In this document: positions 1 to 64,000 of the stretch, one piece after another
How positions within the stretch are numbered: position 1 is the first letter of the stretch
Layout: every line of letters starts with the position of its first letter
Origin: Thalia democratica
Lineage: Eukaryota
DNA: 64,000 nucleotides
Direction: 5' to 3'
NCBI GenBank assembly: GCA_965202585.1
Contig: OZ241830.1
Span: 38,006,001 to 38,070,000 of the forward strand
Position numbers and translations under genes: made by a program
The notes under the pieces: generated by a model
What the model was told of the DNA's origin: nothing
What the model saw: the letters and a program-made list of their open reading frames with translations, nothing else
The model's database searches: none

Positions 1-169
1 CAAGTTTTATCAGTGCTTTCAGCTCTGATTAAAATATTTATCTTTCTTTGTTTTCTGGAAAAAATATATTTAGAGATTAATACTTTTATTTACACAGATA
101 AAATGTTGACTGTTAAATAAAATTGTTTACTAATACACTAACAAGCTACAAACAGAAAAAAAGTATATA

Positions 170-1330
170 TTACAACTTTCTACAAACTAGACTCGACCAA
201 TGCTATTAATATGCTCAAAAAAAAAAACCCTACTCAGATGAAAAATGAATACTAATAGTAAAAAAGTTCCTGTTCATTGTATGTAAACTCTATTGAATTA
301 GTTGATCATTTAATAAATTATCCTTTAGTTCAACCTGGAACCTTCCAAGATGGCTTTGGTCTTTTAACTTGATAGATAGGTTACTCCAAAGCTTATTACC
401 TTGATAAGCTAGTAGTTTATGACCATTACTGCTTTTAAATCTTGGTAAGAAAAAAATGTTTTTGAGGACCTTGTTGAATTGCTATGTACTTAAGTTATAT
501 TTTTAATGTAACACTTAAAATTTACTGGTAAAAAATTATGTATAAATTTAAACATAAAAACTCCTAACTCATATTTAAATAAATTTTCAACATTAAATTT
601 TTTTTATTTATTTTAAAGTTTCTTACATGCTTGTGGTACTTTTAATAGTGAATGCACCTGAGTGCTTTATTTGAGAGTACATTGATTTCATTAACTTTTC
701 TTTTATTAGTTCCGCCCCAGCATAACAGACCATACCTTATATGGCTCATAAAAAGTGAATTAAAAATTAAGTATAAAAATATATCATTTAAAAAGTCACA
801 TACTACTTCTCTCTTATTAAACCTATTCAGAAAACCTTCTACAAATTTAGACAAAGCCATGGTAGTAGAGTGGTTCTCTCGAATCCAAACTGTGAATTGT
901 TTAAAATATCATTTTTAGTAAAAAAACTATATAAACGATGGTATATTACTTTTTCAATATTTTTATTTAAGTTAGATAAAATTGAAATCAGTCTATAGTT
1001 GCCTGGTAACTTTTTTAATCCTGATTTGGATATTTTAATTACTTTTGCTAATTTTAAACTATTTGGATATTTACTTACATAATATACTTGATTAATCAAT
1101 TCATTTAAAACTTTAGAGATAGGACTGTTATTTTTTTTAAGAATTTTAACTTGGATATTAAAATAACCATTGACCTTGTTTGAATCTAAGTTTTTTGTAA
1201 TTTTAAATATTTCTAATTCTGTTACATCTAACCAGAAAAAACTGTTACCAACATTTTTTATTTTGTCAAGAATGTCAAGTATGTAGAGTCAGTCAACAAG
1301 AAACTGTTTCTGATGCAACTTAAATAGTGT
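170..1330 (-). mobile_element. Degraded L2/CR1-type LINE, ORF2 3' part with internal deletion
   Basis: Minus-strand peptides LPGNYRLISILSNLNKNIEKVIYHRLYSFF..NNSQFGF (839-1099, RT N-terminal motifs), HIRYGLLCWGGTN..NKALRCIH (642-760) and FLPRFKSSNGHKLLAYQGNKLWSNL (~365-455) are typical of the CR1/L2 ORF2 C-terminus. Frameshifts and stops are present. Boundaries approximate. Confidence 0.8.
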
Positions 1331-2229
1331 TAATATTAATAGAAAATTAAGAGCAAGAGAAAATCAAAAACTAATGATGCATTGTTTTATGCCCTAGGTA
1401 TAGTTGTTATATATTATATCTGTATCAGAATTAGAGAAAAAAGATTCAAGCAGACAGTTCTAGAGTGATTATGTAGTTCCAGTAATTCAAAATTAATATT
1501 TTCATAGTTTATTGTAAAGTTATTATTTAATTATTTTTATCTAAGTGTTTTTCAATTTAAACTCGTAGTAGGTAATTATCATTTTATTTTCAACATTTCT
1601 TAATACAGCAGTCTCTTAGACAGTTTGTTTATAACAGAATAAGTTGTTATTATTTTCTTGCAATCATCTAAAAATATAGTTCTGTACTTATGTTAGACAT
1701 GTAAAAATAGCTTTTTCATTTCTTAATTTTTATAAATTGTATTTATAAATTATTTCATAAGTTTTTATAAAGTAATTTTTACTTGATAAATCATGTATGT
1801 ATTTATACTTCAATCATCAAGTTTAAAAAATGGATACATAGAAAATAAGTCAATATTTCTCGTGCTGTTTTCATTAAAGTTTATTGTTTTTACAGAAGAT
1901 AAGTAAGTTTTTCAGTTATAAAATTTTAGTTAAATTAAAAAAATAAAAATTTTAAAGACCAGTGCGAAGTAAAGAAAGTAGAAATACAAGATAAATTGCA
2001 AATTAAATTAAATTTTGGTTACTTATACTTTAGCAATTTTTATAGTTTTTGCACTTGGTTCTTGTTATCTTTGTGTTAATTATTTCAAGAAATAAAATAG
2101 TTTTTAAGTAGATAGCTTGATAATTATTAAAACAAAAATTACAAATTAAAACAATCAACAAATTCAAACTGTATTGTTATATATCAACATAATAAAGTAT
2201 TTGGAACAATCATATGAGAAAAAATTTAA

Positions 2230-2820
2230 AGAAATTGATTCCAAGTGTTAGTATACATTGTTTATTGAACAATAAAGAAAGCCCTCAAAAAGTTTGGTCT
2301 GAGGACTTGGTATAAGTTGCAATAGTCTATTTCCTTCAAGCAATTTGAGACTTTTTAGTTCAAAGTTAAGGTTGTCACTGTCTTGTAAGTATGTGTTTTT
2401 ATTAAATGTAATATACAGTAAAGTATCTTCTACAAAATTTAGTACTTTAAGCAAGTACTGTTTTGTAGGTCATTAACGTGTATAAGAAATAAAAGATGTC
2501 CTAGGACTGAACCTTGTGGTGCTTCTACGTAAATTTTTTCACGTGTTGATTCAAACCAACAAAAAATAACAAAATTTTACCTTTTAGTCCAGTAAGATTT
2601 AATTAACAATTGCATTTACCCTGTTACACCATAACATTCTAATTTGTTTAGCAAGATCCTTCTATTAACACTGTCAAATACTTTACTTAAATCAAGTAAT
2701 ACCAAACATACTGCTTCTCTCTTATCAAGCCTGTTCAGAACACCTTCTACAAATTCAGACAGATAATGTAGTAATACAGTAACGTTTGTGTAGTTTAAAG
2801 ATATCAAAAATACACATTTT
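2230..2820 (-). mobile_element. Degraded L2/CR1-type LINE, RT core fragment
   Basis: Minus-strand LDLSKVFDSVNRRILLNKLECYGVTG (2616-2807), EAPQGSVLGHLLFLIHVNDL (~2465-2528) and FVEDT (degenerate F/YADD) are RT motifs, broken by frameshifts. Confidence 0.85.
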
Positions 2821-3180
2821 TTTAACTTATAATTAACTTACTACATAAAATGGTCTAAAAACAATGTACTTTTAAAATCCTGGAAGAAATTCTGAAAACC
2901 TGGAGTAAATTTGCAAAAAAAAAAGTGGTAACTCTATAATTTTTGGTATGCTAAGCTAGCCATTTTTCAAAGACTTTGATACCATTTTAAACTATCAATT
3001 AAAGTTTTATAGACTATTGTGCCTATGATCAGCTGCCAAAAAGTAATTTATTTCAGTTTTACTAAATATAATCAAGTTATTCAATGTCTTCCTAACGCAT
3101 AGTTTTCCTATTGTAACATATTATTGTTTTAGTGCTATTTGTTACAAACATAAAGTCTCACTTACCTTCATTTAAAAACA

Positions 3181-6100
3181 ATGAATGAAAGCTCATCACT
3201 ACATTGGGCCCAGTATGGACAAACTTGTGAGTTTTCTAAATAGTCTTGTATAAAGTAAAATAATAATAGTTTTTTTCAACAGCTAATAATATAATTTTTA
3301 CTTATCTACTTAATGCAATTCAATTAACTGTGGTTTTTGAAAATGTCTAAAATGAAATGAATTTTAAACTTTACCTTGTACCTGTATATAAAATTTTTAA
3401 TAATTATTTTTTCATATTTGTGATTGATTTGATTTTAGAATGTTTTTTTTTTCATGTATTTAGGATAACATACACCAAGTAAAACAATCAAGAATTCTGT
3501 TTTTATTAGTGTCTTTTTTACAGATTATTATTTTGTTTTTACTATTAAATAGTTTATAAATACAAGATTATCTTGTCTTTTAAAATCAGTTTATTATTAT
3601 TTTAAATTATGAGAGCGCAAGTCAAAACAAAACTAAATATTTCGTTATAGGCTAAATAACTCTAAATTTTTAAATAATATATTTTTTTTCAGTTTTTGTT
3701 ACTATAGCAACTGTATTGGGTGCAGGGATTCTTGGACTACCTTTAAAAGTTTATCATTGTGGATTTCTTCCGTTTGTTGTAACATTTACTCCATCTCTTT
3801 TCATTCAGGTAGTTAACTAGGAAAACAAACTATATTAAAAAACAGTGACAATGATTTAAATTATTACGTTAACTGGTCTTAAAAGTAAATAAAGTAATAA
3901 TGGTAATTTATATCATTTGTAACATTTGTGTTTTACTGGTCTTCAAAGTAAATAAAGTTATAATTTAAACTCAGTTTAAAAAGTAGAGCTTTCAATCGAT
4001 TTCAGCTATAAACTATTAGTAAATTGCTAAATACATATTTTCAGAGATTTTAATAGATAAATGCTGAGTTTTTTTAAAGTTTATACATTTGTTCTATAAT
4101 CAATAGCTAAATCATTTTTTTATTTAGTACTTGTCTGAAAGTAATATTTTTTTAGGGTTATTATAAAATTTCAACGGTTTTCAATTAAAAAAACTGTACA
4201 TTTTAGAAATATCACAAAAATAATTTCTGTTAAGTTTTAGCTGATACAAAGAAACTATCATAGTAGCTTTAGACAACTTTTTTAAAAACTTAAAACGGCA
4301 AGATAATTATCATTATCCTATAAAATTTTACACAAGATCTTTACAAAACCCATTAATTGTTTATATTTGTTGGGAAATTCATGTTTAAAGATATTTTGGA
4401 AAGGCTTAAGGTCAAGTTATCTTGTATTTTTTTACATTTTTTATTTATTAAGCCTTTGGGAGTAGAAATCAAATAAAATGATGACCATTTTTTATACAAA
4501 CATTTGAAAATTTTTAACTATGCCTTTTTTTTTTAACTACTAAATTTTATTTTTAATGTTTGATTTTGAAATGGTTTAAGTTTACAACCAAGGTTTCCTA
4601 CAGTAGGCAATATCGATCCCTCAAGATTGATTTTGGCTGTCAGGGGCGATAATTAGTAAATGAGAGAAAAAGTAAATTGGTAATTAATTTGTAAAAAGGC
4701 AATGGTTAAAAACGAGCAATTATTTTTTAAATTTTCTCAAAGTGGAAAATTTATTTACCAACAATTTTTTTGGGTGCCACATTATGTTATAATTAAAACA
4801 GTCTTATAAAACAATAAATTAGTTATATAAATATTGTTCAAAGCATTACAACTGTTTGCTTTAAAGTTTAAATATTTTACAACAACACATGAAAAAATGT
4901 TTGTTAAAAAATTTAATTTTAATTTTCCATAATAATTTAATGATTTTTTTAACCATTGTGTTTAAGAAGAAAAGTGCTTGTCAAGCTGAAATATTTTATC
5001 TTTTTTTCTGCCTTTTATCAATTATTTTGGTTAAAACTATTTTAAGCACGTTAGAGACGTTGTAAATAAGACATAGATTAATGCATTACAGATGATCATA
5101 GTTCATTATACAGTCGAAATTTTACAAGTTTGTGATTCAGCACTCACAGATGGGCAATATTCTGAATACTCTTACTCTACCCTCAATAACGGTATGGCTC
5201 TTGCAAAAAGCAATTTTAAGTAAGTAGTGTTAAAAGTATGAAACTATGATAGTCTTACTTCACTATTTTTCACAATACATTAAAAAACAGCTTTACCTTA
5301 AACTAAGAAAGCTTAACAACCGACTGTAAATTAAGTTCAAACAACTGTTAAAGTGTAATATAATACTAGTAGTTTATTTGTATTGTTATTATTTAAAAAA
5401 TTTTAATGTGATTACAGTAAACAAAAAAATATGTAAAGAAACTTTAAGGTATAAGAAATGTTGCTATTTTTTGAATGAAGTATTTTACTAAAGTTATAAG
5501 TAAAATTTAGAAATAAATAATCGACCTGTTTTGTTTTCTTGAAAATATTAAATACCATGTCAGCAACTTAATTTTCAGAAATAAAAACCAAAAAGTGCAA
5601 AGCATGGTTGAGCAAAATTCTGAAAGTGATGACAGTGTTGATGAAAGCACCAACAAAATTGAAGACAATAAAAAGTTGACTGTTAATATTTTCATGCTCA
5701 GCAAACTGTTTTTACCAAAATGGTTGCAAGTTGTTTTCAACATCAGCTTAGCAGCTTATTTGTTAGTTATATTTTTATTTGATATAGATTAGTTTTTTTT
5801 TTTCTATCTTTTATTTGCTCTGTCAGAACTTTAGGCTGTAAAAATACTTGATAACAAAAAATAAGTAACTTAAAAGTAAAACTATCAGTATAAGTTTTAA
5901 ATAATGCCAAAAGAAAACTCTTTTAGACGCTTAAATATTTGACGTACAAATAAAGAATAACAACTAAATTGGCTTGTTTTTTAATAAAACTGTGAAAAAC
6001 TCTAAGGAAAATTTGTATAATAAAATTATATTTTCATATCTATGTATAAAGTGGGTTGGGACTATTCACAAACTTTAACAATTCAAATTTTATTATTTTA

Positions 6101-9100
6101 TTCAATTTTAATGGTGGATTAAAAACATTTTTAACAATTTTATATGACATATAAACATGCTAAGTTAATGTTTCTTTGTTTTCGTTATTTACTTAATGGA
6201 TTTAAAAATATCTACCAAACCTTTTTTTTGACTAATTTAATTATTTTTTACTTCAATTACAAATGGGTGTTTTCAAAAATAATTTAGTAATTAAAACAAG
6301 TTACTTTATAGCACGAGTATAATGACGACATACGCACTGGCAGGGGGTGAGGCGCTTGCACAGCTGTTCACAGTTCGGTTAGTTTTTAATGTAACGGTTG
6401 TTTCATGTGTAACTTTTTTCAACTGAGTTTGTATTATACAATTAACAATTACAAGCAAAATAGGATTAGTTTCTTGTATAAAGCTATGAGTATAAACTGA
6501 TTTTAGAATACTACTGTATAAACATAACAACAGTTGAATGATAATTATAAATTGTGTAGGCTCCAAAGTTCAAAAACTTAAAAATAGTTCAAGTTGTGTT
6601 TAACTACTGTTAATCTAATTTATTAGTTGGATATTTTACTCGTTATCAAGCAAAAACCTAAGTTTTTAAAGACTTTTAACTTGAAACAGTAAACTAAACA
6701 TTTTTTCAATATGCTTTTAAAATAGAACTAAATTGAGACACTTGCATTAATTTTTTCAAAGTTTGTTTTACGCTTGAACACACAAGTTTATTTTGTTACA
6801 GTCAAAAAATCACTACACCCTCCTTCTTATGGTTATTTTCCAGCGTAGTTTTGTTAGGATTTTCCTTCATAAAGCCACTTATTTCATCATTGACTCTTTT
6901 TAAAGGAACTGTTTTTGTATTGATGGTTTGTTAGGCTGAATTATATGGTTTATAAATAAATGTAAGCAAGTTTAACTTATACATAAACTTTTAACTTTCT
7001 CAACATTTAGATTAAAATTATTTTAGCTTTGTATTAATACTACAAAAGTTTTTATTTTTAGTGTTATTGGCTTTATGTAAATCAAGTTTACAGTTCTGTT
7101 GTTTTTATGAATTATTTCGTATCATTTTAGTACCTAAATTTTATTATTAAAGCGGACATGGTTTATAAACTTAAAAAAAGTTAACATAACAACTATTATG
7201 TTTTTATACTTTGCTGTAAAATGTTAATTATATGTTTATTTAACACTTATATTTTTTGTACATAAGAAAACTTTTTCAATCAATTTATTTAATTTTACAT
7301 ATAAAAAATTATTTTTACAGTCAGTAGTGGGACTGATATTGGGCAGCGAAATAAATCAGCCTTTCACCGTGGACTGGGGCAAGTTTTGGTACCCACTTTT
7401 GATGGAGTCTGTTGCTTTGACTGGAATGATCGTAGTAAGATTGTTTTTCAAATCGAATCGTCACATTTTAGTTGCATTTAGTTCTATTTTGCAAACCTGG
7501 TACTTGACAATTTAGGCGAAATAACCTGGTAAACCTAGAGTTGAGAAATTAAAAAAAAAACTGGAATTTTGAACAGATATCACTAAAAAACCTGGAACCC
7601 GAAACAGTTTTTAATTGTCAAGTAATGTATTTTTGTTTTTAGCCATATACAATATTTTATTTTGGTATCATTAAAATTTTTATTATTTTAAACATTTTAT
7701 AGTCGCATTACAGTTTTTTTGCAATATTTTTTTACTACTTTTCACATTTTTAACTTAAATTTAACTTGAAACGAAAAGTAGACAAAAACTTAGACTTTCA
7801 GAAACCTAAAAGAATTTTCAAAAAATCTTTGGCAACCCTGTTTGTACAATTGTAAATTAGTAATTTCAGTTTATTGTAAAATTTTCACTTTGTTTTAAAC
7901 TTATAATTGTACTTTTTTTTAATTACAGAAGTTAGATAAAAGTTTAAAGATTTTTGATTTTTTTCATTCCGAAAAAATTAAACCGAAAAGTTTTATGCCA
8001 TGAACTACTGATTACTTAGGTTTTGTTTCGATTTTTGTAACCACTCAACTTATAACACTGTCATTCAACTTTTATTTTGATTAGTTTAACTGACAGTATA
8101 ATTTTTGTTAATTGTTTACAAAGCTGTTTTTTAAATACAACTATAGCATTCCTTTTTATTTACTACTTGCTGGTGTACATACAAAGAAGGCCAACCTTCT
8201 TGATTACATATATACTTATTTTGTAATTAACAGTTAAAACTTGGTTTACAGAGTATTCCAATTCTTTACACGCCTTTTCGAAATGATAAAGTAAAACTCA
8301 GAAAGTTTAAGAATGCAATTTATCTTGGACTTTTTGTCACATTCCTATTAAATATTGTATGGTAAGTAAATTAGATTTGCTTTAATATTTTTTTTTGAAA
8401 TTAATGTTTTGTTCGATTTTTGATTAAGTTGGGTTAATTAACTATTTAATTAATTTCATTAATTGATTTCTTTTTCAATGTTAATCTTATTTGAATGTAT
8501 GACTTCTAAAGCTTTGAGTTATTTTTACTCTAAAAAGAGCTGCAAACATATCCTTGTCTGTGTGAATAGGTTTGAAATAACTGATAATGCTAGTTTAGAC
8601 TGTTATATTATAAAAATTATAAACACTATAAGTTTATGAAATAAGAACTAAAAACAAGCTATAAAGAAAAATTCCACTTTTTTTAGCCTACGTTTAACTA
8701 TTTCTAGACATTTAATTTGCTATGATACATATATGTTTTTACTGGGTAGGAGTCAAATATGCACGAAGGGACATTTTTGCACTAAGAAATTTTGCACAAG
8801 TTGAAAATTTTTTAAATTTTTTAAAAATTAAATTTTTTATTAAATTTTCATTTTTCATTTTTACTATCACTACTACCCCTTACCCTCGGTCGGTCGGCAA
8901 CTGAATTTTTTTCTTTTTATTTTTTTCTAAATTAACTTTATAATTTTTTTGTTAGTTATTATTTTTTTACTATCATTGTTACCCCTTAGCCTCGGTCAGT
9001 AGCTTTTTTTAAACTAATTTACTTTTCTTGTTTTTTGTAATAATTTTTATTAATAATTTTTTTATTTTTACTATCATTGTTACCCCTAAGCCCTTACCCT

Positions 9101-12100
9101 CGGTCGGTAAATTTATTTTTGCTTTTTTATTAGTATATCTTTTATTTTATCTTTTTTTTTTACTCTCGTGCAAAAGTGTCTTCTTGCATATTTGACCCGT
9201 TCCCGTTTTTACTTGCTCTATTATTTTATTAAAATCTTATCTTTAATTGTTTGTAGTTTATGTGTAAGCTACACTTTAATATTCTAATATGTCGAAATTT
9301 CTTGCCTATAATAAATAACCAAAGTTGTGAACGACCATGTTTTGTATTGATAGGGTATGGAGTACATTGAAAGTAGTAAAGCAGTTTGATGCTAGCTGCC
9401 ACAACAGTTCAAACATACCTACAAACATCACTGCATGTAGTCCCACTAAAAGCTTGGAGGCGTTAGTGTTTGTATATAAATGTTTTAGTTAGTTTTGGGA
9501 ATCATTAACAGTTTACTTTAGCAGTAGTTTATGTTTTAAATACTTTTCTCATAAAATGTTATAAATTTAATGTAACAATTTTTTATACACTAACAGTTGA
9601 ATAAAAAAATGTAAAAAGTTATGCTTTTTTTTTTACCAAACAGAACTATTTTCTAGTCTTTTTAGCTTTTTTTTACCTACAGAGCAGAAATAAATGGATT
9701 CATTTCAACCGTCCCTTTTACTGCTGTAAGTATTCAATTTTTATTATAAATTAATTTACAATTAGAATTTTTCTTCCTAAATTTTTTAATCAGCGTTTGT
9801 TAAAGCTTTATTTTTTCACATTCTACAAGCAATCACAAACAGGTGGTGTTGAAATACAAGCCAACATACGCCTGGATATCAATACTAGCACAGCTGTTTG
9901 TTTTGATTAGCATCATCGTGTCATTTATTACCATCGGTTCTTCTATGTATCACATCAGTTAGTTACTGCGAATGTATTGATAAGTTGATAATTTTTTGTT
10001 AACAAAGTATTGCTTATGCTTGGATAGGTTTCCAACAAGGCCAGGAAAAACTAAAAAAAAAGACAAAAGTGAGGAAAAATGGGGGTTTTTGAAAAAAAAG
10101 TCAGCAAATTTGAAAAACTTTGAAAAAAACATCATATTTTGTCAGTTCAAATTTTCAAAATTCCTTATCTTCAAAAGCCTTAAAATGGTAAAAAATTAGT
10201 AAAAAATCCTTTTAAGTCAGACTAAAATATCAAAATTTCCTGAAAATTTACAAAATAACTTAATTTCCAATGATGCCTTAATCTGGCAGAATCAAAAATT
10301 TTTAGAATCAAAGTGTTTTTGGTTTAAATAAATAATTAAGTTCTTTATAATTAAGCACTAAGTTTAGTATTTTATGTATCAAGTTTATAAGTATACTTTA
10401 CCTTTTTTTAATTGTTTCAAAAATGTTTAAATTTGCAAAATGGGTTTTACGAGAGGTATATGCCTTGGTTAAGTTTACTTATTTGTAATTTTTTGTAGAA
10501 TAACTTAAGTTTTTTAGATAAATAAGAAAATATTTGTTTGTTAAAATTTTTATACTAAATGATAAGAAGAAATATTTTATGTGTTTGTAAGTTAAAAAAT
10601 ACAAGTTTTTGCTGATAGAGCTGTTTATTGCAAATACATCAGTCGTACACATATGGTTCAAATTATGTAATGGAAGTTAGATGGTTGAATTCAGCAAACA
10701 AACTGTTTTTTTAACCTGCATAAAAATAATATTGAAAGCTTTATATAGTTTGAAATGTTTGATTAAGTCTTTTATAAAAAGGTTAAATTAATAGTTTAAT
10801 TTAGAAAAGTCAGGAAATTTTTCTCAGCTTGATCTGTGGCAGCCCTGATTGGTTGTTTGCAAAATTAAAATTATCTCCTAAACAATTAGATGCCTAACAT
10901 TTTCTGTATTTCTAAAATGTGTTTTACATATTTAATTTTTTTTAAATATTATAATCATGATACTTTTAGTTTTAATTTTTATGAAAGTTAACTTAAATCT
11001 TTTTAGTTTAATACAGACAAAAATAGTGTTAACTTTTTTTTTCTAATCTTATCATATGAGATTAAGGTTCGCTGACTTTTAAAGTAAGGCTAGTTTTTAA
11101 ATTTTTATTTTTAGTTATCGGTATGGTAGACTACTTGTTGGTAAATCGTAGAAGGCTTTCAAATAATCGGGGTGAGACGCAACCTCTTAATGACGGTTTA
11201 TCGAAAATCAACACTGACTGGTTAGTTTGAAGTTGTGTGTTAATAAGAGTGTGAATAAATGTATAAAAATTATTGTAAAGCACAGTGTTTCATGAAAAAT
11301 ATCTCATAACTTCGTATAGTTGTTTTTTGTTTTGCGTTCTTTAGTTAAATGTAAACTCTTTTAAAAATCATAAAATAGTTTAGTTGATAACTGTTGAGAA
11401 TTTAAGTTAAATATAAATGATTTACTCAAATTCTAATCGTTAATGTTTTATGCATACTTTTTGGAATTTTTTTTTCAATTTGTATCGTATCAATTTATTT
11501 GTTTTTTAAAAACAGGATGCATGACCTATTAAATCAACATTTTTTAAGTAGGTTTTTTGTTTTCGAGTACAGTTTTTAATAAAGTTTTTCATTATAAACT
11601 TTAAACTAGAAACACTTCAAGCTTAATTTTAAAATACTTCAAATATAAATCAAAAAAAAAATTATGAAATGTTTGAAAACTTAATTATCTTTTATGAATT
11701 TGAAATAAAGAAACATAAATAATCCTTAGAGTTGTTGTATTTGTAACTTTGGTATAAACTATGTTATTATAATTTTTTTTAATTTATTTGTAGGTGTTGG
11801 AGAGTTTTTGCTGGGTTCTGCAGTTTTCTTGTGATATTTATTGTTACAATGCTACAACCAAAAGTAAGTTTGTTATTATTTTTTAATATAAAAAAAGATT
11901 AGGTATACACCTTAATCTATTTCTACTGTTTAATTTTAAAAACGTTAAACATAAGTACTTTCGAAAGTTTTGGTTTTTACGAAACTTCTTAAAATAGTTT
12001 TGTTATTTGTAAAATCTAAGTAAAAACAGTTAAACAAAAGCTTTTAATTTTTCTCAAACCCTTTACTACATTCCAAATTCTTCATCAGCTATTTATAAGT

Positions 12101-13727
12101 AAAAAAAAATATAGAAAAAAAGCTCTTTTATTGGTTTTAGATTATGATTTATATTTTGTGCTTTACTTTTAGGTTGACTAACGACAAAAAAGTTTTAAAA
12201 GAATCCACTACTGAATTTACTAATTTACACTTGTGATAATAACAAACTGCTTTCAATATAATCTTGGTGAATAATTTGGAACTAAATACAGTTTTTATTA
12301 AATATGCATTATTAATTCTTGACTGCTAGTTTTAATTCAGTTAGCTTGAAAATTTAAATATTACTCCAGTAATATCAACATTTTACTAACTTGTAAAATT
12401 TACTAATGTAGCGAAACTTTAAATAAGTAAGCATGTTGCTAAATTAATAAACAGATTTTCAAAAGTTTTATTTATTAAATTTTTAATGAGAAACATTATA
12501 ATAAAATAAAGTATTTTATTAATGTTCAAAACACACCAAGTCAAAGTTTACAAACAAGAACTAGTGAAACAACTTAATAAAAAATGCATTCTTAAATCAA
12601 ATATGTATTTATTGCTATCATACTGTTTTTTAATTTTTATTTATTAGTTAAGATAAATTTTATATAATTTAAGATTTTATAAATATTAAAGTTTCATAAG
12701 AAATTAGTAGTTTTAAACAAGTACGGTTACTATAAAATATATTTTGTGTACTTTATATGTTATTTTGTTGTGGAGTTTAATGAATAATTTGTTTAATGTT
12801 ATTTTAAAAGTATAGTAAAACGTATAGTAAAACAATAATTTAATAAAAGTCTTCTTAAGCTATTACATAATACTAATTTTATTTAAAACAAACATTGTAC
12901 TAAATATTTTAAAATTAATTTAAACAGTATTTCTCATAACTATGTTGTTTAAAAATAATAACTGTAAGCACGTATGGAAAATTCACATCAAACAACTCAT
13001 GAGTCTTAACACGTTTTTATGACGTTTAAAAAAACTAAACATAAAAAATTTTATTAATAAACAAAGTTTACTATACAACACAGTGATTTTGAAGATTTTA
13101 TGCAATGTATGTTTATTTTCAGTTGAAATAAGTTGATTAGTATAATAATTAAAAAAAAAATTAAAACATAATATTACAGTTTAGTTTCGAGATAGTTTTG
13201 CATTTTGTTCAAATAAAAGTTTTCTTTGATCAACTAGATTTAATAAGTTTTACAATATATGCTTTCTTCTCAAAATAAAACAAATCAATTTATGGTTCTA
13301 GTAACAAACTCTTGTAAACAATTCTTATACATCACACTCAGGTTAAAAACTATTAGGTTAATACTTATGTTAACAAAAAATATATTTCAACTTATGAATT
13401 TTACAAAACATTATAATAATTTGTTAAAGTATGTAAAAAAAATTTCACAAACTAAAACTAAACTAAACACCACGCCTCAAAACAAAACAAGTACTCATTA
13501 AGGGACTCGTGAAGATAATGGACAAGGGCACGTCGCTGCTGGCCAGCTTCATATCTGGACCGGTCCTGCTGACCATGCACCACAGATCGAGCCTGCCGCC
13601 CTTCAGGCACCTGTCCGTGCCCCACAGGACCGACGCGCACTACCTTCCTCTCTTGTACCTGTCCACGCTGTACTGCGTCGCCGTCATCTCTTTCAGCATC
13701 GTTCTCACCGCCGTCAACTTGGCTTGA
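3181..13727 (+). CDS. 14-exon amino-acid transporter (APC superfamily, Aa_trans/Trp-Tyr permease-like), 517 aa
   Basis: Exons 3181-3226, 3693-3808, 5092-5219, 5579-5761, 6312-6377, 6802-6925, 7321-7434, 8252-8361, 9354-9461, 9683-9725, 9843-9957, 11115-11220, 11794-11863, 13503-13727. All introns are GT..AG, phases are consistent, total 1554 nt ending in TGA. TM1 motif FFVTIATVLGAGILGLP, then TYALAGGEALAQLF, about 11 hydrophobic segments, C-terminus QPKGLVKIMDKGTSLL..LTAVNLA. Confidence 0.88.
4589..4815 (+). mobile_element. Degenerate hAT-like MITE (CAGGGTTTCC family)
   Basis: Begins caaggtttcc and ends with aaaacagtcttataaaac, resembling the right end of the 46822-47129 copy. No TSD recognised. 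Confidence 0.35.
7536..7840. mobile_element. Degenerate hAT-like MITE (CAGGGTTGCCA family)
   Basis: Clear right terminus tggcaaccctg at 7830-7840, degenerate left end tagagttgag, and internal cctggaa motifs shared with 21789-22140. Confidence 0.5.
8744..9204. mobile_element. Short non-autonomous Mutator/Foldback-like element in a transporter intron
   Basis: GGG..CCC termini. Imperfect TIRs (gggtaggagtcaaatatgcacgaagggaca vs reverse complement gggaacgggtcaaatatgcaagaagaca). Perfect 9-bp TSD gtttttact at 8735-8743 and 9205-9213. Confidence 0.85.
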
Positions 13728-16700
13728 AGTTTATTTTTAAATATTTAAGTAATTTTGATGCTAAAATTTTAAGTTTGAATTAATCGTACTAACTGCTTGG
13801 CTTTTAATCTAATTGTTATTTGTTTAGTTTGTAGTTTTATCAGTATTTAGCTTAAGACTGGATAATTATAACTTTTACAAAATTTTTAGTAAATAAAGGT
13901 GTTTATTTTAATTAGTTTATAGATTTTTTAATGCAGTTTTAATATCATTTTAAAGTAGACATAAAACATATTTTAAGTAGACATTTTTAGAAATCTCTTC
14001 AACACAAATACTTAAACTTTGTAATCAAAATTTACTCAAAGTTTTAATTTTACAGATCTTAAACTTTACTTCAATGTAGCATTTAATAACTTTTGTTTTG
14101 ATCTTTAAAGAAATATTCAGCATAGTTAAAAATTCTAATAACCGTTTGGGTTTTTTCTTGTACTTAGTATCACCTAAACTGCCTAGCTTTCTACAGTTTG
14201 TTTTGTCCTGAACATAAGTGTCTTAAACTTTTTTGATTCGTGTCTTAAATTTCATTCCAGTTTTAAGTTGTTGCTTTTAATAGCTATTATTTGATTGGTC
14301 AAAGTGCATTTCTAAAACTTGTTTTGGACATACTTAAAAAATCATGACTTTTTGTCTTATTATGTTTATTAATATGCTGTATTTAAACTGATTTAACCTG
14401 CTTAATCTTAGTAATCTGCATATATGTTGGTTTAACTTTAGAACTAAAGTTTTGAACCTTTAGATTTCATGGTAAGTTTTTGATCAGTAATAAAAGTTTC
14501 ATTCATTTTTGCAGCAAATCGAACTTAAGATAATGAAGTTTAAAAATCAGCCTTTGTTTACAATATTGTGACACAAAGCTCAAATTAATATTTTAATCTT
14601 CAATTGTGTGCCTATTTATTTTATTGTTTTATGTTTTGCACTCTTTAGTATGATAATATCGTTTTAATAATAATAAAGTCATAAATAGTTACCCGTTTGT
14701 TTACTTTTATCATGGTTTCAAGATGTTGTAAGTACAATAAAACATATAAAACGTTTTAAAATAAATAACTTTATTCAAGAACTAGTTATGTGTTTTTATA
14801 CTCTTAAAACTAACTTCTGTATATTACAACTGCTTATCTAAAAAAGAAATTTCGCAATCGTAAATGTTTCATAACTATATAGAAATCGTAGAAAATTTAC
14901 TACATTCACAAAGTCCTTGTTAACTTTAATGTAAAGTTTCAGATTCTTAGCATTACAAGTATAAGTTCGACATTTATTGTATGTAAACAAAAATATTTTC
15001 ACATAAAATGTAAGCTAATGTTTGTATTATTTAACAATTTACAACCGTGTTTTTTAAAATGACAGTTTTTTTTTTTTTGACTATAAGTTAGTTTTTATTT
15101 TATACATTTCTTGAGTTTTTTTTTCTTTCAAACTAAGAAGCATTTACCAAACCTACCCGTTCGATTAGTTGTATAATTCTGAAAGAAATGAGTTTCAAAG
15201 CTAAATAATGATAATGGTTATCGAACTTTTTTAGTGTCCTGTTTAAAAAGTTGAGTGTGCTGTATTCAACGGAACACAAAAGTGCATTTAGTTTGATGCT
15301 AAGATTTTAATTTTAGTTTCGACGCTTTTAAGTACACTTTTATGCGTACAACCACGATTTTATCTATTACTTCTACTTCTAAAAAAATTAAAAAAAAAAG
15401 TGTAAATCTTTCAAAAAAAAGTTATAAGAAAAGTATAAATGATAATTTTTAATAAATTTAATTAGTTCTTACTTAAGATATGTCATCTTAAAAAAATATT
15501 GACTGTATAAAGCTCTTATACAATTTTTACTCTTAGTGGTACTAAAATTAATAAAAAATAGCTAAAAATTAATTAATACTTACAGTTTATTATATGCTTT
15601 TATTTTTACAAAACAAATCAAGAAATCGTAACTACTAGAGGAGAAACAATGCACTTATTCATTCTTTATACTTATAATTTATGTGCGGTATTAGTTAGTA
15701 AAGATGATTATTTATTAAGTAAAGCATTTTTAAGTTTAAAAAGTAAATTTTTTAAACTCATCATACTCTTTTAAATCTAGTAATTTTCTTTCACCATTAT
15801 TTCTAACACTCAGCTTACACAGTAGACCCACAATTGGTGTTAAGAATTATTAAATTTTTCTTTGAAAGTTAGTGACCCGAAAGCCTATTTTCTAGCGCAT
15901 GTAGACCTTAAAATCAAGTTAAAAGTTTCCGTTTGCAACAAAGTTTATGCCAGTTGGCGCAAGGTAATTTAGGTGTTTGTACATTGATAAGCTTTTTATT
16001 TCAAAAAAAAACCAACTGTCTTTTAGATATTACTTTCACTTATTTATTTATAGTGTAAAAGAGAAATTTTAAAGTTTCGTTTAAGAAGTTTGTCCTAGTA
16101 ATTAGTTTGTTTTCATTTGAGGTTTTTCTCAAAAAAAAAGTAATTGTTATTTTATTTATAAAAGTTTTAATACTTTAGTTCTTTTATTGTAAACTTTTAT
16201 CGTTGATTCGCTTAAGAATAGTTTCAATTGTTTATCTCATAAATTTTAACAATAATCGATATTGATATTTCAGCACTTGGTTAACTATAAATTTTAAATT
16301 GTTACCTAATTTTTATTTTATGAATACTTTTTAGATTTTAATACACTTTCAGTTTATTCTTACTAAGATTTCGCGTTGAAAAGTCTTAGTCAAAATATCT
16401 TTACAACAACTTTTTATTATAATATTTGGTTTGTTAAATGCTTTAAAACAGTTATAAAACAATTTTCACATGACTCAAATATAATATCCTTTAGTTTTTT
16501 TAGTCACCGTATTCATTAAAAATACTCTAGATAGCTTTTTTTTTTTATTTCAGTAATTAGCTTTGGTAGAAGTTATTTTTGAATATAAAAATTTTATGTA
16601 TATCATCTACTAAATATTTACAAGCTGTTCCAACGCAAAAAATATTAAATCGCCTTATTTGAATTTTTAGTTAAACTAATTTTATCAGTATAAAAAAAAC

Positions 16701-17089
16701 ATAAAACTAAGTTATTTAAAAAACTACTACTTTAAGTATGATAAATTTTGTTCGAACACGAACTTTTTGCCTAGTATGAAAAGATTAATTATGTATAATT
16801 TTGAACTTTATTAATATAATTTTTTTTACTATTAGATATACTGATCATATAAAAAGTTTCGAATCCAATGTTGCTTATAATAAAAATCTTATGATAACTT
16901 TTCAGTATAAACTAAAGTTTTATTTGTAGCTTCATTTTATTTAGTTTATAATTACCATATATTAAACTAATGACTCTTACAAAGTTGCTTTTTTTCTAAA
17001 CTTTAACATTTTAAGTTCAACTTTTTTACGTTAATTAAATTCTACCCAGCCTGCCTGTATTTTAAAGTATATCAAAAAAGCTGTAAAAT

Positions 17090-18985
17090 ATGTCTGATTG
17101 GGAAAAATTGGGCGTACTGTTTGAAAAAGATTTAATAGTTTGGATGATCTTTCGAATATTTTTCTACCTGTTCTGGCTATTTCCTGCTCTCAAAGCATTT
17201 CGGAAAAACTTGCACTCTCAGATGTTCTATTATTTAGGTGCCGCAGTTTTAAACATTGTAAGTAAATTGTTTGATTTTTATTCTTTATTCTGTTAACACA
17301 CGTGGATTTTGTTACTTAGAGTATTTACTTTATTATTTTACAACATTATACGGTCAAAAAAGATTTAAACGCTGTAACATAAATATATTTAAACGACCAG
17401 ATTAGTATATTATTTTTTTTAATTACAATGCATTACTTCAGATCCTTTCCTCACTTAAAATTGTTTTATACGTTGTTTCAATAACTGATGAAAAAGGAAT
17501 GTCGGAGTCTTTTAGCATTGTTAGACACTACTCTTTTATTCTATTTCTTGCAAGGTATTCTATAGGCTTAGCAATTGCTACTTCAATTTTAAGACTGACA
17601 TCTTTGAAGTCGTGGATGGTGTTAGTTTTAATATTTTATTTTATTAAAAGATACAATTTTAAATAATTTTTTTTAGTTGTTTACCTCTTTAAACTGCAAC
17701 ATTTTTATTTAGGTTTAAAAATTAACATTGAAAAATGTAGTTTTTTTATCTAAAAATATACTTATACCAGTTCTAATTGAATAACTTAAAGATTAATTTA
17801 AGTGTTTTAAAAATAGAAATGTATAACTGAAAAATTAGAACAATTAACAAAATTTCTACTTGGATTTTAACTTAAAACTTAATTAAAGGATCAAAAAAAA
17901 CTTTTAACTGCTTGATAGTGTTATTTTTATTTAAATCTAAACTAATCTCAAAGTGTATATGAATTTTCAGATCAATATTTTCGAATATGTTCAGTGTGCT
18001 GAATGTTTGTGTTTTGTTCGGTATGCATCCAGAAGATATCACTTTTATAGGAATTCCTGTTGGCACCGCAGTTTTACTGTGTTTTTGTAACTATGTGAGA
18101 TTTTAGCGTTTTTTGTGTTCTATTTCACTTTATTTTTTAACTACTTGTTTATTTTAATATTAACAATTATTTGTTACTTTAAAATATATAACTAAAGTTT
18201 TAAACCAATATGGTTGTATAAATTAAAATAGTTTAGCTTTTTTTCACTTGGATTTAACTAAGAAGAACCTAGATGTTCTTAAGTATCAGAAATTCTAAGA
18301 TTCCAATTGTACATTCAATAGGTTCTGTCTATGAGCTTAACAAGAAAGTTGCCAATGTCTTTCAGAAAATTTAAAATTTACGTCACGCCCAGTCTCAACC
18401 TTGGAATTCTCGCGCTGATAGCAAAAGTATCGCTGAATGAACAGTTAGTTTTATTTGTAAATAAAATTCATTAACTCGTAACTTTATAACTAATAACTTA
18501 AACTAGTAGCATCGTTTTGGCTCCGCTATCATTTAAAAAACACTAGACTGCGCTTCAACACTTATCGAAACAATCTGCGAACGGTTTAAAAACCAAACGC
18601 GCGTCACAGTCTAGTACTTTGTAACCTGACACTAGTTTTAAGAATATGGTCTTCTTTAGTTTTAAATAATTTTATTTTTACTGAAATATTTTAGCATCTA
18701 AAATTAGAATGAATACTGCGTTTATATACTTTAAGTAGACTTCTTTCATTTATTTTTTAGTAACCTCACAAGCTTACAATTAAATTCAACAGCGTCGGAG
18801 AAATGGTTTTCTTCTTCGTAACGGCGGTGATGCTGCTCTTCCAACTGCAAGCGATGAGGGACGGAAGCACGAACAAGCAGTACAACTTCGATGCGGCAGC
18901 TTTAGCGTACAACCCGATCGAGTCTGTTCCTTCCATTGCGCCTTGCTGCACGTGCTTCTGCAACGTGCTCGATCTCTTCATATGA
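17090..18985 (+). CDS. MYMK: 5-exon Myomaker (TMEM8C)/TMEM8-like multi-pass membrane protein, 261 aa, highly diverged
   Basis: Exons 17090-17257, 17442-17620, 17971-18094, 18322-18443, 18793-18985; phases 0,2,0,2; 786 nt. Colinear blocks with vertebrate MYMK (recalled from memory): LFWLFPALKAFRKNLHSQMFYYL ~ LAFLPTVSIAAKRRFHMEAMVYL; IPVGTAVLL ~ GPIGTAILI; YVTPSLNLGILALIAK ~ QIGPGLCFGALALMLR; C-terminal PCCTCFC ~ LCCACV. An in-frame stop lies upstream of the ATG, so there is no TMEM8A/B-type ectodomain. The gene model is firmer than the orthology. Confidence 0.7.
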
Positions 18986-20289
18986 GCTCGTTGAAAATGG
19001 TGTGTACTATATTTATTTCAACAGCAAGTAGACTCTCTCGTTTACACCTGTGATTATTAATATGTATCAGTTGCTTGAATGAGTATCAATGTAAAAATAT
19101 AACTTTCATAAAATTTGTTTTATTTTGCTGAATTAGTTGCTTCAATCTATGATCTTATTGATATTTAAAATTTTAATGTTCTATACACGACCATTTTAAA
19201 GTAAATCCTATTTTTAAAGTACATGCTTATTTTAAACTAAATCATTAAAGTAAAATTATCTTCTTCACTTTATGGTTTTAAAAGCCTAGTTTATACTTTA
19301 TAAGATAACTCAATTACCATATTCAAAAATTAAGGTTCTTAACAAAATCTATCTTAAGCCTTTAGCTTATTAATCTATGCGCTTTAAAACGTTTAAAAAA
19401 CAGAATATTATAAGAAGTAATTAATAAAAACTTAAAATTAAAAACTTTTTTAATAGCATAAGTTTCCATATTTTATGCAAGACTTTGATTTTTTACTTAT
19501 TTTATTCTTAGACTTTATTTTTGTACTGTATTATTAGTATTATGAATTAATATTAATTTTACAAAAAGCTTGGTACTTTATTTTTTATAAATTATCTTTT
19601 TATTTTCACTTTGACAAATTAAAATCCAATATAATACTTGTTAGAGCTTCTGTGACAAGGATTATAAACTGTACTACTAATTAGATACCGAAAATAAATG
19701 TTAGTGGACGAGTAAAGTGATAAACTTAATTTAACTCTGTGCTTAAACACATTAGTTTTACGACAAACAACCAAAGTACATGCTTGCATAAGCTGCATGT
19801 ATAATTTGAGGTAATAACAAACAAACTTGTAAAAAATAAATAACCTAATTTGTAGAGTGTGTGTGGTTAAACATACAATTTGTTACATGGTATGGGGGAA
19901 ATATAAATTGGAACATAACTGACCATTAAAACATTGAAGAAACACAATTTCCATAACACTAAATATACTTCGAGCAGCTCTTATCAGTAGAGTAAAAAGC
20001 TAAAAAGATAAGATTTTACAAATTTATATAGTAACCAAATAATCATAAAGTAATCAAGAGATCAGTAAGACAAAAGCAATTAGTAACAATTAAAATCATT
20101 TAAGTTTACTTATATTATAATTAACCTACAGCTAAACTATACATTAACATAATGATAACAACACACCTTATAAAGTATTATGAAACAAAAAAAAAACAGT
20201 ATAATAAAAATATTTTGCTTACATAAAACAGGTTTCCTTAACAAAATATAGATAGCATTCTAGTTCGATTAAATCAAAAAAATTACTAT

Positions 20290-20885
20290 AAATTTTAACT
20301 AATTATAATCTATTTAGATTATAATTGTTCGCGAATGTAAAGTTATTTACAAAATATTCTGAAATGGACGAACAATTAGATGCATTTAGAACTTTAACCG
20401 GTATATCATCCTTCTTTTCTGCATAGCAAAAATTCTCTAAAATCTTTAGGACATGCTCTTTTATCCTTTTTCTTAGATGTCTTGTTATCAAGCAAATATA
20501 GCTTGCTTTACAACAGCAGCTGAATTGGTAAATTACCATAATTTTATCTAAGTTGGATATTTAATCTTTACCATCTGGTGTTAATAATGGTTGTTTTGAC
20601 GTGAAGACAATCTCTGGGTTTGCTGCATAATAAATATTTCTTTTCATTTGTACAACTTTGTTTTCTAACATTTCTGAAATTTTGTTAATGAATGGAATTT
20701 TATAAGTAAGTACAAATTTTTCAGGTCCTAATGTCTTTCTTTTGTCCAAATGTTTCAAGTTTAAATTGATTATTTTGTTATAGACTATTGTGGGTTTTCA
20801 TTATTGTTTAGCAGTAACTTGATCTGTTTGATTTCACTTGGACGTAACTCTGAGGAACAAATTTTATGTGCATGATGACACTGAG
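20290..20885 (-). mobile_element. Penelope-like retroelement remnant (RT-linker plus GIY-YIG endonuclease)
   Basis: HAHKICSSELRPSEIKQIKLLLNNNENP (~20790-20875), then YKIPFINKISEML..IVFTS, then VIYQFSCCCKASYICLITRHLRKRIKEH (GIY-YIG) in successive broken frames. Confidence 0.8.
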
Positions 20886-21479
20886 TTCAAATTAATTTCA
20901 CTTTTAATTAACTACAATTAAATTAAAAATTCAAATAACAACCTAAAAAGGCTCTCTTTCTATACACCGATATTTAAAATCTATTTTCTTCTCGTTTAAC
21001 TTATACATCTAAAAATTAAAAATCATTATTACTTTCTTTTTCCATTGTGAAACTAATAGAGTTATGTGCACAATTATATTTTTTTGATATTTCTAAAACC
21101 ATCGATTTTAGCATCTTAATGTACTGAAACAAATCGCCAGTTTAATTAAATTTGTTGTAATTCACAGCCTTATTATTTTTTTTTTCTTTTATCAATTTTT
21201 TATCTAGGAAATGGCCAAGGCAAATGAAAGTAAAATATACATCATTTTGATTTGGGGCCAAATCGTAAAAGATATTAACATTATTTATAAAATAAACATT
21301 TAAGAGTTTAAATAACATGCAAAATAAGGGAAAATAAAAATAAAATTAAAAAATAATAATTATTTTTGGTTCTAAAACGATACTAATGAAAAAAAACAAA
21401 AAAATACCTTTATTTTTGGAGGGACCCCATGAAATAATTCCAACCCTAAACCAAATATTTTTTTTCAAATTAAAGACTA

Positions 21480-21715
21480 AGGTGCTGGTAACCAAAATAT
21501 TTTAGAAATAACTAAAGGCTATAACTATTTTAAACCGCTTTTAGGAAAAGAGTATAAAAATAAGTGTCCAATTTCCCAAAGATGTATAACTACTTCTTGT
21601 AGCATTGTATTAACATTAAAATAAATTGAGTCTAAAAATTTTTGGGTGTATAGGATTAAAAGTTGAACTAAAATTAGATTGCCAATAAAATTAAGGATGA
21701 AGTTTAACAATTATT
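21480..21715 (-). mobile_element. Probable LINE ORF2 3'-end remnant
   Basis: Minus-strand QSNFSSTFNPIHP...YNATRSS resembles the CR1/L2 C-terminal HxYNTR region. Heavily decayed. Confidence 0.35.
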
Positions 21716-21788
21716 TGTCAGTGAGCTTAAATAGTTATAAATTTCAGTTTATTATTGAAAACAAACGTAATTCAGAACATGCTTTTAA

Positions 21789-22140
21789 CAGGGTTGCCAC
21801 TCGTTTTTTCAAAAAAATTTCCAGGTTTTCTAAATTTCTTCCAGGTTTTTAAAAGTACACATTTTTATGTATATTATTAGTTTAAAGTTAAGTCTTTGGT
21901 ATAAAATTGTGTTAAGTAGTATAAAAGCAATGAAAAGATACTCTAAAGCTACTTGAATATGTTTTTTAATAAAAAAAAATTTGATAATGACAAAAAAAAA
22001 TATTTATTTGATAGAATTTTCGAGTCAAATCGAAATTTTACTACTGAACATGTGAAAACTGTTAAAAGTCTAAGTTTTTTTAGTGATTTTTGTTGAAAAT
22101 TCCGGGTTTTTCCAGGATTCCAGGTAAAGTCGCAACCCTG
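21789..22140. mobile_element. hAT-like MITE (CAGGGTTGCCA termini)
   Basis: cagggttgccac at 21789 and gtcgcaaccctg ending at 22140, with subterminal ccagg repeats. TSD not clean. Confidence 0.7.
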
Positions 22141-22902
22141 TTTTTAACAGCCACACTACACAATGTAGTAATAATAAGAGCTGATTAGTTTTATTTAATT
22201 TTTTTTTTGCTAAATAAAAACTTTTCTCTAGTATAAATTAAACAGATGTTCATCAGAAATTTTTTTATAACAAATCATGATTTAAACATAATTACATTTA
22301 GATACAATTTCTAAGTTCAAGTACATTAATTAAATACTGAATTTAGTGCTAATAGTGACAATAGCTTTTAAGTATTGTTGTGGTAAAATATATTTTTATT
22401 TGTAGCAATAAAAATTAAATTTCTTTATTAGTAATTGTCAAATTTTTTCGCATGTAATTGGGTTTTGATCAAACAAAAATCTTACTTTTCATACCTTAAG
22501 AAAACACTAAAAAAATTTGTTTAAACTAAACTCTTGATCTGAAATTTAAATGTATTTTATAAACACGTTTACAAAAATATCAATTTAACTTATTAGAATT
22601 TAAAGTAACATACAAAGATATCGACAGATAACATATTAATCTTTAGCACCCTGGCTATCAAAACAAGGTGTTAATTTAATTATTAAACACTTTTTTGATT
22701 TATAAATACAAGAAATTAAAAGTTGATTGATTAAGAAAAAACACTTTAATTAAAGAGAAATCACATTTAATACATTATTTATTTTTTTGTGTTTATATTA
22801 AATATTTTTTTTTTCTTAATTTTTTAGGATAACATTTTGGTTTAAATAAATTAATGTAAAACATCTTATGTATATCTTTAAGAAACAAATTTATGATTTC
22901 AG

Positions 22903-23065
22903 TAGTGATCTACAAGATTCAAGTATTGAGATTCATATCAGGAAAAATAATAATGCCTTTTTAGACTTTGGTCCATCAAGATCCCAACTTGAAAATGTTA
23001 TCGGATCTGGCCAGATCTTTGTAAAATTTAAAAAAATATTTGTGTTCAGATTTGGTAGATCACTA
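22903..23065. mobile_element. Small MITE with TAGTGATCTAC TIRs
   Basis: Perfect 11-bp TIR (22903-22913 and 23055-23065). A partial second copy with the same right end atttggtagatcactag ends near 23770. Confidence 0.55.
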
Positions 23066-24369
23066 GACTTTTTATGCCTAAATTATTATTTTATAGCTTA
23101 GAAAACTTTAAAGTGAAAAAGTCTTTACCACTTTTTAGCGTCTTAACAGATAAAAAAATCACTTTGGTTATAGTATCTTACAGTTTAAAAATAATTATCT
23201 TTTTAATAATGTCTTTCATAGAATGATGCATATCAGTATAAAAACAAACTTCACACCTTCATACTGATAGAAAAAAAAAATTATATAATTAAACCGTATA
23301 TATTTTATGCTGTTTTAAAACTCAATAAGTTTTAAGCATTTTTTAAAGTCTATATTCTATTTCTCGTAGTAAATACAAATAACAAAAACACAAGTTAATT
23401 GTTAATGTGGCCAGTAAGAATATCAAAAGATTCAAACTAAGATCCTGTGCATGTAGAATTTTTTCTTTTGTTTTAGAAAAACGCTCATTTTTTTTTTAGT
23501 TTAAAAAAAAAATATTCTAAAAAATATATAATACTGTTCTATTTATTTATCAAACATTGATTCAAATTTTTTTATGAAATAAGTAATAATATAATACATA
23601 AATACTAAATTTAAACTTGTAATCTATTTACACTACAAGCAACTTCTTAGGAAACAACCTTTAGGACAGAATTGTAAGACAAAATATTGATCTAGATTCG
23701 GCCTGATCTTAATTTAAAAATTGGAGATTTTGTTTGGGACAAATTGGAATAGAGATTTGGTAGATCACTAGCTTTCAAGTTAATTAAAAGTAAAATTTGC
23801 TAAACATTAACCTATTTCTAATGATTCTTCTTATAAGTTTAAGTTAGATAAAAATTCAATTTTATGTTTTTTGTTTATTAATTAGATGAGTTTATTTTAG
23901 AAAAAAACTTCTTCAGTTTTCATCTAATGGCCGAAGGAAAGTGCTTTTGTTATTTTAGTGTTTTTGTTAGCTATTATCAAACCAAAATAATTATGCTTAA
24001 TTTTAAACAATGTTACAAAATGGAACAATATGTGAGCAGCTCAGTTCTGCAATTCTTTGTTTCATTTATCATTTCAATACTTTTTGTTGTAAAATTATTA
24101 TCACTCATAAGTTATGTATAATGTATTTTCATAACAGAGTGATTAGTATTTACAAAATAATTTTTTAACTTTGCAAACCTCTTGTATAAGTTTTTGATTA
24201 GTTTTTAAGCACAAACCATGAAGTTTGATAAGTAAACTCTACTACATTCATTAAAAACACTGGCTTTTAGTGAAGCTAATAACAAAGTAGTAATTAGGTG
24301 TTGGCTACAATATAAGATATCACATTCAACATAGTAAGTAATTTACCAGGCCTGCATAACATATTACAT

Positions 24370-24556
24370 CAGGGTTTCCAAAGGGGCCAAAAGAGCAAAG
24401 GGGACCAAGGGGGGTCATGAGGTCAAGATTTGAAACTTACACTAGATAGTCCGAAGTTGATGATGAAGAGCAAAAAATAAGGTAGTAAGTTTATTTAAGA
24501 ATAGTTGTTTTTTAATTTCTTTAAAGGGCATATAAAAAAAAATTGGCTAAACCCTG
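24370..24556 (+). mobile_element. hAT-like MITE (CAGGGTTT family), 187 bp
   Basis: TIR cagggttt/aaaccctg. 8-bp TSD tattacat/tattacaa (7 of 8 match). Confidence 0.8.
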
Positions 24557-25568
24557 TATTACAAAAAGCCACACCAGTTTAGTATAAAAATGTAAAGCTA
24601 AAATTGGTAATATAAAAAATGTAAAAAATACAAATCTAAAAACAACTTTTAATTAAGTTTTTACTACTAAATATTTTTCAATACTTAAGAATAACAGAAC
24701 TTTTTTAAAGGAATTTACTTCAGCAAAATTTTCAAACTTAATATCATTAATGCTTAGTTAAAAATAATAATTAGAGATAAAACAACTAACCTTTACTTTT
24801 CTGATTTACTGTTTAAAATTTCCTTTTCTCAATTTACCCATGTTTTTTTAGTACAACAAATTAATATACTATATTCGTCAGAAACTCTGGAAATTTTAGC
24901 AATCAATTAAAATCATGTTTTTAGTACTTGACAAACAGAAATCTGTTTATTGTACAAAATAAGTAATAAAAATAGTCAAAACTATTTATTAAATCTGAAT
25001 GTTTAGTCAGATAGTTAATGAGTATACAAGTATAAGTATTTTATATAGAAAAACTGTAAATAGTTATCAATAACAATAGTAGGTTTGTAAACAAATTTTT
25101 ACCAACTAGTTCAATCAACAAAATAATGAATAAAAGAATCTCATTTTATATAATGTATTAAATAGAGTAATATCAAAAATTAAGATAAGTTTTACTAATA
25201 TATTTTTAAATTAAACCAAAATTTTCGAAATTAACATAATTATAAGTAGACTTGGATATCAATATATTTGGTCATATAATTAGGATTATCTGATCATTGG
25301 CTAATTGTAGTCTTAAAATCAAGTCTACGATCTCATTCAAACTATTCAATTATTACTGTAACCAAATTAAGCTGAAGATAACAATATACAAACAGTTATA
25401 ATCTTTTACACCAAGCTGTCATTATCTGATTTTATTTTCTACTAATTTCTGTTATTTAAACGTCTGTTTATTATACTATTACATAAGATAAATTACTTAT
25501 AGTTAAAGTTGTATTTTCATGATAATATTTATACTGTATCATAGATTTAATTGTTGAAAAATCAATTA

Positions 25569-26342
25569 CAGTAACCTCTCGCTTATTTACGCACATTGTG
25601 TCCACAGAAAAAGTGCATAAAGATATGAGAGATCGTAAAGAAACAAGAGGTACAAAATATACTCACTATAATGGCTGTTTTTTTTTTAATATTGCTTCTA
25701 GTTAAAAGCAGACTGGGCACTTTCCCTCTTTAAACTATTTGTTTACTTTATTTATAAATGTGAAAACAACAGATAAAACTATACATATATTAAAAAAAAG
25801 GATTTAAATTTCTATAAAATAATAATACGAGTAGAAATAATTTTACTATTTTAATAATAAGTAGAAATTATCTTTATTTATATGTGACATTTATATTCTA
25901 TTCTACTTAGCAAATTCAATTTATAATTAAGCATTTCTTTACAATTATAAAATGGTGTTTATTAATATATAAGGCAAGACTGCTGTATTATTTCTTTGTG
26001 TTTTAAACTCTCATTATTTCAATATACTTTCATTATTAAACACAGTCATATTTTTTTCAGAATTTTTATTTAATCTCATAATGTTAACAAAATTTCTGGT
26101 ATACTGAGGTATAACTAAATGTTTATCATTTAGTCAAGGAACATAAATTTACAAAGTCTAAAGATATAGAGGTGTGTTAGCATTCAAAAACATATTTTAA
26201 TTTAAAAATATACATTAATCCTAATTTGTGCAGTATAAAAAAAATTAAAATTTTTATTTTTTGAATTTTATAGAATTCTGAAATGCGTAACTAAACGAGA
26301 GTGCGTAACGTCACGAGTGCGTAAAGATCCGAGAGGTTACTG
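25569..26342 (+). mobile_element. pogo/Tigger-like (Tc1/mariner) MITE, copy 1, 774 bp
   Basis: TIR cagtaacctctcg/cgagaggttactg, TA TSD, subterminal gtgcgtaa repeats. Near-identical along its length to 35568-36327. Confidence 0.9.
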
Positions 26343-26979
26343 TAAATGTTTCTACTATGTAAAAGGAGATTAAATACACTTTTAATTTTTTAGAAAATTT
26401 ATTTGTCAAGCTTATTTTGCTTTAAGAGCTTACCAGTGCTTAAAATAAACTAAATACTCTGAAAAAAAAAATTTAACAGTCATGGAAAGTGAAGTGTTAA
26501 TTAAAACCTGAGCAAAAACATAACTATACTATGCAATTCAAAACTAATTGTTACCTATAGTTCTTATTTTAGAGATTTATAATTCAATGAACTATTATCA
26601 TATTAGTTATATAGTATTCAGCTTAAAATGTTTTTGTATTGATTTTAAAATTGTATAGTTTTGCTTTTGCATTGTTTGCAAATAAATTAAAAAAATAATA
26701 GTATTTATAGAATTTTCTTATGGTATAAGTAAAATTTAATCATGTATTCACAGCTTTAGATTACTTTTGTTGGCAGTGAGTAATAAGTTTTAGTGATTTA
26801 TATGTTTGCAGGTATCTTAATTTAGTTGTAAATTGATTGACTACCTGTTGAGAAGTTAAACTTGAACATTATTTCTACTTAGTGATTCCTCTTTTTAAAT
26901 TTTAAACTTAATAAAAAAAATTTAAACTAAGATGCATAAATTAAAATTGAAAATGCTTAATTATTTTTTAATATTTTTG

Positions 26980-27290
26980 TTGTAGACTGTATAAAAAATA
27001 GTTACTATACAATTACTCTAACAATAATTTCAAGGGCTTTTTTGTTCTTTCTTTAATTATAGTAATTGTTATTGTTTTCTGAACAAAAAAGGCCCTCAAA
27101 ATAATTGTTTTTAGGACCTGGTGTAAAAAAAAATTTTTGGTTATCTAAATGTACACAACTTGGATTTAGCTTAACTCATTTCCAGGACATATGCAAAGTT
27201 TAAGATGTTTATAGTAGTTAGGTAAATTTTTGCAGTTTTAGTAACAACCAATGTACTATTTTTCAAGATATAAAACTATCTAAAAAAACA
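26980..27290 (-). mobile_element. L2/CR1-type LINE fragment, same family as 2230-2820
   Basis: Nucleotide similarity to 2230-2450, e.g. aaaggccctcaaaataattgtttttaggacctggtgtaa vs aaagccctcaaaaagtttggtctgaggacttggtataa. Confidence 0.55.
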
Positions 27291-27811
27291 TTCTCAAAAC
27301 AAATGATATTTAAAATTTAATTTTTTTGTTAAATTTTCTGATTTGATTAATATAAGTGGTGACATTACATACTATAAATTTTTTTAATTTCAAGAGCAAA
27401 TAATGTTTTGTAATTGCAAATGCACTTACTTTTATTTATTATTATTTTTTGTTTATTAATTTTTTTTTCATTTATTTATTTTTTTTTAAGGCAGAAAAAC
27501 ATCAGAAGAAACTCACTCTCTCCTAATAGTTCACTTTGTTCTTTACTGAAAAAGTAAACTATTTAGAAACACATGAACTTTTTATTTATTATGTAATGAA
27601 AATTAAAAATTAATTCACTATTTATATAAACTGTATAGCTAGCATTATTCTTTTTTTTAAACAGGAAACTTATAAGTATTAGTTTGCAAATCATCCTAGA
27701 TAAAAATCTAATAAAGTCCCAATCTGAAAGCATCCTTTGTTTATCTTAAGAAGGTAAATCGCATCTAAAAAAACTTAAAACACTTTTAATACTGCAAATC
27801 TACAGAAACGT

Positions 27812-28000
27812 AAACACTTGTGCGAAAAAACTTGCTTTTCTTTCGATTACTCAGCTTTTAAGACCTTGTTTCTTTAGCTTCAAGTATTCGTTTATACTTA
27901 GTTTTGCACTCCTGAGAAAAATTTTTATTTTTACGGACTCTTTAGCACTTTTAGTGTCGTAAATATTGAACAAATTGAATACATCTAAATTGTATACAAA
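27812..28000. repeat. Dispersed ~190-bp repeat, copy 1
   Basis: Shares gtgcgaaaaaacttgct..tgcactcctgaga..actctttagca..ttagtgtcgta with 39817-39995. Confidence 0.75.
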
Positions 28001-29051
28001 TAGCTTGGTGTAAAAATCTATTATCAATTAGCAAACTATTGTAAAAAAATCCATTTCGAAGCTGTAGATTTGGTTTAAATAATGTGAGAGAATAAGAAAA
28101 AGTAAGTGTGAGAGAGAATCTTGTACTATTGAAATGTTTGTGGTGAGTCAGAAAGAACTTTACATTTTTTATCTTACAAAAGAGCGAATACAGATAGAAG
28201 ATATATGAAAAGATAAATTTCAGAATAGATGAACCTCAAAGTAAGGTAACATGAAGAATAACTTTTGTTTTAAATCAAATTGACTTTCTGAGTTGAATGT
28301 TTTAAGATTAAATTATGTGGTTGACAAATATACAAAAATAAAAAACTTTTGAAACAGTGATAATAATCTCATTTCCTGAAGTTTTATCAAGAAAATTAGA
28401 ATCTATTAAATCAGAAAACATAACACAATTAGACAAATAGCTTGCAACAAAAGTAAAATTGAAAAACTCAATAATATAAACATTTTTTTTAAGAATAATA
28501 TAAACAAATTTTATTTGTAAATTAAAACTTGTTTTAAAGATTTTATAAATGCTTAGAAAGTTAAAGATTTTATTTTTCAAGATTTATATAAACAATTTTT
28601 AGTTTTTTTATTGTATTTTAAAACTTTATTTTTTAATAAAAACTGGTTTTAAAGATTTTATAAATGCTTACCTTAGTTAAAGTTTTTATTGCAGTTTTTA
28701 GCAAAGTTAAAAGATTTAAAATGTACATTGTGGCCACACACTCAAAGTATTCTGGATAACTCTAGGATATTTAGAGTTTTATTTTTGAACTCAGGCTGAC
28801 TCAGTATAGTTTTTTTTACTATGAAAAACTAAGGACATTTTGGATTTGTTAATAATGTCATAGCAGATGTTTTTCTAGATTTGAATGGGATTTTGCTAGC
28901 TAGTTTTAATAAATTTTAATTTTATAACCAATTTTGTAAAAACAAACATTGATAAATTTTAAAAGTTAGTTTTATTTCAAAAAATAAGAAGAACAATTCA
29001 TAAATAAAATCCTGGAATTGGTGTTGGTCACAGGGTAGAGCTGTTGTTAAT

Positions 29052-31073
29052 GGGTGGGTGTCACTTTTGCACGAGGGGAAGTTTTTGCACGGCAACTCTT
29101 TTGCACGAGCGTCACTTTTGCACGAGGGGACACTTTTGCACGGAGACTCTTTTGCACGAGCGTCACTTTTGCACGAGTGGACACTTTTGCACGACGACAC
29201 TTTTGCACGAGAGGACACTTTTGCACGGCGACTCTTTTGCACGAGCGTCACTTTTGCACGAGTGGACACTTTTGCACGACGACACTTTTGCACGAAGGGA
29301 CACTTTTGCACGGCGACTCTTTTGCACGAAGGGTCACTTTTGCACGAGGTGACACTTTTTCATGGCTTTACTTTTGCACGAGGAGACACTTTTGCACGGC
29401 AACATTTTTTCACGATGACAATTTTTACGGCAGCATTGTGCCACAACGTCACATTTATACGATGAAATTTTTGCACAGCGACATTTTGGCACGATGACTT
29501 TTTCGCACGGAAAATCAATTTTGCATGCAGGCCGATTAAAAGTTTTTTAGCTACTACCAAGTCTGTAACATAAAAAGAAACTGAAAACTAAAATTTTATA
29601 ACATACTTTTATTAAAAGCAAAAAATGAAAGATCTAAAATCTTAAACAGTAAAACTTAATGTTAGAAACAAACTAACGAAACTATAAAATAAAATTATTT
29701 GTAAAAGATTCATACTAGGGACAAAAAAGTTAATTTATTTAGAAACTAGGATAAAAAATACTTTAAGTGTATTTAAGTTGTTCTAATTTATTTTGAATTT
29801 TAATATATTAGTCAACAACTATGCCTTTTTATATATTTTACTATACTGTTACAAGCTTATTGTTCATATGATGAACCTAGGCATCGAAACCTAGACCACT
29901 TAAACTTGAAGACACATAAAGAAAAAATAAAATAACACATACAGTTTATCTATTAAAACAAAGATAAAAACATAATTTGATATAAAATTTATAGGTTAAC
30001 ATAAAAAGCAAAATTTTAAGCACAAACTTATATTTATTTACGCTTTGATATAGAAGGATCAACATCAAGTACTTAAATGCATTGACTAACAACAGAAATA
30101 AAAACCTAACGCTCCAAGGACATTAACGTTAGGCTCTCATTGGCTTATTTCATGATCATGGAATGCTGGTGTAAGCATCTATTGATACTTTTGACGACAA
30201 TAAGTTCAAACTTCCAAATGTTACTCTCTCATTGGCTTATCATGATTATGCAACATTATTGTAATGAAATAGTCTAAGTTTAAATCATGAAAAATGGGCT
30301 ATTTTATGGCTTTTTTTATTCTCACGCTAAATTAAAAAATAAAAATAAACATCAGGTAAAATCTGAAATACCTTTACACTTAATAAACTAACTAATCTTT
30401 TTTTAATTTAACAATTGTTTGAAATAAAAATAAATTTAAAATATTTTTTTAACAGCTATACAATGCTAATAATAACTTCAAGAGAAAATAAGTAAAAATA
30501 AAACTCTAAACTCTTGTTTTAAAGCCTTACTAAATTAAGTTTACCTTTCTGTTTAAAAAGTAACAAAATTCATACTATTTTAATTTAATGTATTTAGATT
30601 AATTTTATTTAAAATTAAAAATATGTATTCAACTAGTTTATTTAGATGAAGCTAATAAATATAATTTAATGAATTGTGGTACGTTATTATATTGTTCTTT
30701 GTAAAAGTTCAAATAAAAACTTTACATTAAAATTTTATCAAAAAACTTCCAAATTTTAAATTTAGTTTAAAAGCGAACATTATTTAAACTTAAAAAAAAA
30801 AATAATTTAAAATAAAATGTCGCCGTGCAAAAGTGTCTCCTCGTGCAAAAGTATCACCTCGTGCAAAAGTGTCCCCTCATGTAAAAGAATCGCCGTGCAA
30901 AAACTTCCCCTCGTGCAAAAGTGATCCTTCGTGCAAAAGTGTCCCCTCGTGCTAAAGTGACGCTGCGTGCAAAAGAGTCCCTTCGTGCTAAAGTGATGCT
31001 CATGCAAAAGAGTCGCCTTGCAAAAGTGTCCCCTCGTGCAAAAGTGACGCTCGTGCAAAGGTGACTCGTTCCC
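29052..31073. mobile_element. Foldback/Mutator-like element, 2022 bp, with long modular inverted arms
   Basis: Left arm 29052-~29530 is tandem ttttgcacg-cored units of 16-18 bp. Right arm ~30817-31073 is the reverse complement. GGG..CCC termini. Perfect 9-bp TSD gttgttaat (29043-29051 and 31074-31082). About 1.3 kb AT-rich loop with no transposase. Confidence 0.9.
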
Positions 31074-31547
31074 GTTGTTAATACCTATTTTACTTGTATT
31101 GTTATATTATTTGTTTACAATGAGTTTGTTTTCTATGCATATTGTTTTATTATATGAAGATTTTTTCAGAGTTTTTGGTTTTATTCCTAACTTTCAAAGG
31201 TTTTTCATTATCTCTGTTTTTTCATCTTTATATTAACAATTTTCAAGTAGTTTACAAAATTACAGAATATTAGTTGGTACATTTGTATTTTCTAGTTAGC
31301 TTTACATTTTGAAAATTGTTTTTGAGTTTTATTTGTATTACTACTGTAAACTTGGTACACTATGTGTGGATTTTAACAAATTTAGTTGTTTCACAGATTT
31401 TTAAAACTAAGTTTAAAAGTTAAGTTTTCTAAGGTTAAAATTATAATAATATCATTTGAAAGTAAAACCACCCACTTGATATCATTAACACTCAAAGCTA
31501 TTAACAAAGTCAATCAATCTGAAGTTCAGTTTGTTACAATGAGTCCA

Positions 31548-31625
31548 GGGGAACCGTTCAGTTCCAACCCGCGCACAATTCCCACCCGATAAGTTCCCAC
31601 CCGAATCAAATCCCACCCGAATCAG
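31548..31625 (+). repeat. Solo terminus-like repeat: GGGGAACCGTTCA followed by tcccacccga units
   Basis: Four units (ttccaacccg, ttcccacccga twice, atcccacccga) about 15-17 bp apart. The start resembles the gggaacg(a/g)gtca Foldback terminus. No partner end found. Confidence 0.5.
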
Positions 31626-31761
31626 AATCGAAGTTATTAAGATATAATTTTGAAAAACTTATTTAAATATCTATAAAAATATACAAATACAACAATACTT
31701 TTGTTAAAATTTTATTTAAAAGGACAACTTAAAAAATAGGAGGTTAAATATTATACTTTCT

Positions 31762-33014
31762 TTAATCTAACAACGTCAGTAATGAACTACTTGAATCATA
31801 TCCCAGTCGTTTCAGCGCTCTCTTAAACAATGCGTAGTACTCTTCGTAATCAGGTTTCTCACTGAAATGCAGTCTTCTCACTTCTTTCAGAAAAATTTCC
31901 AGTTCTCTGAACGTGCCTCGACAAACTTCTTCAACGGGTCCTCTTTTGCTATCAGCGACTTTTCTTATGAGTCTCGAATCAAGCTCACCCTTGTCATAAC
32001 TGGCAATGATCTCCTCCCAGGGCAGCTGGCCAGTACGGAGCTTTATGAGGACGTATGCGAGCGACTCAAGATCGTCTCTTCTGCTCGTAGTGTAACCTGT
32101 AAATAATTACGTTAATTTTAGGATGTTAAAAAATCATTACATTCAGTGTGTTTTATGGAACACTTTCTTATTAAACGTTTTGTGTTAAACCACTTCTCAA
32201 AACTCAATTAAAAACTTTGTTATAAAAGAAAAACAATTTTTCGAACCGAGTATGTTGTCAGCAGAGCTGTACCTCCTTGTGCCCAGGATTCCCCTGTGGC
32301 GCTGCCTGGTCACGTGACAACCGTCCCTTTTGTAGGCCGTGGCCATGCCGAAGTCGATGAGGTACAAGGTGTCGGGGTGGTCCGAACCCAGCATCAGGTT
32401 GTCGGGTTTAAGGTCGTTGTGGAGGATGCGGCAGCTGTGGATGAACTTCAACCTTCTTATTACCTGCATGCCCACCATCAATGTTGCTGCCACTGAAAAG
32501 TTTCGTCTTCTGTGGTAAGACGAGAGGTCCTTTCCGAGTCTCTCCATTATGAAGCTGTACGATCCGTCGTGATAAAAACTGCAAGCGATGATATAAATAG
32601 TTAAGATTGGGAAAATAGGACATTTTAAGTTAATGTGCTTTTTATGGACTTGGGTCATTCGTTAAAAGTATTCAACATTCCTTTAAATGCATTTAAATTA
32701 ACTGTTTATAACACAGATAATAACAAAATTAAAAATTAATTCACTTAGCTCACAACAAGTTTGAGAAAAACCTAAGCAAAAATATAATTTTACCTGGGTC
32801 CGACCTTCGGAATGCCTATTGCGTCAGATTGGTAATTGAAATGTGTCAGATATTTGTACTCGCGCTTAATGTTTCCATCATCTTTTTGGTGTAAAGTTTT
32901 CATCACGCAGTCTTCCCTATCGTATTCTGCATCGTACACACATCCTTGACCCCCAGTTCCAATCTTGTTGTATAAGATTAACTTTCTTTCGTCAAATTTC
33001 ATTTTTGCTTTCAT
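31762..33014 (-). CDS. 3-exon casein kinase 1-group Ser/Thr kinase, 295 aa
   Basis: Exons 33014-32794, 32578-32247, 32096-31762 (888 nt, TAA stop). Motifs IGTGGQG, VMK, REY, HNDLKPDN, LIDFG, GTRRYSS, SRRDDLESLAYVL, LPW, EKPDYEEY. The start could instead be the ATG at 33002. Confidence 0.9.
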
Positions 33015-34408
33015 ACTTATTAGTGTTTTATTTCTATCTGTATAAAAATATCGTTGTTTGAATTACAAAAAAAAGTGCTCAAAACATTTGTTCAAAAGAC
33101 TCAGTGCACGAAAAAACCTTTTGTTATCGCGTCGCGCACTACTCGGATACCTTTTAACGTCTTGTCCAGTATTAAGCTTCAAGTAACAGAATATTTAAAG
33201 AAATTTAGTTCCTAAGAGAATTCATAAGTTTACAAAAAAAAAAAACTTTTAACCATATTGATTACATTTGCCATAGTTAAACTTAACTTAGCTTTAATCT
33301 TTCATGTGATTTTACTTTTAAATTACCGCGTGCTTACCCTTGCCAAATTAAGCCCAATAAACAAACAATAACTATTGAAGCAAAAGATTTAAAATAATTT
33401 ATTTATAAAGACTTGTTTTAAAATCTTATAACATACAAATCCTTTAGAATGACAAAATACTAACCGAATTATTATAAAAAACTAATTTTATAATTTTGCA
33501 CGGTGATGATTATTAGCGTTTTAGTTTAGTAAAGTCGTCACTATTTCTAGCTTCTAGGTAGCTAGATTACAGGCGCCTGCCAAAGCGCCTAGCAAATTGT
33601 TTAAACAAATGCTACTTTTTTTTGTTAATGAGATCTGTTTTGTTGTTTATTTGTGTTTTTTACAGCCACTTCCATTTCTATGACATAACTTGCACTTTAA
33701 CACTTTAATTTATTTTTAACTCGTTTTAGTTTTTTTTAACATTTTTTACTCAAAGCCGTTATAATAAACTAAGTTCCATTAAATTTAGCTGTTTATAAGT
33801 TTGTAATTTTTTAAGTCTTCATTTATCAAGTCTAGACACTTGTATATCTAACTTTGAGAAAAAAACCTTTACAACCGCTAGATTTACACTACCCACAAGT
33901 TTTGGTAGGTGTGATATAAATGTTTTTATAAAACTAATATTAAAACGTCTTGTTATTAAATAAAAGAAAAACTAAATGATACTTATAGAACTGTTAAGTT
34001 TATAAAAAAGTAGTATTTTTGTAAATCCTTTAACTGAACAAATAAAACATCTTAATTTTTTCTTTATCGTTAAGTTTAAATCGTTATAAATCTTACCTAA
34101 CTAACCAAGTAATACAAATTTGTATAAGTTAAGTTAATTAAAAAGAAGTTATTTGAAAGTTATGGAACATAAGGTATCTCATTAGTATTGTAGTTAAAAT
34201 AAAAATAATAAAGTATAAAATAGTTTGTTTTAAACTTAAGATTTTTTGTTTGTACAAGAAAATGCACCAGGTTACAATTTTATATTTTACTTTGTTTCTA
34301 CTATGCTATTTAGCACATGCAGTACTTAAAATTAAAAATTAAACTTTTACTTGTTATTAGCTACAAATCGAAATGCTTATTGCTCACCTTATAAACATCA
34401 GTCTAAAT

Positions 34409-34647
34409 GAGGGTTTCCCAAAAATTTTTTTTTCAAATAGCCCCCTTTAAAAAAATTAAAAAAATTATAAGCCCTTGTACCAAGATTACTTAAAAACTAC
34501 CATAAATACAACAAAGACTTTTTTTTGTTCTTCATCAACAACTCCAGAATATCTAGTGTAAGTTTAAAACTATGACTTCACGGCCCCTCTGTAGCCCCTT
34601 TGCTGCTCGTGGCCCCCTGAAAATCTGGCCCACTTTGGGAAACCCTG
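34409..34647 (-). mobile_element. hAT-like MITE (CAGGGTTT family), 239 bp
   Basis: Termini gagggtttccc/gggaaaccctg. 8-bp TSD gtctaaat/gtgtaaat (7 of 8). Interior is the reverse complement of the 24370 family. Confidence 0.8.
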
Positions 34648-35567
34648 GTGTAAATAAAAATGTACGTTTTACACAAAAATATACCTTAAAAGTGCGTGCT
34701 CAACAACAGGTCTGTTTGTCTCATTATTTTTTACAGTGTTAACTAAACACTAGTAAACAATCTAAATGAATAGTTTAAATTTATCATGAAAAATGACAAA
34801 ACATTGTATACAAACAAATTTTCAAAATTTTTACATAAAAAAATACAAATAAGTAAAAGTGCAAGTGAATACTTAAGTTCAATTTTCTCTTTTTAATAGT
34901 AATATAAAGTGAGTTATTTTTTCTTTATTGTTGAAATTTATCTTGTCAAAAATTGCTTTAATTTCGTTAAGGTTTTAAAAGTTTATCAAAATCTAAAGCA
35001 TAGTTGCCAATTTTCTATCAGAAAGTAATCTTCAGTTAATCAAACCTGTACATTTTAGTTTAAAATTAATAAAAGTTTAAAAAAAATTCTCAACTCTATA
35101 TTTTTGAGTTCTTGCAAAAATTATCTAAAATTGTATGCTAAAAAAAGTAAATTTAATGTTTTTAATTATGCCACTCGTTTGTTGTGAAACTTGTAAAATA
35201 TAATTTTTGTTAATGAAAGTTAGAGAAGGTTTTTCTGAAATATTTGTCTGATATTCAAATTTCAGAAACTGCACATGTGTTATTTAAAAGTCATTTTAGT
35301 TTATTATCTAAATAAAGTTTCTAACATCTCATATATTGTAGTTAAAAGCATGGACTTAAAAATAATTTTTTTTTTTTGTAGAAACAATTTATAACACTTA
35401 CTTTAAAATCCAGCTTACCAGAAAACTTAAAGTTAATACTTAGCTTTTCAAGAAGAAATATGATATGCAATTTTGTACGCACGTGCAAGTTTGACAGCTA
35501 CCCGTTAAAAGTAGCTATGTTGAGTTTTTGAAAATTCATTATTCAAAAAGTTTTTAAGAAGTGATTA

Positions 35568-36327
35568 CAGTAACCTCTCGCTTATTTACGCACATTGTGT
35601 CCACAGAAAAAGTGCGTAAAGATATGAGAGATCGTAAAGAAACGAGAGGTACCAAATATACTCACTATAATGGCTGTTTTTTAATAATGCTTTCAGTTAA
35701 AAAAGAATGTGCACTTTCCCTTATTTAACTATTTGTTTACTTTATTTATAAATATTAAAACAACAGATAAAACTATACATATATTAAAAAAAAAGGATTT
35801 GAATTTCTATAAAATAATAATACGAGTAGAAATAATTTTACTATTTTAATATTAAGTATTCTATATGTGACATTTATATTCTATTCTACTTAGCAAATTC
35901 AATTTATAATTAAGCATTCTTTACAATTATAAAATGGTGTTTATTAATATATAGGGCAAGACTTATATAATATTTCTTTGTGTTTTAAACTCTCATTATT
36001 TCATTATACTTTCATTATTAAACACAGTCATGTTTATTTCAGAATTTTGATTTAATCTCTTATTGTTAACAAAATTTCTGATATACTGAGGTATAACTAA
36101 ATGTTTATCAATTAGTCAAGGAACATAAATTAACAAAGTCTAAAGATATAGAGAGGTGTGTTAGCATTCAAAAACATATTTTAATTTAAAAATATACATT
36201 AAATCTAATTTGTGCAATATTAAAAAAAAATAACATTTTTATTTTCTGAATTTTATAGAATTCTGAAATGCGTAACTAAACGAGAGTGCGTAATGTCACG
36301 AGTGCGTAAAGATCCGAGAGGTTACTG
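35568..36327 (+). mobile_element. pogo/Tigger-like MITE, copy 2, 760 bp
   Basis: Same TIRs and TA TSD as 25569-26342, with scattered substitutions and small indels. Confidence 0.9.
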
Positions 36328-39300
36328 TAATCAAATTTTAAATAAGTAATTAATAAATGTTTTTAACTCTAAAATAAAATTTTTGTAACAAAACAAAAAA
36401 AAACATAGTAAAAGTTAATATATTGTAGTATTGAAAATTTATTTAAAAACTTATTGATTCTCAACAGTTAAAAGCAAATTTGACTAGAAAATATAGAAAA
36501 TTTGTTTAAATATAAATTTCCTCAAAATAATTTATTATTTAAAAAAAGATTATGTGTAAACAAAAAGTTTATTAATTTTCATTTCTGTGGCCAAATGTTT
36601 ACCATAAAAACTAATAAAAAATTACATAAAAAAAATTATTAAAAAGTTTAGAACACTTATGCACAGTAGAGATCAAATTTTAGAATAAAAATAAATAAAA
36701 TAGTATTAGGGTTTTAATTAAAATACTGTTCCTGCTCAGACTAATTTTTAAAATGGTTAATAAAAACAACTAAATAAAAAAAATTACTTATACTCTAGCT
36801 ACTACAACAACTTTTGAGTAAAATATAAAAAAATACTTTACCCACTTGAAACTAAGCTGAAATTGTTTTTTAATTGACCATTGTTCATTACGCAAAATCT
36901 TTAAATTTGATTATTTTGTCTTTTAGATATTAATTACTAAATTATTTCATTAAATAAAAACTAAAACTATATTGAACCTTACAAAATTATTTATAAGTAC
37001 TTTATTGCTTTTTTTAAGAATTTAAATATAATAACTTTTTATTTATAGTCAATATTTTATTCAATAGATAAAAACAAACTAAACAATGCATATAATTTTT
37101 ATAACATACTGAAATAGCTCTTATTCCTTCAAATTTCAATACATTTGAAAAAAGTTTTAACAGTAGTTAGGAAATTCATACAAGTTACTTAATAGTATTT
37201 AAACATTAACTAAAAATTGAATATTTTATTAGTATTATTTGCTTTCCAAACTTTCCAAATTTCTCTGCTTTTTACTTTAAAAATTATTAAAAATGACTAA
37301 GATTAGAACTATTTATCCTGTTAAAATGGAATAAAAAACTTTTCATCACTTTACAAATTAAGTTTTTTGATGCCACTATTACAACAAACATGCTACCAGT
37401 CATTTTTTAATCTCACTACTCCTAAAATTTCAGTATTACTGAAAGAACTTCATTTTGACTGCAAAAAATATTTATTAGACTAAACCTAGATAAAAAACAT
37501 ATCTATAAAAAAGGGGAGATTTCATTCATTTTTTTTGACTTAAACATTTCAAAGCACAATAACTTTTTTGTTCATTGTTTTTAGGTATATTTTTTTACAA
37601 AATTTTATAGCTTAGTGATACAGCTAAAATAAATCATGTATTACTTCAAGTTTAGTTTTATTGGGTTTGTGCTAGAGCCCATTGCAAAAAGAGCATTTTG
37701 GCTTTTTTTTAGTCCTTTGAACTAGTCTTTATATGTATTCTTCAGTGAATTAACTTAATTGGTCACAGTATCTTTGTACAAACTAAATATTTTTTGTGAT
37801 ATAGGCCATTTTTGGGTTTTTCAGTTTTGGTCTTTAGTTATGGCTTTCTTGCTTAGTCAAAAATAAAAGTTTAAAAAAAAATCTAAATGCATTGACTAAT
37901 AAAGATTTGCATAATAAAAATTATTTTTAAAAATCTTTTTTCAAAAATATGCTGCGAGTACTTAAAGACTTTTGTAGACACTTTTGTGGTTATTTAGTTC
38001 TAGTAACATATAAATAAAACTGAAGACTTCTTTGATTTAATAATTTTTAACAAAAACATCTTTATTAGCCAGTGAATTTAAGTTTTCTTAACACACTAAT
38101 CAAAGTTAAGAAATTTAAATTTTCTTGAACCTAAAGTAAATTGCTTTTAAAGACATATTTATATTAAAGCTTTTTACTTATAAACATACTTTTTAAAACT
38201 ATTATAGCTCACAGTTAAGTTTTTTTTTTTGTAATAAAAACTATCACAGCTAATGTATAACATCTTTCAATTAAGGATTATTAGATCTCGTTCGAACAAA
38301 ACATTAATGCTTAACTATGTTTTAATCTATTTCAATGTTGTGCTGTGTTTTATTTTAACTTTTTTGGATCTAAGCAGTTATTTTTATCGAACCGTCAATA
38401 AATTTGAAATAATACTTGTGTTACAATATGAGTTGAGTTCCCAGCATAGTTTTAAGGAGAAAATGCATCATTTTTATTTAAACTTAATTTTATCTAAAAA
38501 CAAGAATTCACTCATTCAGAAACTTAATTTATATTTTTATTTATATTCCAATTTTTTTTAGAAATTAAAAAAAAAAAAATTGTTGATTAAGTTTAAAAAA
38601 AGACATTATTTACTAATTTTCTGCAATTAATTTTCAAAAATTTGGCATATTGATGTTTAAAAAAAAATTAAATAATAAGCCAGCGTATATGAAAGATATC
38701 TTTTTTTTTTTGATTTCTTATTGAATTTGACAATATCTTAAAATTTTTATGATAAATGTTCAATATTTTAATAAGTTAGTGAAATCTTAAGCTTTTAAAA
38801 TCTGTTGTAAAATGTTAATTAAAAGTTAGAACTAATCTAGAAAAAAGAAATTAAGAATTTGATTTTGTTACTTTTTGTTTATAATATCAGATATTTTTTA
38901 ATCAATTAAATTTATACCTTAATATACTTAATAAAAGATACTACGGAGTGCGGAGGCAAATACTTAGTCAGGCGCACGACTTAAACTTTAACTAATATTA
39001 TTTTTATTATAAAAATATAAATGATGAAGTTCAAACTTATAATTAAAAATATCGATAACCGAAAGGTTCTTCGTGCACCAAGCCGGACAAAATATCTTGA
39101 GCGTCTTTTTTTTGTTCAAAATACTATAATTAAAAAAATATCTTAGATAAATGTTATACAAAACAAACGTTATGGTACTTCATTTAAACTAAAAAACTTT
39201 ATTTAAAGTAATGTCTTGCAATAACCTTGAATTTTTCGATTATTGATAATGATTTTATCATACACAATACACACATAATATACTGTCTTTGGCTTCCCTG

Positions 39301-39816
39301 TAATTACAGTAGGCAAGTAATAATACCATTGATAACAAACAAAAAGAAATATCTAGAAAACGAATCTAAGGTTTTAGTTGTAAATCGAACTTTATAAGTA
39401 TTGTATATGAAAATTGGTAAAATAACAAAAATGTATCATTTAGTCCGAATAGAAACCTGACATGCACTCAGTTAAAACACAAGATTATGGTTCACAGTTA
39501 ATTACTTTACACCAGGGACGTAGCTTGGTATGTTTCTGTAAATCTGCAGAAACGTATACTTATGTGTGGCGCACGACTATTCAAATTCCCACAAACGGCC
39601 CTTGTATATTTGTCAAAAATATAGTTATTTTTAGTAATTATTAAATATCTTAGATTTTAAAATGTTTTAAATTTTTCAAAAAAGATAAAAGTAGCTTAAA
39701 AAGATAGATAACAAATCTACATATGCATTTTTATTTTTATAAAATTTATATTAGTTTTTAGATAGAGTCTTTAAAATATTTTTTTAAGAATTTGAGTTGT
39801 CCGAATTGTCATGTAA

Positions 39817-39995
39817 CCACTTATGTGCGAAAAAACTTGCTTATACTTCAGCTTGAAAAGACTATGCTTTCTTAGCTTTTAGTAAACATTTATACTTAAT
39901 ATGCACTCCTGAGAGATAATTTTGACATATGTGTACTCTTTAGCATTTTTAGTGTCGTAGAAATTAAACGAATTAAATACAGTCAAATTGTAACA
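39817..39995. repeat. Dispersed ~190-bp repeat, copy 2
   Basis: Homologous to 27812-28000 in the same orientation. Confidence 0.75.
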
Positions 39996-40502
39996 TTTAG
40001 CGCGTTAAAGCTTTAATTTGTCAAAAAGCTGCATTGCAAAATTGATTCTAATGAAAGGTGTAGCTTCAAAAATTAAAATCATACAATTTTATGTTACAAA
40101 AGTTTGCATAACTTGTTGTTACTATTGACTACGTTAAATGTTTGATTTTGAAAACAATCTAAATGTTTTTGACAACTGGCAACACATGAAGAGTAATAGG
40201 GGGTGTAGAACAATATAAATTGCCTTGTATACAGTTATCACTCGTACTTCAACATTCCATTTTTGATGCATTAACATAGCTGCATATTTTCAGATTAAAT
40301 TCAATAACATTATGATAGTTTAAATTGCTGTGTTCCTGCTAGGATGTTATCACGCGTCATTTCAGATGTTTTAATTCTTTTAGAATGTAACTTTGAATTA
40401 TTTACTTGTTTTGTTTAACTCATAAGTAGCTGCAATAAATGTTTAAGTGTGTACTGCTTCTCTTGTTATTTTCTTACACTGTTATTTTTATGTATTTATA
40501 CG

Positions 40503-40962
40503 AACGTATTGATATGTGTTTTATTAAATTTAAATAAAGTTTAATATGAAAAAAAGTGAAATCGATACATGTGTGTACTTTTATAAAGAAAATATTTGAA
40601 AAAAATTAGTCTAATTTTGAGGTCTTAAAAAAGTATACTAAAAGTATTAATATTAAATAAAAAACAAATTATTCATTTACTACAAAACATAGGGAACATA
40701 TTGATATGTGTTTTATTAGATTTAAATGAAATTTAATATGGAAAAGTATGAAATCTACACATGCGTGTACTTTTATCAAGAAAATATATGAAAAAAATTA
40801 GTCCAACTTTGAGGTCTTAAAAAAGTATATTAAAATTGTTCATATTAAAAATAAACAAGTTATTCATTAACTACAAAGCCTAAAAAACGTATTGATATAT
40901 GTATTATTTAATTTAAACAAAGTTTAATATGAAAAAGTATGAAAACGACACATACGTGTACA
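40503..40962. repeat. Tandem repeat, ~190-bp unit, ~2.4 copies
   Basis: tattgatat(g/a)tgt..tttaatatg..tgaggtcttaaaaaagtata recurs with unit starts near 40505, 40698 and 40888. Confidence 0.85.
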
Positions 40963-43765
40963 ATGATATACCTATCTTACATTCATACTTATTATACTTT
41001 TGATTATAGCTATGTTGAAAATGTTTAGTTTTTTATCGTGAATTAAAACCCTTTCTATTAAAAATAACGTCACACAAAAAAAAAACTTGAGTTTTAAATA
41101 AAAAATATTAAACAAATGCTTTGTTTAAAATATGCAAAATTTTCTTAGCATTCTTGCAACCTAGTTTTTTTGTAATATAAGTGCTAATATTTTTGTAATT
41201 TTTAGTGTTATAAGTTTAGGAAATATAAAAAAAATAACTAGTTCTTTAAATGTTATTTGTCAGTTTTCACAAGTTGTATAAGAATAATGTCTTTTTGAAT
41301 TTAAATAAAAAAAAAATTGTAAAGTTTCAAAGATTAGTTTGAATATTTTACTACAGAAGCAATAGTTTTTAAAACTAAGTATACTATTGATAAAAATGTA
41401 AAACAACAGCAGAAGCAAAAATTCACAACACAATGTGCTAAGTTTGCGTAGGTAGTATTTTGATGCATTGTTTCACTTTACAGTTAAAAATTTTAAAAAC
41501 CAATGTTTAATATAACTAAATATATCTTTCAGTAAAAAACATACTATGTGGTTTAAAGCTTATACAATACATAAATGCAAACGATGTTGACTGTTCGAAA
41601 CAAAAGTAACTTAATGCACCAAAAATTGTTAAACCACATAATGAAACAGTATAACTTTATTTTGTCATTAATAAACCTTATCTTTGTTTAATTGATATAA
41701 CATTGCTTAAAGCTTTATTAACCATAGCACATGAAAGTATTAAATTGTTAGCAATACTTTGTGTTTACTTTGTTAATTGCACATAAAAAGACTTTATGGC
41801 TTTAATGGCTTTGTTTAAAACTATTTTTGTTATAGATACATAACAAAAATAAACATAAAATATAAAAAAGTAATTGTACGCATGTTCGAAAAATAGCAAA
41901 AAAAGCAACGTAACATATAAGATTGTAATTAAAAGGCAAACTAGTAACTACGATTTAGTAAAAATATACACACTTCAATACTTTTTTTTAATGTACTTAC
42001 ATATATTGCTTATAGTCTATGTAAAACAGTTTTCAATTATTTTGTTGTAGATAAAAGTGTTTTTATTTTCTAAAATGTAATCGTTTTTAGTTTTATACTA
42101 ATTATGCTTCCATATAAAAATATGTAGAAAAGTTTTGCTTTAAATTGTTTATTGTAAACTAAAAGCCTACTTATTAAAAACAAACATTACACAAGTAAAA
42201 AAAAAACGCTTCAGTTTTAAACTATGAACATTTTTAGTCCTCTTGATATAAAATATGTCATTGTTAATACATATAACAAAGTTATAGATATAATATAAGT
42301 TGTTATAGTTCAATTTTTTTACATTTCTTTTTAATTTATATGTTTTCCACTTTAATAAAACTTTTATAGTAAAATATCAAAGTGTAGTATACATTTTTGA
42401 ATAATAAACAATAGTTAGTAAATCTAAATATACTTTTTCAAAAATTGTCAAGTTTTAGTAGGAGCAGAAAATCCATAACACAATGAATTTGCGTAGGTAG
42501 TTTTTAGTTTGCTTTCCTCTCGTAGGCGGTAGCTTCACATGTGCAATGTGCATATAATTCAAGCACTTGTTGTTACATTCAAAAAAGCTGTTAGTTTGCT
42601 TGAAAAAAAAAAAATTATCCTAAAAAATTAAGTGTTTTAAAGAAAATTAATTTTTGTAGTTTAAGGATGGCTCAAAGTTTATTTAATAGCTTATAAAGTT
42701 GTTATTATAACGTTAGTGATTAAAATACTTTTAAGTCAGCTCATCTTTGTTATACATTTGCTGTATCCGATTAGTTGTGAAGTAAAATTCATTTAAAAAA
42801 TAATAATACTAATATGAGTTAAGCAGAAAATAGAAGATTATACCTTTAAAATCAAAACAAAAAAACCTGAGAAATCTTTTCTACATTTATTTTTGTAAGT
42901 CTTTATTAGGTTTTTAAACCTGAATGACAAGGCTAAAAACTTGTCAATAAAAACTTACTTAAAAAATTTATAAAAAAATTCTAATTTTTTAAAGGTTTTG
43001 ATTTTACTGCATATGTGATTTTACAACGTTTTCTAAAAGTTCAAGAATTCAATTACGATGACTTTTTCCGGCAATATTCACAATACTTTTACTTTCATAA
43101 AAATAAAAATTTTAAACTAATGATCACTAATGTTAAACAGTTAATGGCTAAATTCAATAGCAAAAGTTAACTAAAGTTATTTTCTTCATTGCTTAGTAAA
43201 GTTTTAGTATAAAAACAAAAGTAATTGTGAAAATTTAGTTGTCAACTTTAAACGCAAAAACATTCTAAAGACGTATAGTGTCTGTATAATTTACTCTTGT
43301 AAAGAACAGTTTAGTTTTCTATTTATTATAAGTTTGTTTGACTGCTTTTAGGTGTATAATTTACTCCAAAAAAAATATATAAAAAAAAACGTTTTTGGTA
43401 TTTATAAGAGGTTTATGTTTAGCTAGTTAAAATAGTTTTAAAGTATAAAAAGGAAAAAATTGTAGACATAAAAAAAATAATTCTACAGTAGAGTAGTGCC
43501 TTTAGAAAAATTAGTTGTTTTTTAAATAACAACTTTTAATTTACTATTAAACGATTAAAAAGTTTCTATTAAGTGTATAAATAAATAAAATAAAATTATT
43601 TCGAATAGAAAGAACAAAATACGTATTTATGTTATTCGCTACTTTTTTTACATTTGAAAAATAAGACTAGCAAACCCCCAATGTTTATAACAACAGTAGT
43701 TGGACAGCTCATGAATTTTCAGATTTTTAATTTTTATTGTTTAACCTTTTTAAGTTGTTAGAACT

Positions 43766-46120
43766 ATGAGTGAAGTGAAGCAGAGGCCAAAAGTAGTGAT
43801 ATTAGGAGCAGGAATCAGCGGGCTTTCATGTGCAGTAAATTTAATAGACCATTGTGACGTCACCATACTTGAAGCACGCAACAGAATCGGTGGCAGAATT
43901 AACACCCGCCGTTTTGAAGGTAAAAAATAAAACAAAAGTTGAAAGTTATTTGCAAACTAACAATTTATTTAAGTTGATAGTGTTTTTACAAAGTAGTTTT
44001 TTTATTAATTTATAAAAAAAATTAAAAAAATGTTTTTATTATATATTTAAGACAACTATGTGTATATATACAATATCAAATATCATTACATACTTTATTG
44101 TATTCGACAGCCAACGAAATAGTTATAAAAGTTTACATGTGAAAAATTTACAAACTATTTGACCTTTAATTTTAATGGTCTTCAGACAACTTCTTGTATG
44201 AAGACGGGGCCCAATGGGTAAATTGTGGAAAAGATGACGATTTAAAGTTATTTGCTGATAAACACATGATAGGTACTTCTCCGTACCAAACGTAAATTGT
44301 TTTTATTAATATGATTATTATTGGTTCCTGTTTGATGATGTATTATCACTGTGCTTTTAACAGAAAAAAGAGGTTTCTGTTTGAAAGCCATGAAGCAAAA
44401 GGTGACGAATATGAACGTCTTGATGAGGTGTTACAGAGTTTTGATTCTAAAGTGGAAGATGCTACAAAAGGAGCGAACATCAATAACTCGAACAATTTGA
44501 TGGCATATATCAACGATAATTGGTCGTATAGTAAGAATGAGGAATTTTCACCATTGTACAATTCTATGTTACAGTTCCAAAAAGTGAAAGAAGGTTGCAG
44601 CAATTTGGAAACTGTTAATATTAAAGATTACGACAACTTTAATAGCGACAAAGGATTGTTAGTTGAACGTAGATTATAAATTTATTCCCAATGACACTGT
44701 TTTATCAAACACAAATTAGTTTTGACTTACACTGCTAAACTGTTAATACAAAGTGAGCAATAACTGAATAGAAAAAAAAAAGTTTTAAAAGCTATAAAAG
44801 AGTGCAAAAGTCTATTAACTTCTGTTTAGTATTGAACCGATATTTTTTGAATAGTAAATAAATTTATGCTTCTATGCGCACAGGGCTACGACTTTTCAAA
44901 CAGTTGATGGAGGAACAGACAGCATTTTAAACAAAATCATTGAACTTTTACCCGAAAACACTGTGAAATGCAGCAAAAAAGTCACAAACGTCAACTGGGG
45001 TGGAGACAACGTCCGCACAACAGTTAAAGACTTGGAGTCTGGTGCGACGAGCTTCTTTGATGCTGATTTCGTTGTTTCCACTCTGCCGCTCGGAGTTTTG
45101 AAAGATGTTCATGAGAAGATGTTTGAGCCGCGTTTGCCAGCGGAAAAATCAGATGCAATCAAAAGGTAGATATAGTGAAATGTCAAATATAAAGCATATA
45201 CTGATTGTGTTTTTTTCTGATAGAGTTGGATTTGGAAGCGTAGCTACGGTAACTCTTAGGTTTAAATGTGAAGACATAATTGGAAGTGAAGGTAAAACCA
45301 TGCTGTACCTTCTAAGAAAAGATAAGTTCAAGTATGGAAACTACTCAGTGATTGTTTTCAGGTCTCCTGGAAACAATGAACAATTTATGACGGTATTTTG
45401 TACTTTTAATTTTTTTAAGTAAAAAATAGTTAAATTATGTTTTTCATCACTAAAACAACATTTGAAAACATAATTTAGATTTGGTTAGTCGGAAAAGAAG
45501 CTGAGTTAGCAGAAAAAACAGAAGATGATATTTTAATTGAAGAGTTTGGGGCAGATCTCAAAAGATGTTAGTTATATTTACCTTACTTTTACTTTTTGAA
45601 ATAAAACAGCCTAGATCTCAGTATAGATACTAATACATTACATATACACAAGTAGACAGCCCACAAAAACTGCTTGAAAAAAAACTTAACGTTTAATTGA
45701 GAAATTAACAAAAACTTATAGAACTTTGTTTAGAAAACTGTATTTAAGGTACTGAGGTTGAAGTTAAAATTTTCAAAACACTTACCTATATTTTTCTACT
45801 CAAATTAAAAAAAAAATATAAAAAACAAACTTTTAACAGTCATGCCGTCTTTACCTAACCCATTTGCCGCTTACGTGACCAAGTTCTCGCAAGATGAGTA
45901 CGCAAAAGGGGCTTTCCCTTACATAAACTGCCAGAGTACAATCAAGGATATAGCAAGCCTCGCGGACCCGGTGTACCACACCACAGCTGACGGTGACCGC
46001 CGGCCGAGAATTTTGTTTGCTGGCGATTCCACGAGCGAGGCGCAGTACCCTCTTGTGAACGGGGCGTTTGAAAGCGGCGTAAGAGAAGCTAAAAGATTGA
46101 TAAAAATAATTTCAAACTAG
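43766..46120 (+). CDS. 7-exon FAD-dependent amine oxidase (polyamine/spermine oxidase-like), 457 aa
   Basis: Exons 43766-43919, 44186-44291, 44364-44657, 44884-45165, 45224-45392, 45479-45566, 45840-46120 (1374 nt). Motifs VVILGAGISGLSCA, LEARNRIGGRI, GAQW, VVSTLPLGVLK, DEYAKGAF, ILFAGDST..VNGAFESGVREA. Confidence 0.9.
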
Positions 46121-46821
46121 TTACTTTTAATTGATGACAAAGTTGTTTAAGCTACTCAGTAAATAATAAACTATTCAAAAAAGAGTGTGACTTTATTAGA
46201 AATAGTAGTATTTTTGCATTGTAGCGACATTTAAATGTTTTTCTATCTTCAGTCTATAAAATACTTTTTTAACTTACTACAAGTTGTGCTGCTTTATGGA
46301 ACTTTCGAAATAAAAACAAACACCAGTTTTACTTAATAGTGTAATTACTTCTGTTCATTAAAAACAAGTTATACACAAACATAATTTAGACTTTATAGTA
46401 CTTTACAATAAACACAAAGTTACTGATAAACTTTACAATAAAATTACACAAATGAGCTTTCTGTTTGTTTTCATATAGAGTTTGTTGGTTTTTTAAAGTC
46501 ATACGATAAGAGTGTTGTAAAAAAACGGGATCAAAAAATAGACAAAGCGTTAATTTTTAATTAACTTCGCTACACTTAAAAATTATCAAAAAATTATAAC
46601 ATATTATTAAAGCATAGCTAGTATTTAAAAAGTATTTTTACACAACAAAAGTAAAAAGGAATGACAACCTGAATGAATTATGAAATTCAGAGTAGAAACA
46701 GTTAAACTGCATATTTTAAAGTGAAAAAAAACTTTAAAAATTTGTCCAAAATAATTAGATAAGTCATTTTTATATGCTTTAAACCAGCTTTTTAAAACAG
46801 AGTTTTAACAAAAGTGTAGAA

Positions 46822-47129
46822 CAGGGTTTCACAAAGTGTACCATATGTCCCCCTTCGTGACCTTTACAGAACTTTAGGGGCCATAATCAGCAAAGGGGCC
46901 AAAGGAGGGGAGGGGGCATGAGTTTTATGGCCACAGAAGGGCAAAGAGGTCATAATTTGTAACTTACATTAAAAATTATGGAGTTGATGATTAAGTGCAA
47001 TAAAACAAAATGGACTTAGACGCATTTAGTGGTATATTTTTGAGAAATCTTGTCGGAAAAGGCCATAATAGCTTTTTTTTTATTTCTTTAAAGGGGGCGT
47101 TATGAAGAAAAACAGTCTAAGAAACCCTT
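46822..47129 (+). mobile_element. hAT-like MITE (CAGGGTTT family), 308 bp
   Basis: Termini cagggtttc/gaaaccctt. Perfect 8-bp TSD gtgtagaa (46814-46821 and 47130-47137). Confidence 0.85.
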
Positions 47130-48294
47130 GTGTAGAATCACTTATATTTATTCCGATGATTTTTGTACACATTTTGTGATTCTCCTCTTTTTTATATCTA
47201 TAAGTATTTTGCTTTGATGACTGATGCTTTTTTGCGTCAAAACCGCTGTCAGCAATATCAAAAAAAGAGTTTGTTATATTAAATTAATACAAGTAATTTT
47301 ATATATTTATGTATTTTTTTTCTTTTAAATTTATTTTAATCATTTCTTTTCAAAACATTAATTTATGTAAAAAAGTATGAATCGTATGCTAAAGTTGTTC
47401 ACCAAAAATCAATACATTTAATATCCGTTAAGTTTTTAGACAAGTTAAAATAAGTAATAGAATAACGTTTGATTTGTTATTTTAGACACAACTTAAACTT
47501 ATGTTTAAATGAATAAAAATTCTCTATGAATGATAAAAAGTTTTGAAAATCATTACAATTTTTCATTCTTTAAAAGTTACAAAAATACTTCTGATTTTAG
47601 ATATACAATCAAAAATCTAGTAAAATAAAGGATTTATCTGTGCTAAAACTTTAACATAACAGATAAATTGTACTACAAGTTTACTCAATAAACAATTAAG
47701 AACGTTTTATCAACTTCGAAAACTATTTTGGTTGATCACAACTAAAACTTTCATTTGAAAATATCAACTTGGAATTTTAAAAACATTTAACAGCTAAGTA
47801 GCCTTTAACAAGTTTGAAATTGCATTTTAATTGAAAACTTAAGCTTTACAGGTGTTTACTATAGAATTTTTGTACAATAAAAAAATAAACTAATGCGTAA
47901 TATGTTTTTTCGATTGTTGAAAAAAAAACCTTCAAAAGTTATAGCTCTTTAAAAGCAGACTTTGGAAGTTTTCTTTATCACAGCAATGATATATAAACAA
48001 TTATAAGTTCTTCAAATCCTCCTAGTAAGCGAATATATTTTTAAGTACATTCAAAACATTTTCAAAAAAGTAGTTTTTTAATAAAACGTTTTTTAATGCT
48101 TAAAAGTATTTAAAGCAAAAATGATGAATTAAACAACAATTTTGCGGGTTTATCAAAATATTTTTATATATCTAGTGGTAGTATTTTTCATCAAGTATAA
48201 TTAATAAAGAAAATTGTTTATATAACTAAACCAAGAAAAAAACTAATGGCATTTCAAATCGCTAAGCTTAAACAACATACAAATTTAAAAAAGT

Positions 48295-49753
48295 TCAAAA
48301 CTGGGTAGCCACCGCAACCATTCGCGTCCACTTTTCCACGTGTCCCACCACCTCCCGCACCTGGTCCATCAGCTCACACAAGTTCCTCGTGCGCCTTTCC
48401 TCCACAAACCTCATCAGCCAATCACAGCTTCTCCTCACCCGCATTGCGCTCCTTAGCGCTCTTTGCGCCACCTCGTGTTCGGTAGTGGCGTCGCTGCAGC
48501 TCGGATCAACCAGATTTCCCGATGTGCGCTGATAAATTGTATTTGATTCAAACAGCAGAACTTCACAATTGATGATTGATATGAATTTACGAATGTTGAG
48601 CAGTTTGTTAAGTCTTTTAACGGGATATAAAGTTTTTAAAAAACTATATATGTTTGAAACATCGAGTTATTGTTATTTTATCCTAAAAAAGATTAAAAGA
48701 TATTTGTAACATTTTAGAAATTAAGTTATTTTTCTCTTAGTTTTCGTGGTTAACTTTAAAAGAAAATTTATGTAGTTATTATTTATACTTGCGCTTTTAC
48801 TACACACGAAAAAATCACCAGCCTCAGCCATTTTTTGCAGGGCGACATTGAAGTTATTCTGCACCTGATAAATTTCCCTGGTTTTTACCGGATCCGGATT
48901 AGAGCACATCCAGTGAATTTGGTAGGTGACCCGCTGCATCTCATACAATATATTCTTTTTTTCTTCTCTCACAACATTTTCTAAAACACGTTCCCTAGAA
49001 AAGTATAAATAAATAGACTGTTTTTATGTTTATTAGCTGTTTAACTTTTTTTTTATATACTATTTCATTATCTTTCTTTAATAATCTTATTAAGCTGTTT
49101 TGATACTTATCAAGTTTAAGTTTAGTAGTTTTCAGAAAAAGTTATAAGTTTATGATAAATAACGTTTTAAACAGAATTATAGTAAAGTTTTTTGTGAAAT
49201 AGACTTATAAATTTGAAACAGAAGCAAGTTTAGATAAATTTTTACTTTTAAGATAAATTAAACTTTTTTAATTTTTAAGGAGTTTGTCAACTAACTTTTC
49301 AGTGTTTTAAAAATTTTAAAGCTTTTATAATACTTTATTTTTCTTTCAAGCAAATAGTAAAACCAAAGTATTAAAATTAAAATTTGTATTTTTTTCAAAA
49401 ATAAAATTGCGTGACTGTTTTAATCTGTTAGCAATAACCTTTTATACTAGGTAAAAACTACAACTTAAAAATAAAATTGTATTATAGTCATCACATTATA
49501 AAACAAAGAACTGTTTCTTAAATTCTTTAGTTTTAAAAGTTTTAATATGTTCAATACTTTTGTTTGCAAATACAAACTTAATTAGTACTTGTTTGATTTC
49601 GCGTTTTGTTGAAAATAAGTTCTTTAGAAAAACAAAAACTTTTTATAAGTATTAAAAAGCAGAAACTAAGCAAAGTAAGCAAGTTTATTATTTTAAAAAT
49701 ATTAATATTACAACTTACTTTTGAAGCATCTTTCGTCTAAACAAAATGACCAT
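48295..49753 (-). CDS. 3-exon hypothetical protein, 151 aa, no recognised family
   Basis: Exons 49753-49719 (ATG..AA|gtaagt), 48994-48808, 48528-48295 (TGA); phases 2 and 0; 456 nt. The last exon is about 58% GC by hand count. Protein MVILFRRKMLQKERVLENVVREEKKNILYEMQRVTYQIHW...VEKWTRMVAVATQF. The exon 2 donor (gtgtgt) is the least certain junction. Confidence 0.7.
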
Positions 49754-52700
49754 GTATTACACCACCAATCAAAACAAAAAAACTCTTGGTTTGTAACTGT
49801 TGTATGTATATATTTTCTTAATTGTTTATATTTTCAAAAAGTATTATTAATTTATTTATAACGGTTCTTATAATCTAAAAGACCTAGCATGCTTTCAACA
49901 AATCTGATCTAAAAAAAGACTATGAAGCTGAATATAAATGTTTGTTTATGGTTATTTCTGCACAAATAATTCTAAAAGTCTCGCAACTAAAGATTCAAAT
50001 TTGCTTTAGTTAAAGTTTGGAGTTTAAATTAGATAATTTGAACTAAATGAATAAAATGCTTAAATTGTTATATAAAACGGTATAAACTAATTATTAAATT
50101 GTACTATTTTACTATTAAACTATGTACTTAATCATCCAATTATAGTTTTGTAACACAATAAGTGCATTTCAATCTTTTTTACTTATTCTAATGTTAAAAT
50201 TAGGTCTAATTACAACTTGTCAACGTAATAAAAAGATATCAATAAAAATTACAAACAATTTTTTTTAATGTTTTAAAACAATTAACTATGTTACATTTAA
50301 GTTTTGTAGCTTAAAACTATCTTTTATTTTAAACAAAACACAACAAACTTTGATAAATGACTGTATAAGATTTATTAAATACTAGCTCGTTGACATAAAC
50401 TTATGGTAAGTGTATTGCAAAACAAGTTTATGTTGAAAAGTTCTAGCAATATAAAAAAAATAGAATTCGAAATGCAATACAGCACTTATTTTTTATCACT
50501 TGACGATAAACAAAAGAAACATCTCATGATTGTAAATAGTTTTTCACAAAGTTCGTCGCGCGAAAAACTATCTACGTAAGTAGTTTAGTTTTTTGTAAAA
50601 TTTCAAAAACTCTCACTTCTGATAAAACAAATAACGAAATAGTCTACTAAAAAAGGTTAACTGTTGTTTTTATTATTTCAGTGATCAACCAAGTTTAGAA
50701 ACTTCAGTAGTGTTAACAATAAAAACTAATTTTTTTCAATACAATCGTAACAATATCAATTATTAGACTAAACAAAATGTTTTGTGCAAATATAGAATAT
50801 TTTATGTTTTTTTCACCAAATTAGTTTTAATGAGAATAACTGAGCTAAAGAGTAAAGTTTTATTAAATTTAACAAAAAGGTACAAGTCCTAAGTTAATTT
50901 AAACTAAACTTTATACTAAGGCTTATTAAAACTAATTACGGTGAAATATATACCTATTTGGATGCATGTGATAAAAATGGTTGAAAATTCTTTTGTTTAA
51001 AGTATATCTCGAGGTATGAACAAAATGTATATCGTTTAATTTTTGGTATATACTTTTTATCGCATAGAATAATTCTAAATAAATGCATTTTTATTGTGAA
51101 ACTGTTTAAGTTAATGTGGTATAATACTTAAATTGAAAGAAAAAAATTATTTTAATAGTAACTTTTATTTAAGCTACAACTAACTTATAAAGCTAACTTT
51201 AGAAATAAAATAAAAGCAATAACAATCATTACAGTACTACGTCATGCTTAAAAAACAAATCTTTTATTCAGTTAAAAAAACGAAAACAAAGAGTTAAAGT
51301 ATTACAACAATGTTGGAATATTATTATTTTTTCAAAACTGAACAGCTTTTGTTTTTAAAGCAGTTTTAAATTTACGAATTAGGTAACTTGAATAAAAGTT
51401 GCACTAGTTAGATTAATATTTACTTAAAAGTTTAAGTCTTCAAGCTTGAAAATGTGGTAATCTGTTTTGAAAGTGAAGACTTTGCTGTTAAGTTTTTATT
51501 TCATATTTTTATTATCTTAAAATTTAAGAAAAAGTATATTTTGAAATTACTTTATTAAAGTTTGTTATCACTTGCAAAATGCCTTATTCCTTTCATTGAT
51601 ACTTTAATTTTAATGCTCAGTCTTTTTACATGCTTAGTTTTATATTCTTATTTCTATATTTTATAGTCACAGTTAAGTACTTTTTTTTGAAACTATTAAC
51701 AAATTTCTCAACTAAACAAATGAAAACAGTATGCAATCATAGAAAAAAAAACTTTAAAACTTTTATACAATGCAAACGATTCTACAAACAACTTCAACTG
51801 GTAGGTCGGTGATATACAAATGATCACAAGTTTGACTTTTTTGTTTAACTTTTGCGAAAAAGACAGAACTTTTTTTCCTCCGTGTACAAACTGAAAGGCG
51901 GCGAAAAAAACCTACTTTCTTTTTTTTTTGTGTTTATTTATAACGCGCAGTACAACTTTTTCACAAATATTCGATGATTAATCGGCCGAACATAGTTTTT
52001 AGATAAAAAACGCATAAAAAAATCCTTTTGAAATTATTGACAAAGTGTTTTTTTTTCGCATTTCTAATTTGCGACTAGTTGTAAAAAAAAGTTCTGAGGT
52101 CAAAATAAAATATAAATATCTAAATTTATTTGTTTTTAATTCTAATTTTATGTCTAAAACAATTCTTTCATCAAACCAGAATTTAATTTAGTATTGGTAT
52201 ACTATAGTAACGTATTGAAAAATTATAATAAAACCGTTAATGAACCTTAAAGATTTCTTTTAGCAACACTACGTTTGCCAGATAGTTAACATTGTATAAG
52301 AAATGCATTATAAATATTTTTTTAAGTTTTTAAACTGAAAATAACAGAGTTAAACTTATTGTCGTGATAACTAACACAAAACAGTACATATTGAAACAAT
52401 AATTATTATTTTTAAGTTTTATTCTAGTTTGTATCATAATGATTTCCAACATTTTCTATTTTTTTACAAAACGCTGAAGTTATGTCTTGTTTTATAAAAT
52501 ATAAAATGTAGCATTTCGTCAGTTTCTAAAGAGTCAAAATAATATAAGATTTCTGTTTTTACATCTTACGTCAAAAAATATGAGTTTTGAAACATAGCAT
52601 GAAAATTTTAGAATTAGTAAAATGTATACGGAATTTAAGTATAAACTAGTATTTTACCTTAATAACAACTATATACTTTTATTTGAAACAACCTAGCTGA

Positions 52701-54058
52701 AATTTTCACAATAACACAAAATGTGTTTAGTTAAGTATAGAAAACATTGTAAATATATTATTGTGTGCAATTGATGATAACAAGTAAAACACGGTTTAAA
52801 ATATCTTTTAATTTAAAAAAACATAAGCTTTAGATATATATTTTACTTCAAACTATCAGAAAAATGACTTTCTTGTAAACTATACAAAAAAGTAAAGCAT
52901 TATTTTTATTTAATTAGTTGGTTAAAGTACCATAAAAATTCTAGTTTACTGATTAAATAATTTGTTGTTAACTTGGTCCATTACTAATAAACGGCTGCCC
53001 ACCCCTGCTTCAAAAATAGCATTTTATGTTGTATAATTTGTATATATAAGTAGTTCTTGCAAACTTTTTTAATCAAAAATTTTTGCTTCATAATTTAAGT
53101 TTGATTTATTTTTTAATAATTACATGTAATTGATGTTTGTGAACGATTATAATACAATACAAGTTGTAAAACTTTGCATAAATTGTACTTGAAGTAAACT
53201 AATGAAACAATTATTTGTGAAATTAATTAAACGAAAACAAGTAAGCTTACCTAAACGTTTATGTTTCAATTAGGACTAGTTTTTCTTGAATTAATTTCAT
53301 GAATTTATAATGAAACTAAACTTGATAATTTATAAAACAAGGATTAATAACAGAAAATATAACATATTCATTACTTAATGTTAGGGATTTTTTATTTTAC
53401 TAACAGTAAAAATTTGTTGTGCTAATTAATAGTAAAAATTACTGTTAAGTTTTAGACTTTGACCATGTTGTTAAGTGTTGTTTACAAATATAGTACAAAT
53501 TAGTATAGAACTTCAGAACGGTTAATAATAGTACATAGAATAAGTAGGTTACATCGACATTATCACAAAACTATCGATAATTTGGTAGACTGTTTAAACA
53601 ATAAAATTACTAAAGTATTCGTGATAAAAAGTTAAAACTAAACAGTATTTATAAATAATGCATAAATCACTCTGGCTATAAATACTAAAATAGTCAGAAA
53701 TAAGTTCTAATAAGTTGTTTATACAAAAGTGTATGTTGATTAAAATCAAAGTTTTTTTTTTGAATATAAATTAAATATAAAAAAGTGTTATTAAACTTTT
53801 TGATAGAAAATTGATAATAGCAGACATATTGTTAAAGGGTTGCTTTAGCAAAAAAAATTGATAATTAATCAGTCTGATTTAGAGAAGATGATAAAATAAA
53901 TGTTATATATAATTAACAATCGTAGAAAATACTTACCTAACAACCGTATTTTATTTTGGACTCTACTAACTTTGTAAACTAAAACAAATTTCGTATTAAA
54001 TTATAAATATAATGAACACACATTAAATACTGATGAATTAGTAGAAATAAGTAACAAC

Positions 54059-54538
54059 TTAATTGGTGAAATACCCCGAATAAGGCTGGGCCTTCTTTCG
54101 CGCCACCTCTTCGTACTTTTGGCGGTCTTTTCTGAACAAAATGGCCGCTTCCTCATTAACCACCTCGGTCATGTCAGGGCTGATGAGCAGGTTGCCAATT
54201 CTCCTGAACACGTCACTGATGGTGAACCTGTCCGACCAACCGTCGCCCAGCATGTTCATACCCATTTCGCCCTTTCGGTCTGCCGTCTCGGCCACGATGT
54301 TGGGGTGGAAGATGCTGGTTGCCATGGTAACCAGGGGCGGGTTGTTCGGGTAGTCGGTGGGAAAGCTGACCCTGATGAGGAACTTTAGTCCCGCGTAAGG
54401 GGAATTTTCCGGCCCCATGACGTGCATTTCGTACCGGTAGAGGTTCATTTCAGACAAGTTTCTCAAGTTGAGGAGTTGGAGGGTCCGGAGGTGCTTCATC
54501 TCAGCCCTGATCCTCTTATCAGTTACCAAAGTTGACAT
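54059..54538 (-). CDS. Intronless E2 ubiquitin-conjugating-fold protein lacking the catalytic Cys, 159 aa
   Basis: Motifs GPENSPY, FPTDYPNNPP, IFHPNI, W at GDGWS, VNEEAA..YEEVAR. The region that is GxICLDIL in canonical E2s reads GEMGMNML. Confidence 0.88.
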   Translation of the reverse strand: MSTLVTDKRIRAEMKHLRTLQLLNLRNLSEMNLYRYEMHVMGPENSPYAGLKFLIRVSFPTDYPNNPPLVTMATSIFHPNIVAETADRKGEMGMNMLGDGWSDRFTISDVFRRIGNLLISPDMTEVVNEEAAILFRKDRQKYEEVARKKAQPYSGYFTN

Positions 54539-57501
54539 TTGAATGTTTGATATAATAAAGTTAAGGCTGTTTTGTAAAAATTAAAGTTTCAAAATAGTGT
54601 CGACCACCTTCTATGGTAGAATTATGTAAATAGATTGATAAGAATTACATGAAATCTTTGTGTATTTACTGTATAAGTTTAGCAATTTTATAGAAATATT
54701 TTATAGTATTTATTAAAGTTTTTATTAGAAAACAAAAATAATAATAACGCCTAAATCAATATAGAGTTTAAAGAAATAACAAGTAAGATAACACCATCAA
54801 CAAAATAATTTATTCAAACAGTTGTTTCAATTTAAAAAACTTTTAGATATCTTTTCATAAAACAAACTAATTTAAAAAAAGTAAATTCTATGTATAAATT
54901 TTCATAAAACAAAGTTTTAAACTAAGAAAAAATACTTGTTTATGTAACAATAATTTTTTCAACTAATGCTTGCAAAAATATATGTTTAAGAAACATTTTA
55001 GTGCAAAACTCAATTTAATTTGACATTTAAAAATGATATATAAACTTTGTTGCTCTGTAATGTATATACATAAAAGTCTTATTAATACTTCAAAAATATA
55101 AAACTTAAACATTTTCTTAATGTTTAATACATACTTTTGAAAGCATTAAACTTCACAAATATTATTTATTATTGCTTTGATTTTATAGTTTATTAAACAA
55201 GAACCTTCAGAAGAAACAGCCTTCTTAAAAGCAAACGTCCTTAAAAGGAAAATTGTGCTCACTACACGTTACTAAGCTTAAACTTTTATCAAAAGTAAGT
55301 ATACTTTTAAATATTTTTTTTTTAGAAAAGCATACTGGCCTAGAATAAAATACTTACTTTAAGTTAACATATAGGTATTTCATTGTAAGCATATTTATTT
55401 ATTAAACTTAAAAATGATCTTATAGCCCATACTTGAAAAAAATTGACTGAGAATGTTTAAACTTTGATCACTAAAGGCAGTGATTGAAAAATAAATTAAC
55501 TTGTCAAAACAACTACTGCTGTAGTCAATTTATATATTTATCTTAATGCTAAACAAAACAATTTAACTAACTAAATTAAACAAAACCGACTAACTAGCTA
55601 AAATTTTGTTAGAATTCTTGTAATAAGGTTAATTCACTACAAAAGAAAAGTTATAAAATTATCTAGTTTACTACACAAGTGAAGTACTTTTAATTAAGTA
55701 AGAAATACATTTAATGAACTTTCTATATACTAAAGTTAGTGTGATTTTTACTTATCGAACTTTACCTTTCTAACTCGTGATATAATTAACAAAAGTGCAA
55801 GTAACAGATTTTAAATGAGAGAAATTCACAAATATGAGAGATCTAACCTCATGGAATTTTTAGTGTTTTGTCTATTTTCATGTCGCAATATTATTAGTAT
55901 TATAAATGATTAGATTTAAAAAAATATGCAATATATAAGATGTAGTAGACTAAATTTTGTAAACATGTTGTTGTCACTATTTTTTGGTAATTTTTTTCAA
56001 TAGGTACTAAGTTCAAATGCAAAAATGTGATAAATATTTTTACGTTACGTTGTACAGAATTGTATAATAGTCGACTAACAACTAATTCATCTAGATAAAT
56101 TTTAATATTTAAAACAGTCAAAAAAGTAAAAGTATAACCATACAGTTTTTAATCAGATGTTAAAATTGCCACAAAAAATTTAAACTTTTGGGCAACTCAA
56201 TTCTTCGACGTTTTATTTTCAATTTTAAAGATTTTTAGTTCTGTATACAACTGACTACAACATGCATATAAATGTTTATTATTTGTCTGTAAATTTGTAT
56301 ATCTTAGTAGTATTCAACTAGGTGTAAATATAAACTGGCTTGTTTATATTGATACTTATTACTCAACTAAAGTTTTTTACTCAAACGATTAACGAAGAAG
56401 CTTTATCAAAAGAACAAAAGTATAGAAATATGAAAAATACAAAAATGAATATTTTTTTATACGCAAGCTTTTTCTTAGACTTACGACTTCTAAGTAATTA
56501 AATTTTCGATGGGCTTTGCTTGTTTAGATTTAAAGCATTTAATGCCCTGCTACGTAATATATGATAGAACAAACGTATAAGTGATATAAAATAAAGGTAA
56601 ATATATGTTGTTCATTATTTAAAATTCTTTAGTTTAAAATAAATATTTTAGCGGTTAAATTAGAGTTAAAATAATTTATAACTAGAGACTCATAACATTA
56701 ATACAAATAACAATACTGACAAGGTTTAAAAAACTTAGCTTTCAATATTTTTTTGATTTACTTCAGTGTTTTCAATTTTATTTAAAAATGCTGAGTCTAT
56801 GAAAATGTTTAGTATATTTTAAGAGAAGCAAACATTTTGGTAATTTTTTTTATTTTTGTCGTTAATGAGTAAAATAAACTCTAGTTATAAATATGAGTTG
56901 AAATTTAAAATAAGAAATTGAGTTAAAAATGCTTTAGTTATCTTAGATAACTTTAAACACTAAAAAATATATTTGTTAAATTAAGTTTAGTAACTTAATG
57001 ATACTATAAATAAACTACTAAAATATTCGTTATGGTTTAAGGAAGTAAGTCAGTTAACGTAGTATGAAAACTTTTTAAATTATATAAACTTCTAAATAGA
57101 ATAAAAAAAAATTAATTATTGATGTAACTATAGAAAGAAAGTAGAAACTTAGAGAAAACTAAATCAAAAACTTTAGTACTTTTAAATATTATTTTACGTT
57201 CTCATGAATTGGTTTTAAACATTTTACATACACACTATTAAGACAAGTAATTGCTTTTATTTTCTGTGATCTCTGATCTTCTGATTAAAAATTAACAAGT
57301 TTACTTGTAGTGGTCTTAAATTTATAACTTAAGTCTAATTTAACTATAGTTAAAAAAACTACATGTAGTTTATACTGTTTTTGGAATAATTAGAATTGTT
57401 TCAAATTTAAGTTTTACAATTTTACCACGGTAACTACAATTAGAATATACTTTTAGTTTGCTTAAGATATTTTATTTACTTTTCCTAACTAAATTTTAGA
57501 A

Positions 57502-57776
57502 CAAGGGTCCGCTGACATTCTATTAGTATAGTTTAAAAAAAAACAAATTTTAAACAAATGCATGAAATTACACTATTAAATTCATAATTAGTAAATACTA
57601 GTGCTTCATCAGTGCATAATTCACCACATTTTTGGTTTAACGTAGTATTTTTTATTGATTACTACAACTATTTTAAATAACTCTGATCTGAGAAAGACTT
57701 TTTATATGATGTGCTGCCAGCGAAAAATTAATCAAGTGAAATAGGCCCGTTACTTGTACAAGTCTGCGGACCCCCC
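57502..57776. mobile_element. Degenerate hAT-like MITE
   Basis: gggtccgctgac near 57505 pairs with gtctgcggaccc near 57762 (11 of 12 match). No TSD found. Confidence 0.5.
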
Positions 57777-58226
57777 TACTTTAAGTTGTAGTTAAAAAAC
57801 TAAAATGTAAACAATAATTTAAAAACATCTTTTTTTTTTTCTGCATTTTTTAATTTTAATTTTTGTTTTTATATATAAACTAAAATTAACAGAGCTTTAA
57901 ATTAGATCAACTATTTTTAAAACATTATAAAACTTATATTGACAATCAACGTAATGATATTGTAAAAATATTTATTAAATTGTAAATTCTAAACAAATTA
58001 AAACTACTGTATTTGTTAATAAATATATTGCTTTCAAAAAAATGCAAGTACAGAAGACAATTAGTTTTTAAATAAATTGATAATATGCAATAAAATAAAG
58101 TAGTCAAAAGAAATTGCCATAAATAGACAACAGTAAAAAACAAATTTCAAAACGTTTTAATAGTTGATTATATATAATTAACAGTTGTAACAAATGATTT
58201 ATGAAATAGAAAGTAATGAAGTAAAA

Positions 58227-58733
58227 TCATTTATGAAATTTTTTACTTAGTTTCTCTTTGGCGCGCTTTTCATACATTTCCCGGTCATTTGTGTACAAAA
58301 TGGCCGCTTGCAGGTTCACCACGAGACCAGGGTCCAAATCGGGGTTCCGCATCACCGACTCCAGCCTCTAAAATACGTCACTTATGTTCAACCCCTTCTC
58401 CCACCCGGACCCCAGATAATCAAGCCCGATCTTGCCGTGGGGGGCGTCCTCCACACAGGGGTCGTCCGACAAAATGTTGGGGTGGAATATGTACGTGTTC
58501 ATGCACAGCAATGGCGGGTTGCTAGGGTAGTCGATGGGAAAGTGGACTCTGATCAAGTACTTCTTCTCAAAGTAGGGACTTCCCTCGGGTCCGGTGACCG
58601 CGACCTCCCACCAGAAGAGGTTGACTTCCGACTTGATCTTGGTTTTGAGGATGCCGCGAGAGGCGAGATTTTTCATCTCTTTTCTTATCCTTACAGCGGT
58701 ACTTTCCGTGATGTTCTCAGTTGGAAACGACAT
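58227..58733 (-). pseudogene. Second intronless Cys-less E2 paralogue with an in-frame TAG at codon 122 (nonsense allele, readthrough or base error)
   Basis: GPEGSPY, FPIDYPSNPP, IFHPNI, GKIGLDYL, then SDVF*RLESVMRNPDLDPGLVVNLQAAILYTNDREMYEKRAKEKLSKKFHK*. TAG at 58370-58368; the frame continues to TGA at 58229-58227. Confidence 0.75.
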
Positions 58734-61700
58734 TTTAGGTGCTATTGTGCTGAAAAATGACTGTGTGAATTAATTGAAATCAACTTTTTTGTAATAATTG
58801 TAAAATATCTACGCTTACTTGTAGTAAGTACTAAAACTTACAAAGTAGACTATTACAAAACTAAAAGACCTTGAATATAAGTTTATTAAAATGTATATAT
58901 TCCGTTTTTTTACATCATATAAAAAACGTAGAATATATTTGAAATCAAGTTTTATATAAAAAATAACCTGCAAAACTTTAAAAACACGAAAAATTTGCTT
59001 CGTTCAATGTGTTGAAGTTAAACCCGATTTTTTTAATAATTAAATTAAAAAAAAATAAAAAATTCAAACACAATTTTACTTTGTTAAGTTTTTTACTCTA
59101 GAAATATAAAAAATGAAAAATAAAAATGTCATTTTCTAAACTGCAAAGTACTTAAGTAAGAAATACCTGTTAAACTTATGTTTTTGGTAGTTTAGAATTT
59201 TTACTTGTTAAATTTTGTTTTAGTTTTAGTTTCATTATTTGCGTTAATAATAAATTTTTTTATAGAAAAACGTAAAAAACAAAATACGACTTTTTGAATC
59301 TGAAGTAATTAGATACAGACAATAAAAAAGTTTCTTATCTTTACTTTGACTAAAATATTTCATTATAAATATATACTATAACGAAACTTAAAGAAACAAG
59401 TTTACCAAAACCAAACATTTAAACCACAAAAAGTTACTATGTGTACAAACTTTCTTTGACAATAGACAAATGAAAATAATTTTTACTAAACAGTTTAATT
59501 TTTATAAGTTGATTATATGAAATAATTTAGACAAATAAACATTTTTCTGTTAACACAAACTTAAGCATAACTACTTTTTATATAATAATAACATTTTCAT
59601 TAGGATCAGAAAATAAAATATTTGGTACGCTAAGTTTTGTAAACTTACTAACAATGACAAAATAGATAATTAAATATTTTTTAAGCAACTTTCTTCCAAA
59701 TAAAAGTACTTTTTAAGAAATTAAGAAGCCATAAAAACGTTTAAGTGCTTTCAAATTTTAATAGTTGAGTTTTTTTGTACTAACTCGGCTTACTCCAAAG
59801 TCTAACTGATATAAGCTTAACTTAGTAAACAGAACAATTGAAAAACAGTTTATATAGTTTTGTTTCTAAATTTGTTTTTAATTAAAATTTTTTGAACTTT
59901 GATTTTTGATTTAAACATATAAAAACTAAATAAACAACAAACTAAAGCTTTTGAATGTGTTTATAGCCAATAAGCCATGAACATGAAAATTAAAAAGTAA
60001 TTTATTCAAACAAGTCCCGAAAACAACTAATTTTGTTTAAAACCATTGCAAGTAATTACTTAGTTTTCTAGAGTAAACATGTTTTGTTTTTAAACTACTA
60101 TTGACTAACGTTTTATAAAAAATGCAGAAATTTTTTTATCACTAACTTTTTTTAATTGTATGAAAGAACGGAACAATATATAGTTTATAATTTTTTAAAT
60201 GTTAAAATGTTAAGTAATTTTGATTCAACAAATTTAACATTACACACTTCAAAAAGGTTTTTGCTAAAAAATAAAATCATCACTGACATTATTTAAAACT
60301 TATGCAAAAATAATATCTAAGTTTCTATCTTGATTAAAATTTAACTGGTTAGGAATTTTGATTGAAATAATTTTTAACTCTGAAAAAAATTACCGATTAA
60401 AATTAAAACTCCTTAAATTTTCACAAAAAACTTATGCGATTTCAAAATATTCTTTTATTTGCTGTTGTCACGTTTTCTATCTCTATGTGTATGAAATATA
60501 TTTCTTGCAGCATTTACAACAATAAACAGCAAATAAGTTAGTAAAGTTTAAAAAAAAGCTAACTAGAACAAAATAACTAAAGCAACAAATTTTTTCATTA
60601 AATTTATTTATTAATTGACAATTTAAAACTAATTGTTATAGTATTACTAGTCTCTAGTAACTATTTTTAAATAAAAAGTTTTATCAAAAACAGAGTATTC
60701 AAACAAAACTGCTAAAGCTTTTGAAATTACTTCACTTAAAATATCAAAATATGCATCGAGGTTACGAACAAACTTTATTTTTACTTTTAAGTATTCGTTA
60801 AGTACTCGAAACTATGTTAAGTTTTCAAAATTATTTTTTTTGACCTTCAAGGTTTTCCATTGGTTTTTAAACGTAATTACTTATTAAGTTTTGTTATTTT
60901 GTGGAAAAATTTGTTAAAGGTTTTATATAATTACGTAAAATTTTAAGCTAAAGTTTTTATTTATTTACTTTATTTATGTAAAACTTATGCTTATGTATGC
61001 TGTTTAAGAAATTCATCAAAATTTACTTTTTTAGTTGTTTGTTTGTGAAAATTCATTTAGTCAAATATCATTGTTTGTAAACGTATAAACTACTTACTTT
61101 ATGCTTACTTTAAAACAAAAACCCTATCATATGTAGGTTATTTGTTAATATTTTTATACTTCTAAAGTAACTTACTATAATTTATTTATTAAAAGAGACT
61201 TTATTGTTACAGTATTAAGTAAAGTAAAAAATGCAAAAATTATGTAACTGTTATAATTATAAGAAAGTAAATTTGGTTTTTAACTTATTACAAAATGTAA
61301 AATGATTTTAAAGTTTAGTATTTTTTTGTTTTCCAATCAGTTTATGCGTTCTCCATGAATGTAAAACTGAAATAAAAATTACATTAGTCAACTAACTGCA
61401 AGTCAACCTTAGTCAACTAATTTTTGTTGTTATAACAAAAGTTCCAAACGATACAAGTTTGTTGGCATGACGTAGAACCATCAAAGATCTCGTCTACTAC
61501 GTTCTTTTTGTAACAAAAAAAAATATTAAAAATATTTTTTTTTGTATATCTGCGAACTACGGTTTTATAAGTTATGATTAGTAAACTACATACTTTTTAT
61601 AACTTAGCTGTTTCTTATGAAATTAGTCATTTAACTTGAAGATGATTAATGTTTTGATAGCAAACTAATACTTGAGTGTTTTTATGAAGAACTTTTTTTC

Positions 61701-62386
61701 AGTGTTATTTTGTAAATTTGTATACATTGACTGTTTAAAAAACACAAATAAAGCTTTAAAATATTTTTTTTAGTTTTCAAAGTTTGATTAAAATAATTAC
61801 AATGAATAGAAAAAACACGTAACTAAATATATAAAACCAATAATCAAATACTTAATCTATGTTCAACATCTATTAAGTAGTATTGTTTTAATTAAAAAAA
61901 ATATTAAGGTTTTCTGAGTAAAAGTTTATTTAAAACACTTTGAAAAACACATCAAAACAGATTATTTTTCATAACTGTCAATCTAAAACACAACAGTTAA
62001 CAAACAATAAGTATAAAAGAGTCAAATAGGATAAAATATTTTTTTTTGCAACAAAATTGATAAATATAGATAAAATATAGGAATTATAGTTAAATATAAA
62101 TTAGTACCGCATACACAATACAACTAAAAATTAAACTTACAAGGATTCAAAATTAGTATTAATCTTAAACTTCTTATTTATGAAAAGCTGTTTAAAGCTA
62201 ATAAGGTGAAACTGATACTTTTAAAACGCACACTTACTTGTTACTTCTATATATTAATACTAAAACTATTGTTTTTTAGCGTATTGTTACAAGACAGAAT
62301 AAATCAATGATTTAGTGACATAAACACGCAAAAAAAATCGTTTGAAAACAAATTAAAACAATGTAAAAGTAAATTACTAAAAATTT

Positions 62387-64000
62387 CTAATCCATTTTCA
62401 ATACAGTAGTTTGTACAGAAATCGTTGGATTTTCGATGTCTCTTTTGCTTTGTACGATTCTTAGATCAATGTCAGCAACTTTTGGTGGTTCTCCATTTTG
62501 TTTTTGCGCTATTTAATTAAAATCAGAAAAATTAAAAAGCTTTAAAAGTTTTAAATAAACTAAAAACTTTTATTTTTTTTGCTATTAAAAAAAGTCCTCA
62601 TGGTTTTGTTTTGACAACAAATAATTTTTAAGTAGTTAGCTTTTAGCACAAATAGATGTAATACAATATACCTTTTGTCTAAATCTTGCTGACTTCGTTC
62701 GTCGAAAAATGTGTCTTTTTAGTTAGCTTTTTATAGAAAAAAACTTTCATGCCGTTTTTAAAAATACATATTTTTCGTAAAAATTTATTTCGCAGTAAAA
62801 AATAATAATTCAAGTCGTTTGTAAATATGCACACTTTTTGAAAAAAAATATTTTGCAGTATATTATCAATCATAATACTATTAACAATTTAATTAATATC
62901 TTTAAACTATCTTTAGCACGGTTTCAAAAACACCGTATAAATTTTAAAGAAAATAATAAGTTTTGAAATTGAAAGTGATAGAATGAGCTTACCGTCTTAT
63001 ATTAAGTACTAAACATTGTTAACACAATCACTACGCTTTGGTTAAACTTTGTTGTGAACCATAAAAACATAAAAAACGTTGTCACTTTTATAACAACATG
63101 CTAACATTTGGACGAAAAACGACTTTCCTAAACATTGCTTAGCTTCAATTGAGTATTTATGAAGATGTTATAAAAACTTTCAGCAAAATTAAATGTGTAA
63201 ACTAGCAAAATATAAACTACGTCTTATATTGTATGTAAGAAAAAAAAATCAAAGCATAAAAAGACTGTTTAATTTGTACATTTAAACCTACTTAATATTT
63301 CTTGACCTGTTGAAACATCTTGTAAAACATAATAACTTACAAATTAACTTCAAATTTTAAAAGTATGAGGAACCTAAATATACTGTTGATTCCCAAATAC
63401 TTAACTAGTAAACCTGCTCAATCAACACTTACTATGTAATTTTGACCAGAGTTTCTTAAAGTGGCTTATATGGCTACCTTTGAGGCATCTTAGTAAGTCA
63501 AGGGGTGAAAAGCTAGAAAGGTGTAATTATTAAAGGGGCCGTAAGAAGTACTTGGTGCTTTTAAGAAAAAGTCCGAATAATATTCTTCTACTAAATATTC
63601 TGAGGATTGTATTGAAGAGCAAAAAAAAGAGGTTTTAGGTACATTTCAAAAGATTTATTTTTTAATTTGATATTCTGAGCTTTGTAGCAACAAAAAAAGT
63701 TTCAAAAACAATTTAAGGAAGATTTGAAACTTACACTGGATATTTCGGGATTTGTAATGAGTAAGAACGTTCATTTTGTATTTTGTGTAATAGGAGCGTT
63801 TATGAAATTGAGTTTGGGAAACTGTGACTTAAACATTGTTAAATTCGTAGCTCAAACAAACTATTGCAGTAAAACCAACCTTCTACTGCGGCCTGAGTTG
63901 TTTTTAGGATGTGCTGCATTGTTGATGCCACCTTTTCCATGGATAGTAGCAAGTCTTGTGGATGTCTGGATGTCCAGGCAAGCAACAGGGAAGCAAAAGC
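62387..64000 (-). CDS. PDXK: Pyridoxal kinase, last two exons (gene continues beyond the window)
   Basis: Exon 64000-63880 (AFASLLLAWTSRHPQDLLLSMEKVASTMQHILKTTQAAVE) splices in phase 1 to exon 62508-62387 (AQKQNGEPPKVADIDLRIVQSKRDIENPTISVQTTVLKMD*). This matches the recalled PDXK C-terminus FAAMLLAWT.KHP..LRMVQSKRDIEDP..VQATVL. Absent from the ORF track. Confidence 0.92.
63447..63826 (+). mobile_element. Degenerate hAT-like MITE (CAGGGTTT family) in the last PDXK intron
   Basis: Starts cagagtttc, ends gggaaactgtg, and contains aagatttgaaacttacact shared with 24370-24556. Confidence 0.55.

Follow-up and report, generated by a model that had tools for sequence, protein, structure and literature searches.

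The gene at 17090-18985 on the + strand of the 64,000-nt stretch of salp DNA analysed here (the window; Thalia democratica contig OZ241830.1) encodes a real, spliced and constrained seven-helix protein that sequence comparison places in the TMEM8/Myomaker lineage. We consider it probable (about 60%) that the gene is a paralogue of the canonical thaliacean MymK which is specific to this lineage and has been neofunctionalised, and that its product has a metal-free, lipid-binding role.

Gene structure and expression

The window is AT-rich (about 24% GC), and the five blocks that bear the exons are richer in GC than the spacers between them (33-50% vs 18-30%). A phase-consistent model of five exons and 261 aa had been proposed at these positions by an earlier, sequence-only reading of the window. 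Spliced contigs from whole-community marine metatranscriptomes matched this model. The contigs came from two RNA libraries, both belonging to a single marine metatranscriptome sample, and contained the joints 17257/17442, 17620/17971, 18094/18322 and 18443/18793, with the first and the last each present in both libraries. Different splicing in transcripts had been named beforehand as evidence against the model, and the metatranscriptome joints agree with the model. DNA contigs from two organisms span the gene without the four joints. All four introns are GT..AG, and they are located after codon 56, inside codon 116, after codon 157 and inside codon 198, with phases 0, 2, 0 and 2, respectively. 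The spliced coding sequence is 789 nt including the stop codon.

All the features below are on the + strand, and the helices and loops assigned to the exons are predicted ones. The 5' UTR up to the start of the RNA contig (17074-17089) contains an in-frame TAA (17084-17086), two codons before the ATG at 17090. Exon 1 (17090-17257, codons 1-56) encodes a short outer N-terminus, TM1, the basic inner loop KAFRKN and the first half of TM2. The rest of TM2, a longer outer loop and TM3 are encoded by exon 2 (17442-17620, codons 57-116, with codon 116 split in phase 2). Exon 3 (17971-18094, codons 116-157) covers TM4, an outer loop and TM5, which contains the motif P-V-G-T-A-V-L at 18056-18076, and it is followed by a phase-0 intron after Y157. 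Exon 4 (18322-18443, codons 158-198, with codon 198 split in phase 2) encodes a strongly basic inner loop and TM6, with the motif P-S-x-x-L-G-x-L-A-L at 18388-18414. Exon 5 (18793-18985, codons 198-261 and the TGA stop) completes H198, the first two bases of whose codon are in exon 4, and then encodes TM7 and a 43-aa inner tail. The C-C-T-C-F-C cluster in this tail (codons 249-254, 18944-18961) is a candidate palmitoylation site by analogy with MYMK, whose C-terminal cysteines are palmitoylated (PMC13644828). The protein had been described as ending in PCCTCFC; the cluster is there, and seven more residues, NVLDLFI, follow it.

RNA coverage ended at 18842 in both runs, and the final ~140 nt of the coding sequence, including the Cys cluster, lie beyond this point. 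This part is open in frame and near-identical in a sister species, with one difference in 245 nt on a DNA contig that covers 18731-18975.

Membrane topology

Hydropathy analysis gave about seven TM segments in the 261-aa protein, in line with the multi-TM protein without an ectodomain described earlier. The predicted inner loops and the tail contain 12 Lys and Arg residues, while the outer parts contain 5, and according to the positive-inside rule the predicted topology is therefore N-out/C-in. TM1 begins at about residue 14. Since the in-frame TAA is two codons 5' of the ATG, an upstream exon for an ectodomain is excluded. Hence, the protein starts at TM1, without an ectodomain or EGF domain, as is typical of the short form of the Myomaker type.

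Homology to Myomaker

To compare the protein with Myomaker, a profile was built from 17 full-length vertebrate MYMK proteins, each of which is a member of PF12036 (DUF3522). A stretch of 75 aa for the C-terminus of mouse MYMK served solely as the seed for retrieval. It led to fragments named 'protein myomaker' with PF12036, and their alignment led to full-length MYMK from mammals to sharks, so that all MYMK sequences analysed after seeding were database entries that have this name and carry PF12036.

The full-length salp protein scored 19.0 bits against the vertebrate MYMK profile in a single hmmsearch comparison (P 4.8e-8), with profile positions 50-186 aligned to protein residues 73-209. This score was well above those of the controls. 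None of 9000 shuffled sequences, of which 3000 were shuffled within each helix or loop, 3000 within 8-residue windows and 3000 globally, reached 12 bits (maximum 11.7 bits, means near -2.5 bits), and the reversed protein sequence scored -3 bits. Pseudo-genes stitched together from hydrophobic stop-free stretches of the same AT-rich window did not reach 12 bits either (0 of 3000, maximum 10.7 bits), and the best of 559 single stop-free stretches of the window had a score of 5.3 bits. In hhalign, the P value against MYMK was 1e-5 for the global and 2.7e-5 for the local alignment. These results bear out the Myomaker-like reading of the gene, for which a missing match to a TMEM8 profile had been named as contrary evidence: the full-length protein does match the vertebrate MYMK profile.

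The signal was also followed along the protein. Three single exons were colinear with the MYMK profile, with P values of 0.013, 5.5e-4 and 0.015 for exons 2, 3 and 4, respectively; exon 2 alone aligned to HMM positions 52-84, and hhalign with exon 3 alone gave a P value of 5e-4. In ungapped segment scans, the colinear offset ranked first for TM1-TM2, TM3, TM5, TM6 and the cysteine tail, and it did not rank first for TM4 and TM7. The best offset was 11 for exon 1 with TM1-TM2 (7.5 bits, colinear) and 23 for TM3. TM5 and TM6, the best-kept helices, both aligned at offset 24, with 15.9 bits for TM5 (next best 2.9) and 11.9 bits for TM6, while the best colinear offset for TM7 was 18, with 4.4 bits. 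Most of the profile signal is located in about 90 residues (TM4-TM6), and the score fell to noise when TM5-TM6 were deleted. By sequence comparison, therefore, the protein is homologous to the TMEM8/Myomaker family, and this homology rests on about 90 well-aligned residues together with weak colinear support elsewhere.

Searches with the exons as separate pieces were blank. No match to Pfam was found at E<=10, DUF3522 included, and in phmmer searches of the PDB none of the five exon pieces matched the Myomaker chains (mouse and Ciona). The exon 5 tail matched LRR proteins in the PDB, which we judged spurious. With exon 2, a phmmer search of 1.84 billion protein representatives found no true relative; its sole match among them, the bacterial repeat protein P0001, was judged to be due to chance. 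Exon 5 gave nothing in 5.8 billion clusters, exons 5 and 2 gave nothing in JGI metagenome contigs, and searches of the ESM Atlas with exons 5, 3 and 1 returned noise alone. Since the signal is mostly in TM4-TM6 and is gone without TM5-TM6, pieces of 40-60 residues are blank in large databases.

These blank searches are what would be seen if the gene encoded an unrelated, lineage-restricted 7TM protein whose likeness to MymK was a chance one between hydrophobic sequences, and the identity of just ~20% and the failure of TM4 and TM7 to rank the colinear offset first fit this explanation as well. We nevertheless regard it as very improbable, because a P value of 5e-8 was obtained with a single pre-specified family, the controls of real composition were far below the observed score, three exons each align colinearly by themselves, and one intron agrees exactly in both position and phase, as described below.

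Intron positions

MYMK introns were taken from the herring and elephant shark loci and from mammalian exon-level ORFs. Three of them follow codons 45, 133 and 172 and are in phase 0, and the remaining one interrupts codon 84 in phase 1. The phase-0 introns that had been named in the sequence-only reading, after ..FFVA and after ..KW, were right and correspond to codons 45 and 133.

In the profile alignment, intron 3 of the salp gene (after Y157) and the MYMK intron after W133 are identical in position and phase 0. Intron 1 (after codon 56) is phase 0 in both genes and corresponds to MYMK codon 45 at offset 11 or to codon 46 at offset 10, as the two segment scans differ by one residue here. Intron 2 (codon 116, phase 2) is about 8 codons from the MYMK intron in codon 84, and intron 4 (codon 198, phase 2) is 5 nt from the MYMK 172/173 site. 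Thus, of the matches that had been proposed for introns 1 and 3, that of intron 3 is exact, and that of intron 1 is exact or one codon off depending on the offset. Overall, one intron matches exactly, one matches within a codon and two (introns 2 and 4) are different. The chance probability of one exact match among four introns is a few percent, so that the shared intron 3 is supporting but not decisive evidence for homology.

Residues kept and lost

Identity to a rodent MYMK was 20% over 186 aligned positions, and 18 of the 84 mapped positions that are invariant in vertebrate MYMK were kept. Among the motifs, TM5 keeps P-x-G-T-A-V-L, TM6 keeps P…G-x-L-A-L, and the tail keeps C-C-x-C. In the tail, C249-C250-T251-C252 of the salp protein aligns with C217-C218-x-C220 of MYMK, in line with the C-terminal Cys cluster reported as kept.

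The metal site was not kept intact. According to a 2026 review, all CREST members carry an H3-S-D motif, and Myomaker binds zinc on its outer side (PMC13562381). The zinc of Myomaker is held by three histidines inherited from lipid hydrolases, although Myomaker is not known to act as a hydrolase (PMC13644828). His48, His180, His184, Cys50 and Cys59 are reported to be perfectly conserved in all known vertebrate and tunicate MymK, including that of thaliaceans (Zhang et al. 2022, PMC10848958). In the salp protein, the position of His48 in TM2 is occupied by Ser59 (offset 11) or Leu58 (offset 10), and that of Cys50 is taken by Ser or Leu. Neither Cys50 nor Cys59 has a counterpart; the first cysteine of the protein is residue 129, and the longer outer loop after TM2 lacks Cys59. 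For TM7, the HSFYH of MYMK had been paired with GEMVF, which is two residues off, since the best colinear alignment (offset 18) pairs it with HVGEM. In this alignment, Met202 is at the position of His184, and His180 may survive as H198.

The protein contains four histidines in total (H42, H85, H135 and H198), and at most one of the five residues invariant in MymK is present (His180, as H198). The H3 pattern of CREST proteins, with one zinc-ligand His in TM2 and two in TM7, is not present in full. The claim that the CREST histidines had been lost is thus correct for His48 and His184 and for the triad as a whole, while His180 is possibly retained as H198. Since at most one His of the triad is left, a zinc hydrolase site could not be formed in the known way. 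An alternative metal site made of H85, H135 and H198, all of which are on the outer side, was considered and set aside, as it had no support beyond topology.

Comparison with known proteins

The salp protein is similar to vertebrate MYMK (mouse 8T03, 8T04, 8T06 and 8T07) in its seven TM segments, N-out/C-in topology, lack of an ectodomain and CC-x-C tail. The two are also alike in their five coding exons and small size (221 aa in MYMK and 261 aa here), and in the colinear profile match with P-x-G-T-A-V-L in TM5, G-x-L-A-L in TM6 and the intron that follows W133 in MYMK and Y157 here, in the same phase. In contrast, identity is only ~20%, His48, His184, Cys50 and Cys59 are missing from the salp protein, and introns 2 and 4 are at other positions and in other phases. 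In addition, the first outer loop of the salp protein is about 12 residues longer, its loop between TM6 and TM7 is shorter by 6 residues, and its tail, in which 9 residues follow CCTC, is longer by 22.

Ciona Myomaker (8T05) is also a tunicate protein of the same architecture and, by eye, shares P-S-x-x-L-G at the start of TM6, but it keeps all three histidines. With the vertebrate profile, Ciona Myomaker scored 156 bits and the salp protein 19 bits, so that the divergence of the latter greatly exceeds that of an ordinary tunicate MymK. In a count on the printed alignment, identity to Ciona within the TM4-TM6 block was ~19%, which brings the salp protein no nearer to Ciona than to vertebrates.

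TMEM8A/PGAP6, TMEM8B and the tunicate Tmem8-related protein have the same DUF3522 seven-helix core (PMC13562381). Unlike the salp protein, which has neither, they are described as having a large EGF-bearing ectodomain and the His triad (PMC10848958, PMC13562381). The wider CREST superfamily (PAQR/AdipoR, alkaline ceramidases, PGAP3 and SIDT) shares the seven-helix core, which the salp protein would have inherited via the TMEM8 branch, but H3-S-D is present in all of its members (PMC13562381), whereas the salp protein has at most one His. By descent and architecture, as judged from the protein sequence, the salp protein belongs with Myomaker. Since the residues that characterize MymK and CREST proteins are for the most part absent, we do not call it a Myomaker.

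Selective constraint

The gene was compared with that of the sister species. In 786 coding nt, 9 substitutions and one 3-nt insertion were found (~1%), while the introns and the 3' flank diverged by 4-9%. Exon 3 showed no difference, and exon 5 showed one, which was synonymous. In the TM core, 4 changes were synonymous and 1 was non-synonymous; changes to the amino-acid sequence clustered in the outer N-terminal tip. The low coding divergence relative to the non-coding divergence indicates that the gene is under purifying selection and is not decaying.

This result bears on the idea that the gene is a decaying former copy of MymK, i.e., a pseudogene that is still expressed and in which no stop codon has arisen so far. 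The loss of residues that are essential elsewhere would be expected of such a copy, and one RNA contig has a 27-nt in-frame gap within exon 3. However, the ORF is intact, the splice sites are canonical throughout, and both the ~1% coding vs 4-9% non-coding divergence and the excess of synonymous changes in the core are contrary to decay. We therefore consider a pseudogene extremely unlikely.

Origin of the gene

The descent of the gene within the TMEM8/Myomaker lineage may be explained in several ways. We favour a lineage-specific paralogue of MymK. A canonical MymK that carries the full set of five residues has been reported from thaliaceans (PMC10848958), and an additional neofunctionalised copy is for this reason likelier than an orthologue.

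If instead the gene were the sole MymK orthologue of the salp, it would be a very fast-evolving one that still fuses multinucleate body-wall muscle, and the zinc/His site and the disulfide would be dispensable there. The MymK architecture of the protein (no ectodomain, CC-x-C tail, five exons and shared intron 3) and the purifying selection on the gene are consistent with this explanation, and salp muscle bands are multinucleate (PMC10848958). Within the 64-kb window, moreover, there is no second MymK-like exon, as no other stop-free segment scored above 5.3 bits on the MYMK profile, and tblastn with the 261-aa model found no paralogue in the window. On the other hand, the reported thaliacean MymK orthologues are 26-30% identical to human MymK and conserve all five His and Cys residues (Zhang et al. 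2022, PMC10848958). Mutating these residues cripples human MymK, and mutation of the histidines abolishes fusion in human cells (PMC10848958). The score of 19 bits on a profile that gives Ciona MymK 156 bits also speaks against an orthologue. We regard a sole orthologue as rather unlikely.

The gene could also be an independent derivative of the tunicate Tmem8-related gene (TMEM8A/B-like), which would have lost its ectodomain and EGF exons and converged on the short form. An identity of ~20% to both vertebrate and Ciona MymK is compatible with such an older split, and DUF3522 is common to all TMEM8 members (PMC13562381). A CC-x-C tail and a protein that begins right at TM1 are typical of MymK, however, and we consider this origin distinctly unlikely.

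Possible function

The gene descends from the TMEM8/Myomaker (DUF3522, CREST) lineage with the architecture of the Myomaker type, and the protein has diverged to ~20% identity with vertebrate and Ciona Myomaker, with loss of His48, His184 and the Cys50-Cys59 disulfide. TM5-TM6, the helices that frame the outer-leaflet lipid pocket of Myomaker, are best preserved. In Myomaker, the lipid pocket is located between TM5 and TM6, and dimerisation is needed (PMC13562381). That TM5-TM6 and the cysteine tail are the best-kept parts suggests a metal-free, acylated, lipid-engaging membrane protein. The salp protein would then work without metal as a tail-palmitoylated, lipid-binding membrane protein. It may act in membrane remodelling alone, or it may assist or modulate canonical MymK, for which dimerisation is essential.

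To our knowledge, the biochemical mechanism of Myomaker is still not known. The salp gene separates, in nature, the functions of the scaffold and lipid pocket from those of the metal site, and thus provides a natural test of the role of the zinc site, being a constrained and expressed homologue in which the disulfide and two of the three histidines are missing. A stronger proposal, which we think improbable, is that the protein acts as a Myomaker that is zinc-less by nature and continues to drive, or help to drive, the fusion of myoblasts in the muscle of salps. If it were true, the His triad and the Cys50-Cys59 disulfide would not be intrinsically required for fusion of the Myomaker type, and the TM5-TM6 lipid pocket and the acylated tail would be its minimal working core. 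The gene also hints at a diversification of the MymK lineage within thaliaceans, in which muscle is obligately multinucleate. Our literature search found no paper mentioning a paralogue of the Myomaker type or a TMEM8 member that lacks the histidines.

Promoter and neighbouring genes

The Ciona Mymk promoter relies on adjacent MRF and Ebf sites (PMC11441980). A motif scan of the 1.5 kb upstream of the salp gene found no MRF-type E-box, EBF site or CArG box, and a promoter scan for MRF, EBF, MEF2 and CArG sites gave nothing notable upstream. The lack of MRF and EBF motifs in the upstream region is weak evidence against regulation like that in Ciona, and it is a further point against a sole MymK orthologue.

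The surroundings also contain a gene for a protein kinase (minus strand, ~31.7-33.2 kb), one for an amine oxidase and two E2-like genes that lack introns, and these neighbours have no bearing on the Myomaker-like gene.

Intron positions in vertebrate MYMK

The four introns of Myomaker (MYMK) were compared between the loci of a teleost, the herring (L001), and a chimaera, the elephant shark (L002), and both their positions and their phases were identical in the two. Introns 3 and 4 were also confirmed by mammalian genomic ORF fragments. Since a teleost and a chimaera share the same introns and the mammalian fragments agree with them, this gene structure is ancestral to jawed vertebrates.

RNA gap and base composition of the Myomaker-related gene

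In the Thalia democratica gene (17090-18985, plus strand), one spliced metatranscriptome contig of the set X1 lacks 27 letters, i.e., nine codons in frame, early in exon 3 (within 17971-18028), in the stretch coding for TM4. Another contig from the same metatranscriptome sample breaks at 18029. The 27-letter gap could be an indel polymorphism, a difference between sister species or an isoform.

The GC content of exon 5 (18793-18985) is 50%, whereas that of exons 1-4 is 33-39% and that of the genome is about 24%. The part of exon 5 coding for the cytoplasmic tail is unusually GC-rich for this genome.

Other features of the window

An island of 48% GC was observed at 13440-13766, 3.3 kb upstream of the Myomaker-related gene. 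Long open frames are found on both of its strands, and one of them terminates at a stop codon that follows a hydrophobic stretch. The island is possibly the final exon of an upstream gene.

Two intronless ORFs on the minus strand, 54059-54538 and 58368-58733, matched the ubiquitin-conjugating enzyme domain UQ_con (E values of 6e-28 and 3e-17, respectively), and the exact product of neither was found in the public gene index. On the plus strand, a flavin amine oxidase gene has its C-terminal exon at 45842-46117 (Amino_oxidase, E 8e-11); the ORFs upstream of this exon, at 44311 and 45105, had no Pfam match. The region 28900-31130 is repetitive, with overlapping open frames of short H/F/C/T/R-rich units on both strands. 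A multi-exon kinase gene occupies 31750-33220 on the minus strand, where three GC-richer blocks code for parts of a protein kinase domain, the middle one matching Pkinase with an E value of 5e-15.

What the first reader, a model, noticed from the sequence alone, without database searches (positions are those of the whole stretch)
54059..58733. Tandem pair of intronless pseudo-E2s sharing a Cys-to-Gly active-site change
Seen: two same-strand, GC-rich, intronless E2-fold ORFs about 3.7 kb apart, roughly 40% identical by eye. Both keep HPN but have Gly at the catalytic Cys (GEMGMNML, GKIGLDYL), and both have an insertion between HPNI and the following Gly (about 5 and 9 aa relative to UBE2D). Known: catalytically dead E2 variants (UEV1/MMS2, AKTIP, TSG101) act as ubiquitin-binding adaptors and usually also lose HPN. 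Inference: a retrogene-derived, lineage-specific UEV-like family that lost catalysis before duplicating and then persisted, implying a non-catalytic role such as E3 decoy or chain-specificity partner.
Basis: partly seen in the sequence, partly recalled or inferred. Interest (0 to 1): 0.75.

Follow-up and report, generated by a model that had tools for sequence, protein, structure and literature searches.

The report
Cysteine-less E2 look-alike gene pair
Two neighbouring genes in a very AT-rich marine animal genome (probably a salp) encode ubiquitin-conjugating-enzyme look-alikes that selection has kept for a long time with glycine in place of the catalytic cysteine, so they most likely work by binding partners rather than by passing ubiquitin on.

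Summary
Two same-strand, coding-intron-free UBC-fold genes lie 3.7 kb apart. Both keep HPN, both have Gly at the catalytic Cys position, and both carry a 5- or 9-residue insertion after HPNI.

All 11 metagenome alleles read CAG there, including a contig 97.6% identical in DNA. The stop is therefore a private null allele or an error, not family decay.

The pair belongs to a small family that I found only in marine metagenome contigs, mostly Tara Oceans.
- **Origin:** the family has one origin and two subclades, copy-1 type and copy-2 type. Gly therefore predates the duplication.
- **Selection:** dN/dS is 0.13-0.24, and the Gly codon varies synonymously.
- **Closest active E2:** UBE2D, at 36-37% identity.
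- **Catalysis:** the copy-1 subclade has no cysteine at all.
- **E3 contacts:** the RING-contact residues F62, P95 and A96 are replaced. That argues against an E3 decoy and for a ubiquitin- or E2-binding pseudo-enzyme.

Retrogene origin and expression remain untested.

The scan has already noted other Cys-less E2 families elsewhere in this genome: Ser variants, dead-E2/Deltex fusions, and one UEV with a loop insertion that may belong to this family. The pair is a new UEV-like family, of moderate interest.

The parts
54059..54538 (-). Copy 1: intact 159-aa single-domain UBC-fold gene without any cysteine (stop TAA 54059-54061)
   Evidence: ORF list. Pfam UQ_con 6e-28. AF2 UBC fold, with best Foldseek matches to UBE2D. 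No Cys. A 98% identical allele and an 86% identical relative are intact in Tara Oceans contigs.
54260..54262 (-). Copy 1 codon GGT = Gly93, at the position of the catalytic Cys85 of UBE2D
   Evidence: Alignments to PDB E2s and to a UBE2D2-type protein. The family uses GGT, GGC and GGG at this codon.
54299..54307 (-). Copy 1 HPN motif (His78-Pro79-Asn80), retained
   Evidence: These columns are invariant in the family alignments.
58227..58733 (-). Copy 2: 168-codon UBC-fold gene interrupted by one in-frame TAG (121 aa + stop + 46 aa, terminal TGA 58227-58229)
   Evidence: Sequence. Pfam UQ_con 3e-17 for the first piece. The second piece aligns to copy 1 residues 113-149. Intact 168-170-aa alleles occur in metagenomes.
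58368..58370 (-). In-frame TAG in copy 2; relatives have CAG or CAA (Gln)
   Evidence: DNA alignments with L006-L009 and with L016, which is 97.6% identical and reads CAG. All 11 cluster members have Gln here. The truncated 121-aa product is not in the 15-billion-protein collection.
58425..58427 (-). Copy 2 codon GGG = Gly103, at the position of the catalytic Cys
58476..58484 (-). Copy 2 HPN motif, retained
54567..54580 (-). Pyrimidine/A-rich tract ending in CAG, 28 nt upstream of the copy 1 ATG. Candidate 3' splice or trans-splice acceptor (inference).
   Evidence: Conserved in L001-L003. An equivalent CAG (TAG in one contig) lies roughly 10-40 nt before the ATG in every family contig with enough upstream sequence.
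58750..58757 (-). TTTTTCAG, 16 nt upstream of the copy 2 ATG. Candidate acceptor site (inference).
53950..53955 (-). AATAAA about 104 nt downstream of the copy 1 stop. Candidate poly-A signal (inference).
   Evidence: Sequence. Conserved in L001 and L002 in alignment A1.

Best explanation
The two genes belong to a small family of single-domain UBC-fold proteins derived from UBE2D/E-like stock. The family is restricted to a pelagic-tunicate (probably salp) lineage.

In this family the catalytic Cys is replaced by Gly, a 5-14-residue loop is inserted between HPN and the former active site, and the canonical E3-contact residues are replaced. These proteins cannot carry ubiquitin as a thioester. 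Copy 1 and all its relatives have no cysteine at all.

The family has nevertheless been kept under purifying selection in two old paralogous lines. I therefore read them as pseudo-enzymes that act by non-covalent binding. The most likely modes are holding ubiquitin or a ubiquitin chain, or partnering an active E2, as UEV1/MMS2 does with UBC13 and as the Morgue UEV domain does with K48 chains. Soaking up RING E3s is less likely.

**Shown:** fold, loss of Cys, single origin, selection, and restriction to marine metagenome contigs.

**Inferred:** the binding partner, and expression.

Copy 2 in this assembly carries a private nonsense change. It is either a null allele or an error.
For: - **Fold and family:** Pfam UQ_con. 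Best PDB sequence matches are UBE2D/UBC4 at 5e-24 to 1e-21, with Gly aligned to Cys85. AF2 pLDDT is 80.7 and Foldseek TM is about 0.8 to UBE2D structures.
- **No nucleophile:** the copy-1 subclade is Cys-free, and no Cys position is shared across the copy-2 subclade.
- **Selection:** dN/dS is 0.21-0.24 for win1 vs L003 (p 2e-7), 0.13-0.15 for win2 vs L006 (p 7e-8), and 0.2-0.45 for deeper pairs. The Gly codon varies among GGT, GGC and GGG. Against the 97.6% identical L016, 8 of 12 coding differences are synonymous.
- **One origin, two subclades:** support is 99 (quick tree) and 100/97 (careful tree), with the catalytic column left out.
- **Restriction:** only five 50%-identity clusters among 1.84 billion representatives, all from ENA marine metagenomes. 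The next single-domain hits are canonical UBE2D/E proteins at about 120 bits.
- **Loss of the E3 surface:** F62, P95 and A96 are replaced. F62A plus P95D abolishes RING binding in UbcH5B (PMC6349121).
- **Precedent:** the Morgue UEV domain has Gly at the active site and associates with K48 polyubiquitin (PMC3787007).
Against: - No RNA data exist for this organism in the served runs, so expression is unproven.
- No binding partner is identified. The backside Ser22 position is not conserved, and the alignment there is uncertain.
- Copy 2 is broken in this assembly.
- In Morgue, replacing the active-site Gly did not change the over-expression phenotypes (PMC3787007). Conservation of Gly therefore need not mean a specific chemical role.
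- The active-site loop is the least confident part of the model, with pLDDT 56-68.
Confidence: 0.7

Rival explanations
1. E3 decoy. The dead E2s would bind RING, U-box or HECT ligases at the normal E2 site and block or redirect them.
For: The UBC fold and the helix-1 basic residues (RIR/KEM) are retained. Descent is from the promiscuous UBE2D/E group.
Against: F62 is N/T/K, P95 is D/K/G/N and A96 is R/S/Y/G/D in every member. The F62A+P95D pair is used experimentally to make UbcH5B unable to bind RING E3s (PMC6349121).
Confidence: 0.1
2. Neutral relics. The two ORFs would be decaying retrocopies of a UBE2D-like gene without function.
For: The coding regions have no introns. The catalytic Cys is lost. 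Copy 2 carries a premature stop in this assembly. No RNA evidence exists.
Against: Intact ORFs occur in at least ten diverged metagenome lineages. dN/dS is 0.13-0.24 and significantly below 1. The paralogues are 47% identical yet still open. The stop is absent from all other alleles. The upstream motif is conserved.
Confidence: 0.03
3. Still catalytic through a relocated or unusual nucleophile. Candidates are the Cys in the inserted loop of copy 2 (DDPCVED) or a Ser, Thr or Lys.
For: HPN is invariant. Copy 2 and its close alleles have a Cys in the insertion, and P0004 has one in its longer loop.
Against: The copy-1 subclade has no Cys at all. The loop Cys is absent from P0007, P0020 and P0021. 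No Cys column is shared across the family. The loop sequence is poorly conserved.
Confidence: 0.05
4. A detached piece of an older two-domain protein. The family would descend from the degenerate second UBC domain of tandem UBC-pseudoUBC proteins and work as the trans partner of an active E2.
For: In the site-heterogeneous tree the family groups with support 99/99 with the second, Cys-less domains of tandem di-UBC proteins: P0019 from the rotifer Rotaria, and P0022, P0025 and P0027 of unknown origin.
Against: Identity to those domains is only 26-29%, against 36-37% to UBE2D. Both groups are fast-evolving, so long-branch attraction or convergence is possible. The insertion is absent from those domains. 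The only named source is a different phylum.
Confidence: 0.12

Closest known systems
UBE2D (UbcH5/UBC4/let-70) active E2s
   Same: Closest sequences and structures: 36-37% identity, Foldseek TM about 0.8, single UBC domain of about 150-170 aa. HPN, YPxxPP and Trp93 are kept.
   Different: Cys85 is Gly. There is a 5-14-aa insertion after HPNI. F62, P95 and A96 are replaced. The PLVPEIA segment is replaced by VVNEEAA. Copy-1-type proteins carry a conserved extra C-terminal tail, AQPYSGYFT.
UEV domain of Drosophila Morgue (protostome F-box/UEV protein)
   Same: A UBC-type domain in which Gly replaces the active-site Cys and is conserved across species. The Morgue paper stated that no other UEV has an active-site Gly (PMC3787007).
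   Different: Morgue is a roughly 490-aa zinc-finger + F-box + UEV protein of protostomes. The proteins here are single-domain, have no F-box or zinc finger in Pfam, and come from a tunicate-like genome. No Morgue-type architecture appeared among the 150 best profile hits. The Gly is therefore most likely convergent. I did not compare directly with a Morgue sequence.
UEV1A/MMS2 (UBE2V1/V2) and TSG101 UEV
   Same: Cys-less UBC folds that act by non-covalent binding of ubiquitin and, for UEV1/MMS2, of an active E2. This is the working model proposed here.
   Different: The TSG101-type UEV Pfam family was not hit even at E up to 1. All 60 listed PDB matches are UBE2D/UBC4, not UBE2V.
Second, degenerate UBC domains of tandem di-UBC proteins (e.g. 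Rotaria CAF1120203.1)
   Same: Cys-less UBC domains with a similar FP(L/T)DYPxxPP region and loss of F62. They group with the family in trees at 99/99.
   Different: They are part of 300-420-aa multi-domain proteins, lack the insertion, have Ser/Asn/Gly at the site, and are only 26-29% identical.
Other Cys-less E2 families noted by this scan in the same genome (Ser-for-Cys family of about 50-60 copies; dead E2 fused to Deltex RING-DTC)
   Same: Same genome, same theme: intact E2 look-alikes without the catalytic Cys, reported by earlier agents as being under selection.
   Different: Those have Ser, not Gly, or are fused to a ligase. I could not compare sequences, so the relationship is untested.

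Membership tests
UBC-fold superfamily (Pfam UQ_con) | Significant match to PF00179 and the alpha/beta UBC fold | tested here: met
   6e-28 and 3e-17, both above the gathering score. AF2 model with helix, four strands and three helices. Foldseek probability 1.00 to UBE2D.
Active E2 conjugating enzymes (UBE2D/E type) | Catalytic Cys in the HPN-x7-C context | tested here: not met
   Gly at the aligned position in both copies and in 12 of 13 family rows. Copy 1 has no Cys at all.
Active E2 conjugating enzymes (UBE2D/E type) | E3-contact residues F62, P95 and A96 | tested here: not met
   Replaced in all members.
UEV in the broad sense (Cys-less UBC-fold variant kept by selection) | UBC fold, no catalytic Cys, evidence of constraint | tested here: met
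UEV in the broad sense | Non-covalent binding of ubiquitin or of an active E2 | not testable with these tools
   Needs pull-down, ITC, NMR or complex modelling.
UEV1A/MMS2 (UBE2V) clade | Closest relatives are UBE2V proteins; HPN lost | tested here: not met
   The best 60 PDB matches are all UBE2D/UBC4. HPN is invariant.
TSG101-type UEV (Pfam PF05743) | Match to the UEV Pfam family | tested here: not met
   No hit at E up to 1.
Morgue | Gly at the active-site position of the UEV domain | tested here: met
   The feature is as described in PMC3787007.
Morgue | N-terminal C4 zinc finger plus F-box preceding the UEV domain | tested here: not met
   159-170-aa single-domain proteins; Pfam finds only UQ_con. 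The ORF starts directly before helix 1.
Retrogene | No introns in the coding region where typical genes of the genome have them | tested here: met
   Continuous ORFs. The kinase and amine-oxidase neighbours are split into exons.
Retrogene | Poly-A remnant, target-site duplications, and an intron-bearing parent gene elsewhere | tested here: inconclusive
   No poly-A tract or flanking direct repeat is seen, but the duplication is too old for these to survive.

The most novel reading that the evidence does not exclude
Glycine at the dead active site would be a selected feature that arose independently here and in protostome Morgue. It would open the former catalytic groove, together with the new loop, to hold the C-terminal tail of ubiquitin or an E2~Ub conjugate non-covalently. 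The family would be the free-standing descendant of the pseudo-domain of an ancient tandem E2/pseudo-E2 protein, now working in trans with an active E2 to set chain type.
Probability: 0.12. Interest if true: 0.6.

Novelty: new variant of a known kind. Interest (0 to 1): 0.4.

Why it matters
Cys-less E2 variants are few and are mostly ancient: UEV1/MMS2, TSG101, AKTIP and Morgue. Here a young, lineage-restricted family has kept HPN, fixed Gly at the catalytic site as Morgue did, and stripped off the RING-contact residues. That makes it a natural experiment on which parts of the E2 fold matter for non-catalytic work.

Earlier notes of this scan report Ser-for-Cys and Deltex-fused dead E2s in the same genome. 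Together with those, the pair suggests that this salp-like lineage has diversified pseudo-E2s to an unusual degree, which could be tested with ordinary biochemistry. Without expression or binding data it remains a well-supported annotation rather than a mechanistic discovery.

Tried and rejected
- **RNA evidence.** The look-up of sequencing runs gave no RNA holder. Read laying on four DNA/contig runs was too noisy to show the base at 58370.
- **TAG as a reassigned codon.** Rejected. Relatives read CAG or CAA there, and family genes end in TAA or TGA followed at once by AT-rich non-coding DNA.
- **Relocated catalytic Cys.** Rejected.
- **Foreign or viral origin because of high GC.** Not supported. 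Other exons in the window reach GC3 of 0.56-0.62, and published salp genomes show CDS GC far above genomic GC (PMC13746493).
- **Further copies in the window.** None found by tblastn.
- **Ubiquitin-related neighbours.** None. The neighbours are a kinase, an amine oxidase and unassigned ORFs.
- **Rfam.** No hits.
- **ESM Atlas.** Only generic E2 clusters.
- **Literature on UBE2NL/UBE2DNL as retrogene analogues.** Nothing usable in the held papers.
- **Organism of the di-UBC relatives P0022 and P0027.** Could not be resolved.
Full report
**What is there**

On the minus strand of a 25.6% GC window lie two GC-rich islands, with GC 0.53 and 0.50 and GC3 0.74 and 0.69. Their flanks are at 0.20-0.21.

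Copy 1 (54059-54538) is an intact 159-codon ORF. Copy 2 starts at 58733 and runs for 121 codons to an in-frame TAG at 58368-58370. It then continues in the same frame for 46 codons to a TGA at 58227-58229.

Pfam assigns both copies to UQ_con, at 6e-28 and 3e-17. The 46-aa tail of copy 2 still aligns to helices 2-4 of copy 1. The copies are 49% identical over the first 110 residues and about 47% overall. Only the coding parts are still alike at the DNA level, so the duplication is old. tblastn finds no further copy in the window.

**The active site**

The best matches among solved structures are all UBE2D/UBC4, at 5e-24 to 1e-21. HMMER aligns the Gly of GEMGMNML to the catalytic Cys.

P0123 is a UBE2D2-type protein that is collinear with human UBE2D2 and nearly identical to C. 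elegans UBC-2. I used it as a ruler and obtained the following:
- H75, P76 and N77 are invariant.
- C85 is Gly.
- The stretch between HPNI and that position is 12 residues in copy 1, 16 in copy 2 and up to 21 in relatives, against 7 in UBE2D.
- F62 is N/T/K, P95 is D/K/G/N, and A96 is R/S/Y/G/D.
- PLVPEIA is replaced by a family-specific VVN(E/Q)(E/K)AA.

An AlphaFold model of copy 1 has pLDDT 80.7 and pTM 0.75. It shows the standard UBC topology and superposes on UBE2D structures with TM about 0.8. The region around the insertion is the least confident, with pLDDT 56-68.

**Relatives**

Word-based searches found relatives only on short marine metagenome contigs, mostly Tara Oceans (PRJEB4352).
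- For copy 1: 98%, 86%, 63% and 42% identical proteins of 159-193 aa.
- For copy 2: 95% and 54% identical proteins of 170 aa.

The contigs are genomic, with AT-rich flanks collinear with the window.

An exhaustive HMMER profile search of 1.84 billion representative proteins found five single-domain family clusters: P0001, P0004, P0020, P0021 and P0026. All are from ENA marine metagenomes. The scores then fall to canonical HPNINSNGSICLDIL-type UBE2D/E proteins at about 120 bits. No annotated tunicate or other named proteome contributed a member.

The window's 25.6% GC matches the 25.3% published for the salp Thalia democratica, whose CDS GC is about 17 points higher than its genome GC (PMC13746493). 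Earlier notes of this scan call the genome a pelagic tunicate. I treat 'salp-like pelagic tunicate' as a well-founded inference, not a demonstrated fact.

**Selection**

| Pair | dN/dS | Fisher one-sided p |
|---|---|---|
| Copy 1 vs L003 | 0.21-0.24 | 2e-7 |
| Copy 2 vs L006 | 0.13-0.15 | 7e-8 |
| Deeper pairs | 0.2-0.45 | at most 3e-5 |

The codon at the former catalytic position is GGT, GGC or GGG in different members, so Gly is kept through synonymous change. One divergent member (P0026) has Asn.

The copy-1 subclade contains no cysteine at all, and no Cys position is shared across the copy-2 subclade. A relocated nucleophile is therefore very unlikely.

**History**

I left the catalytic column out of the trees. 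The family is one clade, with SH-aLRT 99 in a 172-row tree and 100/97 in a 63-row LG+C20 tree. It splits into a copy-1-type and a copy-2-type subclade. Loss of Cys, the Gly and the insertion therefore predate the duplication that produced the tandem pair.

The nearest outside rows are the second, Cys-less domains of tandem di-UBC proteins, at 99/99 support. One of these is from the bdelloid rotifer Rotaria; the others are of unknown origin. These domains are only 26-29% identical to the window proteins, against 36-37% for UBE2D. Both groups sit on long branches, so I regard this link as a lead that may reflect long-branch attraction.

Independent Cys-to-Gly UBC domains also exist in a cotton protein (P0028).

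**The stop in copy 2**

The TAG differs by one C-to-T change from the CAG or CAA in every other allele. L006-L009 show this, as do all 11 members of the 90% cluster.

L016 is 97.6% identical over 633 nt and differs in the CDS by 8 synonymous changes, 3 replacements and this stop. The truncated 121-aa product is not in the 15-billion-protein collection.

The stop is therefore private to this assembly: a segregating null allele, a very recent loss, or an error. The one read-laying run did not list that position, so I cannot tell which.

**Gene structure**

The coding regions are uninterrupted. The neighbouring protein-kinase gene (31.7-33.1 kb) and amine-oxidase gene (43.7-46.1 kb) are split into exons. 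This fits retroposition but does not prove it. No poly-A remnant or target-site duplication is visible, and the parent gene could not be examined.

Every family contig with enough upstream sequence has a pyrimidine/A-rich tract ending in CAG (TAG in one) roughly 10-40 nt before the ATG. This holds between paralogues whose synonymous sites are saturated. In DNA of about 22% GC a CAG in a 40-nt stretch is expected about one time in six, so this is unlikely to be chance. I read it as a 3' splice or spliced-leader acceptor. It is an inference that needs RNA data. If it is right, the genes are intronless only in their coding part.

**How it most likely works**

Without a nucleophile these proteins cannot accept ubiquitin from E1. 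They have also lost the residues through which UBE2D binds RING, U-box and HECT ligases. The natural F62N/P95D state of copy 1 mirrors the F62A/P95D mutant used to abolish RING binding (PMC6349121).

What is conserved is the following:
- the UBC core, HPN, and the Gly-x-x-Gly stretch;
- a family-specific face of helix 2 (DVF-R/Q-R) and the VVNEEAA segment;
- in copy-1-type proteins, a disordered C-terminal tail, AQPYSGYFT.

The best-supported reading is a non-catalytic binding module of the UEV kind, binding ubiquitin, ubiquitin chains or an active E2. The closest functional precedents are UEV1/MMS2 with UBC13 and the Gly-bearing UEV domain of Morgue, which associates with K48 chains (PMC3787007). 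The partner is inferred, not shown.

**Novelty and score**

This is not a member of the UBE2V, TSG101 or Morgue families (see the membership table). It is an independently derived, previously undescribed UEV-like family. It is a second animal case of a conserved active-site Gly, which the Morgue authors considered unique in 2013.

The scan has already flagged other Cys-less E2 families in this genome: a Ser-for-Cys family of about 50-60 copies, dead-E2/Deltex fusions, and a UEV with a roughly 10-aa loop insertion that may belong to this family. I did not test those claims.

I rate the finding as a new variant of a known kind, with interest 0.4. The annotation is solid and the evolutionary pattern is tidy, but there are no expression or binding data.

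Noticed in passing
window 58368-58370 (-): The premature TAG in copy 2 is private to this assembly. Every metagenome allele reads CAG or CAA, including one 97.6% identical in DNA. It may be a segregating null allele of a gene otherwise under selection.
   Followed up: partly
window 54567-54580 and 58750-58757 (-); L003-L013 upstream regions: A pyrimidine/A-rich tract ending in CAG lies roughly 10-40 nt upstream of the ATG in all family lineages (TAG in one). It looks like a splice or spliced-leader acceptor, so the genes may be intronless only in their coding part.
   Followed up: partly
window 54062-54094 (-), C-terminus of copy 1: The tail AQPYSGYFT(N/L) is nearly invariant between copy 1 and its 63% identical relative P0003, but it is predicted disordered (pLDDT below 50). 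It is a possible short docking motif and is absent from copy-2-type proteins.
   Followed up: no
window about 57480-57680 and 59030-59225: Contig depth rises three- to five-fold in all four runs, with many loose ends at 57648/57682 that continue into GC-rich GCGGCC-type sequence. These are probably copies of a dispersed repeat or small mobile element flanking copy 2.
   Followed up: no
window 13461-13780: An isolated GC-rich island (GC 0.51-0.58) has open frames of about 90 aa on both strands and no Pfam match. It may be an unrecognised small gene or exon.
   Followed up: partly
P0019 (Rotaria sp., NCBI CAF1120203.1), P0022, P0025, P0027; loci L014, L015: These proteins have two or three UBC domains in tandem. 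The first keeps the catalytic Cys and the later ones are degenerate. Their dead domains group with the window family in trees.
   Followed up: partly
P0028 and cluster (Gossypium, XP_052490294.1): A cotton protein annotated as E2-17 kDa has two UBC domains that both carry Gly at the catalytic position. This is an independent plant case of Cys-to-Gly.
   Followed up: no
window 48298-49023 (-) and 63688-63999 (+): Moderately GC-rich open frames of 100-123 aa have no Pfam match. They are possible exons of unannotated genes next to the E2 pair.
   Followed up: partly
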